From Vampirovibrionales bacterium (lineage in GTDB: Bacteria > Cyanobacteriota > Vampirovibrionia > Vampirovibrionales > Vampirovibrionaceae): DNA of 64,000 nucleotides. The stretch is taken from assembly GCA_039794365.1 (NCBI GenBank), contig JBDIVN010000009.1, positions 70,833 through 134,832 of the forward strand. The letters are read 5' to 3'. How positions within the stretch are numbered: the stretch's first letter is position 1; every line of letters begins with the position of its first letter. A program made the position numbers and the translations under genes. The notes below the pieces were generated by a model. The model ran no database searches. It was not told the DNA's origin and saw only the letters and a list, made by a program, of their open reading frames with translations. Shown here piece after piece: positions 1-64,000 of the stretch.

Positions 1-120
1 AAGTTTTGGAAGAGATTACCGAAGACAGGGTACTCCCCACTTCTGACCCAGGCAAGTCTGGAATGGAGGCTCTCGCTACTTTTGGGGAGTCATCGGAAAT
101 TCAGTATAATGAGAGGGATT

Positions 121-747
121 ATGACCCTGAAAGTTCACAACGCCGAATTCGTCAAGAGCGCCCCGTCCCTCCGGGACGTGCCAAGCCTGGGCGGGTTGCC
201 GGAGTTCGTCCTCGTCGGGCGCTCCAACGTGGGTAAATCCTCGTTCATCAACACGGTTCTGGGTCGAAAGAACCTGGCCAAAACCTCTAACACCCCCGGA
301 AAGACCCGGCTGCTGAACTATTACCTCATCGATAACAACTGGGTGTTCGTGGATCTGCCCGGCTATGGCTACGCCAAGGTTTCCAAGACCGAGCAGCGGA
401 CGTGGCAGAAAAACTTCGAGGAGTTCCTGAAAAGCCACAAGCCGATCCGGCTGGTCATCCAGCTCATCGACGCCCGCCACGGCCCCCAGGAGTCGGACCG
501 GCAAATGTTCGAATGGCTGGCATTCCATGAATTGCCCCAGATTGTGGTGCTGACCAAGGCGGACAAAATCTCGCGCAACGAACTTTCCCGGCAAGTGGCC
601 CGCTGCGCCAGGGAACTGGCCGTCGATCCGGCCAGCGTCATCGCCTTCTCGGCAACGGAAGGCACCGGCAAAAAGGCGGTGCTGGACATCATTGGCCGGA
701 TGATCAAGCTGCCGGTCGGACCTCCGGGTCCGACGCCCGATCCTTAG
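121..747 (+). CDS. engB: Ribosome biogenesis GTP-binding protein YihA/YsxC
   Basis: G1 GRSNVGKSS, switch TSNTPGKT, G3 DLPGYG, G4 TKADK; start moved to ATG 121 behind GAGAGGGA. Confidence 0.95.
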   Translation: MTLKVHNAEFVKSAPSLRDVPSLGGLPEFVLVGRSNVGKSSFINTVLGRKNLAKTSNTPGKTRLLNYYLIDNNWVFVDLPGYGYAKVSKTEQRTWQKNFEEFLKSHKPIRLVIQLIDARHGPQESDRQMFEWLAFHELPQIVVLTKADKISRNELSRQVARCARELAVDPASVIAFSATEGTGKKAVLDIIGRMIKLPVGPPGPTPDP

Positions 748-826
748 AATGGTTGATTTTTCCCAGCACGTCCGATCGTTATTGGCGAGCCACCCTTATA
801 ATTGAATGAAGTGAAGCGATCGCAAA

Positions 827-1507
827 ATGCCTTTCAGGCTGGAAGAGAGTCCCATGCGTTGTCCCGTATGCGCGGTTGAGGTCGGCAAGGCGCAGCTTAT
901 CTGTGATAACTGCGGCATTCTGCTGATGGACGAGCGCTACCGGCAGCAGATGGAAGCTCAGGAAGGGATGCCGCGAAAGCGATCGTCGCCCGTTCGCAGG
1001 GTGTCGGGAGAGTCTTTGCCGGAAGATGAGGCGACGCCAACCGAAAGCCCCCCACCTTCACTGGAAGATCAATTAAAAGGACAATTGCAGGCCCACCTTC
1101 AGGGGTCATCCGTGCCGGAAACCCAATTGCCTCCACCGGAAGAAGATTTGATGGACCTGCCTCCCACGGATATGTCCGACGTTCCATCACCGCCTCCTGA
1201 TCCGGGAGAGCCGATAGTGACTTACGGCGGACCCGATGCGGATGAACCCGGTGATGACGCTCCACCGCCCGCCAAGGCCAGGGGCGGTCTGCCCCCCATC
1301 TTTACCAGTTTTGTCTTCCTGGCGCTCATGACCCTGTTCGTTCCGTTGGTGCCCCTATTCTTCGCCATCAAGTCCGACTGGGAAAAGCGACGCAAAGTGA
1401 TTTTCATCATGGTCCACCTGTTTTACTGGGGATTGGGCTTCCTCCTTCTCCTCCTGATCGTGATGGCCGTTGTTGGAGCCGCCGCCTCCAGTCCCAGCGT
1501 CATGTAA
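827..1507 (+). CDS. Hypothetical membrane protein: N-terminal zinc ribbon, Pro/acidic linker, two C-terminal TM helices
   Basis: CPVC-x10-CDNC; Pro/Glu/Asp-rich middle; two hydrophobic stretches at the C-terminus. Confidence 0.7.
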   Translation: MPFRLEESPMRCPVCAVEVGKAQLICDNCGILLMDERYRQQMEAQEGMPRKRSSPVRRVSGESLPEDEATPTESPPPSLEDQLKGQLQAHLQGSSVPETQLPPPEEDLMDLPPTDMSDVPSPPPDPGEPIVTYGGPDADEPGDDAPPPAKARGGLPPIFTSFVFLALMTLFVPLVPLFFAIKSDWEKRRKVIFIMVHLFYWGLGFLLLLLIVMAVVGAAASSPSVM

Positions 1508-1521
1508 TTGACGCCCGATCC

Positions 1522-1693
1522 CTAGGTAGAATCGACATTTAATCCGAGTGAGAAGCGCCCTGTCATTCCGGACGCCGATAGCCCTTGAACAAGGGATATG
1601 GGTGAGCCGGAATCCATTGACCGGAAAAACTCGAAATAAATTCCAACGGGAATGACGGCAAATGTTTCAGGTTTAAATGTCGATTTTACCTAG
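1522..1693. mobile_element. MITE-like element, copy 1 (172 bp)
   Basis: Ends CTAGGTAGAATCGACATTT / AAATGTCGATTTTACCTAG (19-bp inverted repeat, 1 mismatch); first 109 nt identical to the reverse complement of 17715-17823; no ORF. Confidence 0.85.
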
Positions 1694-1735
1694 GATTGTC
1701 GCTTGAAGCCGAGGTTCGGGAAGCTGAACGGCTCA

Positions 1736-1764
1736 TTGAAAACGGGGTGCGTTCCGGCTAGGAT
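1736..1764 (+). promoter_or_regulatory. Putative sigma70 promoter of fabI
   Basis: TTGAAA-N17-TAGGAT about 30 nt upstream of the fabI start. Confidence 0.4.
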
Positions 1765-1794
1765 GATACGCGTCAGCTAGCGAGGATTTCATCC

Positions 1795-2625
1795 ATGACG
1801 ACAGAGACCCTGAACAAGCCGGGAACCGATGAAATGACACAGAACGCACTTAAAGGATTACTGGCCGGACAAACCGGCATCATCTTCGGCGTGGCCCACA
1901 AGTCCAGCATCGCATGGGCCATCGCGCAGGCCCTGAGCAACGCCGGGATGCGCCTTGCCTTCACGTACCAGGGCGAACGCCTCGAAAAGAACGTCCGCGA
2001 ACTGGCCGAACCGCTGGAAGGCTCCCTTATCCTGCCCTGCGACGTCACCGACGACGCCCAGCTGGACGCCGTGTTTGCGGCGGTGGGAAAAGAGTTTGGC
2101 CGCCTCGACACGCTGGTCCATAGCGTGGCCTTCGCCAACAAGGACGACCTGGCTGGTGATTTTGTCGATACCTCCCGCGAGGGCTACCTGCTCTCCCAGG
2201 ACATCAGCGCCTACTCGCTGACGGCGATGGCCCGACGTGCCGTGCCCCTGTTCGAGAAATCCGGTGGCGGCAGCATCATCACCCTGACCTATTTAGGCGG
2301 TGAGCGCGTGGTGGAAAACTACAACGTGATGGGCGTGGCGAAAGCGGCCCTCGAAATGAGCGTGCGCTATCTCGCCAAAGATCTCGGACCCAAAAACGTC
2401 CGGGTCAACGCCATTTCCGCCGGACCCATCAAGACGCTGGCGGCTCGCGGCATCTCCGGGTTCTCGAAGATTCTGGAGGAAATGGAACAACGCACCCCGT
2501 TGAAGCGCAACGTCACCGCCGCCGAAGTGGGCGATACGGCCCTGTTTTTGGCCAGCCCCCTGTCGCGCGGCATTACCGGCGAAGTCATCCACGTCGACTC
2601 CGGCTACCACTGCATCGGCTTCTAG
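1795..2625 (+). CDS. fabI: Enoyl-ACP reductase (NADH) FabI
   Basis: GVAHKSSIAWAIA, HSVAFA, YNVMGVAKAALE (YxxxxxxK), VNAISAGPIKTLAA. Confidence 0.96.
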   Translation: MTTETLNKPGTDEMTQNALKGLLAGQTGIIFGVAHKSSIAWAIAQALSNAGMRLAFTYQGERLEKNVRELAEPLEGSLILPCDVTDDAQLDAVFAAVGKEFGRLDTLVHSVAFANKDDLAGDFVDTSREGYLLSQDISAYSLTAMARRAVPLFEKSGGGSIITLTYLGGERVVENYNVMGVAKAALEMSVRYLAKDLGPKNVRVNAISAGPIKTLAARGISGFSKILEEMEQRTPLKRNVTAAEVGDTALFLASPLSRGITGEVIHVDSGYHCIGF

Positions 2626-2644
2626 GCCATATTCAACCGAATTC

Positions 2645-2683
2645 AACAATCCCTCTCCGTTTTCGAAGAGGGTTTGTTGTTTA
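2645..2683 (+). terminator. Putative intrinsic terminator after fabI
   Basis: AACAATCCCTCT...AGAGGGTTTGTT stem followed by a T-rich run. Confidence 0.45.
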
Positions 2684-2776
2684 TGCAGATTTTCGGCTCA
2701 AAACTGAATATATGGCCCGCTAAGTAAGTCTGGTTTGTGTTATGAAATAGATTATGACGTATTCTGGATGGAACCC

Positions 2777-3394
2777 ATGAAAAAGACCGGGTTGTTTTTT
2801 CTTGGAATTATTTTGATCTTGACGATGTTATCCTTCAGCCACTGGTGGGGTTACCATCGGGAAAGTTACCATCGAGGCCATGAGGCATGGAAAAAAGGCG
2901 ATTATAAGCAAGCCGAGATTTTTCTCAAAGAAGGTGCTTCCAGAACAAAGGATCAGGAAGCTTTCATAGATGTTTACTTTTATAACCTCTTATTGCTCTG
3001 CGATACCCAAATGAAACTGGAAAAGTATGATGAAGCCTTGAAAACCTGCCAAGAGGGGCTTTCCGTAGCAGACCGCGCTTACAGGAAAACCAGCGAGCCT
3101 AATGTTGAAATGCTGGCTCAGTCCGGGACCCTGTATATCGAAAGAGGCGAGTTTGATAAGGCTCTTGAAGTTCTCAAGGAGGCGGAACAGTTTTCACATA
3201 CGCATCCTAAAAAACTGGTAGCGATCTATAACGATCTGGGTACGGCATACGCCGGCGAATCCCGGTTTGAGGAATCGAGAGATTCATTTGAGAAAGGCCT
3301 GAAACTGAGCCGGGAGGTTCATGGCGAAAACCATGAACGCACCCGGACAATCCAGAAAAACCTAGGGGATTTAAAAGCAGGGAGATTACAATGA
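2777..3394 (+). CDS. TPR-repeat protein with N-terminal signal/TM anchor
   Basis: MKK + hydrophobic helix; TPR-like helices (LVAIYNDLGTAY...SRDSFEKGLKLSREVHGENH); AT-richer than flanks. Confidence 0.75.
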   Translation: MKKTGLFFLGIILILTMLSFSHWWGYHRESYHRGHEAWKKGDYKQAEIFLKEGASRTKDQEAFIDVYFYNLLLLCDTQMKLEKYDEALKTCQEGLSVADRAYRKTSEPNVEMLAQSGTLYIERGEFDKALEVLKEAEQFSHTHPKKLVAIYNDLGTAYAGESRFEESRDSFEKGLKLSREVHGENHERTRTIQKNLGDLKAGRLQ

Positions 3395-4236
3395 AAAAAA
3401 CACTGGTTATTGCTGTCTTTTTGAGTTGGTGTCTGGCCGGATGCACTTTTGCCGCTTCTCCAAATAACGATGGGGCGGGTGCTTCCTCGCAAACCCTGGA
3501 AAACTTCTGGCCGGAGGAAACCAAAGAGGCTGTCGGCCGACAGGATTACCGGGAGGCTTATAAAATTCTACAGGTACATCAGGAGCGCTTGAAGGGACAG
3601 CCTGAAAAACGTCTGGAGCATATCACGATTTTAGGGATGCTGGGGCAGGCTTCAAGCAGTTTTCAGGAAACAGACAAGAGCAGACAGTATTTTCTGGATG
3701 CACTTTCCGAAGTTGACGGACTGAAGAATCTGACACCATATGAAACCGGTTACCTGGAAGGCTTTTTAGCCAATGAGAATTTTCAAAAGTCCCAAGGTAA
3801 AACGAATACAGTTCAATACCAGCAGCAACTTATCGATTTGCTTCGGGCAAAGCTTTTGGTCGCTTCTGCGGAAGCGGATTACCGGATGAAAAAGCTTGAG
3901 TCCGCTTATCAATTGGCTCAGAAAGCCCATGAGATTTTCACCAGATACCCGGACAGTAATCTTATTGCATACCAGGATCTGATGGCTGTCCATCGGCTCA
4001 TGGCGGAGTGGTCCAAGGACCACTCCGATTACCCGCAAGCCGAAAGCCATGTAAAGCAGGCCATTGAAGTCATCAACAAGTGTCATTGTGATGGCGATCA
4101 ATCTGTTATGAACGCATTGCAGGAGTCGCTTGCCTTCGTGAAGTACCATTCCGGTGATCAGGAACAGGCCTTCCAAATCATCAAGCAGCTCCACCCGGAG
4201 TTAACGGATGATCAGCTTTATCAATGGTTTAATTGA
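3391..4236 (+). CDS. Putative alpha-helical (TPR-like) lipoprotein
   Basis: MKK + hydrophobic stretch + LAGC lipobox; 4-nt ATGA overlap with the upstream gene. Confidence 0.65.
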   Translation: MKKTLVIAVFLSWCLAGCTFAASPNNDGAGASSQTLENFWPEETKEAVGRQDYREAYKILQVHQERLKGQPEKRLEHITILGMLGQASSSFQETDKSRQYFLDALSEVDGLKNLTPYETGYLEGFLANENFQKSQGKTNTVQYQQQLIDLLRAKLLVASAEADYRMKKLESAYQLAQKAHEIFTRYPDSNLIAYQDLMAVHRLMAEWSKDHSDYPQAESHVKQAIEVINKCHCDGDQSVMNALQESLAFVKYHSGDQEQAFQIIKQLHPELTDDQLYQWFN

Positions 4237-4238
4237 GG

Positions 4239-5279
4239 CTACCTTTTTCGGGGAGATGGAGAAGCCCCTCTTCTTCTGAAACCTCCAGAATGGTTTCCAC
4301 CTCCAGGCGGTGTCCGGAATGGACTCCATAGAGGCTGGTCATCAGTAAATAAATTCCAAATTATTTTATGCTTTTGGCCTTCAAGTTCACCTTTGCGCCG
4401 AAGTTCTTCTTCCTCTTCTGTTTTTGGTGGAGCAAAGTAGGGCTGTCCGGTCAAACCATTAAGATAACCTGCATGAACAGGATCCTGATGCTGCTTTTCA
4501 ATATCCCTGATCCTTTGTTGGTGCCATTTTTCATTTGAAACAGGAACCCGGTTTCTAGCGTCCCATGAGTCTTCCGGATCAGGGGCTTCATTGCCGTAGT
4601 ATTTCTTTAACTTTTCTCTCCTGTATTCTTCTTCCCTGCGCTGTTTTTCTAATGCCTCTTGTCTAGCGGTTTTATGCCTTGCATGACGCTCGGCTGCTCC
4701 CCCAATAAACTGATACCCAGCCCCGCTTTCACCGCGAGGGCGGCTGCCGATGGGGGTGTTGGTGGGGTTGGGAGGGCCATTGTCAGCCTGGGCAATTTGA
4801 AGCGGCGGGGATTCTTCCTGCAACTTTTTATCCAGTTGCTTGATTTCCGGCGGCGTCATAAAGCGGTCCCTGTCTGCGAAAAAGTCGTGCTCTTTTCGCA
4901 TGAGAACAGGGCCTTGAGCCTTGGGAAAGGCCGTTCCCTTGTACTCGAAAGTTTCGCCGACTGGATCCTGGGCGGTTTCGGCAAGATGGCGGGCGAAGTC
5001 GTTCTGACCCAAAACGTCGCGAAGCTGGCTGCGGGCCGTATCGACGCTGTCACGCTCTGCCGGATCGCTCGTCTGGAACTTGGCCAGATCGAAGGCATGG
5101 TCCAGTTGTTTTAGGCCTTTTTCCGGAAGGCGCCTTCCCTGTTCGATTTCCTGAAACAGGTCGATACGGCCTTCGATGGGATCGTTGTAAAATGCCGCAT
5201 CCCGGATGGATTGGGGTGAACACCATTGTCGTGAATGTCCTCCAATTAAGGGCTTATTCACTATGACATCGGTTTTCAA
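4239..5279 (-). CDS. Hypothetical protein with GC-rich N-half and AT-rich C-half (polymorphic toxin/effector-like)
   Basis: 346-codon ORF; composition switch near 4680; start uncertain. Confidence 0.55.
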   Translation of the reverse strand: MKTDVIVNKPLIGGHSRQWCSPQSIRDAAFYNDPIEGRIDLFQEIEQGRRLPEKGLKQLDHAFDLAKFQTSDPAERDSVDTARSQLRDVLGQNDFARHLAETAQDPVGETFEYKGTAFPKAQGPVLMRKEHDFFADRDRFMTPPEIKQLDKKLQEESPPLQIAQADNGPPNPTNTPIGSRPRGESGAGYQFIGGAAERHARHKTARQEALEKQRREEEYRREKLKKYYGNEAPDPEDSWDARNRVPVSNEKWHQQRIRDIEKQHQDPVHAGYLNGLTGQPYFAPPKTEEEEELRRKGELEGQKHKIIWNLFTDDQPLWSPFRTPPGGGNHSGGFRRRGASPSPRKR

Positions 5280-5386
5280 AAAACCATAGAGAACAACTTT
5301 TATGATCGCTGAAACGCTTTGACCTAAATTATTTCAACGATAAATTTGTTTTTACAAATCTTCATGAACGGGCCAAACATGGCAGT

Positions 5387-5412
5387 GGATTCCCGCCTTC
5401 GCGGGAATGACG
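5387..5412. repeat. CGTC-type REP-like palindrome
   Basis: GGATTCCCGCCTTCGCGGGAATGACG; related copies at 13158-13180 and 15251-15275 and inside both MITEs. Confidence 0.7.
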
Positions 5413-5652
5413 CATGCGGGAATAGCAAACAGGCAAGGTTACATTGTTTTATACCCGATAATCGGGTTCTTTTTGCCGGAAGTTTCGTGGCAGGGTGGGT
5501 ATGGAGAATGCGTTGCATCGGGTTGTACGCATGGGCTTGACCCTGTCTTCGGGTTGTGGGTGAATAGCTTTCACGACGACTGTAGCATTTTATTTGTTTT
5601 TTCAGTCTTCGGGTAAATAACAGGTCGTTTGGGGTGTAACAAGGAGCATCTG

Positions 5653-8600
5653 ATGATTACAGGGAATCAGGGTGTTGCGGGACGCTACGGGCTGCGCTCG
5701 CAGGCAGGACAAAACACGTTTAAACAGGATGCCAGCAGGGGGAACCGGTTTGCGGCAATGTTGCCGGCAGCGGATACGGTGCATTTTTCCGGGACCCGGC
5801 AAAGACAAAAGAGCATGGCCACCCGGTTGGGAGTGCCGGTCGTGGCGATGATGGCAGCCTTGTTCGCCCCCGACGCGCTCAATGGCAAAGGTAATGCATT
5901 CAACCTGCCCGGCACTGCGCAGGCCACTGAGGCGCCGGTAACGAATGACGTGACGGTACCGCTTTCGCCGGAATTGATGGCGTTGGATGCGCAGTATCCG
6001 GAACTGACGTTCCAGAAGCTCAAAAGCGGCGAGATTTATATCAGGCGCGATGACGGCTACCAGCTCTACATTCTCTCAAGGCCTGATATGAACGAGGTGA
6101 ACCTGCATACCTATGTCACCGTCGGGGCGGCCAACGAAACACCGTGCCATGATCCGGCCAAAGCCTGCACTCGCGGCGCGTCGCACTATGCCGAGCATAT
6201 GATCTTCGAAGGCACCGATGACATGCCGTTGCCGGGGCAGATCACCAGCCGTCTCGATTATCTCGGCGTCAAGCACAATGCCTTTACCAGCTACGATCAG
6301 ACCGGCTACTTCATGCGGATGCTCCCCGAAGTCTTTGACGAGGTGTTTGCCATGCATGCGGGCATGCTGACGGATTCCACATACCCAGAAGAAGCCTACC
6401 TCTCGGAAATGGGGGCCATTCAGCAGGAAATTTCCCAGCGTGCGGGGGTGGGGCTGGAATTCATGAACCGCTACAACAGGCTGCGTTATGGGACGGAGCA
6501 TCCTTATTCAGACGGTGTGGGCGGCCCGCTGTGGAACGTGGAGCGCCTGAGCCGGGATTTCCTGATGGATCACAACCATTACTGGTACCAGCCGGAGAAC
6601 TTCGTCACCATTGTGGCCGGGAATGTGGACGTGGCCGATGTTGTGAACAAGGTGCAGAGGTATTATGCGCCGGAGAAGTTTCCGGAGATTCCGGCGAGGT
6701 ACGAGCCGGTGAAGCCGGGCAAGGCACCGGTGCCGCAGGCCACGCAGGTTGATATTTTTGAACAGCCCCTGCTGGCAGGGGCCGGAACGGCGACCCTGAA
6801 AATGGGTTTCAACGGCCCCACGTGGGATAACCCGGAGGATGTCGTCGCCATGCGCATAGCCATGATGATGCTTGGCGGCGTGGCTGATTCCTGGCTGGAC
6901 CGGGAGCTTAAATTCGACCAGCAGGTGGTGGATTCCGTCGGCGCATATTTGAACCCGCAGCGTTACGGCGGCGAATCGGTGATCAGTGCCGAGTTCGACC
7001 CGAAGAACTTCGACGCGGTCCGCGACGGCATCCTGCAACAACTCCAGCGTCTGCGTGCCGGGGATGTCTCTGAAGCCGAACTCGATGCCATTAAAACGTA
7101 TTTTGCCAAAGGCGAACGACTGGGCAACGAAGACCTGCTCTCCTTTGCGCAAAGTCTTGGCCAATACCGGACCGAAGGCGGTCCCAACGACCTGTGGGTG
7201 AATTTCCTTGAGCGTGTTGACAGCATGACGGTCGAGGATGTGCAGCGGGTTGCCAGACAGTATCTGAATTATAACGAGCTGACGCTGATGGCCATGGTGC
7301 CGCCGGAAACACTGGATGTGGCGGCGGTAAACGCCGAGACGCTGGCGGCGATTGAAAAGACTGCGGCGCAACCCTTGGAGGAAGTTCCGCGGCAGGCGCC
7401 GACGGCGAACGGAAAGCAGATCATCGATATGCCGCTAAATAACGGCTCAAGGCTTTTTGCATACGTGGACCCGGCTGCTGAGACTGTCAGCCTGAAGATC
7501 ATTATCCGGGGCAGCGTCAATACGGAAGAGGTGCCGGCGACGGCGGCGATTCTGCGCCGGGTGATGGGGCAGGGCACGGCCAATCGCTCCGAGGCCGAAC
7601 TGAAACAGGAACTCAGCCGAAACCGGATGTCACTGTCCGTGGATGCCAATTCGAATTATCTGACCCTCAATGCCAGCGCCCTGAAAGAAGATCTCGGCGA
7701 GCTGCTGCTGCTGGTGCAGGACGTGCTGGCCAACCCGGATCTTGATCCGCAGAAGATCGAAGCGACCCGCAGCCGTTTCGAACGCGGAATCCGGCAGCAG
7801 GATGCCACGCAGCCCATGACGGTGGCCTTCCAGAATATGCGCGAGGCACTCTTTGCGGAGCATCGCTACGGGCGCACCAAGGAACAGCTGTACGACGGCA
7901 TTGCCCAGATCAATGCGGAGACGCTAAGACAGTACCATCGGGATCACTTCGTCCCGGAAAACATGCTGATCACGGCAGCCGGAAATGTGGATGCCGGCGA
8001 ACTGGCCAACCGGCTGGAAACCATTCTGCCCGGCTGGCTGAATGACCGTTCGGCGCTGGCGGGCAATCCACTGGAAGCCATTGACGGCGTTGCACCGCTG
8101 ACCGAGGATAAAACCGTGGTGACGGCAATGAAAACGCCGCTCCCGCAGGTGGCCATCGTTCAGGGCTGGCAGGTTCCGATGGGCAGCGAGGCGGATCACT
8201 TTGCCCTGACGGTTCTCGATGCCGTGCTCAGCAGCGGATTCGATTCCATTCTTTCCCGCGAGTTGCGGGGAGGGGAGGAAGGACTCGTCTATGGCGCTTC
8301 TTCAAGTTATATGAGTCAGCCCGGTACGGGCATGTTTTCCTTCAGCACTATCACGCGTCCGCAGAATCAGGACAGGGTGCTGGCCGCGCTGGCTGAGATC
8401 ACGGATCGGATGCAGCAGGCGCCGCTGGCCGAGGAGGATTTGGAGCGGGCCAAAAACCAGATTCTCAGCAGCTGGTACCTTGGCCAGAACTCCAACGATG
8501 CCGTTGCCGGTTTGATTGGCGATTTGGAAGTGATGGGCCAGGGGCGCGGCTATATGGAGCGCTTCCCGGAAGCTATCCGGGGCGTGACCGGGGAGCAGGT

Positions 8601-8676
8601 ACAGGAAGTGGCTCGCCGTCTGTTTTCACAGCCTAAGGTTACGTCACTCGTGGTACCGGAGGAAGACCGGCCCTGA
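5653..8676 (+). CDS. M16 (pitrilysin/insulinase) family zinc peptidase, two M16 halves fused, with N-terminal extension
   Basis: Inverted zinc motif HYAEH, NAFTSYDQTGY; second half lacks HxxEH; AAGGAG RBS before ATG 5653. Confidence 0.9.
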   Translation: MITGNQGVAGRYGLRSQAGQNTFKQDASRGNRFAAMLPAADTVHFSGTRQRQKSMATRLGVPVVAMMAALFAPDALNGKGNAFNLPGTAQATEAPVTNDVTVPLSPELMALDAQYPELTFQKLKSGEIYIRRDDGYQLYILSRPDMNEVNLHTYVTVGAANETPCHDPAKACTRGASHYAEHMIFEGTDDMPLPGQITSRLDYLGVKHNAFTSYDQTGYFMRMLPEVFDEVFAMHAGMLTDSTYPEEAYLSEMGAIQQEISQRAGVGLEFMNRYNRLRYGTEHPYSDGVGGPLWNVERLSRDFLMDHNHYWYQPENFVTIVAGNVDVADVVNKVQRYYAPEKFPEIPARYEPVKPGKAPVPQATQVDIFEQPLLAGAGTATLKMGFNGPTWDNPEDVVAMRIAMMMLGGVADSWLDRELKFDQQVVDSVGAYLNPQRYGGESVISAEFDPKNFDAVRDGILQQLQRLRAGDVSEAELDAIKTYFAKGERLGNEDLLSFAQSLGQYRTEGGPNDLWVNFLERVDSMTVEDVQRVARQYLNYNELTLMAMVPPETLDVAAVNAETLAAIEKTAAQPLEEVPRQAPTANGKQIIDMPLNNGSRLFAYVDPAAETVSLKIIIRGSVNTEEVPATAAILRRVMGQGTANRSEAELKQELSRNRMSLSVDANSNYLTLNASALKEDLGELLLLVQDVLANPDLDPQKIEATRSRFERGIRQQDATQPMTVAFQNMREALFAEHRYGRTKEQLYDGIAQINAETLRQYHRDHFVPENMLITAAGNVDAGELANRLETILPGWLNDRSALAGNPLEAIDGVAPLTEDKTVVTAMKTPLPQVAIVQGWQVPMGSEADHFALTVLDAVLSSGFDSILSRELRGGEEGLVYGASSSYMSQPGTGMFSFSTITRPQNQDRVLAALAEITDRMQQAPLAEEDLERAKNQILSSWYLGQNSNDAVAGLIGDLEVMGQGRGYMERFPEAIRGVTGEQVQEVARRLFSQPKVTSLVVPEEDRP

Positions 8677-8828
8677 CAGGACCGGCGCATTCTTCAACGG
8701 CTTGCGTAAGATAACCGGGCGGCTGGGCTGCTCGGAAAAGTGGCGTAGGCCGGGATACTCCGGAGTGGGATGGCGTCAGGGTCTGAATACCCTATATTTA
8801 AAGGAGAGACAACGAGGAGGACGGATTT

Positions 8829-9200
8829 ATGAAGCTCCTTTCCGCAAAACCGCACGGCGTGCTGGATTATGTTGTCGGCTTACTTTTGCTGATTTCTCCC
8901 TGGCTTTTCGGGTTCAATGACGTATCGATGGCTGCGACGTACACGATGGTTGTCATTGGTTTCGTGGCCCTTGCCCTGAGCCTGCTGACCAACTATCCCC
9001 TGGGTCTTATCAAGATGGTGCCCTTCCCGGTCCATGGAATAATCGAAACCATCGGCGCCATTGCGCTGCTGATCTCGCCTTGGGTATTCGGGTTTGCGCA
9101 GTTCGAGGGCGCCCGGAACCTGGCGTTCATTGTGGCCATCGCCTGGCTTGCTGTTGTCGTTCTCACCGATTACCGGACTTACGAGACAGCCCATCGATGA
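8829..9200 (+). CDS. SPW-repeat integral membrane protein
   Basis: Two ISPWxFGF repeats, four TM helices, GAGGAGG RBS. Confidence 0.85.
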   Translation: MKLLSAKPHGVLDYVVGLLLLISPWLFGFNDVSMAATYTMVVIGFVALALSLLTNYPLGLIKMVPFPVHGIIETIGAIALLISPWVFGFAQFEGARNLAFIVAIAWLAVVVLTDYRTYETAHR

Positions 9201-9233
9201 CAGCCTGAAAGTAAAAGACTGGAAAAATCCATC

Positions 9234-9272
9234 AAAACAGCCTGTGCCTTGATAAGGAGGTCAGGCTGTTTT
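9234..9272. terminator. Intrinsic (likely bidirectional) terminator
   Basis: AAAACAGCCTG-loop-CAGGCTGTTTT. Confidence 0.65.
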
Positions 9273-9426
9273 GGCGTATGCGGAGGGAGGCAGGTATCGC
9301 AGGAAGTTATGAGATACCCCCTCATTCTGTTTATTAAACAATAGAATGAGGGGAACTTGATTCATGAGCCATGTTTCGGGTTGAATAAATGTTTTCAGAT
9401 ACCAGGTACAAAGGAAAGAGCCGAAA

Positions 9427-10749
9427 ATGTCTCCGCTTCAGGACCACCTTATCCGGCCCATCCAGAAGTTCCTCCGTCTTCTGGCCTCCAGTAGCATCCT
9501 TCTGCTGGCCGCGACGGTTATTGCCCTGGTATGGGCAAACTCCCCCTGGCATGACACGTATCATGACTTCTGGCATGCTCCGGTTACCCTGGGTATAGGT
9601 CCTTTTGTCGTCCAGGAATCCCTTCACTTCTGGATTAACGAGGGCCTGATGGCGATCTTCTTCCTTGTGGTGGGGTTGGAGATCAAGCGTGAGCTGATCG
9701 TGGGTGACCTGTCCTCGCCACGACAGGCGGCGTTACCGATTTTTGCCGCCATTGGCGGCCTTATGGTCCCCGCCCTGATATATTTCCTGTTCAATCCGCC
9801 AGGGTCCGAATTCAGTCAGGGCTGGGGAATCCCGGTGGTGACGGATATCGCCTTTGCCATCGGGGTTCTGACGGCACTTGGAAACCGGGTGCCTCTCGGT
9901 CTCAAGGTGTTTCTGATTGCCCTGGCTATTGTGGACGACCTGGCGGCCATTGTCATGATTGCCCTCTTTTACTCCACCGGCTTGCAGATGTCCTGGATTC
10001 TGCTGGCGCTGGTCGTGCTGCTGGGTCTTCTCATCCTGAACCGGGCGGGGGTGGACAAGACGTCTCCCTACCTCATATTGGGTTTCATCCTCTGGGTCGT
10101 CACGCTTCAGACCGGTTTCCACGCCACCGTGGCCGGGGTGCTGCTGGCCCTGCTGATTCCAGCCCATGGCAAAATTGATCCGGCGCGTTTTCACGAATAC
10201 GGCCAGATGGCGCTGGAGCGCTTTTATAAAGCGGGCATTCCGCCGGACAAGAGCATTATCCTGACCAACCAGGAACACCGGGCCAGCGTGCATATGCTGG
10301 AAAGCCTGTGCGAGGAGGTCCAGCCTCCCCTGCAGGAGGTCGAGCATGCCCTGGTGCCGTGGTCGAGCTTCTTTGTGCTGCCGCTGTTTGCGCTGGCGAA
10401 TGCCGGTGTTCATGTGGAGTTTGCCGCGCTGGGCGACGCCCTGCTTCACCCGGTGACTTTCAGCATTATCCTGGGTCTGTTTTTCGGAAAACAGATCGGG
10501 GTCACGCTTTTTGCCTGGCTGGCAGTCAAAATCGGGCTTGCCAATCTGCCTGCCGGTGTCCACTGGCCGGCCATCTATGGCGCCGGAATTCTCAGCGGCA
10601 TCGGCTTTACGATGTCCATCTTCATTTCCATGCTGGCCTTTACCGATCCCATGCTGATCGACTATGCGAAGATCGGTATCCTGGCGGCCTCCCTGATGTC
10701 CGGGGTTCTCGGCGCCCTGGTGCTGAGGGTCACGCTGCCTGCCCGGTAA
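9427..10749 (+). CDS. nhaA: Na+/H+ antiporter NhaA
   Basis: WINEGLMAIFF, GLEIKRE, TDIAFA, LAIVDDL (DD motif), GIGFTMSIFI. Confidence 0.95.
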   Translation: MSPLQDHLIRPIQKFLRLLASSSILLLAATVIALVWANSPWHDTYHDFWHAPVTLGIGPFVVQESLHFWINEGLMAIFFLVVGLEIKRELIVGDLSSPRQAALPIFAAIGGLMVPALIYFLFNPPGSEFSQGWGIPVVTDIAFAIGVLTALGNRVPLGLKVFLIALAIVDDLAAIVMIALFYSTGLQMSWILLALVVLLGLLILNRAGVDKTSPYLILGFILWVVTLQTGFHATVAGVLLALLIPAHGKIDPARFHEYGQMALERFYKAGIPPDKSIILTNQEHRASVHMLESLCEEVQPPLQEVEHALVPWSSFFVLPLFALANAGVHVEFAALGDALLHPVTFSIILGLFFGKQIGVTLFAWLAVKIGLANLPAGVHWPAIYGAGILSGIGFTMSIFISMLAFTDPMLIDYAKIGILAASLMSGVLGALVLRVTLPAR

Positions 10750-11260
10750 CAGGAGAAATCAACCGAAAGGCTGGTTTTCGGGACTTTTTCCCGAAGGGTC
10801 TTCCTTCCGGGTGGGTGTCGTGTCCACCGTTGCGGGAAGCAACCCTGTTCCGGAATCGCGCCGGATTTGGACTCCAAGCCGCCCGAAGGCGGATCGGGGC
10901 TGTTCCGTGAAGATTTTTTCATGAATCCCGAAAGATTCTGAAAGAGAAATCCTCCTGGGAACACCAACGCTTTCGGCTGATGATTTCATTGTAGGTTTTT
11001 CCCTTTCGCCCGACTATTGCCCGGTTTTCCGTAGCCGATCTTCCAATGTCCATAAGCTGCATGGCCGGGGCAGGCCGAAAAATCGCCTCAAAGCCTCAGG
11101 GGGCGCAGGGCATAATGGAAGAGAATGGCGACAATTACCAGACAGAGGACATAGAAATGGTAGACGAACTCAGGATCATCGTACCTCAGTCCCGTAAAAG
11201 CCCAGGCTGCCAGCCCTGTTACAAATATACCGAGCAGTTTGGTCATGGGAGTGCCTATTG

Positions 11261-11464
11261 GTATACATGGTATACTACTGTAGTAATCGTTCTGTCAAGC
11301 CTGACGAAAAGGTTTTTGTTGGCGGCGCCCATAAAAAATCCCTCCAGGAAAGCGCAAGGGAGGGAGTGAGGAGAACCCGAATGAGAGAAAAAGAGGGGTA
11401 GTGTAGTCGTCTTTGGTATACATATTCTTATCGTCAGTATACAGAGAATATTGAGTGTATACTG
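11261..11464. promoter_or_regulatory. Cluster of five GTATAC palindromes, putative operator array
   Basis: GTATAC at 11261, 11270, 11416, 11437, 11457; CAGTATAC-N14-GTATACTG perfect inverted repeat at 11435-11464. Confidence 0.45.
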
Positions 11465-11658
11465 AAAGACATTTTACAAAAGTTCAGGATTCTTCTTGGT
11501 TGAAATCCGGCTTGTCGCCAACCGGACGCTTCAGGCAATCCATTGGATAGACGCCGGATTTATTAACTCTTTCTTAACCCTGTCACAAGGAATCCGGCGG
11601 TTGTTTTCATGCAAACGGAGAGTGGGTAGTGTAAGCGTTTAGAAGGAACGTGTGGGAT

Positions 11659-13125
11659 ATGACAGTGGGAAGAATTCCTCAGGGCCAGCAGGCCCTGGGT
11701 GGCAGTGCAGGTATGGAGAGAGTGGGCGGACCGAAGGCGGGTCCGGAAGTGGCGACAAACAGAGAGGCGCCGCGACCGCAGACCGAAATCCGCCCAGGCG
11801 AGCGCGGCAGCGATATTCCCCAGTTCACGCCGAATTTCATGGCGATGGGGCAGCGGCAGGAGCCGGCACTCGCCCGGAACACGGACGCGATGGCAGAGGC
11901 CGGGAATGCTGCGGGTCAGAACCCGTTCCGGCTTGCTTCCGATACCGGTGGTCCCCAGGGAGCCGCTCCGGATGACGGCAAGCCGTCGGGCGACTCAGCC
12001 GGCGAATCGGCTGACGAGTCGTCCGGGGACAAGGCCGGTTCGTCGGCGGACGGCACGAAGCCGGAAGGAGAAAAGTCGAAGGACCCGGCGAAGGATTATG
12101 AAAACGGCAGCCGCAAAACCGGTGAAAACCTGGACAAAACCCTGGAAAAACTGGACGGGCAAGGTAAGAAGGCAACTGACGAACAGACGAAGCAAAAGAT
12201 TGAGGAACAGAAAAAACGGGCGGAAGAGCTTAAGAAGCAACTCGATGAACTCAACGGCAATGACAGGTTGAAGCCCGGCGAGAAGCTTGAGAAGCTGAAC
12301 CGGCTCAACCAGGAACTGTCCGAATTGCAGCAGCAGGTGGATAACCTGGGTCGCTCGTTACCGGAACAGGAAAACCCGGACTCGCCCGAATCACCGGGTG
12401 AGCCGGGCGCTCCTCCGGAAAATGGCAGCCAGCCGGACGGTGGCAATCTGGATAATGGCGGCGGCAGCCCGCCGGAAGGTGGAACACCTCCCGAAGGTGG
12501 AAACGAAGGCGGTTCTCCGCCGGGTCTTGACGGCGAAAACGGCGGTGCTCCTCCGGGCGGTGGAGAACCGCCGGGTGGTGGCGGTGCGCCCCCAGGCGGC
12601 GAGGCTCCTCCGGGTGGTGGTGCCCCTCCGGGCGGTGGCGGCGCTCCTCCGGGCGGCGGTGGGGAGGACCCCTTCAACAACGCCCCGCCGGGCAACGAGG
12701 AAAACCTGGACAGGCCGAACAGTCCCGACGGCGGGCAGCTTGACCCGAAATTCGTGGAAAAGGTCAATGGCGCCGATCTGGATGAGTTGCGCCGGATGAA
12801 ACAGGACCTCCAGAACCAGCTGGAGGACAAGAAGCGCAAGTTTGACGATCCGGATACGCCCAATGACGAGAAGCGCAAGATCGGCAACGAAATGCTGGAG
12901 TTGGGCAAACAGATGGAAAAGATTGACGAGGCCATCAAGGAGAAGGAGGCGGAAAAACCGGAGGACAAGAAGTCCGAAGACAAGAAGGATGAAAAGAAAC
13001 CGGAAGACCCGGCGAACAAGGACAAGCCGGGCAGCGACGGCGATGCCGGCAAAGTGAAGGAAACGGCGAAGCCGACTGCGGGAGAGAGCGGAAACGGGAT
13101 ACAGGCTCCCAGGCGCATCGCCTGA
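11659..13125 (+). CDS. Low-complexity hypothetical protein with coiled coils and (GGAPP)n repeats
   Basis: Two charged helical segments flanking GGAPPGGG repeats; AAGGA RBS; coding-like codon usage. Confidence 0.75.
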   Translation: MTVGRIPQGQQALGGSAGMERVGGPKAGPEVATNREAPRPQTEIRPGERGSDIPQFTPNFMAMGQRQEPALARNTDAMAEAGNAAGQNPFRLASDTGGPQGAAPDDGKPSGDSAGESADESSGDKAGSSADGTKPEGEKSKDPAKDYENGSRKTGENLDKTLEKLDGQGKKATDEQTKQKIEEQKKRAEELKKQLDELNGNDRLKPGEKLEKLNRLNQELSELQQQVDNLGRSLPEQENPDSPESPGEPGAPPENGSQPDGGNLDNGGGSPPEGGTPPEGGNEGGSPPGLDGENGGAPPGGGEPPGGGGAPPGGEAPPGGGAPPGGGGAPPGGGGEDPFNNAPPGNEENLDRPNSPDGGQLDPKFVEKVNGADLDELRRMKQDLQNQLEDKKRKFDDPDTPNDEKRKIGNEMLELGKQMEKIDEAIKEKEAEKPEDKKSEDKKDEKKPEDPANKDKPGSDGDAGKVKETAKPTAGESGNGIQAPRRIA

Positions 13126-13235
13126 TTGAAGCTTGTGTTTCCGGACTGAGCATAAGGATCATTCCCTTCGGGAAATGACGGGGCGCAATGCCCTGGGATT
13201 GGTAGCGAAAAACCCTCACAGAAGGAAGACCCTCT

Positions 13236-14672
13236 ATGAGCAATATGCGTGTGGGAAGCGGACAGCAACGGCAGACCGCTTGGCAGCAGCCCCAAAGGCA
13301 GGCTTCCGGGCAGTCACATGCCAATTCACGCCCCATTGGGCGGCAAACTGGCGGAACCGGTGGACAGCAGCCGACGTCGCCGGGTCAGGGCCGGGGCTAT
13401 TCACCGATGTCCGGTGTCCGGCAGGCCCCGTTTCAGCCGACGGATTTCCGGACGGATTTTGCCCGGCTGGCCGGTCTGGAGGTGGACTCCTATCCCTATC
13501 AGCCGGAGGACCGACGGGAGGCAGACCGGGCACCGGCAGGGCCGAGCCGGTCACTACCGCAGGCGGACGACGGCGGTGGCCGCAATAATCAGACAGGCGG
13601 GACAGGGCAGACAGTCCGGGCCACCCGGCACGATCAGCCGGGTGAGGGCGGCAGGTCCGGCAATGGCATGGAGGCGGCCCGGTCAACACAGACCCGTCGG
13701 ACCGGAGAGCAGGAGCCTTCCGGGAAAGAGCGCTCGACGGCATCCGATGATGCGAAATCTCCGGAAAAACCGGAGGGCAGGTCTTCTGAAGGCAAGTCCT
13801 CCAAGGACACGCGGGAGACGGATGACACTCCCAAAAGCGGCAGGGGCTGGATGGAGAAGATCCGCAACGCCAACCTGCCCAAGACGGGCAAGGAATGGGT
13901 CAACTACGTCAAGGACAAACTGAAGGGGCTACTCAGCTCGATTCGAAACGGCATTGCCGGTCCCTTCAGAAACCAGATGGACCGTAACAACGGCTGGGCA
14001 TCCAACGTGATTTTTTCCGGGGCGTCCAACAGCCAGCACACGGTGGGCTGGATGAACCCTCATGGCAAGACGGCGATGGGCTACGCCCTCTCCAGATCCC
14101 TGCGGGATTCGCCCTCGCTGGTGGATGCCATGAACAAGTTCTCCGGACGGCCCTATCCGGGTTTTCCGCGTAATGCCATCGCCAAGTACTGGCATGCGGA
14201 CAAGGTTGGCGGGGATGGCTATTTCCAAAGCCCGCTGCGGTTTTCGAAAAACACCCAGAGCGGCCCGAACCCCACGAAAAACGTCTTCGTCGGTGTTTCG
14301 GGCGGTCCGGAAGGCGCCTTTTCCCGGAGCATCCAGGATATCGGCAAGGTGATGAAGGAGGAGTTCAACACCACCAACTTCATCTACCACCGGGGGACTG
14401 CGCGGGCGGACCAGCAGATTGCAAGCGCGTTCGGCAAGATTCGGGAGTACGCCCTGAAAAACCCCGATCAGCCGGTGTCCGTGGCATTCATGCTGGATAC
14501 CCACGGCGGCACCTCCGGCGGCAACCGGGCCGAAGGCTCCGGTCACGGGTTTACCGGACAGGTGGACGAGCGAACCCTGAAAAACCTGGTGAATCGCTAC
14601 CTGGGCGGGCTGGACAACGTGGGGGTCCATATGATCGTCAGCGCCTGCCATTCGGGAGCGTATCTCATGTAA
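13236..14672 (+). CDS. Disordered N-terminus plus C-terminal caspase-hemoglobinase-fold (clan CD) peptidase-like domain
   Basis: FMLDTHGG (His-Gly) and MIVSACHSG (Cys) motifs in the expected order after hydrophobic strands. Confidence 0.65.
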   Translation: MSNMRVGSGQQRQTAWQQPQRQASGQSHANSRPIGRQTGGTGGQQPTSPGQGRGYSPMSGVRQAPFQPTDFRTDFARLAGLEVDSYPYQPEDRREADRAPAGPSRSLPQADDGGGRNNQTGGTGQTVRATRHDQPGEGGRSGNGMEAARSTQTRRTGEQEPSGKERSTASDDAKSPEKPEGRSSEGKSSKDTRETDDTPKSGRGWMEKIRNANLPKTGKEWVNYVKDKLKGLLSSIRNGIAGPFRNQMDRNNGWASNVIFSGASNSQHTVGWMNPHGKTAMGYALSRSLRDSPSLVDAMNKFSGRPYPGFPRNAIAKYWHADKVGGDGYFQSPLRFSKNTQSGPNPTKNVFVGVSGGPEGAFSRSIQDIGKVMKEEFNTTNFIYHRGTARADQQIASAFGKIREYALKNPDQPVSVAFMLDTHGGTSGGNRAEGSGHGFTGQVDERTLKNLVNRYLGGLDNVGVHMIVSACHSGAYLM

Positions 14673-14851
14673 ACGGAATATTCATTCAAAAGCGGCTGGA
14701 AGGAGCCCCGGAGAACAAAGCCTGGCTGAGGGCAGTCGGTAGCCCCAAGCCAGGTTTTCCGGCGCCTGAAAATTTCTGTTCCCTTTTGCGGTTTCCAATG
14801 TCATAATCCGGGTATTGCGGGTCATACGGGAAATACAGGGATTTTACATGC

Positions 14852-15147
14852 ATGCCGACGGTGTTGCTTCTGATCATTTCCAAAAGTACAAGACGTCGCC
14901 GTTGTGGATCGTCATCCTGGCCAGTTGGGGCATCGCCTTTTTCAAGTACTGTTTCCAGGTGCCCGCCAACCGGATGGGGCATGGCGTCTTTACCACCGCC
15001 CAGCTCAAGACCATGCAGGAAGTGATCACCCTGGCGGTGTTCTGAGGCTTCTCCGTCCTTTACCTGAGGGAACCCCTGAAATGGAATGACCTGGTGGGTT
15101 TCGCATTTCTCATCGGCACCGTCTTCTTCGTTTTTAAAAAATGGTGA
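14852..15147 (+). pseudogene. DMT/DUF486-family membrane protein pseudogene
   Basis: MPTVLLLIIS, then frameshift into KYKTSPLWIVILASWGIAFF...QVPANRMG...QLKTMQEVITL; in-frame TGA at 15043-15045; continues GFSVLYLREPLKWN..FKKW-stop. Confidence 0.75.
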
Positions 15148-15250
15148 GGCCTCCGGACAACTGGCTGATTGCCGGGAGGGCAGCAAAGCTGGAACAATGC
15201 GGGGTGGCCTGTCCTGTGTGATTTTGGGATCATCCCCCGGCATGCCCGGC

Positions 15251-15275
15251 TGTCATTCCCCGAAGGCGGGAATCT
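15251..15275. repeat. CGTC-type REP-like palindrome
   Basis: TGTCATTCCCCGAAGGCGGGAATCT, inverted relative to the 5387 copy. Confidence 0.65.
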
Positions 15276-15345
15276 GTTCCACAGGGTATCCGTATGGTTT
15301 TAAAAGGAGTCATACTATGCCAGGGGACGATTCCGGGAGATCCTG

Positions 15346-16254
15346 ATGACGCGTTTCCCGATACTGCTGCAAGCCACGCCGGACGTTCCTGACAACGTCA
15401 AGGTGCCGGTAAGTCAGACCATGCAGACGCTTCAGGAACTGGTGGACGGATTTTACGCCGTTCTTCCCTATATTGTCATCGGTATTATCGTCATCATCCT
15501 TTTCATGATTATCGCCCGGCTGGCCCGCGGACTGACCGTCCATCTGGGGCATAAAACCGCCCTGGACCCCTCGCTGGCGCAAATTCTGGGCGGTATCTCA
15601 TCCTTCCTGATCGTTTTGCTTGGCTTGCTGATTGCGGCAGTCATCGTGTTTCCCGGTTTCAAGCCTGCCAACCTGCTGACGGGTCTGGGGATCACCACCG
15701 TTGCCCTGGGCTTTGCGGCCAAGGACATTCTCCAGAACTTTCTGGCGGGAATTTTCATTCTGTGGCGCAAGCCGTTCGTCGTGGGGGATCAGATCAAGAC
15801 CCTGGGCTACGAAGGCACCATCATCGGCATCAATATCCGTTCCAGTCGGCTCAAGACTTACAACGGCGAACTGGTGGTCATTCCCAATGGCGATATCTAC
15901 ACCAGCCCCATCCTGGTCTACACCACATATGATTTTCGTCGTATCCACCTTAAGGTTGGCATTGGTTACAAAGACGACATCGAGGAGGCCCGCGGGATTA
16001 TTCACCGGATTCTGAGCGACAACGTGCTGAAAGATCCGCCGCCGGAGGTTCTGGTGACGGATCTGGCGCCGGATGCGGTGGTGTTTACTATTTACTTCTG
16101 GGCGGAACCATGGAAGACCACGGAGATCCAGATGGTGGATCTCGTGGCGACGAAGCTCAAGTACGCCTTTGACGAGGCGGGCATCGACATTCCGTATCCC
16201 CAGCGGGTCATCCATTACGCTTCCGATGCGCGGGAGGATTTTCGGCAGGGATAG
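15346..16254 (+). CDS. mscS: Small-conductance mechanosensitive channel family protein
   Basis: Three TM helices, GFAAKDILQNFLAG, KPFVVGDQI, VVIPNG, IDIPYPQR. Confidence 0.92.
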   Translation: MTRFPILLQATPDVPDNVKVPVSQTMQTLQELVDGFYAVLPYIVIGIIVIILFMIIARLARGLTVHLGHKTALDPSLAQILGGISSFLIVLLGLLIAAVIVFPGFKPANLLTGLGITTVALGFAAKDILQNFLAGIFILWRKPFVVGDQIKTLGYEGTIIGINIRSSRLKTYNGELVVIPNGDIYTSPILVYTTYDFRRIHLKVGIGYKDDIEEARGIIHRILSDNVLKDPPPEVLVTDLAPDAVVFTIYFWAEPWKTTEIQMVDLVATKLKYAFDEAGIDIPYPQRVIHYASDAREDFRQG

Positions 16255-16486
16255 CCCCTCCCCCAGGCGGAGGATTTTGGGACGGTCCGTCCCGGAAAAA
16301 TCAGGGGGTCTTTTCCAGGAAGTCCCTCATGATAAAAGACGTTCGGATGGAATCGATTCCAGGCAGATGATGGGGAGCAGCTTTAACCGGCAGCTCTCAT
16401 GTGCTAGAATGGACCACTTGAGTGCAGGTTGAGAGACAGGCATGATGGTCGTGTTTTGAAACCGTGAATCACGGATAGGAGGCTTT

Positions 16487-16930
16487 ATGAAATCACAGGC
16501 GCTTCAGAAAGTCGCAGCAGCGCTGGTTCTGGCTGCGATGTTCGGTTTCGTCGGCGTTGACGCCCAGGCCAGGCCGAAACCCCAGCAAAATAACGTTGCC
16601 CAGCCCCAGACAGGACAGCAGGCCCAGACGGGACAGCAGGTTCAGGTTACGGTCAACGACGAGGATCTGAAAAACTTTGCCAAGGCGATAATCGCCGTGG
16701 AAAAAATCAAGGCGGAGTACCGTCCCAAGGTGGCCGATATCAAGGATGATCAGGCCCAGCTCGAGACACTGAACCAGGAAGCCACCCGGCGGATGGTTCA
16801 GACCGTAGAGGGGTTCGGGCTTTCCATCGAGAAATACCAGTTGATCCTCCAGGCCGCCCGCCAGGACGAAGCCTTCAAGGAGCGGGTCAACAAACATATT
16901 GAAGAGGAGCAGAAAAAGGCTGCCGGTTAG
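16487..16930 (+). CDS. Secreted DUF4168-like protein
   Basis: Signal peptide (..DAQA), Q-rich linker, LKNFAKAIIAVE...GLSIEKYQLILQAARQD. Confidence 0.75.
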   Translation: MKSQALQKVAAALVLAAMFGFVGVDAQARPKPQQNNVAQPQTGQQAQTGQQVQVTVNDEDLKNFAKAIIAVEKIKAEYRPKVADIKDDQAQLETLNQEATRRMVQTVEGFGLSIEKYQLILQAARQDEAFKERVNKHIEEEQKKAAG

Positions 16931-16956
16931 GGGCCGTTCCGTCTCCGGATATTCAT

Positions 16957-16990
16957 GCAAAACACCCGCCTTTCGGGGCGGGTGTTTTGC
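16957..16990. terminator. Intrinsic terminator
   Basis: GCAAAACACCCGCC-TTTCGG-GGCGGGTGTTTTGC. Confidence 0.8.
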
Positions 16991-17142
16991 ATCTTTCTGA
17001 AACCCTTTCTGGAACTGGGATACACCCTTTGGATCAGTCAAAAGTATAATAGATCCCGAATTTTAAAAATGTTAGGGTGGTCATGAGCTTTTCCCGATTC
17101 GTATTGGACGGGGGAAGATGCTATTAATCAAGAACAGGAGGC

Positions 17143-17562
17143 ATGATGAATTTTTCTATAAACCGGAAACTTGCGTTGGTTGTTGGAATTTCCCTTGTGA
17201 TAGGGGGTGTTGGCCTGAGTGTGGACGCCCAGCAGACGAATCCGGGATATCCGCCCCCGGCAAACCAACAGACGGATATAACACTGAACAGCCAGGAAAT
17301 CGACTCCTTTGCCAAAGCCCTGATCTCGGTAGAGCAGATCCGGGCGGACTTCCAGAGGCGAATCACGCCCGATGCGGATGCAAAGGAAGTCCAGGCCCTG
17401 AATCAGGAATATGCCCAGGAGGTTCATCAGGCCGTGCAGAATAACGGCCTGACCCTGGAAAAGTACCAGCGGATTCTTCAGGCCGCCCAGCAGGACAAGG
17501 CCCTCCAGCAGCGCGTGACCGAGAAAATCGAGGAGCAGGGCGGCGGCACGCCGGGGCATTAA
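17143..17562 (+). CDS. Secreted DUF4168-like protein, paralog of 16487..16930
   Basis: Signal peptide (..DAQQ), IDSFAKALISVE...GLTLEKYQRILQAAQQD. Confidence 0.75.
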   Translation: MMNFSINRKLALVVGISLVIGGVGLSVDAQQTNPGYPPPANQQTDITLNSQEIDSFAKALISVEQIRADFQRRITPDADAKEVQALNQEYAQEVHQAVQNNGLTLEKYQRILQAAQQDKALQQRVTEKIEEQGGGTPGH

Positions 17563-17593
17563 GCCCGGCTTCGTGTCACGCTGTCCGTATGAA

Positions 17594-17621
17594 AAACACC
17601 CGCCTTTAGGGGCGGGTGTTT
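17594..17621. terminator. Intrinsic terminator, near-identical to the 16957 hairpin
   Basis: AAACACCCGCC-TTTAGG-GGCGGGTGTTT. Confidence 0.8.
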
Positions 17622-17623
17622 GA

Positions 17624-17823
17624 CTAGGTAGAATCGACATTTGAACCTGAAACATTTGCCGTCATCCATATCCCTGCCTTCGCAGGAATAAATTCCAAAG
17701 GGGAATCCATTCCGGTTTTTCCGGTCAATGGATTCCGGCTCACCCATATCCCTTGTTCAAGGGCTATCGGCGTCCGGAATGACAGGGCGCTTCTCACTCG
17801 GATTAAATGTCGATTCTACCTAG
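17624..17823. mobile_element. MITE-like element, copy 2 (200 bp, inverted)
   Basis: Perfect 19-bp terminal inverted repeat CTAGGTAGAATCGACATTT; shares 109 identical nt plus 42 nt (2 mismatches) with copy 1. Confidence 0.85.
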
Positions 17824-18178
17824 GGGCAGGAAAGGCTTTTTTCAGTCGCGTTATCCAGCGCCGGAGAAAACCGCCCTTTTCCGGCTCCGGGAAGGTGATG
17901 AGTTCGGTACCGGTGATCCCGCCTTCGAAGGTTTTCGTGCCTTCCAGGGATTCCACCGGCCTGACCCGTGTGATCTTCATCCGGGATTCGGGCAACGCCT
18001 CCAGCTTTTCCCGGATCTCGCGCTCAAACCGTTCCAGCACATAGCTGGCGGCTTCCTCCGGGCTTTCCGCCTTGACGTATCGGATGACGCAGAATCCCAC
18101 CCGGCCCCCGGCGCTTTTTCGCGGAAGACTGGCTGACAGGAAGTCCCGTCCTTCGATGGTGACACAGTATCGGGGCAT
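17816..18178 (-). CDS. Hypothetical protein (120 aa) downstream of msrB
   Basis: ATG 18178 immediately after the msrB stop; its stop codon lies in the MITE end. Confidence 0.6.
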   Translation of the reverse strand: MPRYCVTIEGRDFLSASLPRKSAGGRVGFCVIRYVKAESPEEAASYVLERFEREIREKLEALPESRMKITRVRPVESLEGTKTFEGGITGTELITFPEPEKGGFLRRWITRLKKAFPAPR

Positions 18179-18179
18179 T

Positions 18180-18578
18180 TTATGGTCCGTGTTCCTCAAA
18201 ATCCAGCGATACAGAATTGATGCAGTAGCGCAGGCCGGTGGGTTCCGGGCCGTCCTCGAACACATGGCCCAGGTGGGCGTTGCACCGGCTGCACAGCACT
18301 TCCGTCCGTAGCATACCGTGGCTGTTGTCTGATTCTTCCCGGAGGGCGCCATCGTCCAGGGGTTTCCAGAAGCTGGGCCAGCCGGAGCCGGAATTGTATT
18401 TGGTGTCCGAGTCAAAGAGGGCCGCCCCACAACAGACGCACCGGAAGATCCCCTGGCCCTTGAAGTTGTTGTACCTGCCGCTGAAAGCAGGCTCAGTCCC
18501 TTTCTGCCGGGTGATGCGGTACTGTTCGGGCGTCAGTTCCCGCCGCCATTCCTCGTCGCTTTTTTGTGTCTGGTCCAT
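18180..18578 (-). CDS. msrB: Peptide-methionine (R)-S-oxide reductase
   Basis: [12 protein letters not shown] and CSRC zinc sites, [23 protein letters not shown]; GGAGG RBS before ATG 18578. Confidence 0.96.
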
Positions 18579-18768
18579 CCTGGCTGCCTCCTGGGATTTT
18601 CCCCGTGGTTGTTTCCCTGGCCGGTTCTGGTGCCGTTTGTCCCTATTATAAAGCCCTGCGGGCCGGGGGATCAAACGCCTGTCCCCGTGTTGTCCGCATA
18701 CAAGGGGATGTGTCCGTGCGATCAAGGGTATAGAATAGGAGTATAGGTTTCCCGAAGGATCACGCCTG

Positions 18769-19419
18769 TTGAGCAATATTCCCGACTATTGTGAAGGTTT
18801 CCACTTCCGCTTCTTCCGGGCGGACAAAGGGGGCCGCCGCCGCTCCACCCGCCCGGACGCATCCGCGCAGGCGGCGGAGGAACGGATTCTCAAGCGGGTG
18901 GGGCTGATCCTCAAAAACCGTCCGGACCTGATGGCCCAGTTGGCCTGCCTGGAGAATGGCCTGGAAATCCATCTATACCAGGGGGACGGGTTCAAGGATT
19001 TCGAGAATGAGCTGTATTTCTATGGCCGGGCGACAGTTCACGGGGACGAGGTTGTCCTTGAATTTGCCGTGGATGAGATCCTCTACGGCGGACGCGAGGA
19101 TCACGAGGTGATGGACGTGGTGGCCCACGAGCTGATCCATGTGATCGATCTGCTGGATGATATGGACGGCCTGCTGCCCGGCTGGTCAAAGAATGACATT
19201 GCCCGCTATAAAGAGGCCCGCGAAATCGAGAAAGAGCGGATTCGTGAAGGGACATCGCCCCTGGTGGGCTACGCCCTGACCAACAACGTGGAGTTTCTCG
19301 CGGTGCTGGCCGAGGTCTTTTTTACCCGGTCCCACCAACTGGCCGACAGCAACCCGGTGCTGTTCGAGCTGATGGCCGACTTCTTCCGCCAGGACCCCAG
19401 GGAGTCGGCGGCTTCCTGA
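18769..19419 (+). CDS. MtfA/M90-family zinc-dependent peptidase
   Basis: HELIH zinc motif, [19 protein letters not shown]-terminal FFRQDP. Confidence 0.8.
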
Positions 19420-19543
19420 ACGGGCTTCAGGGAACCCGTTGCGTTTGTCCGGCAAAAACCGGCTTTTGACTCCGGCGGTCCATGCGTCCTAGAATCAGGA
19501 AGGTACTCTTGATAGGATTCGTTTTGATTCGGAAGGATGGCAG

Positions 19544-20008
19544 ATGATGAGATTTCGCAGGGTAATGGCGTCGGTGCTGGCGCTGACCATGATGATCGCC
19601 GGGGCGGTGGCGCTGGCCAAAAAAGAGAAAAACCGTCCCGCGGATGAGGCTCTGGCCCAGGCCTTCGTGACCACGAAATCCGGCCTGAAATATAACGATG
19701 CCGTGGTTGGCGATGGGGACGAGGCAAGCCGCGGCGACCGGGTCAAGGTCCATTATGTCGGCACCTTTGAGGATTCCGGCAAAAAGTTCGACAGCTCTCT
19801 CGATCGGGGCGAGCCGTTCAGCTTCCGTCTTGGCAGCGGCCAGGTTATCAAGGGCTGGGACGAAGGCGTCAAGGGCATGAAGGTCGGTGGTAAGCGCACC
19901 CTGGTGATTCCCTACAAGCTTGGCTACGGTGAAATGGGCTATCCCGGCGTCATTCCTCCGAAGGCAACGCTGCGCTTCGAGGTCGAGCTTCTGGGAATCG
20001 AGGAGTAG
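19544..20008 (+). CDS. Exported FKBP-type peptidyl-prolyl isomerase
   Basis: Signal peptide; [39 protein letters not shown]. Confidence 0.93.
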
Positions 20009-20036
20009 CGCTTCCCAGCCTGCTTTTCCAGCGGTT

Positions 20037-23000
20037 TCAGGGGGTCAGCCGCGTTCCCACCTGCAACGGCTTTGCCGTGGTCTTCTGGCTCAGGGATTCG
20101 ATATTGAACCGCAGGGGAATGTTGTTGCCGCTGATGGTGTTCTGGACGCTGAAATTGGTGCTGTCAAAGATGGTGATGCTGGTTTCGGACATATCGGCGA
20201 CGTACACCTTCTCGCCGTCGCGGCTGACGGAAATGCCGTAGGGGGTCGGTCCGACCGCCACCGTCCGGCTTACACTGCCGGTGTCCGTATCGATGATGGT
20301 CATGGTGCCGTCAAAAGTGTTCAGGACGTAAAGGGCCTTGCCGTTGGGATTGACGGCGAGCGCCTGCGGGTTGTTTCCGACCGTGATTTCCCCGCTGATC
20401 CTGCCGGTTCCGGCATCGATAACGGCAATGGTGTTGCTGCCTGAGTTGGCGACGTAGATCGTCCGGCCATCCGGGCTGATGTCAATGCCCGAAGGCTGGC
20501 TCAGGTTGCCTTCAATAGTCCGAACCACCCGGTTGTTCCGGGTGTCAATGACGGAGATGCTGTTGGCCGCACTGTTGGCAACATACAGGTTTTCACCGTC
20601 CGGGCTGAGGGCGAGACCTTCGGGATGCTCCCCAACGGGGATGTCGGTCATCACTTCGAGGTTGGAAGTGCTGATGACGGAAACGGTGTTGCTGCCGGAA
20701 TTGGCGACGTAGGCGGTTTTCATGGCCCGGTTCACGATAATGGCGTTGGGGTTGCTGCCGACCGGAATGATCTTGATAATCTGGTCGCCGAGAGGAACGA
20801 TGACGTAGACCTTGTCCGTTGAGGCGTTGGCCACGTAGTCCAGCTGGCCGAGGTCCTTGTCCTCGTATGTGAAGGAGCCGCTGCCAAAAGCCACGGTCGC
20901 GTTGAGCATGTCCTCGGTCCTTACCGGCGAGGCGGTCCCTGAACCGTCATCCGAAGCGGTCGAATCGGTGCTGATAACCACCGTTACCGGCTGGGTCAGC
21001 AGCGACGGATCGAGGGAGGCGATGGCGTCCACGACCTGCAGCGAGGGGCCGGGATCGAAAGTTGTGCCGCCGCTGCTGCTGGAAGACGGTGGTGGCGGGG
21101 CAAAGGTCGTGCCTCCGTTGAAGATGACCAGTCCCGGTGGTCCGCCGACGACGCTCAGGTCGTTGGTGGGCATGACGGTGCCGTCAATATTCACGGAAAC
21201 GCCGTTGACGGCGCCGCCCGCGCTGACAAACAGGTCGCCGCCCACGATGTTGACATCCAGCGGATCAGTATCGGTGCCGATGGTGCCCGATGCGGTGAGA
21301 TAGGAGTCGGCTCCGGCGGTGAAGTTGTTGGCCGCGCCGTTGCCGTCGAGAATGCTGCCGTTTTCGGCGCTGAGTTCAAACCCGGCGGTGCCCACGTCGA
21401 ACGTGCCGACGTAACCGCCGTCCGTCAGGTTGATGTAGGCGGCGGCGTTGTTGGTTTTCACGCTGATCATGCCCGTGCCGCCGATCTGCACGTCAAGATC
21501 GCCGAGGCCGGGGTTGCCAATCTGTCCCGTTCCCAGGCCGCCAGCCCCATCAAACGTGATGTCGCGGTTGTTGGCCAGGATGATGTTCGGTATGGAATCG
21601 TCGGTGGGGTCGGCATCGGTGATGGTGCCCGCCGTGCGCAGGTGAAGCGAGGCGTCCACGGCGGTGAGATCGATGGCGTCAATGCTCATGTCCCCGGTGG
21701 TGGCGTTGTTGCCGATGGTCAGGTTGCCGGCGGAAAGGTTGTTGAGTTCGGCGTTGGTCAGGCTCAGCAGCCCCGCGCCGCCGCCCAGGCCGATGGAGCG
21801 GCTGGCGGTGGATGCGGCCAGGGTGACATCACCGTTGCCCGCATCAATCGTCCCGCCGGAGAGATCCATATTGTCGGCGATGACGCTGACCGTGCCGTTG
21901 ATGGAGATAAGATTGCCGCCCGCCATGAGGTTCACGGCCCCGTTGCCCGGCGTGGTGAGGGTCACGGCGGTGGCGCCGTTGACGCTGCCGCCGTTGATGT
22001 TGATGGTGCCGTTGACGCCGGTGGTGTTCAGATTTACCGTGTTGCCGGTGACAGCCCCGGTGACGTCGATATCGCCGCCCGCCGTCAGGTCGTAGGCCAT
22101 CACGGCGCTGTTGCCGGCGCCCAGCGTCACGCCGTTGAGTTCGTCGATATAGACGTTATTGCCGCTGATGTCCAGGGTGGCGGCATCCGTGTCGAACCGG
22201 TTCCCGGCGGAGCCGATATCCGTGGCCGCCGTGACGGTCACGAGGCCGCCGCCCACCCGTCCGGCGTTCTGGGTGACTGTTCCCGCGCCGGTGGCCTCCA
22301 GGGTGACGGAGGTAGCGCCGGTGACGTTGCCGTTCAGGGTCAGGCTGCCGTTGGCGGCGGTGGTGTCCAGGCTGATGACGTCGCCGCTGATATCGCCGGT
22401 GGTGGTAAAGCTGCCGTTGGCAACGACATCCAGGATGCCGCCGTTCATATCCGACGCGCCGATGGCAATGTCATCCGTCTCGTTGATGTAGGCATCGCCG
22501 CCGTTGGCGTTGGCCGTCAGGTTGACGGTGTTGGTGTTGAACCGCTGGATTCCGGTTCCCGCGAAACCGGTGCCGAGGTTGAAGTTCAAATCCGTGGCGT
22601 TGACGATGTTGGCCGCTCCCTGGTGGATGTTGGCGCCGTTGCCGGTGGCCGAGAGGTTCACCGTGTTGCCGGTGACGTTGCCGTTCAGGTTGATGTGGCT
22701 GCCATCCGTCAGGGTGGACACGTCAACCTGGTCGCCCGCCGAGATGTCGGCATTGACGAAGATTTCGGCGTTGGCGCCCATCGTGCCGATGTCAAGATCA
22801 CCGGTTCCGTTGGTGACGTTGATGTCGCCGTTGAGGGTAATGGTGCTGCCCGTGCCCGTGGTGTTGATGATGGCCAGGCTGGTCGCCGTGTGGGTTCCGC
22901 CGCCTGCCGTGATGGTTGAATTGTCGCCGCTGGTGGTCATGTCGAACCGGTTGGCGCTGATGTCGCCGCTCATCGTGATGTCGGAATCATCCCGGTTGGT

Positions 23001-26000
23001 TCTCAGCCAGGTGTTGCCGGTGGTGGTGACATTGCCGGTGACAGAGACGGCGCTGTTGACCTGCTGGGTTTCGACGCTCAGCGTGGCGGCGGAAACATTA
23101 CCGGTCAGAGAGATAGCCGAATCCGCCTGCAGGGTTTCGATATCCAGCGTGTTGGCAATGGTATAGCCGCCGCCGGCGTCCTGCATCGTGATGCCGCTGT
23201 TCGTGCCCGCGGTGTTGAATATGGCGTTGGCGGCGGTGATGTCGCCGGTCTGGGAGATGCCGCTGTCCGTCGCGCCCGTGGTGGTCATGGACAAATCGCC
23301 GGTAAGGGTGATGTCGCCGTTGGTGGTGAGGGTGGACGTGTCGCCCAGGGCGGCCAGCGAAGCGTCCGCGGCGTCAATCGTGCCGTTCTGGTTAATGCTG
23401 CCGAGATTGGCGATGATGTCGATGTTGCCGCCCGCGCTCAGGTTGCCCAGTTCGAGGTCGGTCAGGGTATCCGTCAGGGTGAAATCGCCATTCATCGTGG
23501 TGGCGTTGATAAGGGAAGCGTTGAAGACGCCGGAGAGGTTGACCTGGTCGTCCACGTTGAAAATAATGTTGGAGCCTGTCAGATTGGCACCCGTGCCGAC
23601 GACGTCGAACATGTTGGTTGTGTTGATGCTGATGATGCCGGTGCCGCCTGCGCCGGTGCCGGCCTGCTCATCCAGGGTGCCGTTGTTTCCGGGGCCGGAG
23701 GCGTCGTTGACGATGCGGATCACGCCCCCGCCTTCGGCCATGATGGTAACGTCGGTCAGATCCAGATCGCTGGCATCATAGTTGATGGTGACGGACCCGT
23801 TATCGCCGCCCGCGGCGCGAACCGTTCCGGCGCTGGCAAAATCCCCGTCGATCAGGACCAGTCCGCCGCCACCGGCGTTGATGGTATCACCGGGATTGAT
23901 GGCGGGGTCAGGGGTGCCGCCGTTGTCGTCAAAGGTCAGGTTCTGCCCCACACCCGTTCCGGTCGCCTCGACAAGCGTTCCCGCACGGGAGATGGTGATG
24001 CTGTTGGCGGTGAGGCTGATGTTTTGGGCCTGATGGGTCCGGTTGGCCAGCAGGTCCAGCACGATGTCGCTGTTGGCGGCGGTTGCGTCCAGGTTGCCGC
24101 CAGCCGTCACGTTGCCGCCGTACATGTTGATATTGCTGTTGGCTCCGGTGGTGCTGAAGGTGATGTCATTGGCATTGGTCGCCCCGTTGATGGTGATGGC
24201 GCCGAAGGTGGCACCGGTGGTGGCGATGTTGAGATCCCCGGTCAGGTTGGCGCCGCTGATGGCAATGCTGCTCAGGTCATTGGTTGCGTCAAGGGTTGCG
24301 TTGACGCCACTGAGAACGCCCGTGGTGACATCGCCGTTCACGCCTGTGGTGTCGATGTCAATATCGTTGGTGGCGGTAATGGCGCCTGTGGAGATCCGGC
24401 TTTCATCGCCGGTGGTGGTCATGATGGCGTTGTCGGCGGCGATGGTTCCGCCGAGGAGCATGTCACTGTCGAAGCCGGTGGTGCTGGCGGTGAAGTTGTC
24501 GGTGGCGGTGATGTTTCCGGCGACGTTCATGGTGCCCAGGTTTGCGGCATTGGTGGTCAGGTTGATGACGTTGCCGCTCATGCCGCCGTTGGAGAAATTG
24601 ATGGTGCCGCCATTGAGGGTGATGTTGTTGGCGCCCGCCGTGATAACGTCTCCGGCCACGGTGGAGGTGATGGCACCGGCATTTCGCAGGTCAAGGTGGT
24701 AATCGAAGCCGCCGGCGGAAGTATCCATGGCGTTGACGATTTCCAGATCCCCGCCCATCGCGGTATCGCCGATAACCAGCGTATTCGCCGTGATGCGATC
24801 CAGTTCCACGTTCTCGATATCCAACACCAGGGCGGAATCGTTGTCGCCGACATTGTTCAGATCAATTTTCTTGGCTGTGGTGGCGGTGATGGTGACGGTG
24901 CCCGCCCCGGCATTGACCGTGCTTCCCGGCTCCAGATCGAACTGGGAGACGTTGAACATGATGTTGCCGCCGTTGGAATTTATGGCCGAGTTCTCCTGCA
25001 TGGAGAACCGGCCCGTGTTGTTGGCGTCCGTGTCGGCAAAAATGCCGATATCGCCGCCCGCCGTTGAATAGGTGGAACCCGCGCCGCCGTCCTGGCCGAG
25101 GAAGATGTTGTTCTGCGCCCGCAGGGTGATGCCGTTGGCGCCGCTCATGGCCATGCCGTCGTTGTCGAGATTGATGCTGCCGTTGCCCCCGTTGGCTTCG
25201 ATCCAGAGGGTGTCTCCCGCCGTAATGGCTGCCAGTCCGGCCTCGTCAGTAATGTCACCACCCGCCAGCAGTTGCAGCACGCCTCCTGCCGAAACGGTGG
25301 TTACGAGGTTCACGCCGTCAATGTCTGTGACATAGGCGTCCAGCCCGGCGTTGACTTGCAGGTTGTTTGCGTCGATGGTCACCGGCAGCGGAGCCGAACC
25401 AATGTTTGACTGAGTAGCGATGAGATTCAGCGTATCGGCAGTAATCAGGCCGCTGTTGTGGATAATGTCACTGTCCAGCCCGGCGGTGGTGATGGAGGCA
25501 CCCTGCCGGCTCTCTGACTGGTGAAATTGCCGGCGTAGGTGATGCTGCTCTGGTTGCCTGCCGTGGAAATAGTGGGGGAGTCCACGTTGGTGGTGATGTC
25601 TGCGGTGATGGAGATGTCGCTGTCAATGCCCGCCGTGGAGATGGTAAAGCCTTCACCGCCGCCGTCCACGCCGCCGCCGCGATCCACCTGGTCACCCATG
25701 GTATAGGGATTCACACTGCTGATGGTGATGTTGCTGCCGTCACCCGCCGTGGTAATTTCCGTGGCGTCCGTATAGGCGATGTTGCCGTCGGTGATTGTAA
25801 TGTTGGCATTGTTTCCGTTCGTGACCAGGCGCAGATCATCGCCCGCGGTAATGGTTGCCCCATTGAGATCGATGTCACTGTCCGCATTGTTCGTGATTGC
25901 GCGGATATCCCTGCTGGCAGTGACGGTGCCCGTAATGGAAATGTCGTTGTCAACGCCACTGGTAGTAAAAAAGACATTCGCACTTCCCGAACTCGCTGAA

Positions 26001-29000
26001 CCGCTCAGGGTGATACTGCCATCCAGGGCGGTAATATCCACCTGACCGGTTATCGCCGTCAGGGAACCGCCGATGGAGATATTCCCGTCGACCGTATCAA
26101 TGTCCATGGAGGTGCCAAACGCGTTGGATGTCAGGTTGCCGTCAAGGGTAATATCGCTGGTGGCGCCACCGGTACTGATGGTGATGTTGTCCGTAATGTT
26201 GGCGCTGGACGTGTTGGTGAAGGTAATACCGCTGTTGGCTCCGGTGGTTGATACGGTGAGATCGGCGTCGTTGATGTTCAGGTCGCCGGTAATGGTGATG
26301 GGGCTGTCGTTTTGTGCGGTGGAGAGGGTGCCGGTGCCGTTGAGGGAGTTGGCGGTGATGCTGTCCACGGTGATGCCGCTGAAGGTTCCGGCGGTAGAAA
26401 TGTTCAGGGTAGACCCGTTGGCGGTGATGGTTCCGGCGCTGTGGGTAATGGCGCTGTCGGTCAGCCCGGCGGTGGTGATGGTGACATTTTGCCCGGCCTT
26501 TTGGCTGGTGAAATTGCCGGCGTAGGTGATGCTGCTCTGGTTGCCTGCCGTGGAAATAGTGGGGGAATTGATGTTGGTGGTGATGTCGGCGGTGATGGAA
26601 ATGTCGCTGTCCGCGCCCGCCGTGGAAATGGTAAAGCCTTCACCGCCGCCGTCCACGCCGCCGCCGCGATCCACCTGGTCGCCGAAAATCAGCGGATTGG
26701 CGGTACTGATGGTAATATTGCTGCCCAACCCGTCCGTTGTGATGAGAATGGCATCGGTGACGGTGATGGCCGAGCCGGTAATGCTGATGCCGGCATTATC
26801 GCCGAAGGTTCGCAGTCTCAGATCATCGCCCAGGGTCACATCCGCCGTGGCGGTAAAGATGATGTCGCTGTTGTTGCCGTTGGTGGTCAGGCTCAGATCG
26901 CGGTCTGAAACAACCGTTCCCGTGACGGTGATGTCGTTGTCAATTCCGTTGGTAGTGAAGAACAGGTTTCCGAGGTCGGGGTTGGTTACCGTGCCCGTAA
27001 TATCGATGCGGCCGTCCTGGGTTTCAAACTGCGTGAAGTTTGCACTGCTGCCCGTGAAGTTTCCATCCACGAAGATATGACTGTTCGGGCCGTCGGTGCT
27101 GGTCAGCGAGAGGGCCGTAATACCGCTGGCCGTGTAATCCGAGGTATTGGCAAAGGTAATGTCGCTGTCGGCGCCTGCTGTATTGATTGCGTAGTTTCGG
27201 CCCACATCAACCCTACCGGCAAGCGTAATCCCGCTATTATCACCGGTTGTCGTCAAACTCAGGTCACGGGCGGGAGCAATATCGCTGCCCGCCGCCAGGG
27301 TAATGCCGCTGTTCAGGCCGGTGGTTGAGACGGTGAAATCCTGATCCCCAATATTAACCGTGCCGGTAATGGTGATAGCGCTGTTATCCTGTCCGGTGGA
27401 GAGGGTACCGGTCCCGTTGAGGGAACTGGCGGTGATACTGTCCACGGTGATGCCGCTGAAGGTTCCGGCGGTAGAAATGTTCAAGGTGGCTCCGTTGACG
27501 CTGATGGTTCCGGCGCTGTGGGTAATGGCGCTGTCGGTCAGCCCGGCGGTGGTGATGGTGACATTTTGCCCGGCTTTCTGGCTGGTGAAATTGCCGGCGT
27601 AGGTGATGCTGCTCTGGTTGCCCGTCGTGGAGATGGTGGGGGAATTGATGTTGGTGGTGATGTCGGCGGTGATGGAGATGTCGCTGTCTACGCCCGCCGT
27701 GGAAATGGTAAAGCCTTCACCGCCGCCGTCCACGCCGCCGCCGCGATCCACCTGGTCGCCGAAAATCAGCGGATTGGCGGTACTGATGGTAATATTGCTG
27801 CCCAACCCGTCCGTTGTGATGAGAATGGCATCGGTGACGGTGATGGCTGAGTCGGTAATGCTGATGCCGGCATTATCGCCGAAGGTTCGCAGTCTCAGAT
27901 CATCGCCCAGGGTCACGTCTGCTGCGGCGGTAAAGATGATATCGCTGTCGTTAGCGTTGGTGGTCAGGTTCAGATCGCGGGCGGAGAAGACTGTCCCATT
28001 GATGGTGATGTCATTATCCACCCCGTTGGTGGTCATCAGCATGTTGCCGCCGGGAGCGTCGGTTCGAACGGTGCCGTTGACGGTGATGTTTCCATCCTGG
28101 GTGGTGAGATCCATTGCCGTGCCGAAACGATCCGCCTGAAGGAATCCGTCGATGATTATGTTGCTGCCTGCGCCGCTGGTGTCCCAGTCCACCAGGTTGT
28201 CGATGTGGGCAAACGCCCCGGCATTGAAGAGGATGCTGCTGTTATCTCCGGCGGTATTGACCACGAAGCTGCTGGGAGTGCTGACGGTGCCCGTAAAGGT
28301 AATATTGCTGTTATCGGCAACCGTGGTGATGGGATTCAGCGTGGTGCCCACGGTCAGGTCGTCGAGGGTGATGCCGTTGTTGGTTCCGGCGCCGGTGGTC
28401 TGGACCGTCAGGATATCAGCGGTGATGGTGGTGCCGTCCGCCTGGCTGATAAAGCTGTCGTTAAGGCCATTGGTAATAATGGAAGCCGTTCCGGTGACGG
28501 TCAGATCTCCCAGGATATCGATACTACCCCCGGCCAGCAGATCGAATCCGCCGCCGGAGACGGAGGCGGCGAGATCCACGTCGTTGAGTTCGATGATATT
28601 GACGTCACCCGTCCCCGTGTTGGTGACGGTGAGCACCCCGGCGTCCGTCTGGATGGGGTTGGCGACGGTACCCATGTTGCCGGAGAGATCCGTGGTCAGG
28701 TTCACCGTCGGTCCGGTGATCCGTCCGGACTGCCAGGTGATTTCCCCTTCGCGCATGGCGGTCAGGTCAATAATGCCACCGGTGGAGGTGATATTGGCGT
28801 TGAGGTCAATGGACTCCCAATCGGCGGGGTTGATGGTTCCATCGGCATCCGCGTTGGAAAGCAGGGTAATATTGCCGGTGGTGGAAGAAATATCCCCGTT
28901 CACCTTGATCCAGGCCAGGGAATTCAGGGTGATGTCTCCGGCGCCGCCGACGATGCTGCCGGTATCGTCAATCCAGGTCATATTCACGGTCATGGTCTTG

Positions 29001-32000
29001 TCGCCGAGGGTGAGGGTTTGTCCGGCAGCATCAAAACGACCACTGTTGCCGAAGTCCAGGTTGTAGGCTCCGGCCCCGGCGCCGGAAACGTCCAGGTTCC
29101 CGATGATGTCGATATCTCCCCCACCCCGGATCAGGAGGGTATCGGCGGTAATCCGGGCGAGTTCCTGCGAGGAGATGTCGAGAATGCCTGCCGTATCGGC
29201 GTTGTCAACGGCGCCGCCAATCTGTGTCGTTTTGTTGCTGGCGCGGCGCAGCGTCACATTGCCTGTCCCGGCGTTAACGGACTGGTTGATATCCATCTGG
29301 GAGCCTTCCAGGTGGATGTTGCCCCCATTGGATGTCAGCACGTTGTTGATGACGAGGTTGCCGGCATTACTGCCATTATTGTCGGCAATCAGAGTCATGT
29401 TGGGACCATTTGTCGTAATCGTGCCGTTCGTGGTGAAGTTACCGTCGGTGGCCATGCTGATGCCACCGGGGCCGCTGGTGTTGATGGTCGTGTTGGTGTG
29501 GTTGATCTCGATATAGTTTGTGGCGGTCCAGTCGATGGCTCCGGCGTCGATGTCGGCAAATTCGGTAGTCGTGTAGCCAATCTGGATATAGTCGGTCATA
29601 TTGGCCGTAAACGTTCCGCCGCCTAAATTGATGGTGCTGAATGAGTTGCCGCCACCGTTGCCGTCAATGTGGATAGCGTCCCCTGTGGCGGTCCAGCTGC
29701 CGCCGTTGGTAAGGATGCTGGACCCTGCGCCGGTGTCAAACCGTCCGGTCCCGCTGCTGTTGGTATCGGTGACGGAGGTTATTGCGCCGCCGTTGGTATT
29801 GATGGCGCCGTTCATGAAGATGTTGTTGCCGGACATGAACAGGGCACCGCCCCCGGTGTTGACTGTTCCAGTCGAACCGATGGTGAGGTTGCCGTTGCCG
29901 TCGTCGTTGAAATCACCGTCCAGGGTCAGGGTGGCGTTGTTGAGGCTGATGCTGCCGCCAATGACGGCATGACGCCTTGCGTTCAGTGTGGTTCCGTTGC
30001 TGTTGGTGATGCTCCCCGTGCTGGACATAATGATTTCATCGGAGAAATCCGCCTGAATCAGTCCGGCGTTCTGGATAGTTCCGTTGAGAAACAGGTCATC
30101 ACCGCTCATGGTGATGTTGCCACCGCCAGTATCCACAATGCTTCCGTTTGCGATGGTTACATCCGAGACGCCGCTGATTTCGCGGGAGTTCAGGGTGAGT
30201 GAGCCTCCTGAGGTGGTAATGGTGCCGCTGTTGATATTGAGATATTCGCCCTCGATCAGGAGGCTGCCGCCGCCGGTTGCGATGGAGGCGTTAATACCGA
30301 CATCGCCGCTGGCATCCAGGTCTCCGTCGGCATTCAGGATGAGGTTCCGGCCTGCGGTATCCAGCGAGCCGTTGATAAGGATGTTGTTCGCCGACTCCAG
30401 TTTCAGATCATAAACGCCGTTAAGGGTCAGATTCTCGTTGACCGAAACATCGCCCACAGCCCAGTAGGCTCCGATGATCACATCGCCCGCATTCAGCCGG
30501 TCCAGTTCCGCCTTGGAAATATCCATGACCCCCGGTCCATCGGCATTATCCACCGACCCTCCTACCGTGATGTCGTTTCCCCATCCTGTCAGCCAGATGC
30601 TCCTTGCCGGACCGACATCAATTGTGTTGTTAATGTCAATAGCGAGGGAATCAAGATAGACATTGGCGTTGCTGGTGATGGCGCCGTCGATGGTGACGGA
30701 GATGTCGCTGGCCAGATCGAACCATCCGCCGATGTTGGGACCGATGGTAAAGTCCTCGTTGACCGTAATGGCTCCGCTTCCGCCAACGTTGACCGCTCCG
30801 ATGTTGACGGATACGTTCGCCCCGCTGTTAATGCGGTTGATTTCCGCCTGGGAGATGTCGAGCACGGCGGCGGAATCGGCATTATCGACAGAACCGCCGA
30901 CATGGATGTCCTTGCTGGCGAAGGAGCCAATGTAAAGCCACGTCTGCACGCCCGGATCGCCGATATCCACGGTGGCGTTGATGTCGATCTGGGAACCCAT
31001 GAGCTGGATTTCGCCACCGTTGGAAGACACGGTATCGTTGATGGTGAGGGTGCCGCTGTTGTTACCGTCGGCGTCGGCCCAGAGGCGGATGGCGGCGTTG
31101 TTGGTGGTGAGCGGGGCGTTGATGGTGATGTCGTTGTTGGCCTCAAGGGTCAGGGAGACGTTGGCGTTGCCGGTGGCAACGGAGGTATCGAAGGCGCTGT
31201 TGACGATGATGTCGTTCGTGGCCTGGAGCCAGATGTCGCCGAAGCCGTCAAACGAGCCGCCGGCTTGCGGGTCATAAGTCTCCAGGGCACCGCCGTCGGC
31301 AAAGGCAACGTCCACGCAGCCCACACAGTCAGCAGGGTCCGGTGAGCCTCCGGCGTTGTCGATGATGATATCCACCGGGTCAATGAGGATGCGTCCTCTC
31401 TCGTAGCCTTCGGTCGCATGGCCCCGTGCCTGTCCTTGAAAATACACGGTTTCCAGGCCGCTCACCTCGACGAAGCCTGCATTACCCGAAACGGAGCCGC
31501 CGCTGACGTCAATCACCGCGCCGTTGCGGAAGTAGGTGTTCTTGTCGGACCAGATCAGCATCTCGCCCGCATTGCTGTTTTCGCCCGCGCCTTTGACGGA
31601 GGTGTAGCTGTCGCTGGTGAGCGCGGTCCCCTGGGTGGAACTCAGTTCCACGTAGCCGCCGGTGCCGCCCTCGTAGCCTTCGGAGAGAATGTTTCCCGAC
31701 TGGATGAGCCAGTCGGCGTGGAGGGAGACCAGTCCGCCGTCCGGATTGAGTTCTGAACCGCTGGCGTCCAGCGTCCCGCTGTTTTCGACGATGGCCTGCT
31801 GATCGGCGGAATGGCCGCGAAGGCGGATGACGCCGCCTTCCTCCGTGGCGGTGACGGCGCGGATGACGCCGTCGTTGTTGACCACGCGGCTGTAGAGGTT
31901 CTCGGCCAGCTCGGTCTGCAGCTCGATGGTTTTGGATTCAATGGTGCCGCTGTTGGAGATGGCGTGCTGAACCTCGTCCACCTTGGCCAGCAGGGCCTCG

Positions 32001-32782
32001 TCGATGATAACCTCGACAGCCTGGGTGTCCGAGACATTGACCCGGATCTTGTCTCCGGCGGCCAGGTGCACCGTGCCGTCCGGCACGAAGATGTTGCCGC
32101 TGTTCTCCACGGCGGAACCGGCCAGCACCACGTAGCCGCCGGGCATCGCCGAGATGCTCCCCTCGTTGATGACGGCGGCGGGGTTGTCGCCGTTGCGGCT
32201 GAAGGCCCAGTTGCCGCTCAGGTAGTCCTGGTCGGCGATGTTAAGGCTGGAGGCGATGAAACTCCCCGTGTTGATATTGGCGGTGGCGCCGATGTTGATT
32301 CCGGCGTTGTTGGACAGCAGGACCGTTCCGTTGCTGTTGAGGTTCCCCATGATGCTGGAGGGTCCGCCGCCGATGACGCGGTTCAGGATGCTGGCGGTGC
32401 TGTTGAGCAGGAAGAAGTTGACCGTTTCTCCCCCGGCGATGTTGAAGGACTGGTAGTTGACGATGGCCTGGCTGGAACTGGAGTGGACGTTCAGCGTACT
32501 GCCGTCCACCTGGAACGTGACATCCCCCGACACGACCTCCCATCCAGCTGGCAACGCGAGGGCCTGCTGGACCAGCATCAGCAGCACCAGAACGAAGGCC
32601 AGCGCCGACTGCGCTCCCTGCCGGATGACCGTGCGGGCGTTCAGATTACTGAACAGGGCTGACAGATTCGGGAGGAAGTCATCCTCGTGGGTGGTGAACA
32701 GCCGAAATTTGCCGCCGGATAAGGTAAAAATCCGGTGGCAGTTTTTCCTGCCACGAATAATCAAGCTGTCTTGTCTGTCCAT
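20037..32782 (-). CDS. Giant filamentous-haemagglutinin-like (TpsA-type) adhesin with C-terminal YVTN beta-propeller, split by a 1-nt frameshift at about 25506 (4,248 aa if restored)
   Basis: Extended signal peptide ending ..QALA; haemagglutination-activity domain (ILNRVIGG, GNLNSNGTVLLSNNAG); G/T/N/D/I-rich beta-helix repeats; YVAN repeats; one added G joins ORFs 25445..32782 and 20037..25382. Confidence 0.88.
25490..27920 (-). repeat. Three large internal repeats in the adhesin gene
   Basis: GATCCACCTGGTC anchor at 27745, 26668 and 25681 (spacing 1077 and 987 nt); first two copies nearly identical over about 500 nt. Confidence 0.9.
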
Positions 32783-32955
32783 CGCCTCGGTGATAGGAGC
32801 TTTGCTGCCATTAAACCCTCATGTATATTTTCGGCAGTTAACCCTATCCCTGAAGGAGATGGACGCTATTTAGAGTGTTCAGATGAAGAAGTGTAAATCC
32901 GCTGGCAGAGAAGTCCTTCTCTGCGTGGTTTTTAGGGTTCCCCCCTTTTGTGAGG

Positions 32956-33540
32956 TCAGTTTTTCTTGAAAGGAACGTTCGTATCCTTGCCGACCCCCAT
33001 GAAATGCTTTTCCACGAAGGTCATGACGCCTTCAAGAAGGCCCCAGTCCACGCCGCTGATGAACGCATCGACTTCCGCCTTCCGCAGGTCGTGTTTTAAC
33101 TCCAGTTCCGCTTTCATGGCCGGGGTCAGGGTGCCCGGATTCCGCTGGACATCCTCGAGGTGCCAGACGTACCCCTCCAGTTCCCCGGCGTCCAGAAAGA
33201 TTCCGTGACATTCCGGGCAGCTGTCCATCACGATTTTCGAGTCGAAGTACCACTCGTAACGCTCCAGGGTCAGGCCATGCAGCGGGCAGTGCCTGTCCGG
33301 GTCCGCCATGGCTTCTTTCACGCAGCGCTCCTCGTATTCGCCTTCAAAGACCGGATCGATATTGGGGAGGTCATCCGCCTCCTCGATGGCTTTCATCTCG
33401 CCATAGTCGAACCAGATGCCCTTGCATGAGCCGCAGATATCCGTCTCGATGCCCCGCCACTCGAAGGGTTCCATGGTCCCGCTGCAGGCGGGGCATTTCA
33501 GTTGCACCGCGGTTTTCGAGGTCTCCTTTCTGGAAAACAT
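32956..33540 (-). CDS. Tandem zf-TFIIB-like zinc-ribbon protein
   Basis: CPAC...IETDICGSCKGIWFDYGE and CPLH...DSCPECHGIFLDAGE. Confidence 0.82.
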   Translation of the reverse strand: MFSRKETSKTAVQLKCPACSGTMEPFEWRGIETDICGSCKGIWFDYGEMKAIEEADDLPNIDPVFEGEYEERCVKEAMADPDRHCPLHGLTLERYEWYFDSKIVMDSCPECHGIFLDAGELEGYVWHLEDVQRNPGTLTPAMKAELELKHDLRKAEVDAFISGVDWGLLEGVMTFVEKHFMGVGKDTNVPFKKN

Positions 33541-33647
33541 TTTTGATACCCCCTGCTTGAAAACTCTAGCTGTTGATTTCCCGATTTTGGGCAGCGTTAA
33601 ACAGCGAAACCGAAAAAGGTGTATTCCATTGGGCCGGATGCGTTAGA

Positions 33648-36600
33648 ATGGAGGCTGCGAAGGCTTGTAACCAGCATAATGAGAATCAGGCGACCGTGTT
33701 GACCCACCAGGATATTTTCAGACAAATCCGTGATCAGTTGCCGCGTGTGCGGGAGCAGGATATTCCGGTGACCCTGGAAACGCTCCCGGCGGTGAAACGC
33801 GAGGGCAATGGCGCCGTCGCCACGAAAACCGTCCGAAAGGACTCTGCGCTGGCTGTGGATGTCCGGCTTCTGGGGGCCATGCTGGGCCGGGTCATCTATG
33901 ATCACAAGGGCGAGGCCTTTTTCCGGTTTATCGAGAACCTGAGGTTCACCGCGAAACGCACCCGTGAAAAGGACGGCTCCGTCAACCGGCAGGCGTTCGG
34001 GGCCATCGTCCGTGAATCCCTGGACCATCTGTCCCCTGAGGAGCGTATCCAGTGGCTGGATGACGCCGCCGTTGCCTTCCAGCTTTTCCTGACCCTGACC
34101 GGCATTGCCGAAGGCTACCATCAAAGCCTGCAGTTCATCCAGGACGAGAAGGGGGTCTATTCCGCCGTGCGGGAACTCCAGGCGGGAGGGGAACCTCTGG
34201 ATGACCTGACCGAGGTAATCAACCGGATGCAGGTGCGGCTGGTGGCCACGGCCCACCCGACAAAAATTCTGCGGCACATCATTCTGCGGCATCATCGGGG
34301 GATTTTCCACCTGTTGAGCCAGCTTCACCGTTGCGGGCTGTCCGAGGCATCCCAGCAGGAAATTCTCGATGAGCTGATGGAGAAGATCGAAATGCTGTGG
34401 GCGTCCGAATTCAGCCGTTGGCAGACCCCCACCGTCATCGACGAGGCCCGCCACGTTCTCAGCTATTTTCGTCATACCCTTTACCATACGGTGGTCCGGC
34501 TGGACAGTCGCCTGCACCGTTCGCTGCAGTCGGGTTACGGCGAATGCCCGCTGTCGCGCATCTCTGAAAAACCCCTGATTACCTTCGGAAGCTGGGTTGG
34601 CAGCGACATGGACGGGAACCCGAACGTCAATGCCGACTCGTTCAGCGAGATCCTGGGCCTGCAATTCCAGACCATCCTGCAACTCTATGCCGATGAGCTG
34701 GTGGAAATGGCGCCCAAGATTACCCATTCCGTCTATCGCTTCGAGCCGAGCGATGTGTTAAAAGCTTCTCTAACCCAGGATCTTGACGAAATGGTGGAGG
34801 CCGGTCTGCCTCTCAGGGACTTCAGGGCCGGAAGCCGGAGGGAACCCATCCGCGTCAAGCTTCTGCTGATGGCTGAGCGGCTTCAGCACACCCTTGCCTA
34901 TCCGCCTCTGACCCATGTAACGCCGGAACCGCTGTTTGTCTACCATAGCCCGAAAGAGCTTCTGGCGGATGTGCAGCTCATGATCGATTCCCTGACCGGT
35001 GCGGGGTACGAGCGTTCCGTTCACCTGTGGCTGGAAACCTTTGCCCGGAAAGTCCGGATCTTCGGCTTCCACCTGGCGGCGATGGACCTGCGCGAGGATG
35101 CCGAAAACATCAGCGCCGCCGCGGACATTATCCTGGCCGTTTCCCATGGCCGGGATGAGGACATGGACGAGGCGGATTCGGTATCCGCCCTGACGGCGGC
35201 CATCCTGTCGCCCACCGTCGTCCAGCCGAGAAAGCTGGATTTCATGAAAGACAAGGCCCTGAAGCTCTTTGGAGAGCAGAAAGGCTGGTGTACCCAGCGT
35301 CTGCTCGATATGTTGATGGTGGTGCGCCAGGCCCACGAATTTCTGGGTCCGGAGTCCTCGAAAAACCTGATTATTTCCATGACCTCCTCCCTGCAGGACA
35401 TGCTTTCCGCCCTGCTGCTGCTGAAAACGCGGGGTCTGTTTTTCCAGGACGTGGATGAGGCCTGCGTCAGCGACATGGACATTGTGCCCCTGTTCGAGAC
35501 CATCGATGCGCTGGACCGGGCGGCGGCCATCATGGACGAGGCGTTTTCCAACGAAGCCTACCGTCTTCACCTGCAATGCCGTGGCAATCAGCAGCTTATT
35601 CTGCTGGGATACAGTGACAGCAATAAAGACGGCGGCTATTTCACCAGCAACTGGTTGCTGTACAAGTGCCAGCAGGAGCTGATGGCCGTGGGTGAAAAGC
35701 ATGGCGTCGCCGTCCGGTTCTTTCATGGCCGGGGCGGTAACATTGGCCGTGGGGGTGCGCCCACCCACCGGGCGGTACAGGCCCTGCCACCGGGTAGTGC
35801 CCGGTTCGGGCAGGATCTTACCGAGCAAGGCGAGGTCCTTTCGCGCTATTACAACATTGCGGAAATCGCCCAGGCTCACCTGGAAAACATCTATTCCGCC
35901 CTCCTCAAGAAGAACGTCTGCCCGGAGACCCCGGCACGGGACGCCTGGGTTGAGGCGGCGGAATGGCTGTCCGCCCATTCGTTCCGGAAATATCGGGCCT
36001 TCATTGAGCATGAGCATTTTATCGAATACTTTGAGAACGTGACGCCCCACGAGGTGGAGTTGGTAAAAATCGGCTCGCGTCCCTCCAAGCGGCGGCAGGC
36101 GTCGTCGATTCGGGATCTGCGGGCCATTCCGTGGGTTTTCCGCTGGTTCCAATCCCGGCAGATTGTTCCCGGCTGGTACGGTATGGGTACGGCGCTGGAG
36201 CGTTTTCTGGATGAGAACCCTGGCAACGAGGCGCTGCTTAAGGACATGTTCGGGCGCTGGCCGTTTTTCGGCAGCCTCATCAACAACTGCGAAATTACCC
36301 TCTCCCAGACGGATCTCGGCATCGCCCGCCATTATATGGGGCTGGCGGAGGACCAGGCGTCTGCCTCGGCCATTCTGGCGGATATTGAGGCTGAGTTTGA
36401 CCTGACCGTACGGATGGTCCGGAAAATCACCGGCGCTCCCCTGCTCAGCAAGCCGGAAGACGAACCGCTGGCCCATTCTATTTTCCTTAAATCCCCGTAT
36501 CTCGACCCCCTGAACTTCATTCAGCTCTACCTGCTGGAAGATTACCGGGATCTGTTGGAACGCGAGCGCACCGCCGACGAGCAGATCACCCTGGAAAACT

Positions 36601-36662
36601 ACCAGCGTGCCATCGTCTCCAGCATTGAGGGCATCGCCATTGGCCTGGGTACATCGGGTTAA
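33648..36662 (+). CDS. ppc: Phosphoenolpyruvate carboxylase
   Basis: TAHPT, GYSDSNKDGG, FHGRGGNIGRGG, TEQGE, LRAIPWVF; start uncertain. Confidence 0.93.
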   Translation: MEAAKACNQHNENQATVLTHQDIFRQIRDQLPRVREQDIPVTLETLPAVKREGNGAVATKTVRKDSALAVDVRLLGAMLGRVIYDHKGEAFFRFIENLRFTAKRTREKDGSVNRQAFGAIVRESLDHLSPEERIQWLDDAAVAFQLFLTLTGIAEGYHQSLQFIQDEKGVYSAVRELQAGGEPLDDLTEVINRMQVRLVATAHPTKILRHIILRHHRGIFHLLSQLHRCGLSEASQQEILDELMEKIEMLWASEFSRWQTPTVIDEARHVLSYFRHTLYHTVVRLDSRLHRSLQSGYGECPLSRISEKPLITFGSWVGSDMDGNPNVNADSFSEILGLQFQTILQLYADELVEMAPKITHSVYRFEPSDVLKASLTQDLDEMVEAGLPLRDFRAGSRREPIRVKLLLMAERLQHTLAYPPLTHVTPEPLFVYHSPKELLADVQLMIDSLTGAGYERSVHLWLETFARKVRIFGFHLAAMDLREDAENISAAADIILAVSHGRDEDMDEADSVSALTAAILSPTVVQPRKLDFMKDKALKLFGEQKGWCTQRLLDMLMVVRQAHEFLGPESSKNLIISMTSSLQDMLSALLLLKTRGLFFQDVDEACVSDMDIVPLFETIDALDRAAAIMDEAFSNEAYRLHLQCRGNQQLILLGYSDSNKDGGYFTSNWLLYKCQQELMAVGEKHGVAVRFFHGRGGNIGRGGAPTHRAVQALPPGSARFGQDLTEQGEVLSRYYNIAEIAQAHLENIYSALLKKNVCPETPARDAWVEAAEWLSAHSFRKYRAFIEHEHFIEYFENVTPHEVELVKIGSRPSKRRQASSIRDLRAIPWVFRWFQSRQIVPGWYGMGTALERFLDENPGNEALLKDMFGRWPFFGSLINNCEITLSQTDLGIARHYMGLAEDQASASAILADIEAEFDLTVRMVRKITGAPLLSKPEDEPLAHSIFLKSPYLDPLNFIQLYLLEDYRDLLERERTADEQITLENYQRAIVSSIEGIAIGLGTSG

Positions 36663-36664
36663 CG

Positions 36665-37579
36665 TTATTTCCGTGGGGTCTTCTGTTGTGGCTGGGGCTG
36701 TTGGTTGGCTTGCTGCCATGCAAGGTTGAGCAGGGCCGAGAGGGTTTCCTGCGCCCTGGTCATCCGGGACAGCAAGATAGGTCGGAACGCCGTTCGCAGG
36801 GCCGTGCTGCAGGCATAGGGATTGGCGGCTGCCCAGGGATTGGCAAGGCATGTCTGCTGGGCCTGCACGATATCGTACACGGCCAGGTGGCTTTCCAGAA
36901 CCTGCCGTTTCAGGAACGGCTCCAGGGTTTCGGCGGTCAATTCGGGCAGAGGGCTTGTCTTTGGAGGGTTTGCCAGTTGTGCCAGGTCGTTGGGCGTAAG
37001 CACGGCCTGTTCCAGGAAGGCATGGATGCCGGATTGGGGAAATGCGGGATGAATGGGCCAGTCATGATAAGTCGTGCTGTGCAGGGGCATGAACAGATCG
37101 CCCACATAGTGGGAGAGCCGTCCGATGGCATCGCTGAGGGCCAGTTGGAGCGTTTCTTTCTGGCCTGCGTCCTGGGTTTCGATGACCTGCCGCATCAGGC
37201 GCCGGGTATCGCGATAGGCCGTCAGAGTGGCGGTGACGACTGTTTCTCCCTGGGGAAGAGCAGGGCCGTTGCCCGGCGGGTTCTGCCACAGGCCGGCCAG
37301 CCACTGCCGGGCGTTGGGGTTGAAGTGCCGGAAAATGAAGTCCAGGGGCAGGGGGCCGTTGCCGGAAAATCGGTTGACCGGAAGCTCAAGGTTGATGAAG
37401 TGGTGCGGGCCTTTGTGATAGATGTCCTGGCTGTCGTCGGAGGCGGCGATGAACGGGCGGCTTTCCTGTAGAAACGGTTTCAGGGGCGTCTGGGGCAGGC
37501 GGTTGAAGGCGCCTTCGCGAATGGCGCCATGTCCGCGGCTGTCCCAGCCGAATCTCGGAGTGGTGTCGGAAATGCCCAA
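36665..37579 (-). CDS. S1/P1 nuclease / Zn-dependent phospholipase C fold protein with short non-Sec leader
   Basis: W-D-S-R-G-H start motif, D..HHFIN, HYVGDLFMPLH, IHAFLE; probable TTG start at 37579 behind CAGGGG (ORF is open to GTG 37705). Confidence 0.8.
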   Translation of the reverse strand: MGISDTTPRFGWDSRGHGAIREGAFNRLPQTPLKPFLQESRPFIAASDDSQDIYHKGPHHFINLELPVNRFSGNGPLPLDFIFRHFNPNARQWLAGLWQNPPGNGPALPQGETVVTATLTAYRDTRRLMRQVIETQDAGQKETLQLALSDAIGRLSHYVGDLFMPLHSTTYHDWPIHPAFPQSGIHAFLEQAVLTPNDLAQLANPPKTSPLPELTAETLEPFLKRQVLESHLAVYDIVQAQQTCLANPWAAANPYACSTALRTAFRPILLSRMTRAQETLSALLNLAWQQANQQPQPQQKTPRK

Positions 37580-37799
37580 AACGGTTGTCCCCTGGTGGTG
37601 TGGTTTGATCCGGCCATGCTGGCGGATCTCTCTCTGATCACTGTCCTCTTTAAAACCGCTGAAGCGGGTTTTGTGACAGTTTTTTTCAGGACTTGCCGGT
37701 TGCACAATCGGACGGTTCGTGGCATTTTTAGGGGACCGGGCAATTCTTCATCCGGTTTTGATTTTTTCAGTGTGATAACCGTTTTGAAAGTCCCCTTCC

Positions 37800-37862
37800 A
37801 TGACCTCATTCATCCACGCCAGCGTCCATCATCCTCATCACCACCGTTTTCGGTGCTGGTAA
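37800..37862 (+). CDS. hisL: His operon leader peptide MTSFIHASVHHPHHHRFRCW
   Basis: 20-codon ORF with 6 His codons (5 within 6 positions) upstream of a terminator and hisG. Confidence 0.88.
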   Translation: MTSFIHASVHHPHHHRFRCW

Positions 37863-37912
37863 TCGCTTGGCTTGATGAATCCTGTAATTTTTGATTTTTA
37901 ACGCTTCAACCG

Positions 37913-37951
37913 ACGAACCGCCAGCCCTGAAAGCCCCGGCGGTTCGTTTTT
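37913..37951 (+). terminator. His attenuator terminator
   Basis: ACGAACCGCC...GGCGGTTCGT + TTTT, 18 nt before the hisG start. Confidence 0.85.
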
Positions 37952-37969
37952 GTAATCAGGAGTTTGCCA

Positions 37970-38845
37970 ATGTCCGACAAGTTGAAAATGGTGATCCCCA
38001 AAGGCCGTCTGCAGGAGAAGGTCGAGGCCCTGCTGGCCCGCGTGGGCATCGAACTGATGTTCAGCACGCGCAGCTACCGGCCGGTTTGCTCCGACCCGGA
38101 CGTGGAGGTCAAGCTGGTCAAACCCCAGAACATCCCCGCCCTCATCAGTCTGGGCCGTCACGACTGCGGCTTTACCGGCCTGGACTGGATCATCGAGCAG
38201 GACTTTGCCGACGACCCAAACCTGGTGGAGTTGGTGGATCTCGGCTACAACAAGGTCCGCATCGTTGCCGCCGTACCGGAAGATCTGGCTGAGAACGACG
38301 CTTATAAAACCCGCAAGAAGCTGGTCATCGCCTCCGAGTATCACAAGCTGGCGGCGGACTACGTGAAAAAGCAGGGCCTGGACGCCATCCTCATCAAGAC
38401 CTACGGTGCCACGGAAGCCCTGCCGCCGGAAGACGCGGACATGATCATCGACAACACCTCCACCGGCTCCACGCTGGTGATGAACCGCCTGGTCATCGTG
38501 GACGAGCTGCTGGCCTCCACCACCCGTTTCATCAGCAGCCGCCAGGCCATGGATGATGCCAAAAAGGGCGACAAACTGCGGAAGATCCGGATGCTGATGG
38601 AAAGCGTCCGCATGGCGGATAAAAAGGTCCTGCTGGAGATGAATGTGGCGGCGGACAAGTTCGAGCAACTGGTCAGCCACCTGCCCAGCATGCGCTCCCC
38701 CACCGTCTCGCCCCTCTACCAGGAGAAAGGCTATGCCGTCAAGGTGGCCGTGCCGTCCTCCGAGGTGCCGCTGCTCATACCGGAACTGGTAAAATTGGGC
38801 GCAACGGATATTCTTGAATACAAGCTGGAGAAGATTGTTCCATGA
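37970..38845 (+). CDS. hisG: ATP phosphoribosyltransferase, long form
   Basis: IPKGRL, GFTGLDW, YGATEA, DMIIDNTSTGSTL; C-terminal regulatory domain (PSMRSPTVSPL). Confidence 0.95.
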   Translation: MSDKLKMVIPKGRLQEKVEALLARVGIELMFSTRSYRPVCSDPDVEVKLVKPQNIPALISLGRHDCGFTGLDWIIEQDFADDPNLVELVDLGYNKVRIVAAVPEDLAENDAYKTRKKLVIASEYHKLAADYVKKQGLDAILIKTYGATEALPPEDADMIIDNTSTGSTLVMNRLVIVDELLASTTRFISSRQAMDDAKKGDKLRKIRMLMESVRMADKKVLLEMNVAADKFEQLVSHLPSMRSPTVSPLYQEKGYAVKVAVPSSEVPLLIPELVKLGATDILEYKLEKIVP

Positions 38846-40554
38846 GTTTGGAGACCGTCATGACCGGAAAAATCCTGCCCAAAAAGGCGATCCAGAACAT
38901 GGAAGCCTACTCCGCGCCGCTGGAGGGCCGCCGCAATAAAATACGGCTGGATTTCAACGAGAATACCACCGGCTTCCCTGACGCCTACGAAGGACTTCCG
39001 GCGGAACTCATCAACGCTTACCCGGAGTACGACGCCTTTCTGGAGAAACTGGCGAAGCACTTCGGCGTGAAGCCGGAAAACCTGATGCTGACCAACGGCA
39101 GCGCCGAGGCCCTGTTCCTCATCCCGTTCACCTTCATCGAGCCGGACGAGGATGTCGCCGTCGTCTCCACGCCCACGTTCCCCATCATCCCCCACAGCCT
39201 GCGCCTCGTTCAGGCAAAACTGCGGGAAGTCACCGCCAACCCGGATCTCACCTATAACGTGGACGGACTGGAACAGGCCCTAGCCGAAGGCGCCAAGCTC
39301 TGCATCATCGCCACGCCGGACAACCCTACCGGCGCTGTACTGGATGCCGACGTCATCCTGCGCTGGTGCGACCGGTTTCCTGACACGCTCTTCGTCATTG
39401 ACGAGGCCTACTACGAGTTTGACGGTCGCACGGTGCTGCCGGAGGTGACCAAACGCCATAACCTGCTGGTGACCCGCAGCTTCTCCAAGGCGTGGTCGCT
39501 GGCGTCACTGCGCCTGGGGGTGATTATCGGCCCGGAGGAGTTGATGAAATACATTGGCCGGGCAAAATCGCCCTACAGTGTCAACGCCGTCGCCGTGAAG
39601 CTGGCCTCAAACCTGCTGGATCGCCATGACGAGGTTCAAGCGCAGGCGCAGGCCATCATGGCCCGCAAGCAGCGGATGATCGAGGAGGTCCGAAAGCGTG
39701 GTTATGACGTGGTGGAAGGCGCGGGCAACTTCTTCCTGCTCAAGGCGGGGTTCGATTCCAAGACTCTCAGCCAGTTCTGCTACGAGCGTGGCGTGTTATT
39801 GCGGGATCGTTCCGGCCTGCCCCACATGTGGGGGACCATCCGGGTGAATGCCGGGACGGATGACGAGATCGAGCGCTTCCTTGAATGCCTTGACGAGTTC
39901 CGTCAGAGCCGGGCGCTGATTTTCGACCTCGATGACACCCTGGTGGATACATCCCAAAGCTACGACGCCACGATTCTCCAGTTGCTGAAGGATCACACCG
40001 GCAAGGACGTTCCCCGCAAGGAACTCAAGGCCCTGCGGGCCGAGGGCGGATTCAACGACGACTGGGACGCCACCCGTGAATTGCTCCGCCGCCATGGGAT
40101 CGAGATGACCCGTGAGCAGGTGGAGGCCGAGGGCAAACGAATTTATCTGGGCATCGCCCTGGATACGGAAGACTGGCTGATGCCGGCGGCTCTCTTCGAG
40201 AAGCTGAAACACCGCTACCGGCTGATGGTGGTGACGGGCCGTCCCCGCGATGAGTACGGTCCCGTCTGGCAGTCGCGGCTCGATCCGCTGGTGGAGTGCT
40301 GCGTGTGCCAGGACGACTACGACGGCCTGCCCCGAAAACCGGCCCCGGATGTGCTGAAACGCACCATGCGGGAGACGGGCATCACCGGCGGCATCTACGT
40401 CGGCAATTCCGTGGATGATATGCGCGCCGCAAAGGGTGCGGGCCTCAAGGCCATCGGCGTGACCTCCACCCACGAAGCCCAATTGCTCTCCGAGGCCGGG
40501 GCGGATACGATTATCGAGTCCATGAACGACTTACGAAAGGTGCTGATGCTATGA
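38842..40554 (+). CDS. hisC: Histidinol-phosphate aminotransferase fused to a C-terminal HAD-family phosphatase
   Basis: LDFNEN, PDNPTG, DEAYYEF, RSFSKAWSLASLRLG (PLP Lys); then FDLDDTLVD, GGFNDDW, VVTGR, KPAP, YVGNSVDD. Confidence 0.9.
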   Translation: MSLETVMTGKILPKKAIQNMEAYSAPLEGRRNKIRLDFNENTTGFPDAYEGLPAELINAYPEYDAFLEKLAKHFGVKPENLMLTNGSAEALFLIPFTFIEPDEDVAVVSTPTFPIIPHSLRLVQAKLREVTANPDLTYNVDGLEQALAEGAKLCIIATPDNPTGAVLDADVILRWCDRFPDTLFVIDEAYYEFDGRTVLPEVTKRHNLLVTRSFSKAWSLASLRLGVIIGPEELMKYIGRAKSPYSVNAVAVKLASNLLDRHDEVQAQAQAIMARKQRMIEEVRKRGYDVVEGAGNFFLLKAGFDSKTLSQFCYERGVLLRDRSGLPHMWGTIRVNAGTDDEIERFLECLDEFRQSRALIFDLDDTLVDTSQSYDATILQLLKDHTGKDVPRKELKALRAEGGFNDDWDATRELLRRHGIEMTREQVEAEGKRIYLGIALDTEDWLMPAALFEKLKHRYRLMVVTGRPRDEYGPVWQSRLDPLVECCVCQDDYDGLPRKPAPDVLKRTMRETGITGGIYVGNSVDDMRAAKGAGLKAIGVTSTHEAQLLSEAGADTIIESMNDLRKVLML

Positions 40555-41165
40555 GCGCGACGTCCGTGAACAACCGCCAGAGCCGCAAGGCAACCGTGGA
40601 ACGGGAATCGAAGGAAACGCAGATCCGGGTGTCCATCAATATCGATGACTCGTCCGAGCTGTCCATCGAAACCGGGCTGCCCTTCTTCAACCACATGCTC
40701 GAAGCCTTCGCCGTCCACGGCCGCTTCGGGCTGGTGATTGATGCCAAGGGCGACGTGGAGGTGGACCCGCACCACCTGATTGAGGACACCGGCATCGTCC
40801 TCGGCCAGGCTATCGCCAAGGCCCTGGACGGCTACAAGGGCATTGCCCGTGCGGGGTGCTTCGCCTTTCCCATGGATGGCACCCTCTCCGTCACCGCCGT
40901 GGATCTCTGTGGCCGGGCGAACCTGGTCTGGAAGGTCAAGTTCGGCCCGTTCACCGTGGGCAGCCTGGACCCGAATCTCTTCCGGGAGTTTTACAAGGGT
41001 CTCGTCGATGGCATGAAGGGCACCCTGCACGTCCATGTGCCGGTGCAGGACAACGATCACCACGTGGTGGAATCCATCTTCAAGGCCTTCGCCCGATCCC
41101 TGCGCCAGGCGGCGGAACCCGTCGATGCGGCGGTGCTCAGCACCAAAGGCATGCTCGACACATGA
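40551..41165 (+). CDS. hisB: Imidazoleglycerol-phosphate dehydratase (monofunctional)
   Basis: TGLPFFNHML, DPHHLIED, NDHHVVESIFKA, STKG. Confidence 0.96.
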   Translation: MSATSVNNRQSRKATVERESKETQIRVSINIDDSSELSIETGLPFFNHMLEAFAVHGRFGLVIDAKGDVEVDPHHLIEDTGIVLGQAIAKALDGYKGIARAGCFAFPMDGTLSVTAVDLCGRANLVWKVKFGPFTVGSLDPNLFREFYKGLVDGMKGTLHVHVPVQDNDHHVVESIFKAFARSLRQAAEPVDAAVLSTKGMLDT

Positions 41166-41764
41166 TCGAGTTGATCGACTACGGCGGCGGCAACGTCGGC
41201 AGCGTCATCCGCTGCCTGCACCGGCTGGAGATTCCCTTTCGCATGGCCGGTCCCGACAGTTTGCCGTCGGGTGATCGCCCCATGATCCTCCCCGGCGTCG
41301 GCGCTTTTGGCTCAGTTATGCGAAGACTTTCTGAGGGGCGCGAGCTTTCCAAGGGTGGTCTGGCCGATCGCATCAAGGCACTTGTCGCCGAAGGGACGCC
41401 CTACCTGGGCATTTGCGTCGGCTTGCAGGTGCTGCTTGATGAAAGTACCGAGAATCCCGGCGTGCCGGGGCTGGGGCTGATCCCCGGCAAGGTCGTCAAG
41501 TTCACCGGCGGCAAGATCCCCCAGATTGGCTGGAATTCTATTCACGCCCCCAATGGAAAACAGGCTCCCGACGGGTATGTCTATTTCGTGAACTCATACT
41601 ATGCCGCCCCGGCGGACCCTTCCGTGGTTCTCTATGAAGCGAATTACAACGGTCCTTTCTGTGCCGCCATCCAGAAGGACAACATCACCGCCTTCCAGTT
41701 TCACCCGGAAAAAAGCGGCCACTTCGGCCATGAACTGTTTCGGAGGTGGTTCGATGCTGTGTAG
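41162..41764 (+). CDS. hisH: Imidazole glycerol phosphate synthase, glutaminase subunit
   Basis: [33 protein letters not shown]. Confidence 0.95.
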
Positions 41765-42515
41765 ACGGATCATCCCCTGCCTCGACGTGGCCGGTGGCCG
41801 GACGGTGAAGGGCATTAAATTTCAGAACCTGCGCGATATCGGCGATCCCGTCGCCCTGGCCGTGGTCTACCAGGAGCAGGGGGCCGATGAATTGCTGTTT
41901 CTGGACATCTCCGCCTCCCACGAGGGACGCGAAACCATGTTCCACGTCGTCGAGCAGGTGGCGGAAAGCCTGATGATTCCCTTTACCGTGGGTGGCGGGG
42001 TCTCTACGCTCGCCCATGTGAAAAAGCTGCTGAATTGCGGCGCAGACAAGGTTTCAGTCAACACCGCCGCCGTGTATAACCCGCAACTGATCAAAGAGAT
42101 CGCCGACGAATGCGGCTCACAGTGTTGTGTGCTGGCCATCGATGCCCGGCGTCGTTCGGACGGAAACGGCTGGGAGGTATTGACCCACGGCGGACGGAAA
42201 ATTGCCAGGGAAGACGCGCTGGCCTGGGCGAAAGAGGCCGTTGAATTGGGTGCTGGTGAAATCTTGCTGACCTCCTGGGATCGCGACGGCACCCATGAGG
42301 GCTTCGATCTCGAACTCACCCGCGCCTTTGCCGATGCTCTCCCTGTGCCGGTGATCGCCTCCGGCGGGGCCAGCGGAGCAGGAAGTTTTGTGGATGTATT
42401 TCAGCAGGGCCATGCCGATGCGGCGCTGGCGGCGAGTATTTTCCACGACGGCGAGTGGACCGTTGAGGGTCTGAAAGAAGTCATTAAGCAGGAAGGAATC
42501 CCGGTTCGACTATGA
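41754..42515 (+). CDS. hisF: Imidazole glycerol phosphate synthase, cyclase subunit
   Basis: [44 protein letters not shown]. Confidence 0.96.
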
Positions 42516-43750
42516 TTATCCCCAGTATCGACCTGATAGACGGCAAGGCGGTGCAGTTGCGCCAGGGCAAGGAGCACGTGCTGACCCACGACACGGACCC
42601 GGTGGAACTGGCCCGCGAATTCAACCGTTACGGTGAGATCGGTGTCATCGATCTCGACGCGGCGATGGGCAAGGGCGACAACCTGGAACTCGTCAAGCGC
42701 ATCTGCCGGGTGGCCAGCGTCCGGGCCGGGGGCGGGATTCGCACCAAGGAGCGAGCGAGCGAGCTGCTTCGCGCCGGGGCGGAGCGCATCATCATCGGCA
42801 CGTCCGCCACGCCGGAATTTCTTTCGCAGCTTCCAAAAGAGCGGGTCATGGTGGCCATCGACCACATGCAGGGCGAAGTCGTCGATCAGGGCTGGACCCG
42901 CGGCACCGGCGAGACGTTTCTGGACCGGGCCAACGCGCTGAAAGACTACTGCGGCTCCTTCCTCTGCACCTTCGTGGCCGAGGAAGGCACGATGAAGGGC
43001 ATGAATATCCCCGAAGTTCTGGCGATCCAAAAGCAGATCGACAAGCCTCTCACCGTGGCGGGCGGCATTGCCCGGACGGAGGAGGTCATCGAGCTGTCGA
43101 AGCACGGCCTCGACGTTCAGGTCGGTATGGCCCTCTATACCGGCAATCTCGATCCGGTGGACGCCGTGGTCGGCAGCCTGGACTTTGACAAGCAGGGCGG
43201 GTTGATTCCCACCATCGTGCAGGACGAGGCGGACCAGGTGCTGATGCTGGCCTACAGCTCGAAGGAATCCCTTCAGCAGGCCCTGAAAACCGGAAAAGGC
43301 ATCTATTTCAGCCGATCCCGCAACGAATTGTGGGAGAAGGGCAAGACCTCCGGCAACATGCAGGAGCTGCTTTCGTGCCGGGTGGATTGCGACCGGGACA
43401 CGATTTTATTCACGGTCAGCCAGTCGGGACCTGCCTGTCATACGGAAGCCTACAGCTGTTTCGGCAGCGGCCTGCGTACCCGCCGCTTCTCGTTGCCGGT
43501 CCTCTTTGATATTCTGGACGAACGCCGCCGGAATCTGCCCGAAGGCTCCTACTCGGCCAAGCTCTTCAAAGACCGTGCTCTGCTCAACAGCAAGGTGATG
43601 GAAGAGGCGCAGGAAGCCATCGAGGCGGAGAGATTCGACGACGTGGTGTGGGAAATCTCCGACGCCATCTACTTCCTTAGCGCGCTGGCCGTCAGCCAGG
43701 GGGTGCGGTGGACGGATATCGAAGCCGAACTGGGAGGCCGTCACAAATGA
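42512..43750 (+). CDS. hisA: HisA-HisI-HisE triple fusion
   Basis: [14 protein letters not shown] / RAGGGIR (HisA); [30 protein letters not shown] (HisI); [17 protein letters not shown] (HisE). Confidence 0.9.
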
Positions 43751-45012
43751 TTCCCGTCTACACCGGCAAAAAAGCCCGCGAACTGCTGATGACCCTCGCC
43801 GAATTCACTCCCTCGGCGGATCACACCGTCGAGCAGGCCGTCCGCCAAATTATTTCCAACGTCCGTGACGGCGGCGACGGCGCCCTGCGCGAACTGGCCC
43901 GGCGCTTCGGCGATCCGGTGCCGGACAACTTCCTGATGTCCGCGCTTGAGATTGAAGAGGCTGTTCGCCGTGTTCCCGAAGAAACCCGGAAGGTCTTGAA
44001 CCAGGCGGCGGAAAATATTCGATTCTTCGCCCAGTCCGTCAAGGATGGGATTTCACCGGTCTATCTGGATCGCGGCGGCTTTCTCACCGGGCTGGACTTT
44101 CGTCCGGTGGAGCGGGTGGCCTGTTATGTCCCCGGCGGACGTTATCCCCTCCCTTCAACGGCCCTGATGACGGCCATCACTGCCCAGGTAGCGGGGGTGC
44201 AGGATATCTGCATCGCCTCCCCCTCGCTGCGGGATGAGATTGTTTATGCCGGAACCCTGGCTGGTGTGAAAAAATTCTACCGCCTTGGCGGTGCCCAGGC
44301 GGTGGCGGCACTGGCGACAGGAACGGAATCCGTTGGGAAAGTCGATATGATCGTCGGCCCCGGCAACGCCTATGTTACCGAAGCCAAACGCCAGTTGCAG
44401 GGCATTATCGGCATCGATATGCTGGCGGGGCCCAGCGAAGTCGGGATCATTGCCGACGAGGGCGCCAACCCGAAGTGGGTGGCGCTGGATCTGCTGGCCC
44501 AGGCGGAACATGATCCCGATGCCCGCGCCTATCTTTTTACCGATAGCGATGTTTTGGCTGGACGGGTGGCCGCCGAGGTCGAAACCGCCCTGACCAAACT
44601 CAGTCTGCCGGACTTCATGCGCCGGTCCCTGGAGGCCAGTGGAATTTTCGTTCTATCCTCCCTGAACGAATGCGTGGAAGCTTGTAACTACCTGGCCCCG
44701 GAGCACTTGGAGCTTCAGGTTGCGGACCCGATGCCCCTCAAGCTTAGGCTGCATCATTACGGTGCCCTGTTCATGGGTTACGAAACCACGGTGCCCCATG
44801 GCGACTATATGGCCGGGCCGAACCATACCCTGCCGACGGGACGCACGGCACGCTTTTCCGGCAGCCTCACGCCGCTCACGTTCCTGCGCCCCCAAAGCTG
44901 GATCGAGGTGAAACCCGGCGACCGCACCCTGCCGGACGCCACCCGGAAGTTCGCCGAACTCGAGGGTCTCACCGCCCACGCCGCTGCCGCCAGTGTTCGG
45001 GCAAATATATAA
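43747..45012 (+). CDS. hisD: Histidinol dehydrogenase
   Basis: YVPGGRYP, GGAQAVAALA, GPGNAYV, IDMLAGPSE, LLAQAEHD, APEHLEL, GPNHTLPT. Confidence 0.96.
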   Translation: MIPVYTGKKARELLMTLAEFTPSADHTVEQAVRQIISNVRDGGDGALRELARRFGDPVPDNFLMSALEIEEAVRRVPEETRKVLNQAAENIRFFAQSVKDGISPVYLDRGGFLTGLDFRPVERVACYVPGGRYPLPSTALMTAITAQVAGVQDICIASPSLRDEIVYAGTLAGVKKFYRLGGAQAVAALATGTESVGKVDMIVGPGNAYVTEAKRQLQGIIGIDMLAGPSEVGIIADEGANPKWVALDLLAQAEHDPDARAYLFTDSDVLAGRVAAEVETALTKLSLPDFMRRSLEASGIFVLSSLNECVEACNYLAPEHLELQVADPMPLKLRLHHYGALFMGYETTVPHGDYMAGPNHTLPTGRTARFSGSLTPLTFLRPQSWIEVKPGDRTLPDATRKFAELEGLTAHAAAASVRANI

Positions 45013-45030
45013 GCAAATGCAATTTTTTGC

Positions 45031-45060
45031 TTGACGGTGTTTTAATAGATCAAGTAGATT
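45031..45060 (+). promoter_or_regulatory. Putative sigma70 promoter of the trp operon
   Basis: TTGACG-N18-TAGATT in the AT-rich gap after hisD. Confidence 0.45.
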
Positions 45061-45093
45061 TGAACATTATCAAAACGAGAATCTGTATTTCAA

Positions 45094-45183
45094 ATGACGT
45101 ACTTCCCGAACGCAATCAACAACAACTGGCGGGCCTGGTGGCATTCTGACCGACCTGCCGGTGGGCGCTGTTTGGGCGCGTAA
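45094..45183 (+). CDS. trpL: Trp operon leader peptide MTYFPNAINNNWRAWWHSDRPAGGRCLGA
   Basis: 29-codon ORF with W-R-A-W-W upstream of a terminator/antiterminator pair. Confidence 0.88.
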   Translation: MTYFPNAINNNWRAWWHSDRPAGGRCLGA

Positions 45184-45213
45184 AACGTTCGGGATTCAAC
45201 TACCGTAAGTTTC

Positions 45214-45250
45214 AAAACCGCAGGTCTGTCACAAGACACCTGCGGTTTTT
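45214..45250 (+). terminator. Trp attenuator terminator
   Basis: AAAACCGCAGGT...ACCTGCGGTTTTT; 45152-45162 (GACCTGCCGGT) can pair with 45217-45226 as the antiterminator. Confidence 0.88.
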
Positions 45251-45286
45251 CATTTGCAGACTTTTCAAACAGAAGGAATCCAGACC

Positions 45287-46132
45287 ATGACGACCTATCG
45301 CTACCAGAAAGAAAACTCCGCCCACCGGACCACTGTTCAAGTGGGCAATGCCGCTTTCGGTGGACGGACTGTGCCGGTAATTGCCGGACCTTGCGCCGTG
45401 GAATCCTTGGAACAGTTGGAGGAAACGGCGAAGGCCCTGAAGAAGGCGGGCATCGCCTGCATCCGTGCCGGGGCCTTTAAGCCCCGCACGTCGCCCTATG
45501 CCTTCCAGGGCATGGGCGAAGAGGGCCTGAAGCTGCTGGATCAAATCCGTTCCAGATACGGGCTGGCCGTTGTCTCTGAGGTGATGAGCGTTGAGCAGAT
45601 CGCCATTGCCGAACCCTACGTCGATTGCTTCCAGGTGGGGTCGCGCAATATGCAGAATTTTGAGCTGCTCAAGGCGCTGGGGCGAACCAACAAGCCGGTG
45701 CTGCTGAAGCGGGGTCTCAGCGCTACCCTCGATGAGTTCCTGATGGCGGCGGAATATATTATGGCCGAAGGCAACACGCAGGTGATTCTCTGCGAGCGGG
45801 GTATCCGCAGCTTCGATCCGGCCACGCGCAACGTGCTGGATCTGGCTGCCGTAGCGCTTTTAAAGGAAAAAACCCACCTTCCGGTCATCGTGGACCCCAG
45901 CCACGCCACCGGGCGGCGTTCCCTTGTCGGTCCGGCGTCGCTGGCGGCGGCGGCCATCGGGGCGGACGGGCTGATCATCGAGGCCCATCCCCAACCGGAA
46001 AAATCCGTGTCCGACGCGGATCAGGCCCTTTCCCTTGCCGAGCTGGCGGCCCTTGTTCCACAATTGGATGCGGTGACCGCCGCCATCGGGCGGACGGTTG
46101 CCGAAGTCCCCTCCTACAGGAAAACCGCCTGA
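45287..46132 (+). CDS. aroF: DAHP synthase, type I-beta, catalytic domain only
   Basis: IAGPCAVES, GAFKPRTSPYAFQG, GSRNMQNF, LKRG, LCERGIR, DPSHATG; no N-terminal ACT domain. Confidence 0.92.
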   Translation: MTTYRYQKENSAHRTTVQVGNAAFGGRTVPVIAGPCAVESLEQLEETAKALKKAGIACIRAGAFKPRTSPYAFQGMGEEGLKLLDQIRSRYGLAVVSEVMSVEQIAIAEPYVDCFQVGSRNMQNFELLKALGRTNKPVLLKRGLSATLDEFLMAAEYIMAEGNTQVILCERGIRSFDPATRNVLDLAAVALLKEKTHLPVIVDPSHATGRRSLVGPASLAAAAIGADGLIIEAHPQPEKSVSDADQALSLAELAALVPQLDAVTAAIGRTVAEVPSYRKTA

Positions 46133-47607
46133 TGGCCACGCAACCCACCGTAATCGCCCTGCTCTCCGACGTGGAAACGCCGGTTTCCCTGTTCTACAAG
46201 CTGAACCGGGAGGCGGATACAGCGTTCCTCTTCGAAAGTTCCGACGGCGACAAGCGGGTGGCCCGGTTCTCGTTCATGGGCCTGTCTCCGTTGGCGGTGC
46301 TGTCCTTTCGGGACGGTCAGGCGCAAGTGACCGACCTGGAAACCGGCAAGCTTGAGACGCTGCCCTGCGCCAATCCCATCGCCGTGATGCAGGAACAGCA
46401 GAAAAAGCGGCTGCCGGTGACGCCGGAAGTACCGGGCATTCTCAAGACCTTTCCTTTCATCGGCGGCTGGGTCGGTTACATGGGCTACGGCGCGACCCAT
46501 TACTTCGACGGCATTCCCCGGCAGGACGCCGATCCGCTGGCCGTGCCGGACGGTTGCTACGGACTGTACGATACGGTTATCGTTTTCGACCACCTGTTCC
46601 GGCGGATTTATTTCGTCTCCTACCGGGAAGAGGCGGGAGCCAGGGCCTTATGGGAGACGGTGCGCACGAAGATTGCCGATCAGTCCGACTGCCTGCCGCC
46701 CCTGTTCTACCAGGACGACGTGTCCGACGACGTGATTTTTGACGACGTGAGCGCCTCGTTTACGAAAGCGGGCTTCTGTGACACCGTGCGCCAGGTGAAG
46801 GAATACATCAGCGAAGGCCAGGTGTTCCAGTTGGTGCTCTCCCAGCGGTTCTCCGTCCCGGCGGACTGTCCGGCGCTGGACATCTACCGTTCCGTTCAGG
46901 CCATCAACCCCTCACCCTACTCGTATTTCCTGACGTTCCCCGGTTTCACCTACCTCGGCTCCTCGCCGGAAACGTTCGTCACCTGCCAGAACGGCCGGGC
47001 CAGCCTGCGGGCGCTGGCGGGCACTCGCCACCGGGGACAGACCGACGCCGAGGACGGGCGACTGGCCGAGGAATTGCGCAACGATCCCAAGGAACTGGCG
47101 GAACATCGGATGCTGGTGGATCTGGGCCGTAACGACATGGGCCGGGTCTGCGAGGTCGGCACGGTGACCGTAGGCGAAATCGCCCGACTGACCCGCTACA
47201 CCCACGTAATGCATCTGGCGACGGAAATTACCGGCCAGCTTCGTTCGGACAAAACGGCCTACGATGTGTTCAAAAGCTGCTTTCCCCGTGGCACTGTCAG
47301 CGGGGCGCCGAAGATCCGGGCAATGGAACTGCTTGCCCAACTGGAACCGGAGCGCCGGGGCATCTATTCCGGGGCGGTGGGCTATTTTGATCTCTGCGGC
47401 AACCAGGACAGCGCCATCGCCATTCGCTCGGCGCTGGTCAAGGACGGAATGGTCCATGTGAACGCCGGGGCAGGGATCGTATATGATTCCGTACCCGAAA
47501 ACGAATACGAGGAAACCCGGAACAAGGCCAAGAGCATCCTGAAAGCCGTGAAGATCGCCGAAAAAATGAGTCGGGAAAATGAGAGGACGACGCCATGCCG
47601 GTCGTAA
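46132..47607 (+). CDS. trpE: Anthranilate synthase component I
   Basis: FLFES, GGWVGYMGY, QLVLSQR, NPSPY, GSSPE, LAGTR, EHRMLVDLGRND, GTVSGAPK. Confidence 0.96.
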   Translation: MATQPTVIALLSDVETPVSLFYKLNREADTAFLFESSDGDKRVARFSFMGLSPLAVLSFRDGQAQVTDLETGKLETLPCANPIAVMQEQQKKRLPVTPEVPGILKTFPFIGGWVGYMGYGATHYFDGIPRQDADPLAVPDGCYGLYDTVIVFDHLFRRIYFVSYREEAGARALWETVRTKIADQSDCLPPLFYQDDVSDDVIFDDVSASFTKAGFCDTVRQVKEYISEGQVFQLVLSQRFSVPADCPALDIYRSVQAINPSPYSYFLTFPGFTYLGSSPETFVTCQNGRASLRALAGTRHRGQTDAEDGRLAEELRNDPKELAEHRMLVDLGRNDMGRVCEVGTVTVGEIARLTRYTHVMHLATEITGQLRSDKTAYDVFKSCFPRGTVSGAPKIRAMELLAQLEPERRGIYSGAVGYFDLCGNQDSAIAIRSALVKDGMVHVNAGAGIVYDSVPENEYEETRNKAKSILKAVKIAEKMSRENERTTPCRS

Positions 47608-48185
47608 TCATCGATAATTACGATTCGTTTACGTACAACCTCTACCAGATGGTGCAGGCGCTGACCGAAGAACCCGTGGTCGTCTATCGCAACGACGGCA
47701 TCGGCCTCGATGGGCTGGCGGCCCTTTCTCCCTCACGAATCATTCTTTCCCCCGGCCCCGGCCATCCGGGCGTGGAACGGGATTTTGGCGTCTGTAAAAA
47801 CGTGATTCTCAGGCAGGCCGAACTGGGCTGTCCCGTGCTGGGGGTTTGCCTGGGCCACCAGGGGATCGTGCATCACCTGGGCGGCAGCGTCACCCGCGCC
47901 CCGGAGATCGTCCACGGCAAGACCAGCAACGTCCGGGTGCTGGAAGATTCGTCCCTGTTCGACGGCCTCTCCAACCCCTTCATCGCCATGCGCTACCACT
48001 CGCTGGTGATTGGCGACGATGACCTGCCGTCAGTGCTTCGGGTGACGGCCCGCGAGGAGAAGAACAACCTGCCAATGGCGTTGCAGCACGAAAGCCAGCC
48101 GTTGTACGGGGTGCAGTTCCATCCGGAATCCATCGGAACGCCGGAAGGGTCACAACTGTTGAGGAATTTCCTTGAAAAATGCTAA
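47595..48185 (+). CDS. trpG: Anthranilate synthase component II
   Basis: IDNYDSFTYN, SPGPG, LGVCLGHQ, RYHS, QFHPES. Confidence 0.95.
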   Translation: MPVVIIDNYDSFTYNLYQMVQALTEEPVVVYRNDGIGLDGLAALSPSRIILSPGPGHPGVERDFGVCKNVILRQAELGCPVLGVCLGHQGIVHHLGGSVTRAPEIVHGKTSNVRVLEDSSLFDGLSNPFIAMRYHSLVIGDDDLPSVLRVTAREEKNNLPMALQHESQPLYGVQFHPESIGTPEGSQLLRNFLEKC

Positions 48186-49155
48186 AAAACAAATGCTGAC
48201 CCGCGAGCGTATTGAGGATCTCATTCACCTACGCCTGCCCGAAACCGAGGCGCGGCGGCAACTGACGGAACTGACGCCGGACCGGGTGGATGCGGAGATT
48301 TTTGCCGCCTTTCTGGAGGCCATGCGGGCCTGCGGTGAGGCGGTTCCCGTACCGGAAACTTCCGTGATGGACTGCTGCGGCACCGGCGGCAGTGGCAGGC
48401 CCCACTACAACACCTCCACCACGGTGGCTTTTATTCTGGCGGCGGGCGGGGTGCCGGTGGTGAAATTCGGCAACCGGGCCATGAGCAGCAAGAGCGGTAG
48501 CTTTGACATTCTGGAATACCTGGGCATCCCCGCCCAATGGGACCTTCAGCGCCTGCCTGAGATTCTGGACGCCTGCAATCTCGTTTTTCTCTACGCTCCC
48601 CAGTGCTACCCGGCGCTGGGCCGCTTCGGCCAGTTGCGGCGCGAGATGGGCATCCGAACGATTTTTAACTTCATGGGACCGCTGCTCAACCCAGTGTACC
48701 CGGCTTATCGGCTGCTCGGTGTTTCCGATTCGAAGATGCAGCGGCTGGCGGCGGATGTGTTGGCCGGAGACGGCAAGACTCGGCAGGCATGGGTGGTTTA
48801 TGGGAACGGCCTGGATGAAATCACCACCGATGGCAAGACGGACGTGTTGGCCGTCCGGCAGGGAAGCGTTGCGAAAAGACGCCTGGTTCAGGTGTTTCCG
48901 GGTCCGCCCCAGACGTTGGATCATACCCCTGCCGAAAATGCCGCGATTTTCGAGGCGCTGGTCAGTGGGGCGGACGTCAGCTCCGGGTTTCATCGCATGG
49001 TTTGCCTCAACGCTGGCGCCGGGTTTTCCATTGCCGGAAAAGCCGGTACACTGGAGGAAGGCATGACGCTGGCCGCCGACCTGCTGGCAGGCGGTGCCGT
49101 CCGCGAAACCCTGGACAAATGCCGTAAAAGTTATTTGGGGAAGGAATCCGCCTGA
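48172..49155 (+). CDS. trpD: Anthranilate phosphoribosyltransferase
   Basis: DCCGTGGSG, NTST, KFGNRAMSSKSGS, FNFMGPLLNP, GLDEI. Confidence 0.92.
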   Translation: MKNAKKQMLTRERIEDLIHLRLPETEARRQLTELTPDRVDAEIFAAFLEAMRACGEAVPVPETSVMDCCGTGGSGRPHYNTSTTVAFILAAGGVPVVKFGNRAMSSKSGSFDILEYLGIPAQWDLQRLPEILDACNLVFLYAPQCYPALGRFGQLRREMGIRTIFNFMGPLLNPVYPAYRLLGVSDSKMQRLAADVLAGDGKTRQAWVVYGNGLDEITTDGKTDVLAVRQGSVAKRRLVQVFPGPPQTLDHTPAENAAIFEALVSGADVSSGFHRMVCLNAGAGFSIAGKAGTLEEGMTLAADLLAGGAVRETLDKCRKSYLGKESA

Positions 49156-49156
49156 G

Positions 49157-49921
49157 ATGGGCACCATTCTGGACGAGATTGTCGAACACAAGCGCCGGGA
49201 ACTGGCCGAACGCCGGGGTGAGCCGGTTCATGATCTGGAGCCTGCCGAGGCGGGACGCTTCGAGGCGGCGTTTCGTCAGGGCGGCTTTCCCCGAATGATG
49301 CTGGAAATCAAGCCCGCGTCGCCGTCTGCCGGCGTGATTTCCGAGAAACCGGACCTGGATGCCATTCTCTCCGCCTATAATCGATTTGGCTCAGCGATCT
49401 CCGTGCTGACGGACGAGAAGTATTTCAACGGCAGTCTGGACCTGCTGAAAACCGTGGCGGACCGGACCTCTCATCCGGTGCTGCGCAAGGATTTCATTCT
49501 GGATGCCTGCCAGATTGCCGAGGCGCGGCAGGCCGGGGCATCCGCCGTCCTGCTCATTGTCAAGATTCTGGATGATGACTTGCTGGAAACGCTGGCCGAA
49601 ACCGCCCGAAAACTGGGGCTGACACCGGTGATTGAGATTCAGAATGACGAAGAACTGGAGCGGGCGCTGGGGGTGGAGCCGTCCGTGCTGCTTATTAACA
49701 ACCGGAATCTTTCGACATTTGAAATCGATCTGGAAACCACGAAACGGCTGGCGCCTAACATCCCGGCGGATCTGCTGAAAATCTCCGCCAGCGGCATCAG
49801 CTCGCGGCAGGAGATCGAAACTCTTCAACCTTTTTGCGACGGCTTTCTCATCGGGTCGGTCCTGATGAAACTGTCACCGGGAGAAATGACGAAAAAACTG
49901 GAGGAACTGGCGGGCGTATGA
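49157..49921 (+). CDS. trpC: Indole-3-glycerol phosphate synthase
   Basis: EIKPASPSAG, ISVLTDEKYF, LRKDF, INNRNL, SASGI. Confidence 0.94.
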   Translation: MGTILDEIVEHKRRELAERRGEPVHDLEPAEAGRFEAAFRQGGFPRMMLEIKPASPSAGVISEKPDLDAILSAYNRFGSAISVLTDEKYFNGSLDLLKTVADRTSHPVLRKDFILDACQIAEARQAGASAVLLIVKILDDDLLETLAETARKLGLTPVIEIQNDEELERALGVEPSVLLINNRNLSTFEIDLETTKRLAPNIPADLLKISASGISSRQEIETLQPFCDGFLIGSVLMKLSPGEMTKKLEELAGV

Positions 49922-50592
49922 AAACCCTGATTAAAGTCTGCGGCATTACTTCGGCGGAAGACGCCCTTTTGGCGGCGAATCTGGGTGCCGACTTCGTGGG
50001 CCTGATTTTTGCCGAATCTTCTCCACGCAGGGTGACGCCGGAACGGGCGGCGGATATTGTCCGGGTCCTGCGCACGATGAAAGGGGCCAAACCCTGGACC
50101 ATCGGCGTATTCCAGGATGAATCCCCGGACAAAATCCTTGAGATTCTCAAGGCGGCCCGCATCGATTGCGCCCAGTTGCATGGCACCGAGTCGCCCTCCG
50201 TCTGCAATGGCTTGACCGTTCCCACGATCAAGACGGTGACGTATCGGCCGGGCATGGACCCTGCCGATCTGATCCAGACCCTGCGGGCCTATCACCCGGC
50301 GGTCAACCCGATGATCCGCTTTGTTCTGCTGGATCTGCCCAAGGGCGAAAAGTTTTCCGTTGAGGATCAGCAAAAGTTTCTGCAACCCCTCTATGATAAA
50401 ATTCTCAAGGATGTTCCCCATTTTCTCGCCGGGGGCCTGACGCCGAAAACGGTGGGTGACTTCGTTCAGCGGTTTCGTCCCAACGGGGTGGATGTGGCCT
50501 CCGGGGTCGAGAAAGGGCCGGGCGTGAAGGACCGGGATAAATTGCATGCCTTCTGCGATGCGGTGCGATCCGGCCACGAGGTGCCCGCATGA
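49918..50592 (+). CDS. trpF: Phosphoribosylanthranilate isomerase
   Basis: IKVCGIT, FAESSPR, QLHG, LAGGL, DVASGVE. Confidence 0.94.
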
Positions 50593-51764
50593 AATCCCTG
50601 GGCTTTTATGGCCGCTATGGCGGCGTTTACGTATCGGAATCGCTGATTCCAGCATTGGAGGAACTGGAGGAGGCCTTTCTCGGATTCAGCCGGGACAAGG
50701 ATTTTCTGGCCCGGCTTGGGCATCTGCTGACCCATTACGCCGGACGTCCGACGCCGCTCTACGAGGCGAAAAATCTCTCCCGAAAATGGGGCGCGAGAAT
50801 CTTTCTGAAGCGCGAGGATCTCCTCCACGGCGGCGCCCACAAGACGAACAACGCACTCGGTCAGGCGCTGCTGGCCCAGGCGATGGGCAAGACCCGGATT
50901 ATTGCTGAAACCGGTGCCGGCCAGCATGGCGTGGCCACCGCAATGGCCGGAGCGCTGCTCAATATGAAAACCGAGATCTACATGGGCGAGGTGGACATGG
51001 CCCGCCAGAAACCCAACGTTTTCCGGATGAAGCTGCTGGGGGCGAAGGTGCATCCGTCCACCACCGGTTCGCGAACCCTGAAGGACGCCATTAACGACGC
51101 CCTGCGGGATTGGGTGAGCAACCTCGATACGACGTATTACCTGCTGGGTACGGCGGCGGGGCCGCATCCCTACCCGGAACTGGTCAAGTTCTTCCAGAAG
51201 GTGATTGGCGAGGAGGCCCGCGCCCAGATCCGGAAGCAGGCCGGTTGCCTGCCGGATTGCGTGGTCGCCTGCGTGGGCGGCGGTTCCAACGCCATCGGTA
51301 TTTTCAACGCCTTCCGATCGGATAGTGTGGAACTCATCGGTGTCGAACCCGCCGGCAAGGGGCTGGATTCCGGCGAACACGGGGCGGTCCTGGCCAAAGG
51401 CACCGTCGGGGTGCTGCATGGCATGAAGAGCCTGGCCCTGCAAAGCCTGGATGGACAGGTTCACGAGACTTACAGCATTGCCGCCGGACTGGATTACCCG
51501 CTGGTGGGGCCGGAGCATGCCCATCTTCGTGATACCGGCGCGGCCCGGTACGAATCCGCAACCGATGAGGAGGCCATGAACGCCTTCCGCGAACTTTCCG
51601 AGGCCGAGGGGATTATTCCCGCGCTGGAAAGCGCCCACGCGCTGGCCTACACCAAAAAGCTGGCGGCGGAGGTTTCCGATGATGCCGTGATCCTGGTGAA
51701 TCTCTCAGGCCGGGGCGATAAGGACCTGGAGCAGGTGATGGATTATTTTGGAGAACCGGACTGA
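50589..51764 (+). CDS. trpB: Tryptophan synthase beta chain
   Basis: [44 protein letters not shown]. Confidence 0.97.
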
Positions 51765-52552
51765 TGCAGGAAACCGCTCGCTCCATCAACCGCTATGCCG
51801 CTCGCTTTGCCGACGGGAAAAAAGCGTTCATGCCCTTCACACTGCTGGGCTGGCCGAACGCGGACGCGTCGCTGGGAATCGTCCGGACCTTGATTGAGTC
51901 CGGCGCCACGGCGCTGGAACTGGGCATTCCCTTCAGCGATCCGGTGGCGGACGGCCCCATCATCCAGGCGGCTGCGAAAGAGGCGTTGGATAACGGCTTT
52001 ACGGTGGATCAGGGGATTGAACTGCTGAAACAGATCCGCGCCCTGGATTCAGAGATTCCCATCGGCCTGCTGGTATACTATAATCTGGTGCTGGCCCGCG
52101 GTATCGAGCGGTTTTTCGCCGACATGGCCGATGCCGGGGTTGATGGGGTGCTGATTGCGGATCTCCCACCGGAGCAGGCGGAGGAGGTGGCGCCGTTTGC
52201 CCGGAAGTACGGGCTTCAGTTGATTTTCATCGTTTCGCCTCTGACGTCCGATGAGCGTCTCAAGCTGATTTTGAAGTATGCCGGCGGTTTTCACTACGTT
52301 GTTTCCCGGCTGGGAATCACCGGGGTGGAGGAACGCTACGATACCGCCCTGGCCGAACTCATCGCCCGGCTGAAGACGAAAAGCGATCTGCCCGTGTTGG
52401 TGGGCTTTGGCATCTCAAAGCCGGAGCATGTGCAAAAAATGATCGCCCTGGGCGCTGACGGCGCTATTACCGGGTCGGCAATTATTCACCGGGCAGGGGA
52501 TATTGCCGGGCTTTCCCGTTACGTCCGGCAAATGGCGGTGGCCACCGGTTAA
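51764..52552 (+). CDS. trpA: Tryptophan synthase alpha chain
   Basis: ELGIPFSDPVADGPIIQ, VSRLGITG, VGFGIS. Confidence 0.96.
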   Translation: MQETARSINRYAARFADGKKAFMPFTLLGWPNADASLGIVRTLIESGATALELGIPFSDPVADGPIIQAAAKEALDNGFTVDQGIELLKQIRALDSEIPIGLLVYYNLVLARGIERFFADMADAGVDGVLIADLPPEQAEEVAPFARKYGLQLIFIVSPLTSDERLKLILKYAGGFHYVVSRLGITGVEERYDTALAELIARLKTKSDLPVLVGFGISKPEHVQKMIALGADGAITGSAIIHRAGDIAGLSRYVRQMAVATG

Positions 52553-52562
52553 AGCGTAAGCG

Positions 52563-53450
52563 TTATTCAAAACGGATACCGGAAAAGGTGGAGAGGATGT
52601 CGAACGTGGTTGTCTTCCCGTTGACGATGACCGTGGCCTGGCCAAAATCAAACCCGGCGATTTTCCACGGGTCCAGTTTGGAATGACGGGAAACCTGAAT
52701 TTGAAGCAGGACATTTTCCAGCCGGGGCAGGGTTTCGGCGAGATCTTTTTCCGTCAGTCCCTCGACCCGCCCGCCGGGTTTGGGAGAGGGCATCAGCAGG
52801 CTGTATGACATGGGCCGGGAAACCACCGGCGCGGACCCTGGTGGACCGGATGGGAAGGAGACGGAGGAGGCCGGACCGGCGGGAGAAGGTATTTGAAGGT
52901 TTGACAGGCTGCGAACGCGGTAGGTAAAGTGGTTGGGCAGTTTGCCGGGGGCGGCAAGAAAATCCTCGTAACGCTCCTTCGGCATAGGGCGATCGTTTCG
53001 CAGGGCAAGCCACTCCGGCAGGAAGTACACGGGCGGATCGTCGGAAAACGTCAGCCGGTACTCGAAAAATGCCCATTCCGGACAGGCGAGGGGCACGAAA
53101 CAGACGCCTCCCGTCCGGGGTTCCGTCCGGCGGACGAGTGTGGCGGTGAACGGGGTTTCCCCCAGGAAGGCCAGGTTGGGTTCCTGCCCTGAAAAGGGAT
53201 TGAAATACACCCGGTCTCCCGCTTCGGGTATATGCCGGAACTCGGCGCTTTCCATCAGGCGGGTGAACGCCGCCGCATCCTGCCGGCGAATGGCTTCAAC
53301 AAAGGCATCCACTGTTTCACCGGGGTTTTGGGTCATTCTGGAAAGGGGCCAGGCCAGTGTCAACAGCATGGCAATCGCCAGGACGGCCAGTATGGCGGCA
53401 ATCAGCCAGGCTTTGTGGAGGGATGGGCTTGCGGTGTTCATAGGGTCCAT
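52563..53450 (-). CDS. Hypothetical protein with N-terminal membrane anchor
   Basis: 295-codon ORF; hydrophobic helix at residues ~14-35; no recognised motif. Confidence 0.65.
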   Translation of the reverse strand: MDPMNTASPSLHKAWLIAAILAVLAIAMLLTLAWPLSRMTQNPGETVDAFVEAIRRQDAAAFTRLMESAEFRHIPEAGDRVYFNPFSGQEPNLAFLGETPFTATLVRRTEPRTGGVCFVPLACPEWAFFEYRLTFSDDPPVYFLPEWLALRNDRPMPKERYEDFLAAPGKLPNHFTYRVRSLSNLQIPSPAGPASSVSFPSGPPGSAPVVSRPMSYSLLMPSPKPGGRVEGLTEKDLAETLPRLENVLLQIQVSRHSKLDPWKIAGFDFGQATVIVNGKTTTFDILSTFSGIRFE

Positions 53451-53545
53451 TATAAATGAGATGGATGGCAGGCGGTTTTATGTTCAAAAAGTCTGTGCTA
53501 CCCTAGTATCTAAAGACAGCCGGAGTCAGTCGGAAGGAGTTTTTT

Positions 53546-54022
53546 ATGATTACCAAGGATCAGGTCGTATCGTTGCAGTACACCCTGCGCGATGATAGTG
53601 GCAACGTGCTTGACGCCTCCAACGGCAACGCGCTTGTCTATCTGCACGGCCACAACAATATTATTCCCGGCCTGGAGAAGGAACTGAACGGTATGAAGAC
53701 CGGCGATAAGAAGCAGGTTACGATTCAGCCCGACGATGCCTACGGCCAGTACGATCCTGAGCTGAAATTCGCTCTGCCCCGTGAACAGTTTGGCGGCCAG
53801 GCTCCCCAGGCGGGTATGATGGTTCAGCTCCAGTCGCCCCAGGGTCAGATTATCGCCCGCATTGAGAACGTCAGCGAGCAGCAGGTCCAACTGGACGCCA
53901 ACCACCCGCTGGCCGGCCAGACCCTGCATTTTGAGGTGGAAGTCACCGAGGTTCGCGAGGCCACCAGCGAAGAGCTGACCCACGGCCATCCCCACGGACC
54001 CGACGGCCATCATCACCACTAG
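53546..54022 (+). CDS. slyD: FKBP-type PPIase SlyD
   Basis: YLHGHNNIIPGLE, DAYG, DANHPLAGQTLHFEVEV, His-rich tail. Confidence 0.95.
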   Translation: MITKDQVVSLQYTLRDDSGNVLDASNGNALVYLHGHNNIIPGLEKELNGMKTGDKKQVTIQPDDAYGQYDPELKFALPREQFGGQAPQAGMMVQLQSPQGQIIARIENVSEQQVQLDANHPLAGQTLHFEVEVTEVREATSEELTHGHPHGPDGHHHH

Positions 54023-54038
54023 AATTTGTTGACGCCTG

Positions 54039-55499
54039 TCAGCCGGCTGATTTCACCGACCCGGAGTTTTGATGACTCCGGGTCGGTGTGCTTGGAGCGT
54101 CCCCGTTCTCAAAGCCTGCCCGCTTCAGGGCTTTTTTTATCAGCGGGCTTTTGCCGGAAAGCCGGTGAACCTGTCCCTCCCGTGCGGCATCGATCATCAG
54201 GATCATGCTGCCCATATCGATGCCCAGGGCGTCATCGGGCCGCCAACCGGAGTGAATGTTCCAGGCGCAGGCAATGCCGAAGGGGTCGTTGAGCAGACCC
54301 TGCCTTTCCATCGCCTTCAGGCTGTCGTAGACGCCCCGTTCATCAAAAGGCAGGCAGGCCACCACGGCGGGCGGGCCGATAGTACCGTCTTGAAACTCCT
54401 CTGAAGGCCAGTAGACACGGTAGCCTGCCGGGCCGTCGCAGGCCGTCAGGCCGAAGATGTGTTCCGGATAGCCTTTCTCCCGGCAAAACCGGCGGTGCAT
54501 GCGGACGGCAGCTTTCGAGGCCTCCCAGAAGTCATCCCCGGCGGCATCCTTTTTGTCCTTGAGGTTGAGAAACGCATGGGGATAGAAATAGGTGAACAGG
54601 GGCAGCCGGACGAAGGTTTTGTCACTATCTTCCTGCCACTGGCGGCTGCGATCCCAGCCGGATTCCCAGACGGCATCCGGTGTTTTTCCGGAGGCCAGGG
54701 CAATTAGCGGAACGAGAACCCCTTCGGAGTATTCGTCCCAGCGGTATCGGATATATTCCCGATGTCCATCCCGCTGGTGGAATCCCAGGCTGAAGGCCTT
54801 CGAGTCCCGATCATTACCCTCCTGGGTCAGCATGGCCCCGAAGTCAATCCCGTTGAACAGGGTGTTCACCTGCTTGCGCAGATTGCCCCCGAAATACTCT
54901 CCGGCGACGATGGCGCCCAGCATGAAAAGCGTGGTGTCGATGGATGAAAACTCTGACGTCGGCAGGGGTTGACCCGTATCGCCGTCCAGGAAGTGGGCGA
55001 GCCAGCCCCGATGTTGCGGGCCGGTGCCTTTCATCGCCGTTTCCAGCATTTTTTCTGCCTGTTGCCGGGCTTCTTTCCGCGAGATCATGCCCTTTTCCAC
55101 GGCCAGCGGAAGGATAGCCAGGCCAAAACCGGTGGCGGCGATACTGGCAATGTTACCCGGTTTCGGGCCATTTTCCGTATACTTGACCCGATCCGGGATC
55201 AGGCCCGACGGGGTGCGGTAATCCAGGAAATACCGGATGCCTTTCCGTTCGATGGTATCCAGCATGCGGTTCAGATCGCTTCGTTCGGCGGGTGTGAGGG
55301 CGCCGGTTTTTCCGCTGAAACTGACCCGATCCGGCGGCTGTCCGGGTACGGCCCGCATGGGATGACCGGTCCGGTTTCCGCTGAAAGCCGGTGACATGCG
55401 AAGAACAGCTGCGTTCGAGGAGCCGGTTAGACGCACGGAAAATCCCTCCTTGAGTTTTTCCTGAGTTTTTTGTCCCAACGATTGGATCGAAAGCCCCAT
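54039..55499 (-). CDS. GH144-like ('glucoamylase family') beta-1,2-glucanase with ~65-aa non-Sec N-terminal extension
   Basis: SIAATGFGL, FSSIDT, WDEYSEG, LPLFTYFY, GLTACDGP, DGTI, GIDMG. Confidence 0.8.
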   Translation of the reverse strand: MGLSIQSLGQKTQEKLKEGFSVRLTGSSNAAVLRMSPAFSGNRTGHPMRAVPGQPPDRVSFSGKTGALTPAERSDLNRMLDTIERKGIRYFLDYRTPSGLIPDRVKYTENGPKPGNIASIAATGFGLAILPLAVEKGMISRKEARQQAEKMLETAMKGTGPQHRGWLAHFLDGDTGQPLPTSEFSSIDTTLFMLGAIVAGEYFGGNLRKQVNTLFNGIDFGAMLTQEGNDRDSKAFSLGFHQRDGHREYIRYRWDEYSEGVLVPLIALASGKTPDAVWESGWDRSRQWQEDSDKTFVRLPLFTYFYPHAFLNLKDKKDAAGDDFWEASKAAVRMHRRFCREKGYPEHIFGLTACDGPAGYRVYWPSEEFQDGTIGPPAVVACLPFDERGVYDSLKAMERQGLLNDPFGIACAWNIHSGWRPDDALGIDMGSMILMIDAAREGQVHRLSGKSPLIKKALKRAGFENGDAPSTPTRSHQNSGSVKSAG

Positions 55500-55816
55500 G
55501 AAGATATCATGCCCCCGGCTGGGTGTCCACCCAACCGGCTATTGAAAAACGGCGAATGCTGTGTTAGGTCCCATAAAGTCTTTCAGGAAAGGCTTCTTGG
55601 CGCTTGTACCACTCTGTATAAAATATATTTCCGGGTTTATACCCGCCTCATCCGTTAGCGCCGGGGGCTATGCGGCAGACTCGCCCGATCTTCTATGAAA
55701 AGACTAGAAAGGCGTCTGATTGTCTCCCTGGAGAAATACCCTAAAATCAAATTGTAAGTCGGAAAATGACTTACGCTCTGAGATTCACTGTATAACCAAG
55801 TGGAAGCAAACATTCA

Positions 55817-55910
55817 TTCTCTGGTCAGGTTTTCATTGCCACCGAGAAATCCCGTTTAAAACGGGAAACCAGGGACGGTTGGTCCCAAGGCACAATCCCT
55901 GGCCAGAGAA
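55817..55910. ncRNA. Candidate structured RNA (multi-branch), family unassigned
   Basis: 13-bp closing stem 55817-55829/55898-55910 enclosing a bulged stem and two hairpins. Confidence 0.4.
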
Positions 55911-56021
55911 CCCTTATCCCTGTTTGTTCCGAAACCCCTCACCCTGAAATAACCATGGAAATCGACGAAAGTTGGAGTACAGGCTGGGAAAAACCGGCCT
56001 GCTTAAGGAGGATTATAGGCG

Positions 56022-56210
56022 ATGAAATATTCCAATGCCAAGTATGAGGCAGCCAAGAAAAAAGCGTCACGGACCCGCAAACGCAGCTTTTATATTAACG
56101 CTTTCGAGGAGCGTGGCGAATTTCATATCCCCGACTACCAGGAATTTGATTACCTGTTTCCCCAGCCCGAATATGCCGACGAGGAGTTGGGCAAGATGGT
56201 TCGGGCGTAA
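56022..56210 (+). CDS. Small hypothetical protein (62 aa)
   Basis: AAGGAGGA RBS; basic N-half, acidic/aromatic C-half. Confidence 0.65.
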   Translation: MKYSNAKYEAAKKKASRTRKRSFYINAFEERGEFHIPDYQEFDYLFPQPEYADEELGKMVRA

Positions 56211-56329
56211 TACCCGTTTCCGGCAACCGGCGGATGGCGACTGGAGCGAGCGTTGACTGAAAGTGCGCCATCAAAAAAACCGATGATGCTGTTTCGCCGT
56301 AGTGCGGGACGTAACAGGAGGTCCATTTT

Positions 56330-56758
56330 ATGGCAACGAGTTCACTGTATCATGAAGATCGGTTCATCGGGCTGGAGGAGTTCCCTCCCGTACGCTTCAG
56401 CGGTTTTGATCATAACGTTGACGTTCATATTGCCCAGTACCTGAGAGATTTTTTCAGAAAGAGTACGCCATCCGACGAGGCGCCCACTTTTGTGATTCCC
56501 TCGATTCTGGATTTGTCAATGTATTTTCACTGCCACGAATTCGACATTCTCGATGTCATCGAAACCCTTAAAAGGCAAGGGTATGAATGCGATGTGCGGG
56601 ACTTTTACAAACCCATCCGGGTCAAGACGGCGCCCCCACCGGTTTATCACATGCGCCGTTTCGTGGAAAACCGGTGGCGCGGTATCGGGAACTTTCTCAT
56701 GCAACTGGCCCGGTATGGTCGCCCCCAAGGCAAACCGGGAAGCCTGCTGGAATCCTGA
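56330..56758 (+). CDS. Hypothetical protein (142 aa)
   Basis: GGAGG RBS; protein-like composition; no recognised motif. Confidence 0.65.
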   Translation: MATSSLYHEDRFIGLEEFPPVRFSGFDHNVDVHIAQYLRDFFRKSTPSDEAPTFVIPSILDLSMYFHCHEFDILDVIETLKRQGYECDVRDFYKPIRVKTAPPPVYHMRRFVENRWRGIGNFLMQLARYGRPQGKPGSLLES

Positions 56759-56777
56759 GAACCGTGAAGAAAGCGGG

Positions 56778-59700
56778 TCAGAATTCCATGTTCAGGTAGC
56801 CAAGCAGACTCATGACCGGAATCCGGCTCCACTCGGGGCGATGGCGCAAATCATGCTCCAGTTCGTGGAGGGCTTTTTCCAGGACGAAGCCGTCCAGGAT
56901 CTTGTAGAAGTCCTCCACCCTGGCGGGCATGAAGGATGCGCCGTTGACGGCCTGCGAGTAGCTCTGGATGAAAATGGCGTCCGTCCAGTTCTGGCAGAAT
57001 TTGGCCCAGGGCAGGAAACGGGTGAAATCTTCGGGCCGGTTGTGGGTAAAGGTAAACAGGCTGCCGTAGGTTGCATAATTCAGTGACTGCAGCATTACGG
57101 CCATGTCCTTGATGGGGGTCTGCTTGGTCCGCCTTTCCTCAACCGGTTTGTAGAGTTCGCCTTCAAAGTCGCGGATCAGGAAATCCCCACGATAGTTGAA
57201 GACGTGCTCCAGGTGGAAGTTGCCCTGGACCCGGATACGGGTGATTTCCGGCGGATCTTCGGCCATCCGGTCGAACCGCTGGAAGAGAACTTCCCGGTGG
57301 TTCAGCAGGGTGCTGAGTGCCTGGCCGAGGTCGTCCGACAGGCCGTCCCGCATTTCCGCGGCGTGATCCAGCACCCGCGCTCCGTAGTCTTTCATGTTTC
57401 GGGCAAGTTCCCGGAGATCCGCCGGGGCGATTGTTTCGGGAGCGAAAGCGGGATCGGTCGTATCGGCGGCCAGCGCCAGGTGCATCTCGCCGGTCCGTTT
57501 GCCCAGCGTGGCGGCTTCGCGCAGGTGGAAGCCCAGAAGCATCTGCACATCCTCCGGCACGTCCTCGCGGGTGGCCAGTTCCGGCAGAGTCAGCCGCAGG
57601 GTGTCTCGTACCAGCGTGATGTCCTCCAGCATGTACATCCGTCCCGAAGCCCGTTCGTAGAACCGGCGCAGCTCGTCCACGGTGTATCCCCAGCCGTCGC
57701 CCTGGTGGTAGATCATTTCGCGCAGGATGCCCAGCACCATCTTCCGGCCTGACTTGTCTTCGTATTCAATGGCGCCGTAGACTTTCGGCGTCTGGGTAAA
57801 GCCGGTTTTCTCCGTCAGATGGCGCCCCAGTTCGTAATCCGGGTTAATGCCGTATTCCAGGCAATGGAAGAGTTTCAGCAGCAGATCCTTGCCGAAGCGC
57901 AGGGAAGAGTGGGTATGGATGGTGCCGAGCCGGGCGACCGGCTCCACCGCCTTGCTGTCCGGGTCCAGTTTGCGGAAGGCGTCGGTCTGTTCGATGCGGA
58001 CCGTGCCCTTCTGGGTTTTGACGGGTTTGCCCGCCAGGATGTCCGTCATCAGGGAGGCGCAGAAGTTGTCGTTGGTCAGCCCATCATAAAGCACCACGTT
58101 TTCAGTCGTCCTGTTGTCTTTGAGTGAGGTTTGGACGTGGCCCATGACGGTTTCGGGCGCCTCGTCGAGGATCTGTTCGGCGTCCTCGCCGGTGGCGATG
58201 CTGATGGGAACCAGGTAGATCCGGGTTTCGCCGTGGGAGTATCCGGCCTCGACGATGACAACATAGCCCGGACGGTTGTTGGTGTTGATGCTGAACCAGT
58301 CCAGGATTTCCGTCCTGAGGAGAGTGGCGTCCTCAAATTTTGCCCAGGGCTGTTTTTCCAGGAAAACCGGAATAATGTCCCCCTTCAGGGTTTCCAAAGG
58401 CTTGCCGACAAACAGGCTATCCCAGCCGTTTTCCAGGACGATCTGCGGCGGCGCTTCCATCTCCTCTCCGGCCACTTCCGGGGCGGGCTTGCTGATGGAC
58501 TGCACCGGGATGGGCATCGGCGTCTCGCATAGCAGGAACCAGTAGAAGGAATGAGGCCCCAGCGTCAACTGGTACTTGTCATCCACGATCTGAGGAAACT
58601 CCACCAACCCGAACATCTCCACCGGCGTGCTGCCCTTGAACGTGGAGAGGTCCAGCGTGACCGGCTGCGAGAATCGTGACAGGTTGGAGACCACAAGGAC
58701 GGTTTCATCGTTGTACCGGCGGATAAAGGCCAGGATTTTACGATTTTCCGGGTGGAGGAATTCGATGGTTCCCCGGCCAAAAACCTTGTATTTCTTGCGG
58801 ATGGCGATGATTCGGCGCATCCAGTTGAGCAGGGAGGACTGATCGCGCAGCTGGGCCTCCACGTTGACGGCCTGGTACCCGTGGATGGGGTCCATGTTGG
58901 GGGCGCAGTAGAGCTTGGCGAAGTCGGCGCGGGAGAAGCCGCCGTTGCGGTCGTTGTTCCACTGCATGGGTGTGCGGACCCCGTTGCGGTCGCCCAGGAA
59001 GATGTTGTCGCCCATGCCGATCTCGTCGCCGTAATAGATGATGGGCGACCCCGGCAGCGAGAGCAGCAGGTTGTTGAGCAGCTCGATACCCCGGCGGTTG
59101 TGTTCCAGCAGGGGAGCCAGGCGCCGCCGGATGCCCACGTTGATTTTCATCATGGGGTCGTAGGCGTAGGCCTTGTACATGTAGTCCCGCTCTTCGTCGG
59201 TGACCATCTCCAGGGTCAGTTCGTCATGGTTTCTCAGAAAGATGGCCCACTGGCAGCTGTAGGGGATGTCCGGCGTCTGGCGCATGATTTCCGTAACGGG
59301 ATAGCGGTCCTCCTGGTGCAGGGCCATGAAGATCCGGGGCATGATGGGGAAATGATAGGCCATGTGGCATTCGTCCCCGTCGCCAAAATAGGCCCGGACG
59401 TCCGAAGGCCACTGGTTGGCCTCCGCCAGGAAGATCCGGCCCTCGTAATGCTCATCCATAACCCGCCGCCACTCCTTGATGAGGTCATGGGTTTCGGGCA
59501 GGTTCTCGCAATTGGTGCCATCGCGCTCGATGAGATACGGGATGGCGTCGAGCCGGAAACCGTCCACGCCCATGTCCAGCCAGTAGCGCATGATCTTCTC
59601 GATGGCCTTGCGGACCTTGGGGTTGTCGAAGTTGAGGTCCGGCTGGTGGTGGAAGAACCGGTGCCAGTAATAGGCCTTGGCTTCCGGGTCCCAGGTCCAG

Positions 59701-60170
59701 TTGGAGGTTTCCGTGTCCGTGAAGATGATGCGGGTGTCCTTGTACTTCTCCGTAGTGTCGCTCCACACGTAGAAATCCCGCTTGGAGGAACCCGGCGGCG
59801 CCTTGCGGGCGGCCTGGAACCAGGGATGCTGATCCGACGTGTGATTGACGACCAGTTCGGTGATAACCCGCAGGCCCCGCCGGTGGGCTTCTCGGATGAA
59901 GTGCTTGAAATCCCGCCGGTTGCCGTACACCGGGTTGAAGCCGTGGTAGTCGGCGATGTCGTAGCCGTCGTCCTTCAGGGGCGAGGGGTAAAAGGGCAGC
60001 AGCCAGATGGTGTTGACCCCCAGTTCCTGGATATAGTCCAGTTTGGCCGTCAAGCCGGGAAAATCGCCATAGCCGTCGTCGTTGCTGTCGAAGAACGACT
60101 TGACGTGGACCTCGTAGATGATGGCATCCTTGTACCAGAGGGGGTCCGATGCCGGTGAAAGGGGGGACAT
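56778..60170 (-). CDS. treS: Trehalose synthase (maltose alpha-D-glucosyltransferase) fused to maltokinase (Pep2)
   Basis: [57 protein letters not shown]; C-terminal kinase-like domain (DFEGE). Confidence 0.93.
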
Positions 60171-60256
60171 GGTTGCGGGCGTCTCCTGATCGCGTCGCCT
60201 GATAACGGTTCAAGGATACCAACAAGACCCTGAATTTCAATGCGTGAAATTATACC

Positions 60257-61681
60257 TCAGGGGGATCGGTCCGGCAGAAGGTTTGCCAGGAAGCGTTCCG
60301 GAACCAGAATCCCCGAACCTACCGCACCTTCGGGAGCTTCCACCTGAAGGCTGGCTTCCTGGGAAAGGGTCTCCAGTTCCGGAAGAGTCAAAACCGGGTT
60401 GTGGTGAAGCTGGAGTGCAATCAGAACAGCCGCTACCGGATTGACGTAGCTGGTGCCCGTGGCCAGCCGGTTCAGGGAGGCCAGGGGGATGCTTTCGCCG
60501 CTGAGGGTCATGGTGGGTTTCCATCGGCTTCCACGGGAGGAATAGGGCGTTGGCGTATCATCGTCGTAGACGCCGGGCGTGCCGTTTTCGCTGGCGGCGC
60601 CCACACGGATGACGTGGGGACTCCAGCCCAGCATGTTCACTTGCCAGTCCGGTGTGGAGGGACGAATATCCTGCGGCAGGGCGCAATGCTCGTTGCCGAT
60701 GGCTATGACGGGGAAAATTCCGGCTTCAACGGCCTGTCGGGTTGTTTCCACCCATTCGGCGAGGGCCTGCTGGACTTCGGGACGGCGAACCTGCTCGTCC
60801 ACGAAATCCACCCGCTCCTGCCGGCGCCTGTCAGAACCCCTGTTGTAATGTTCGGCAAGGATGACACCAATGGACATGTTGACGACCAGCGGTTGCCGGA
60901 TGTCTTCATGCGTCTTCAGGGCCATCAGGAATTTCAGCCAGTCCGTGTACTTGTAAAGATCTTCCGTAATGCCCCGGACTACGTGGTTGTCGCGGGGAAT
61001 CGCACGGGTTTCCGCCTTGAAAAATTCGGTTTCCGGAGCTTCCCGGTTTCGCGCAGGCCAGTAGCGAACCTCCGCCTGGGGAAGCAGGCCGTCTTGCTCG
61101 CTGTTGATTACCGCCTGAACCATGTCGTCATGGCTGAACATATAGGTATCCAACTGGATGATATTGTTCAGCGGAATTTCCGAAAGACCCCATTGCCGGA
61201 ATTGCCGCCTGAGATGCTCCACGGCGCTGTCTGCCTTGAGCCGGGCCAGTTCATCGGGAGATTCAATCTTTTTCTTGTAGGCCTTGACCCGCGCCCGTTC
61301 GTCATCGGTTCCCGATGGCGGAATAAAGGCATCTTCCTCTGTCTCCTGGCTATCTCTGATGATGACGGGGGTATACCTCAAGGGTACCGGCATATCCGTC
61401 TGGCCTGGAATGGCGGGAGAGAAAGCGGTCATTGCCGGTGGATTCAGAGAAACCTCCGCGGAAGCGACCTTTTCCGCAAATGGAAACAGTGCGGGCAGCA
61501 GGGCAAAAAGCCGGATGAGAAAGTGCTTTTTCAGCAGGGGCATCCGGGATTGGCCCGGCGTGAACGTATCGCCACAGGCGCCTTCGCGTCCGAATGCCGG
61601 GACGATTCCGGCTGGCAATGGCCGGTCAGGCTGGTGGCAAGCAGGAAACAACCCTGCGCCCTGGAGAGGCAAAACGTTCAT
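60257..61681 (-). CDS. Divergent subtilisin-like (S8) serine peptidase with bipartite N-terminal leader
   Basis: IIQLDT (Asp), SHDD (His), VVNMSIG, IAIGNE (oxyanion Asn), ATGTSYVNP (Ser). Confidence 0.7.
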   Translation of the reverse strand: MNVLPLQGAGLFPACHQPDRPLPAGIVPAFGREGACGDTFTPGQSRMPLLKKHFLIRLFALLPALFPFAEKVASAEVSLNPPAMTAFSPAIPGQTDMPVPLRYTPVIIRDSQETEEDAFIPPSGTDDERARVKAYKKKIESPDELARLKADSAVEHLRRQFRQWGLSEIPLNNIIQLDTYMFSHDDMVQAVINSEQDGLLPQAEVRYWPARNREAPETEFFKAETRAIPRDNHVVRGITEDLYKYTDWLKFLMALKTHEDIRQPLVVNMSIGVILAEHYNRGSDRRRQERVDFVDEQVRRPEVQQALAEWVETTRQAVEAGIFPVIAIGNEHCALPQDIRPSTPDWQVNMLGWSPHVIRVGAASENGTPGVYDDDTPTPYSSRGSRWKPTMTLSGESIPLASLNRLATGTSYVNPVAAVLIALQLHHNPVLTLPELETLSQEASLQVEAPEGAVGSGILVPERFLANLLPDRSP

Positions 61682-61800
61682 GAACCCTTCGAACCCAAAA
61701 ATTCCACTTGAGGCAGTCATTGTAACAAAAAAAGAAACAGGCATGAATTGTCCTGTTCCGGTTGAATATTAAGCCGAATATGAAAACCGGAAATGCGAAA

Positions 61801-62370
61801 TTAGAACTTGACGGGCAGCGGGAGTCTGAAGCCCGCGGCGGAAAAAATGTTACCGATGGCGTTCAGGCTTTCTCCAAGGGTATATTCCCGTTCAGGCCGG
61901 CCATTTTTTCGTATGGCGTGCAGGGGGGAAACGCCTGGCTCCGGCGTAAAGCGGCGAAGCTGGACATACCGGTGATGTTCCTGCGGCGATAGCACCGTCC
62001 GCCCGATTTGAACGAATCCTTCACGCCGGGCGGCGCTGATGCCCAGGATGGCGTTGGGCGTGCCGTCGGAGGAAAACAGGCTGAGGTTGCTGCCGTTGTG
62101 CTCTCCCTCATCATGGGTGGTCAGGGCGAAAACCGGTTTTTCACGGCGGGTCATGGTGAAGGAGTCCCCATCGAAACTGTAGCGGGTCTGACCGTCGGCG
62201 GATTTCAGCTGTACGCCTGATTCATCTGCCGCCAGGATTCCCTGGACCTCTCCCTTGGGAGACACCAGCCGGATTTCCGTGGCGGTGACGGGACCCGGTT
62301 TCTCAATATATCCGAATCGTGGACGGATGTTATAGATCGCAAGCGAATTCAGCGGCAGGGATGTTTCCAT
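61801..62370 (-). CDS. Hypothetical protein with N-terminal PRFG motif
   Basis: AGGAGG RBS; beta-strand-rich body; no recognised domain. Confidence 0.65.
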   Translation of the reverse strand: METSLPLNSLAIYNIRPRFGYIEKPGPVTATEIRLVSPKGEVQGILAADESGVQLKSADGQTRYSFDGDSFTMTRREKPVFALTTHDEGEHNGSNLSLFSSDGTPNAILGISAARREGFVQIGRTVLSPQEHHRYVQLRRFTPEPGVSPLHAIRKNGRPEREYTLGESLNAIGNIFSAAGFRLPLPVKF

Positions 62371-62440
62371 AAGCCCGTGTTTCCTCCTGTGGTGGATAAC
62401 TCCAGGCTATGACAACTCCTTGACGTTTTTGTGAACAGGT

Positions 62441-63937
62441 CTAGTTAAAGCTTTTCAGGCGGATTTCGCGTGCCCGAAGCCGAAACCGGGAGGCCTCGTC
62501 GATACGGCTTGTGCGTTCGTATATGTTGGCCAGATCCTCCAGTATTTCGGCAGTCATGGGATGCTCATCCTCTTCCGAGGGGTCCCCGTATATCATCAGG
62601 GCCTGCTTGTAGTGCCGTTCGGCCTGGGCGTCCAGCTCCTGGACGGCGTAGACTTTTCCCAGCCCGCTATGTGCCGCCCCCAGCCGGATGGGGTCCGGAA
62701 TCTTCTGGTTTTCCTGGAATGCCAGGAGCCGCATATACAAAAGGATGGCATCGTCATAGGCTCCCTGTTCCCGGTGAAGCTCCGCCAGGCTCTGGACGAC
62801 ATGCTCGAAATCCGGATGACCTGTCCCCATCGTGCTGTCCATAATAGAGAGGGTTCGGAAGTAGTAGGGGCGGGCGGCATCGTGATCCTGGCGGACGTGG
62901 TGAAGCCGGGCCAGCAGCAGGGTGATCTCGGCAACGTCGGGATGGCCCTTTCCGAGGAGATCCTCGCGGATGGCCAGCGAGCGCTCCAATAGCGGCAAGG
63001 CCCGGTGTTCCCGTCCCTGCCTGATGTAAAGATCTCCCAGCAGTTTCAGATCCTGGGCCATTGGGAGGTTTTCTCCGCCGATGTATTTTTCGTCAATGCT
63101 CATCGCCTGCTGAAAAACGGGTTCCGCTGCCGCCAGCCGGCCCTGGTGAACCATCAGCTGTCCCAGGTGCCTGAGATCGCCGGAAAGCGTCTCGTAGTGC
63201 TCGCTGATGTTCTTTTCCTGGGCCTGGATGGATCTTTGAAGCAGAGGCTCGGCTTCGGAAAAGTTCCCCCGGCGTCGGTGGACATCGGCGAGCGTTCGGA
63301 TCACGGGAAGGGTATGCAGGCTTGTCAGGCCGTTTTTTCGCTCGGAGATCCGGAGGGCTTCCTTCAGCAGCGGAATGGCCTCCTCGTCCCGCGCCAGATC
63401 GATATACAGGCATGCCAGCCGGTGCAGGCTTTCCATTCGCTCCATGCTGTTTTTCCCCAGCCGGGTTTCCTTCAGGCGAATGGCGCGTTTATACAGGGGA
63501 ATGGCTTTTTCGTACTGTCCGTCCGCCCGATGCAGGTCGCCCAGAAGATCCAGGAGCCTGGCGGCTTCCGCTTCATGATTCCCCTCGCGCTCATAGAGGG
63601 TGAGCGCTTTCAGGAAGGCGCTTTGGGCGTGCATATAATTGCCTTTAAGGGCTTCGATCCGCCCCAGGCCGGTCAGGGGGCCAGCCAGAAGAACCGGTGG
63701 GCGGTCCGGTTTTTCCGCCTCCATGAGCGCCAGTTGGAAGGCATCTCTTGCCTTTTGCAGGCTGTCTTCCTGAAGCGCCTTTTCGCCGGCCTTCATGTAC
63801 TGCTCCCAGGGCGTAGCATGATTGGGCCGGATATCGCAGGCGATCATGGCCATCAGGGCTGCCATAAGAAAGACACCGGGCGCCAGAAGCCCTGCTGGCG
63901 GAATAATTTTGCGTTTAAGGCAGAATGGTTTGCTCAT
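62441..63937 (-). CDS. Membrane-anchored TPR-repeat protein (kinesin-light-chain-like ~42-aa TPRs)
   Basis: GAGGAG RBS before ATG 63937; hydrophobic anchor; repeated A..L..RAL.I.E..LG..HP units. Confidence 0.85.
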   Translation of the reverse strand: MSKPFCLKRKIIPPAGLLAPGVFLMAALMAMIACDIRPNHATPWEQYMKAGEKALQEDSLQKARDAFQLALMEAEKPDRPPVLLAGPLTGLGRIEALKGNYMHAQSAFLKALTLYEREGNHEAEAARLLDLLGDLHRADGQYEKAIPLYKRAIRLKETRLGKNSMERMESLHRLACLYIDLARDEEAIPLLKEALRISERKNGLTSLHTLPVIRTLADVHRRRGNFSEAEPLLQRSIQAQEKNISEHYETLSGDLRHLGQLMVHQGRLAAAEPVFQQAMSIDEKYIGGENLPMAQDLKLLGDLYIRQGREHRALPLLERSLAIREDLLGKGHPDVAEITLLLARLHHVRQDHDAARPYYFRTLSIMDSTMGTGHPDFEHVVQSLAELHREQGAYDDAILLYMRLLAFQENQKIPDPIRLGAAHSGLGKVYAVQELDAQAERHYKQALMIYGDPSEEDEHPMTAEILEDLANIYERTSRIDEASRFRLRAREIRLKSFN

Positions 63938-64000
63938 TGTTCTCCTCGTGAGTTTCCTCTTCCGGTTGGATTTCGGACAATTCCTCAAAGGCCGGTGGCA

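What the first reader, a model, noticed from the sequence alone, without database searches (positions are those of the whole stretch)
39890..40554. HisC-HAD fusion points to the histidinol-phosphate phosphatase
Seen: a HAD domain (DLDDT, GGFNDDW, TGR, KP, GNSVDD) is fused to HisC, while HisB is monofunctional and the operon has no other phosphatase. Known: the phosphatase step directly follows HisC and is filled by unrelated enzymes in different lineages; enterobacteria fuse a HAD to HisB instead. The GGFNxDW motif recalls the TIGR01548-type HADs (from memory). Motif IV has Asn where Asp is usual. Inference: a Rosetta-stone assignment of this HAD subfamily as HolPase, with possible substrate channelling.
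Basis: partly seen in the sequence, partly recalled or inferred. Interest (0 to 1): 0.55.

Follow-up and report, generated by a model that had tools for sequence, protein, structure and literature searches.

The report
HisC fused to histidinol-phosphate phosphatase
One gene in this bacterium's histidine operon joins the enzyme that makes histidinol phosphate to a phosphatase that very probably performs the next step; that phosphatase family has already been assayed in archaea, so this is a useful annotation of an unnamed fusion and not a new enzyme.

Summary
Confirmed. ORF 38842-40554 (570 aa) is HisC (aa 1-356) joined without a linker to a C1-capped HAD domain (aa 357-570), between hisG and a monofunctional hisB.

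The HAD is homologous to the assayed archaeal HolPases nmHisN and toHisN (Kinateder 2024). It carries their cap fingerprint as Y374-D375-R399-D407, the toHisN pattern.

Of 80 hisB-positive genomes among 151 sampled from the class, 46 have this HAD, 32 have a PHP-type HisK, none has both and 2 have neither. In two relatives the fused HisC part is gone and a separate hisC lies a few kb downstream, yet the HAD remains between hisG and hisB. That supports a HolPase role and argues against obligatory channelling.

The motif IV Asn is clade-wide (142/146) and has an active precedent (human PMM1 Asn218). TIGR01548 is the best match but is below cutoff (63 vs 140 bits).

The fusion is common (over 100 clusters: Vampirovibrionia, Planctomycetota, Eremiobacterota) and I found no paper describing it. 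This scan has already reported it on other DNA at least five times. HolPase function about 0.9, unassayed; channelling about 0.1.

The parts
38842..39909 (+). HisC domain (histidinol-phosphate aminotransferase, PLP fold type I), aa 1-356. PLP Lys216 at 39487-39489. Start at 38842 (overlaps the hisG stop) or at the second Met, 38860.
   Evidence: TIGR01141 246.6 bits, cutoff 276.55; best hisC match in the genome, 248 vs next 118 bits; D187, Y190, K216, R224 invariant in 98 homologs, R334 invariant in 77
39910..40554 (+). HAD phosphatase domain, aa 357-570, C1 helical cap, nmHisN/toHisN-like; predicted histidinol-phosphate phosphatase
39925..39933 (+). HAD motif I: nucleophile D362 and acid/base D364
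   Evidence: invariant in 145/146 close and 15/15 distant homologs
39961..40062 (+). Cap fingerprint Y374, D375, I378, L395, R399, D407, equivalent to nmHisN Y24, D25, I28, I52, K56, E64; the toHisN combination Y-D-R-D
   Evidence: paper; Nitrosopumilus orthologs and alignment; coordinates
40402..40419 (+). Motif IV with Asn522 at the usual Mg-binding Asp position, followed by invariant D525 and D526
   Evidence: Asn in 142/146 close homologs, Asp in 15/15 distant ones
39859..39924 (+). Fusion junction: the last HisC helix (aa 340-356) runs straight into HAD strand 1 (aa 357-361); no linker
   Evidence: AlphaFold2 full-length model, pLDDT 93.9, pTM 0.89; fixed junction length in 98/98
37970..38845 (+). 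hisG, long form with C-terminal regulatory domain
40551..41165 (+). hisB, monofunctional IGP dehydratase, overlapping the fusion's stop codon
41162..45012 (+). Rest of the operon: hisH (41162-41764), hisF (41754-42515), hisA-hisIE fusion (42512-43750), hisD (43747-45012)
37800..37862 (+). 20-aa His-rich leader ORF upstream of hisG, a probable attenuator peptide
   Evidence: lead from e1-5099347; RNA folds not tested

Best explanation
The gene encodes a bifunctional enzyme for two consecutive steps of histidine synthesis. The N-terminal PLP domain transaminates imidazole-acetol phosphate to L-histidinol phosphate. The C-terminal HAD domain then hydrolyses the phosphate by the standard HAD route: D362 forms a phospho-aspartyl intermediate, D364 is the acid/base, T465 and K499 bind phosphate, and Mg2+ is held by D362, the D364 backbone and Asn522. 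The helical cap (Y374, D375, R399, D407) closes over the imidazole and amine end of the substrate. Histidinol is released to HisD. The fusion most likely arose by merging neighbouring hisC and hisN genes of a hisC-hisN-hisB operon. It fixes co-expression and stoichiometry but does not need to channel. Shown: the anatomy, homology, residue conservation and distribution. Inferred: activity, substrate, Mg coordination by Asn, and the origin of the fusion.
For: (1) Homology to assayed enzymes. Nitrosopumilaceae HADs lying between hisC and hisB (the Nmar_1556 position of PMC10804674) carry the published residues with the published spacing. A profile of the window protein's clade scores all 66 of them at 30-76 bits, and their own profile picks this ORF as best hit among 18,604 ORFs of the genome (E 2.9e-11), with the cap aligned residue for residue. 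Y-D-R-D is the toHisN fingerprint. (2) Order-level profile: strong HAD hit in 23 of 41 genomes and hisB in exactly the same 23. (3) Class-level profile: of 80 hisB-positive genomes, 46 have this HAD, 32 have PHP-type HisK over cutoff, none has both, 2 have neither. (4) In G207 and G230 the fused HisC part is gone, a canonical hisC lies 4-5 kb downstream on the same strand, and the HAD stays between hisG and hisB; in G233 it stays directly before hisB. (5) No rival enzyme tracks the pathway: no HisK, TIGR01490 or TIGR02137 match in this genome; IMPase-like proteins are below the HisN cutoff (141 vs 275 bits), occur in hisB-negative genomes and are missing from 10 hisB-positive ones; the GmhB-like protein occurs in all 18 hisB-negative genomes and is missing from 5 hisB-positive ones. 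(6) The 12 best distant relatives from a metagenome scan (25-33% identity, L223-L234) all have his genes in their locus, 11 of them directly adjacent. One eukaryote-like contig has a HisC-HAD-IGPD triple fusion. (7) Asn at motif IV is a Mg ligand in active human PMM1.
Against: No member of this clade has been assayed. Identity to a Nitrosopumilus ortholog is only about 31% over 218 aligned positions, and the archaeal cap is about 100 residues larger. I could not retrieve toHisN or Nmar_1556 themselves. The fingerprint Tyr is Phe in 80 of 146 close homologs, an untested change at a position where Ala cut kcat/KM about 300-fold. All six stand-alone close homologs whose context I read lie outside his operons, and one sits in a 7.7-Mb genome of unknown completeness in which no hisB or hisD was found. 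The HAD/HisK split follows family lines, so it reflects few independent events.
Confidence: 0.9

Rival explanations
1. Same chemistry, but the rigid, linker-less fusion exists to channel histidinol phosphate directly from the PLP site to the HAD site. This is an add-on to the best explanation, not an alternative to it.
For: Junction length is invariant in 98/98. pTM 0.89 over 570 aa implies a confidently predicted domain orientation. A distant clade with Asp in motif IV is also fused to HisC.
Against: Un-fused forms replace the fusion within one genus (G207, G230 vs fused G199). The archaeal orthologs are stand-alone, and nmHisN is a monomer. Related HADs are fused to other partners too: HisC plus IGPD, and HisD according to e1-1108990 (unchecked). 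That pattern fits merging of operon neighbours. From general knowledge, HisC sites form at a homodimer interface and C1 HADs bind substrate by cap opening; no tunnel is shown.
Confidence: 0.1
2. The HAD is a broader or different phosphatase that travels with the operon (for example metabolite repair or PLP/PMP turnover), and histidinol phosphate is handled by the GmhB-like or IMPase-like proteins.
For: Stand-alone close homologs occur outside his operons, two of them behind an MFS transporter, and one in a genome with no hisB or hisD found. This genome has a TIGR01656 protein over cutoff and two IMPase-like proteins.
Against: Those candidates do not track hisB; G032 and G036 (94% complete, hisB-positive) have neither candidate nor HisK. 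nmHisN ignored nine other phosphoesters, including PLP. The stand-alone copies nest inside the fused clade, as expected of fission products.
Confidence: 0.07
3. The Asp-to-Asn change in motif IV has inactivated the domain, which persists as a ligand-binding or regulatory appendage of HisC.
For: The first motif IV residue is normally a Mg-binding Asp. It is Asp in all 15 distant homologs, in the cyanobacterial set and in the full-length archaeal examples printed.
Against: D362, D364, T465, K499, D525 and D526 are invariant or nearly so in 146 homologs. The Asn form is kept in operons from which the fused HisC was removed. PMM1 uses Asn as a Mg ligand. No other HolPase candidate tracks the pathway.
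Confidence: 0.03

Closest known systems
nmHisN (Nmar_1556, Nitrosopumilus maritimus) and toHisN (Thermococcus onnurineus): archaeal-type HAD HolPases (PMC10804674)
   Same: HAD fold with a single helical C1 cap; cap fingerprint in the same order and local spacing; for nmHisN, position between hisC and hisB; detectable reciprocal profile homology to the Nitrosopumilaceae orthologs.
   Different: Fused to HisC; bacterial; smaller cap (domain about 214 aa vs about 320); Asn in motif IV; fingerprint Tyr replaced by Phe in over half the clade; not assayed.
TIGR01548 (HAD-SF-IA-hyp1), the uncharacterised family of cyanobacteria and others
   Same: Best-scoring HAD family, whole model matched; shared cap signature.
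   Different: 63-67 bits against a cutoff of 140.2. The cyanobacterial members examined are stand-alone, have no his genes within 1.5 kb, and carry Y-R-K-D with Asp in motif IV.
E. coli HisNB (HisB-N, GmhB-related HAD fused to IGPD)
   Same: A HAD-superfamily HolPase fused to another his enzyme within the operon.
   Different: Different HAD subfamily and cap (TIGR01656 only 22 bits vs cutoff 84); fused to a non-consecutive step; independent origin according to PMC10804674.
HisC, TIGR01141
   Same: PLP-binding residues intact, operon position, best hisC match in the genome.
   Different: Divergent (246.6 vs cutoff 276.55) and extended by a HAD domain. The Fani 2007 survey lists fusions for hisA, B, D, E, F, H, I and N, not hisC.

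Membership tests
HAD superfamily phosphatase, C1 cap | Motifs I (DxD), II (T/S), III (K) | tested here: met
   D362/D364, T465, K499
HAD superfamily phosphatase, C1 cap | Motif IV with two acidic residues (GDxxxD type) | tested here: inconclusive
   First position is Asn (142/146), D525 and D526 invariant; Asn is a Mg ligand in PMM1
HAD superfamily phosphatase, C1 cap | Rossmannoid core with a helical cap between motifs I and II | tested here: met
   AF2 pLDDT 95.5, four cap helices; top Foldseek hits are HAD hydrolases, TM about 0.75
nmHisN/toHisN-type HolPase | Fingerprint Y24-D25-K/R56-E/D64 plus hydrophobic 28 and 52 | tested here: met
   Y374, D375, R399, D407, I378, L395, aligned to Nitrosopumilaceae orthologs; toHisN itself not retrieved, its pattern taken
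nmHisN/toHisN-type HolPase | Sequence homology and a single helical cap | tested here: met
   Reciprocal profile hits (E 2.9e-11; 30-76 bits); about 31% identity; below the 45% used for clusters in the paper, so a distant branch
nmHisN/toHisN-type HolPase | Linkage to his genes and absence of another HolPase | tested here: met
nmHisN/toHisN-type HolPase | Mg-dependent, specific hydrolysis of histidinol phosphate | not testable with these tools
   needs an assay
TIGR01548 | Score above curated cutoff 140.2 | tested here: not met
   63.2 (full protein) and 67.4 (domain); 0 of 41 genomes of the order over cutoff
HisB-N/GmhB type (TIGR01656) | Score above cutoff 84.15 | tested here: not met
   22.4 bits
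HisC (TIGR01141) | Score above cutoff 276.55 | tested here: not met
   246.6 bits; still the best family and the best hit in the genome
HisC (TIGR01141) | PLP lysine motif, conserved Asp/Tyr/Arg ligands, his-operon position | tested here: met

The most novel reading that the evidence does not exclude
The linker-less HisC-HolPase fusion, with its clade-specific Asn Mg ligand, is a rigid two-step enzyme that hands histidinol phosphate directly from the aminotransferase site to the phosphatase site. That would be the first channelling shown for this step of histidine synthesis, to my knowledge.
Probability: 0.1. Interest if true: 0.6.

Novelty: new variant of a known kind. Interest (0 to 1): 0.32.

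Why it matters
HisN is the commonest unfilled step in amino-acid pathway annotation: missing in 42 of 208 prototrophs (20%) in GapMind 2026. Databases name these proteins only as aminotransferases, so the phosphatase is hidden. Recognising the domain closes the pathway in many Vampirovibrionia, Planctomycetota and Eremiobacterota genomes and extends the archaeal-type HolPase family into bacteria. It also points to the single-copy cyanobacterial TIGR01548 protein as a testable candidate for the HisN gap listed for Synechococcus elongatus. The chemistry and the enzyme family are known, so this is an annotation gain and a modest evolutionary example, not new biology.

Tried and rejected
PDB sequence and fold searches gave only generic HADs at 14-26% structural-alignment identity, with no solved HolPase of this family. 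Literature searches for a HisC-phosphatase fusion found no description (Fani 2007 and the archaeal fusion survey read); the library lacks most subscription papers, so this is not proof of absence. The Kinateder supplement is not held, so nmHisN was approached through Nitrosopumilaceae orthologs found with a motif recalled from memory and then verified on real DNA. The quick tree attaches its outgroup by long branches and cannot root the family or show that this clade is sister to nmHisN; I use it only for the nesting of stand-alone copies among fused ones. Assembly artefact rejected. CobD rejected: 171 bits vs cutoff 291, and his-operon context. No complex prediction was run: a full-length dimer (1140 aa) exceeds the limit, and a pass would not show channelling. 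The script stopped with an error before its last part; that part was rerun.

Full report
Observation. Window 38842-40554 (+) is one 570-aa frame. It overlaps the hisG stop upstream and the hisB start downstream by four bases. Residues 15-352 match HisC (TIGR01141, 246.6 bits) and are the best HisC match in the genome. HisB is IGPD only. The operon reads hisG, hisC-HAD, hisB, hisH, hisF, hisA-IE, hisD, preceded by a His-rich 20-aa leader ORF. The genome (3.49 Mb, 96% complete) is unnamed.

Distribution. The fusion is common. One search gave 106 close relatives at 42-57% HAD-domain identity, nearly all with the aminotransferase domain, with source names from Melainabacteria/Vampirovibrionales, Planctomycetota and Eremiobacterota, plus a distant group at 30-35%. 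The same operon order recurs in a Planctomycetota genome, an Eremiobacterota genome and the distant group. The junction has one fixed length in 98 of 98 full-length close homologs. In the AlphaFold2 model the last HisC helix runs directly into the first HAD strand (pLDDT 93.9, pTM 0.89).

Family. TIGR01548 is the closest model but the score is less than half its cutoff. The informative relatives are assayed ones. Kinateder et al. 2024 (PMC10804674) showed that Nmar_1556, a HAD between hisC and hisB in N. maritimus, is a specific HolPase (kcat/KM 1.1e4; nine other phosphoesters untouched). They defined a cap fingerprint Y24-D25-K56-E64, which is Y-D-R-D in the earlier-assayed toHisN. I fetched Nitrosopumilaceae orthologs, confirmed the hisC-HAD-hisB order in one locus, and found the six published residues at the published offsets. 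A profile of these 66 proteins ranks the window ORF first in the genome (E 2.9e-11) and aligns the cap so that Y374, D375, I378, L395, R399 and D407 fall on the fingerprint positions. The window protein therefore carries the toHisN combination. Identity is low (about 31%) and the cap is smaller, so this is a distant branch of the family.

Profile tests. In 41 genomes of the order, the HAD and hisB occur in exactly the same 23. IMPase-like and GmhB-like proteins do not follow hisB, and no PHP-type HisK passes cutoff; this genome also has no TIGR01490 or TIGR02137 match. In 151 genomes of the class, 80 have hisB: 46 with this HAD, 32 with HisK over cutoff, none with both, and 2 with neither. One further genome has the fusion but no hisB found (G222, 210 contigs), and seven genomes without hisB have a higher-scoring TIGR01856 protein, so that model is not specific to histidine synthesis. 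The split follows families, so it counts as a few independent events, not eighty. The most telling cases are G207 and G230: the fused HisC part is absent, a canonical hisC lies 4-5 kb downstream on the same strand, and the HAD remains as its own gene between hisG and hisB, while G199 of the same genus keeps the fusion. The HAD is thus tied to the pathway and not merely to HisC. The 12 best distant relatives from a metagenome scan all have his genes in their locus, fused or separate, and one eukaryote-like contig has HisC-HAD-IGPD in one chain.

Motif IV. Asn522 is shared by 142 of 146 close homologs, whereas all 15 distant ones have Asp. Every other catalytic residue is invariant or nearly so. 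Human PMM1, an active HAD, binds Mg2+ through Asn218 at this motif. I read the Asn as a tolerated clade trait; its kinetic cost is unknown.

Counter-evidence. No protein of this clade has been assayed. The fingerprint Tyr is Phe in 80 of 146 close homologs. All six stand-alone close homologs examined lie outside his operons, and one is in a genome where no hisB or hisD was found. They nest inside the fused clade and may be fission products with a retained or altered role; this is unexplained.

Mechanism and channelling. Two consecutive steps sit on one chain. Transamination and phospho-aspartyl hydrolysis follow from established HisC and HAD chemistry; the substrate assignment is inferred. A fixed junction is compatible with channelling but also with a single gene-merging event. 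The natural un-fused operons and the monomeric archaeal enzyme make channelling unlikely to be required.

Novelty. The enzyme family and its function are published. The HisC fusion was not in the papers I could search. This scan has reported the same fusion in at least five other genomes; I had made the nmHisN link before seeing those notes. Verdict: new variant of a known kind, interest 0.32.

Noticed in passing
L172-L196 (TIGR01548 members from the phylum sample, apparently oxygenic cyanobacteria): TIGR01548 is over cutoff in 41 of 120 phylum genomes, single-copy and stand-alone, with no his genes within 1.5 kb in the 25 loci checked. It has the Y-R-K-D cap pattern that PMC10804674 calls likely HolPase. 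Candidate for the HisN gap listed for Synechococcus elongatus.
   Followed up: partly
L207:2230-4746 (P0122): 838-aa HisC-HAD-IGPD triple fusion on a contig that looks eukaryotic; three pathway steps on one chain.
   Followed up: partly
L306, L307, L308 (G207, G230, G233): Natural un-fusion: the HAD stays in the operon beside hisB while the fused HisC part is lost and a canonical hisC lies elsewhere.
   Followed up: yes
L208:7001-7642, L303:1610-2260, L304:5133-5804, L211, L212, L213: Stand-alone close homologs outside his operons; two overlap the end of an MFS transporter gene, one follows an acetyltransferase. G161 carries one but shows no hisB or hisD. Possible repurposing.
   Followed up: partly
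G187, G214: hisB-positive genomes with neither this HAD nor PHP-type HisK found: a possible further HolPase type, or assembly gaps.
   Followed up: no
18 of 41 genomes of the order (for example G003, G007, G012, G017): Neither hisB nor the HAD found, many at 93-99% completeness: probable histidine auxotrophs, patchy even within one genus (g13: 1 of 8 positive).
   Followed up: no
window 42512-43750: HisA-HisI-HisE triple fusion; the same fusion is in the distant operon L209, and HisA-HisI in L206.
   Followed up: partly
window 37800-37950: His-rich leader ORF followed by a hairpin and T run before hisG, consistent with attenuation; alternative folds not computed.
   Followed up: partly
L197:1369-1953 (G000 contig C1): 194-aa GmhB-like HAD-IIIA protein over the TIGR01656 cutoff, which could be mis-annotated as the HolPase; its relatives do not track hisB.
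   Followed up: yes
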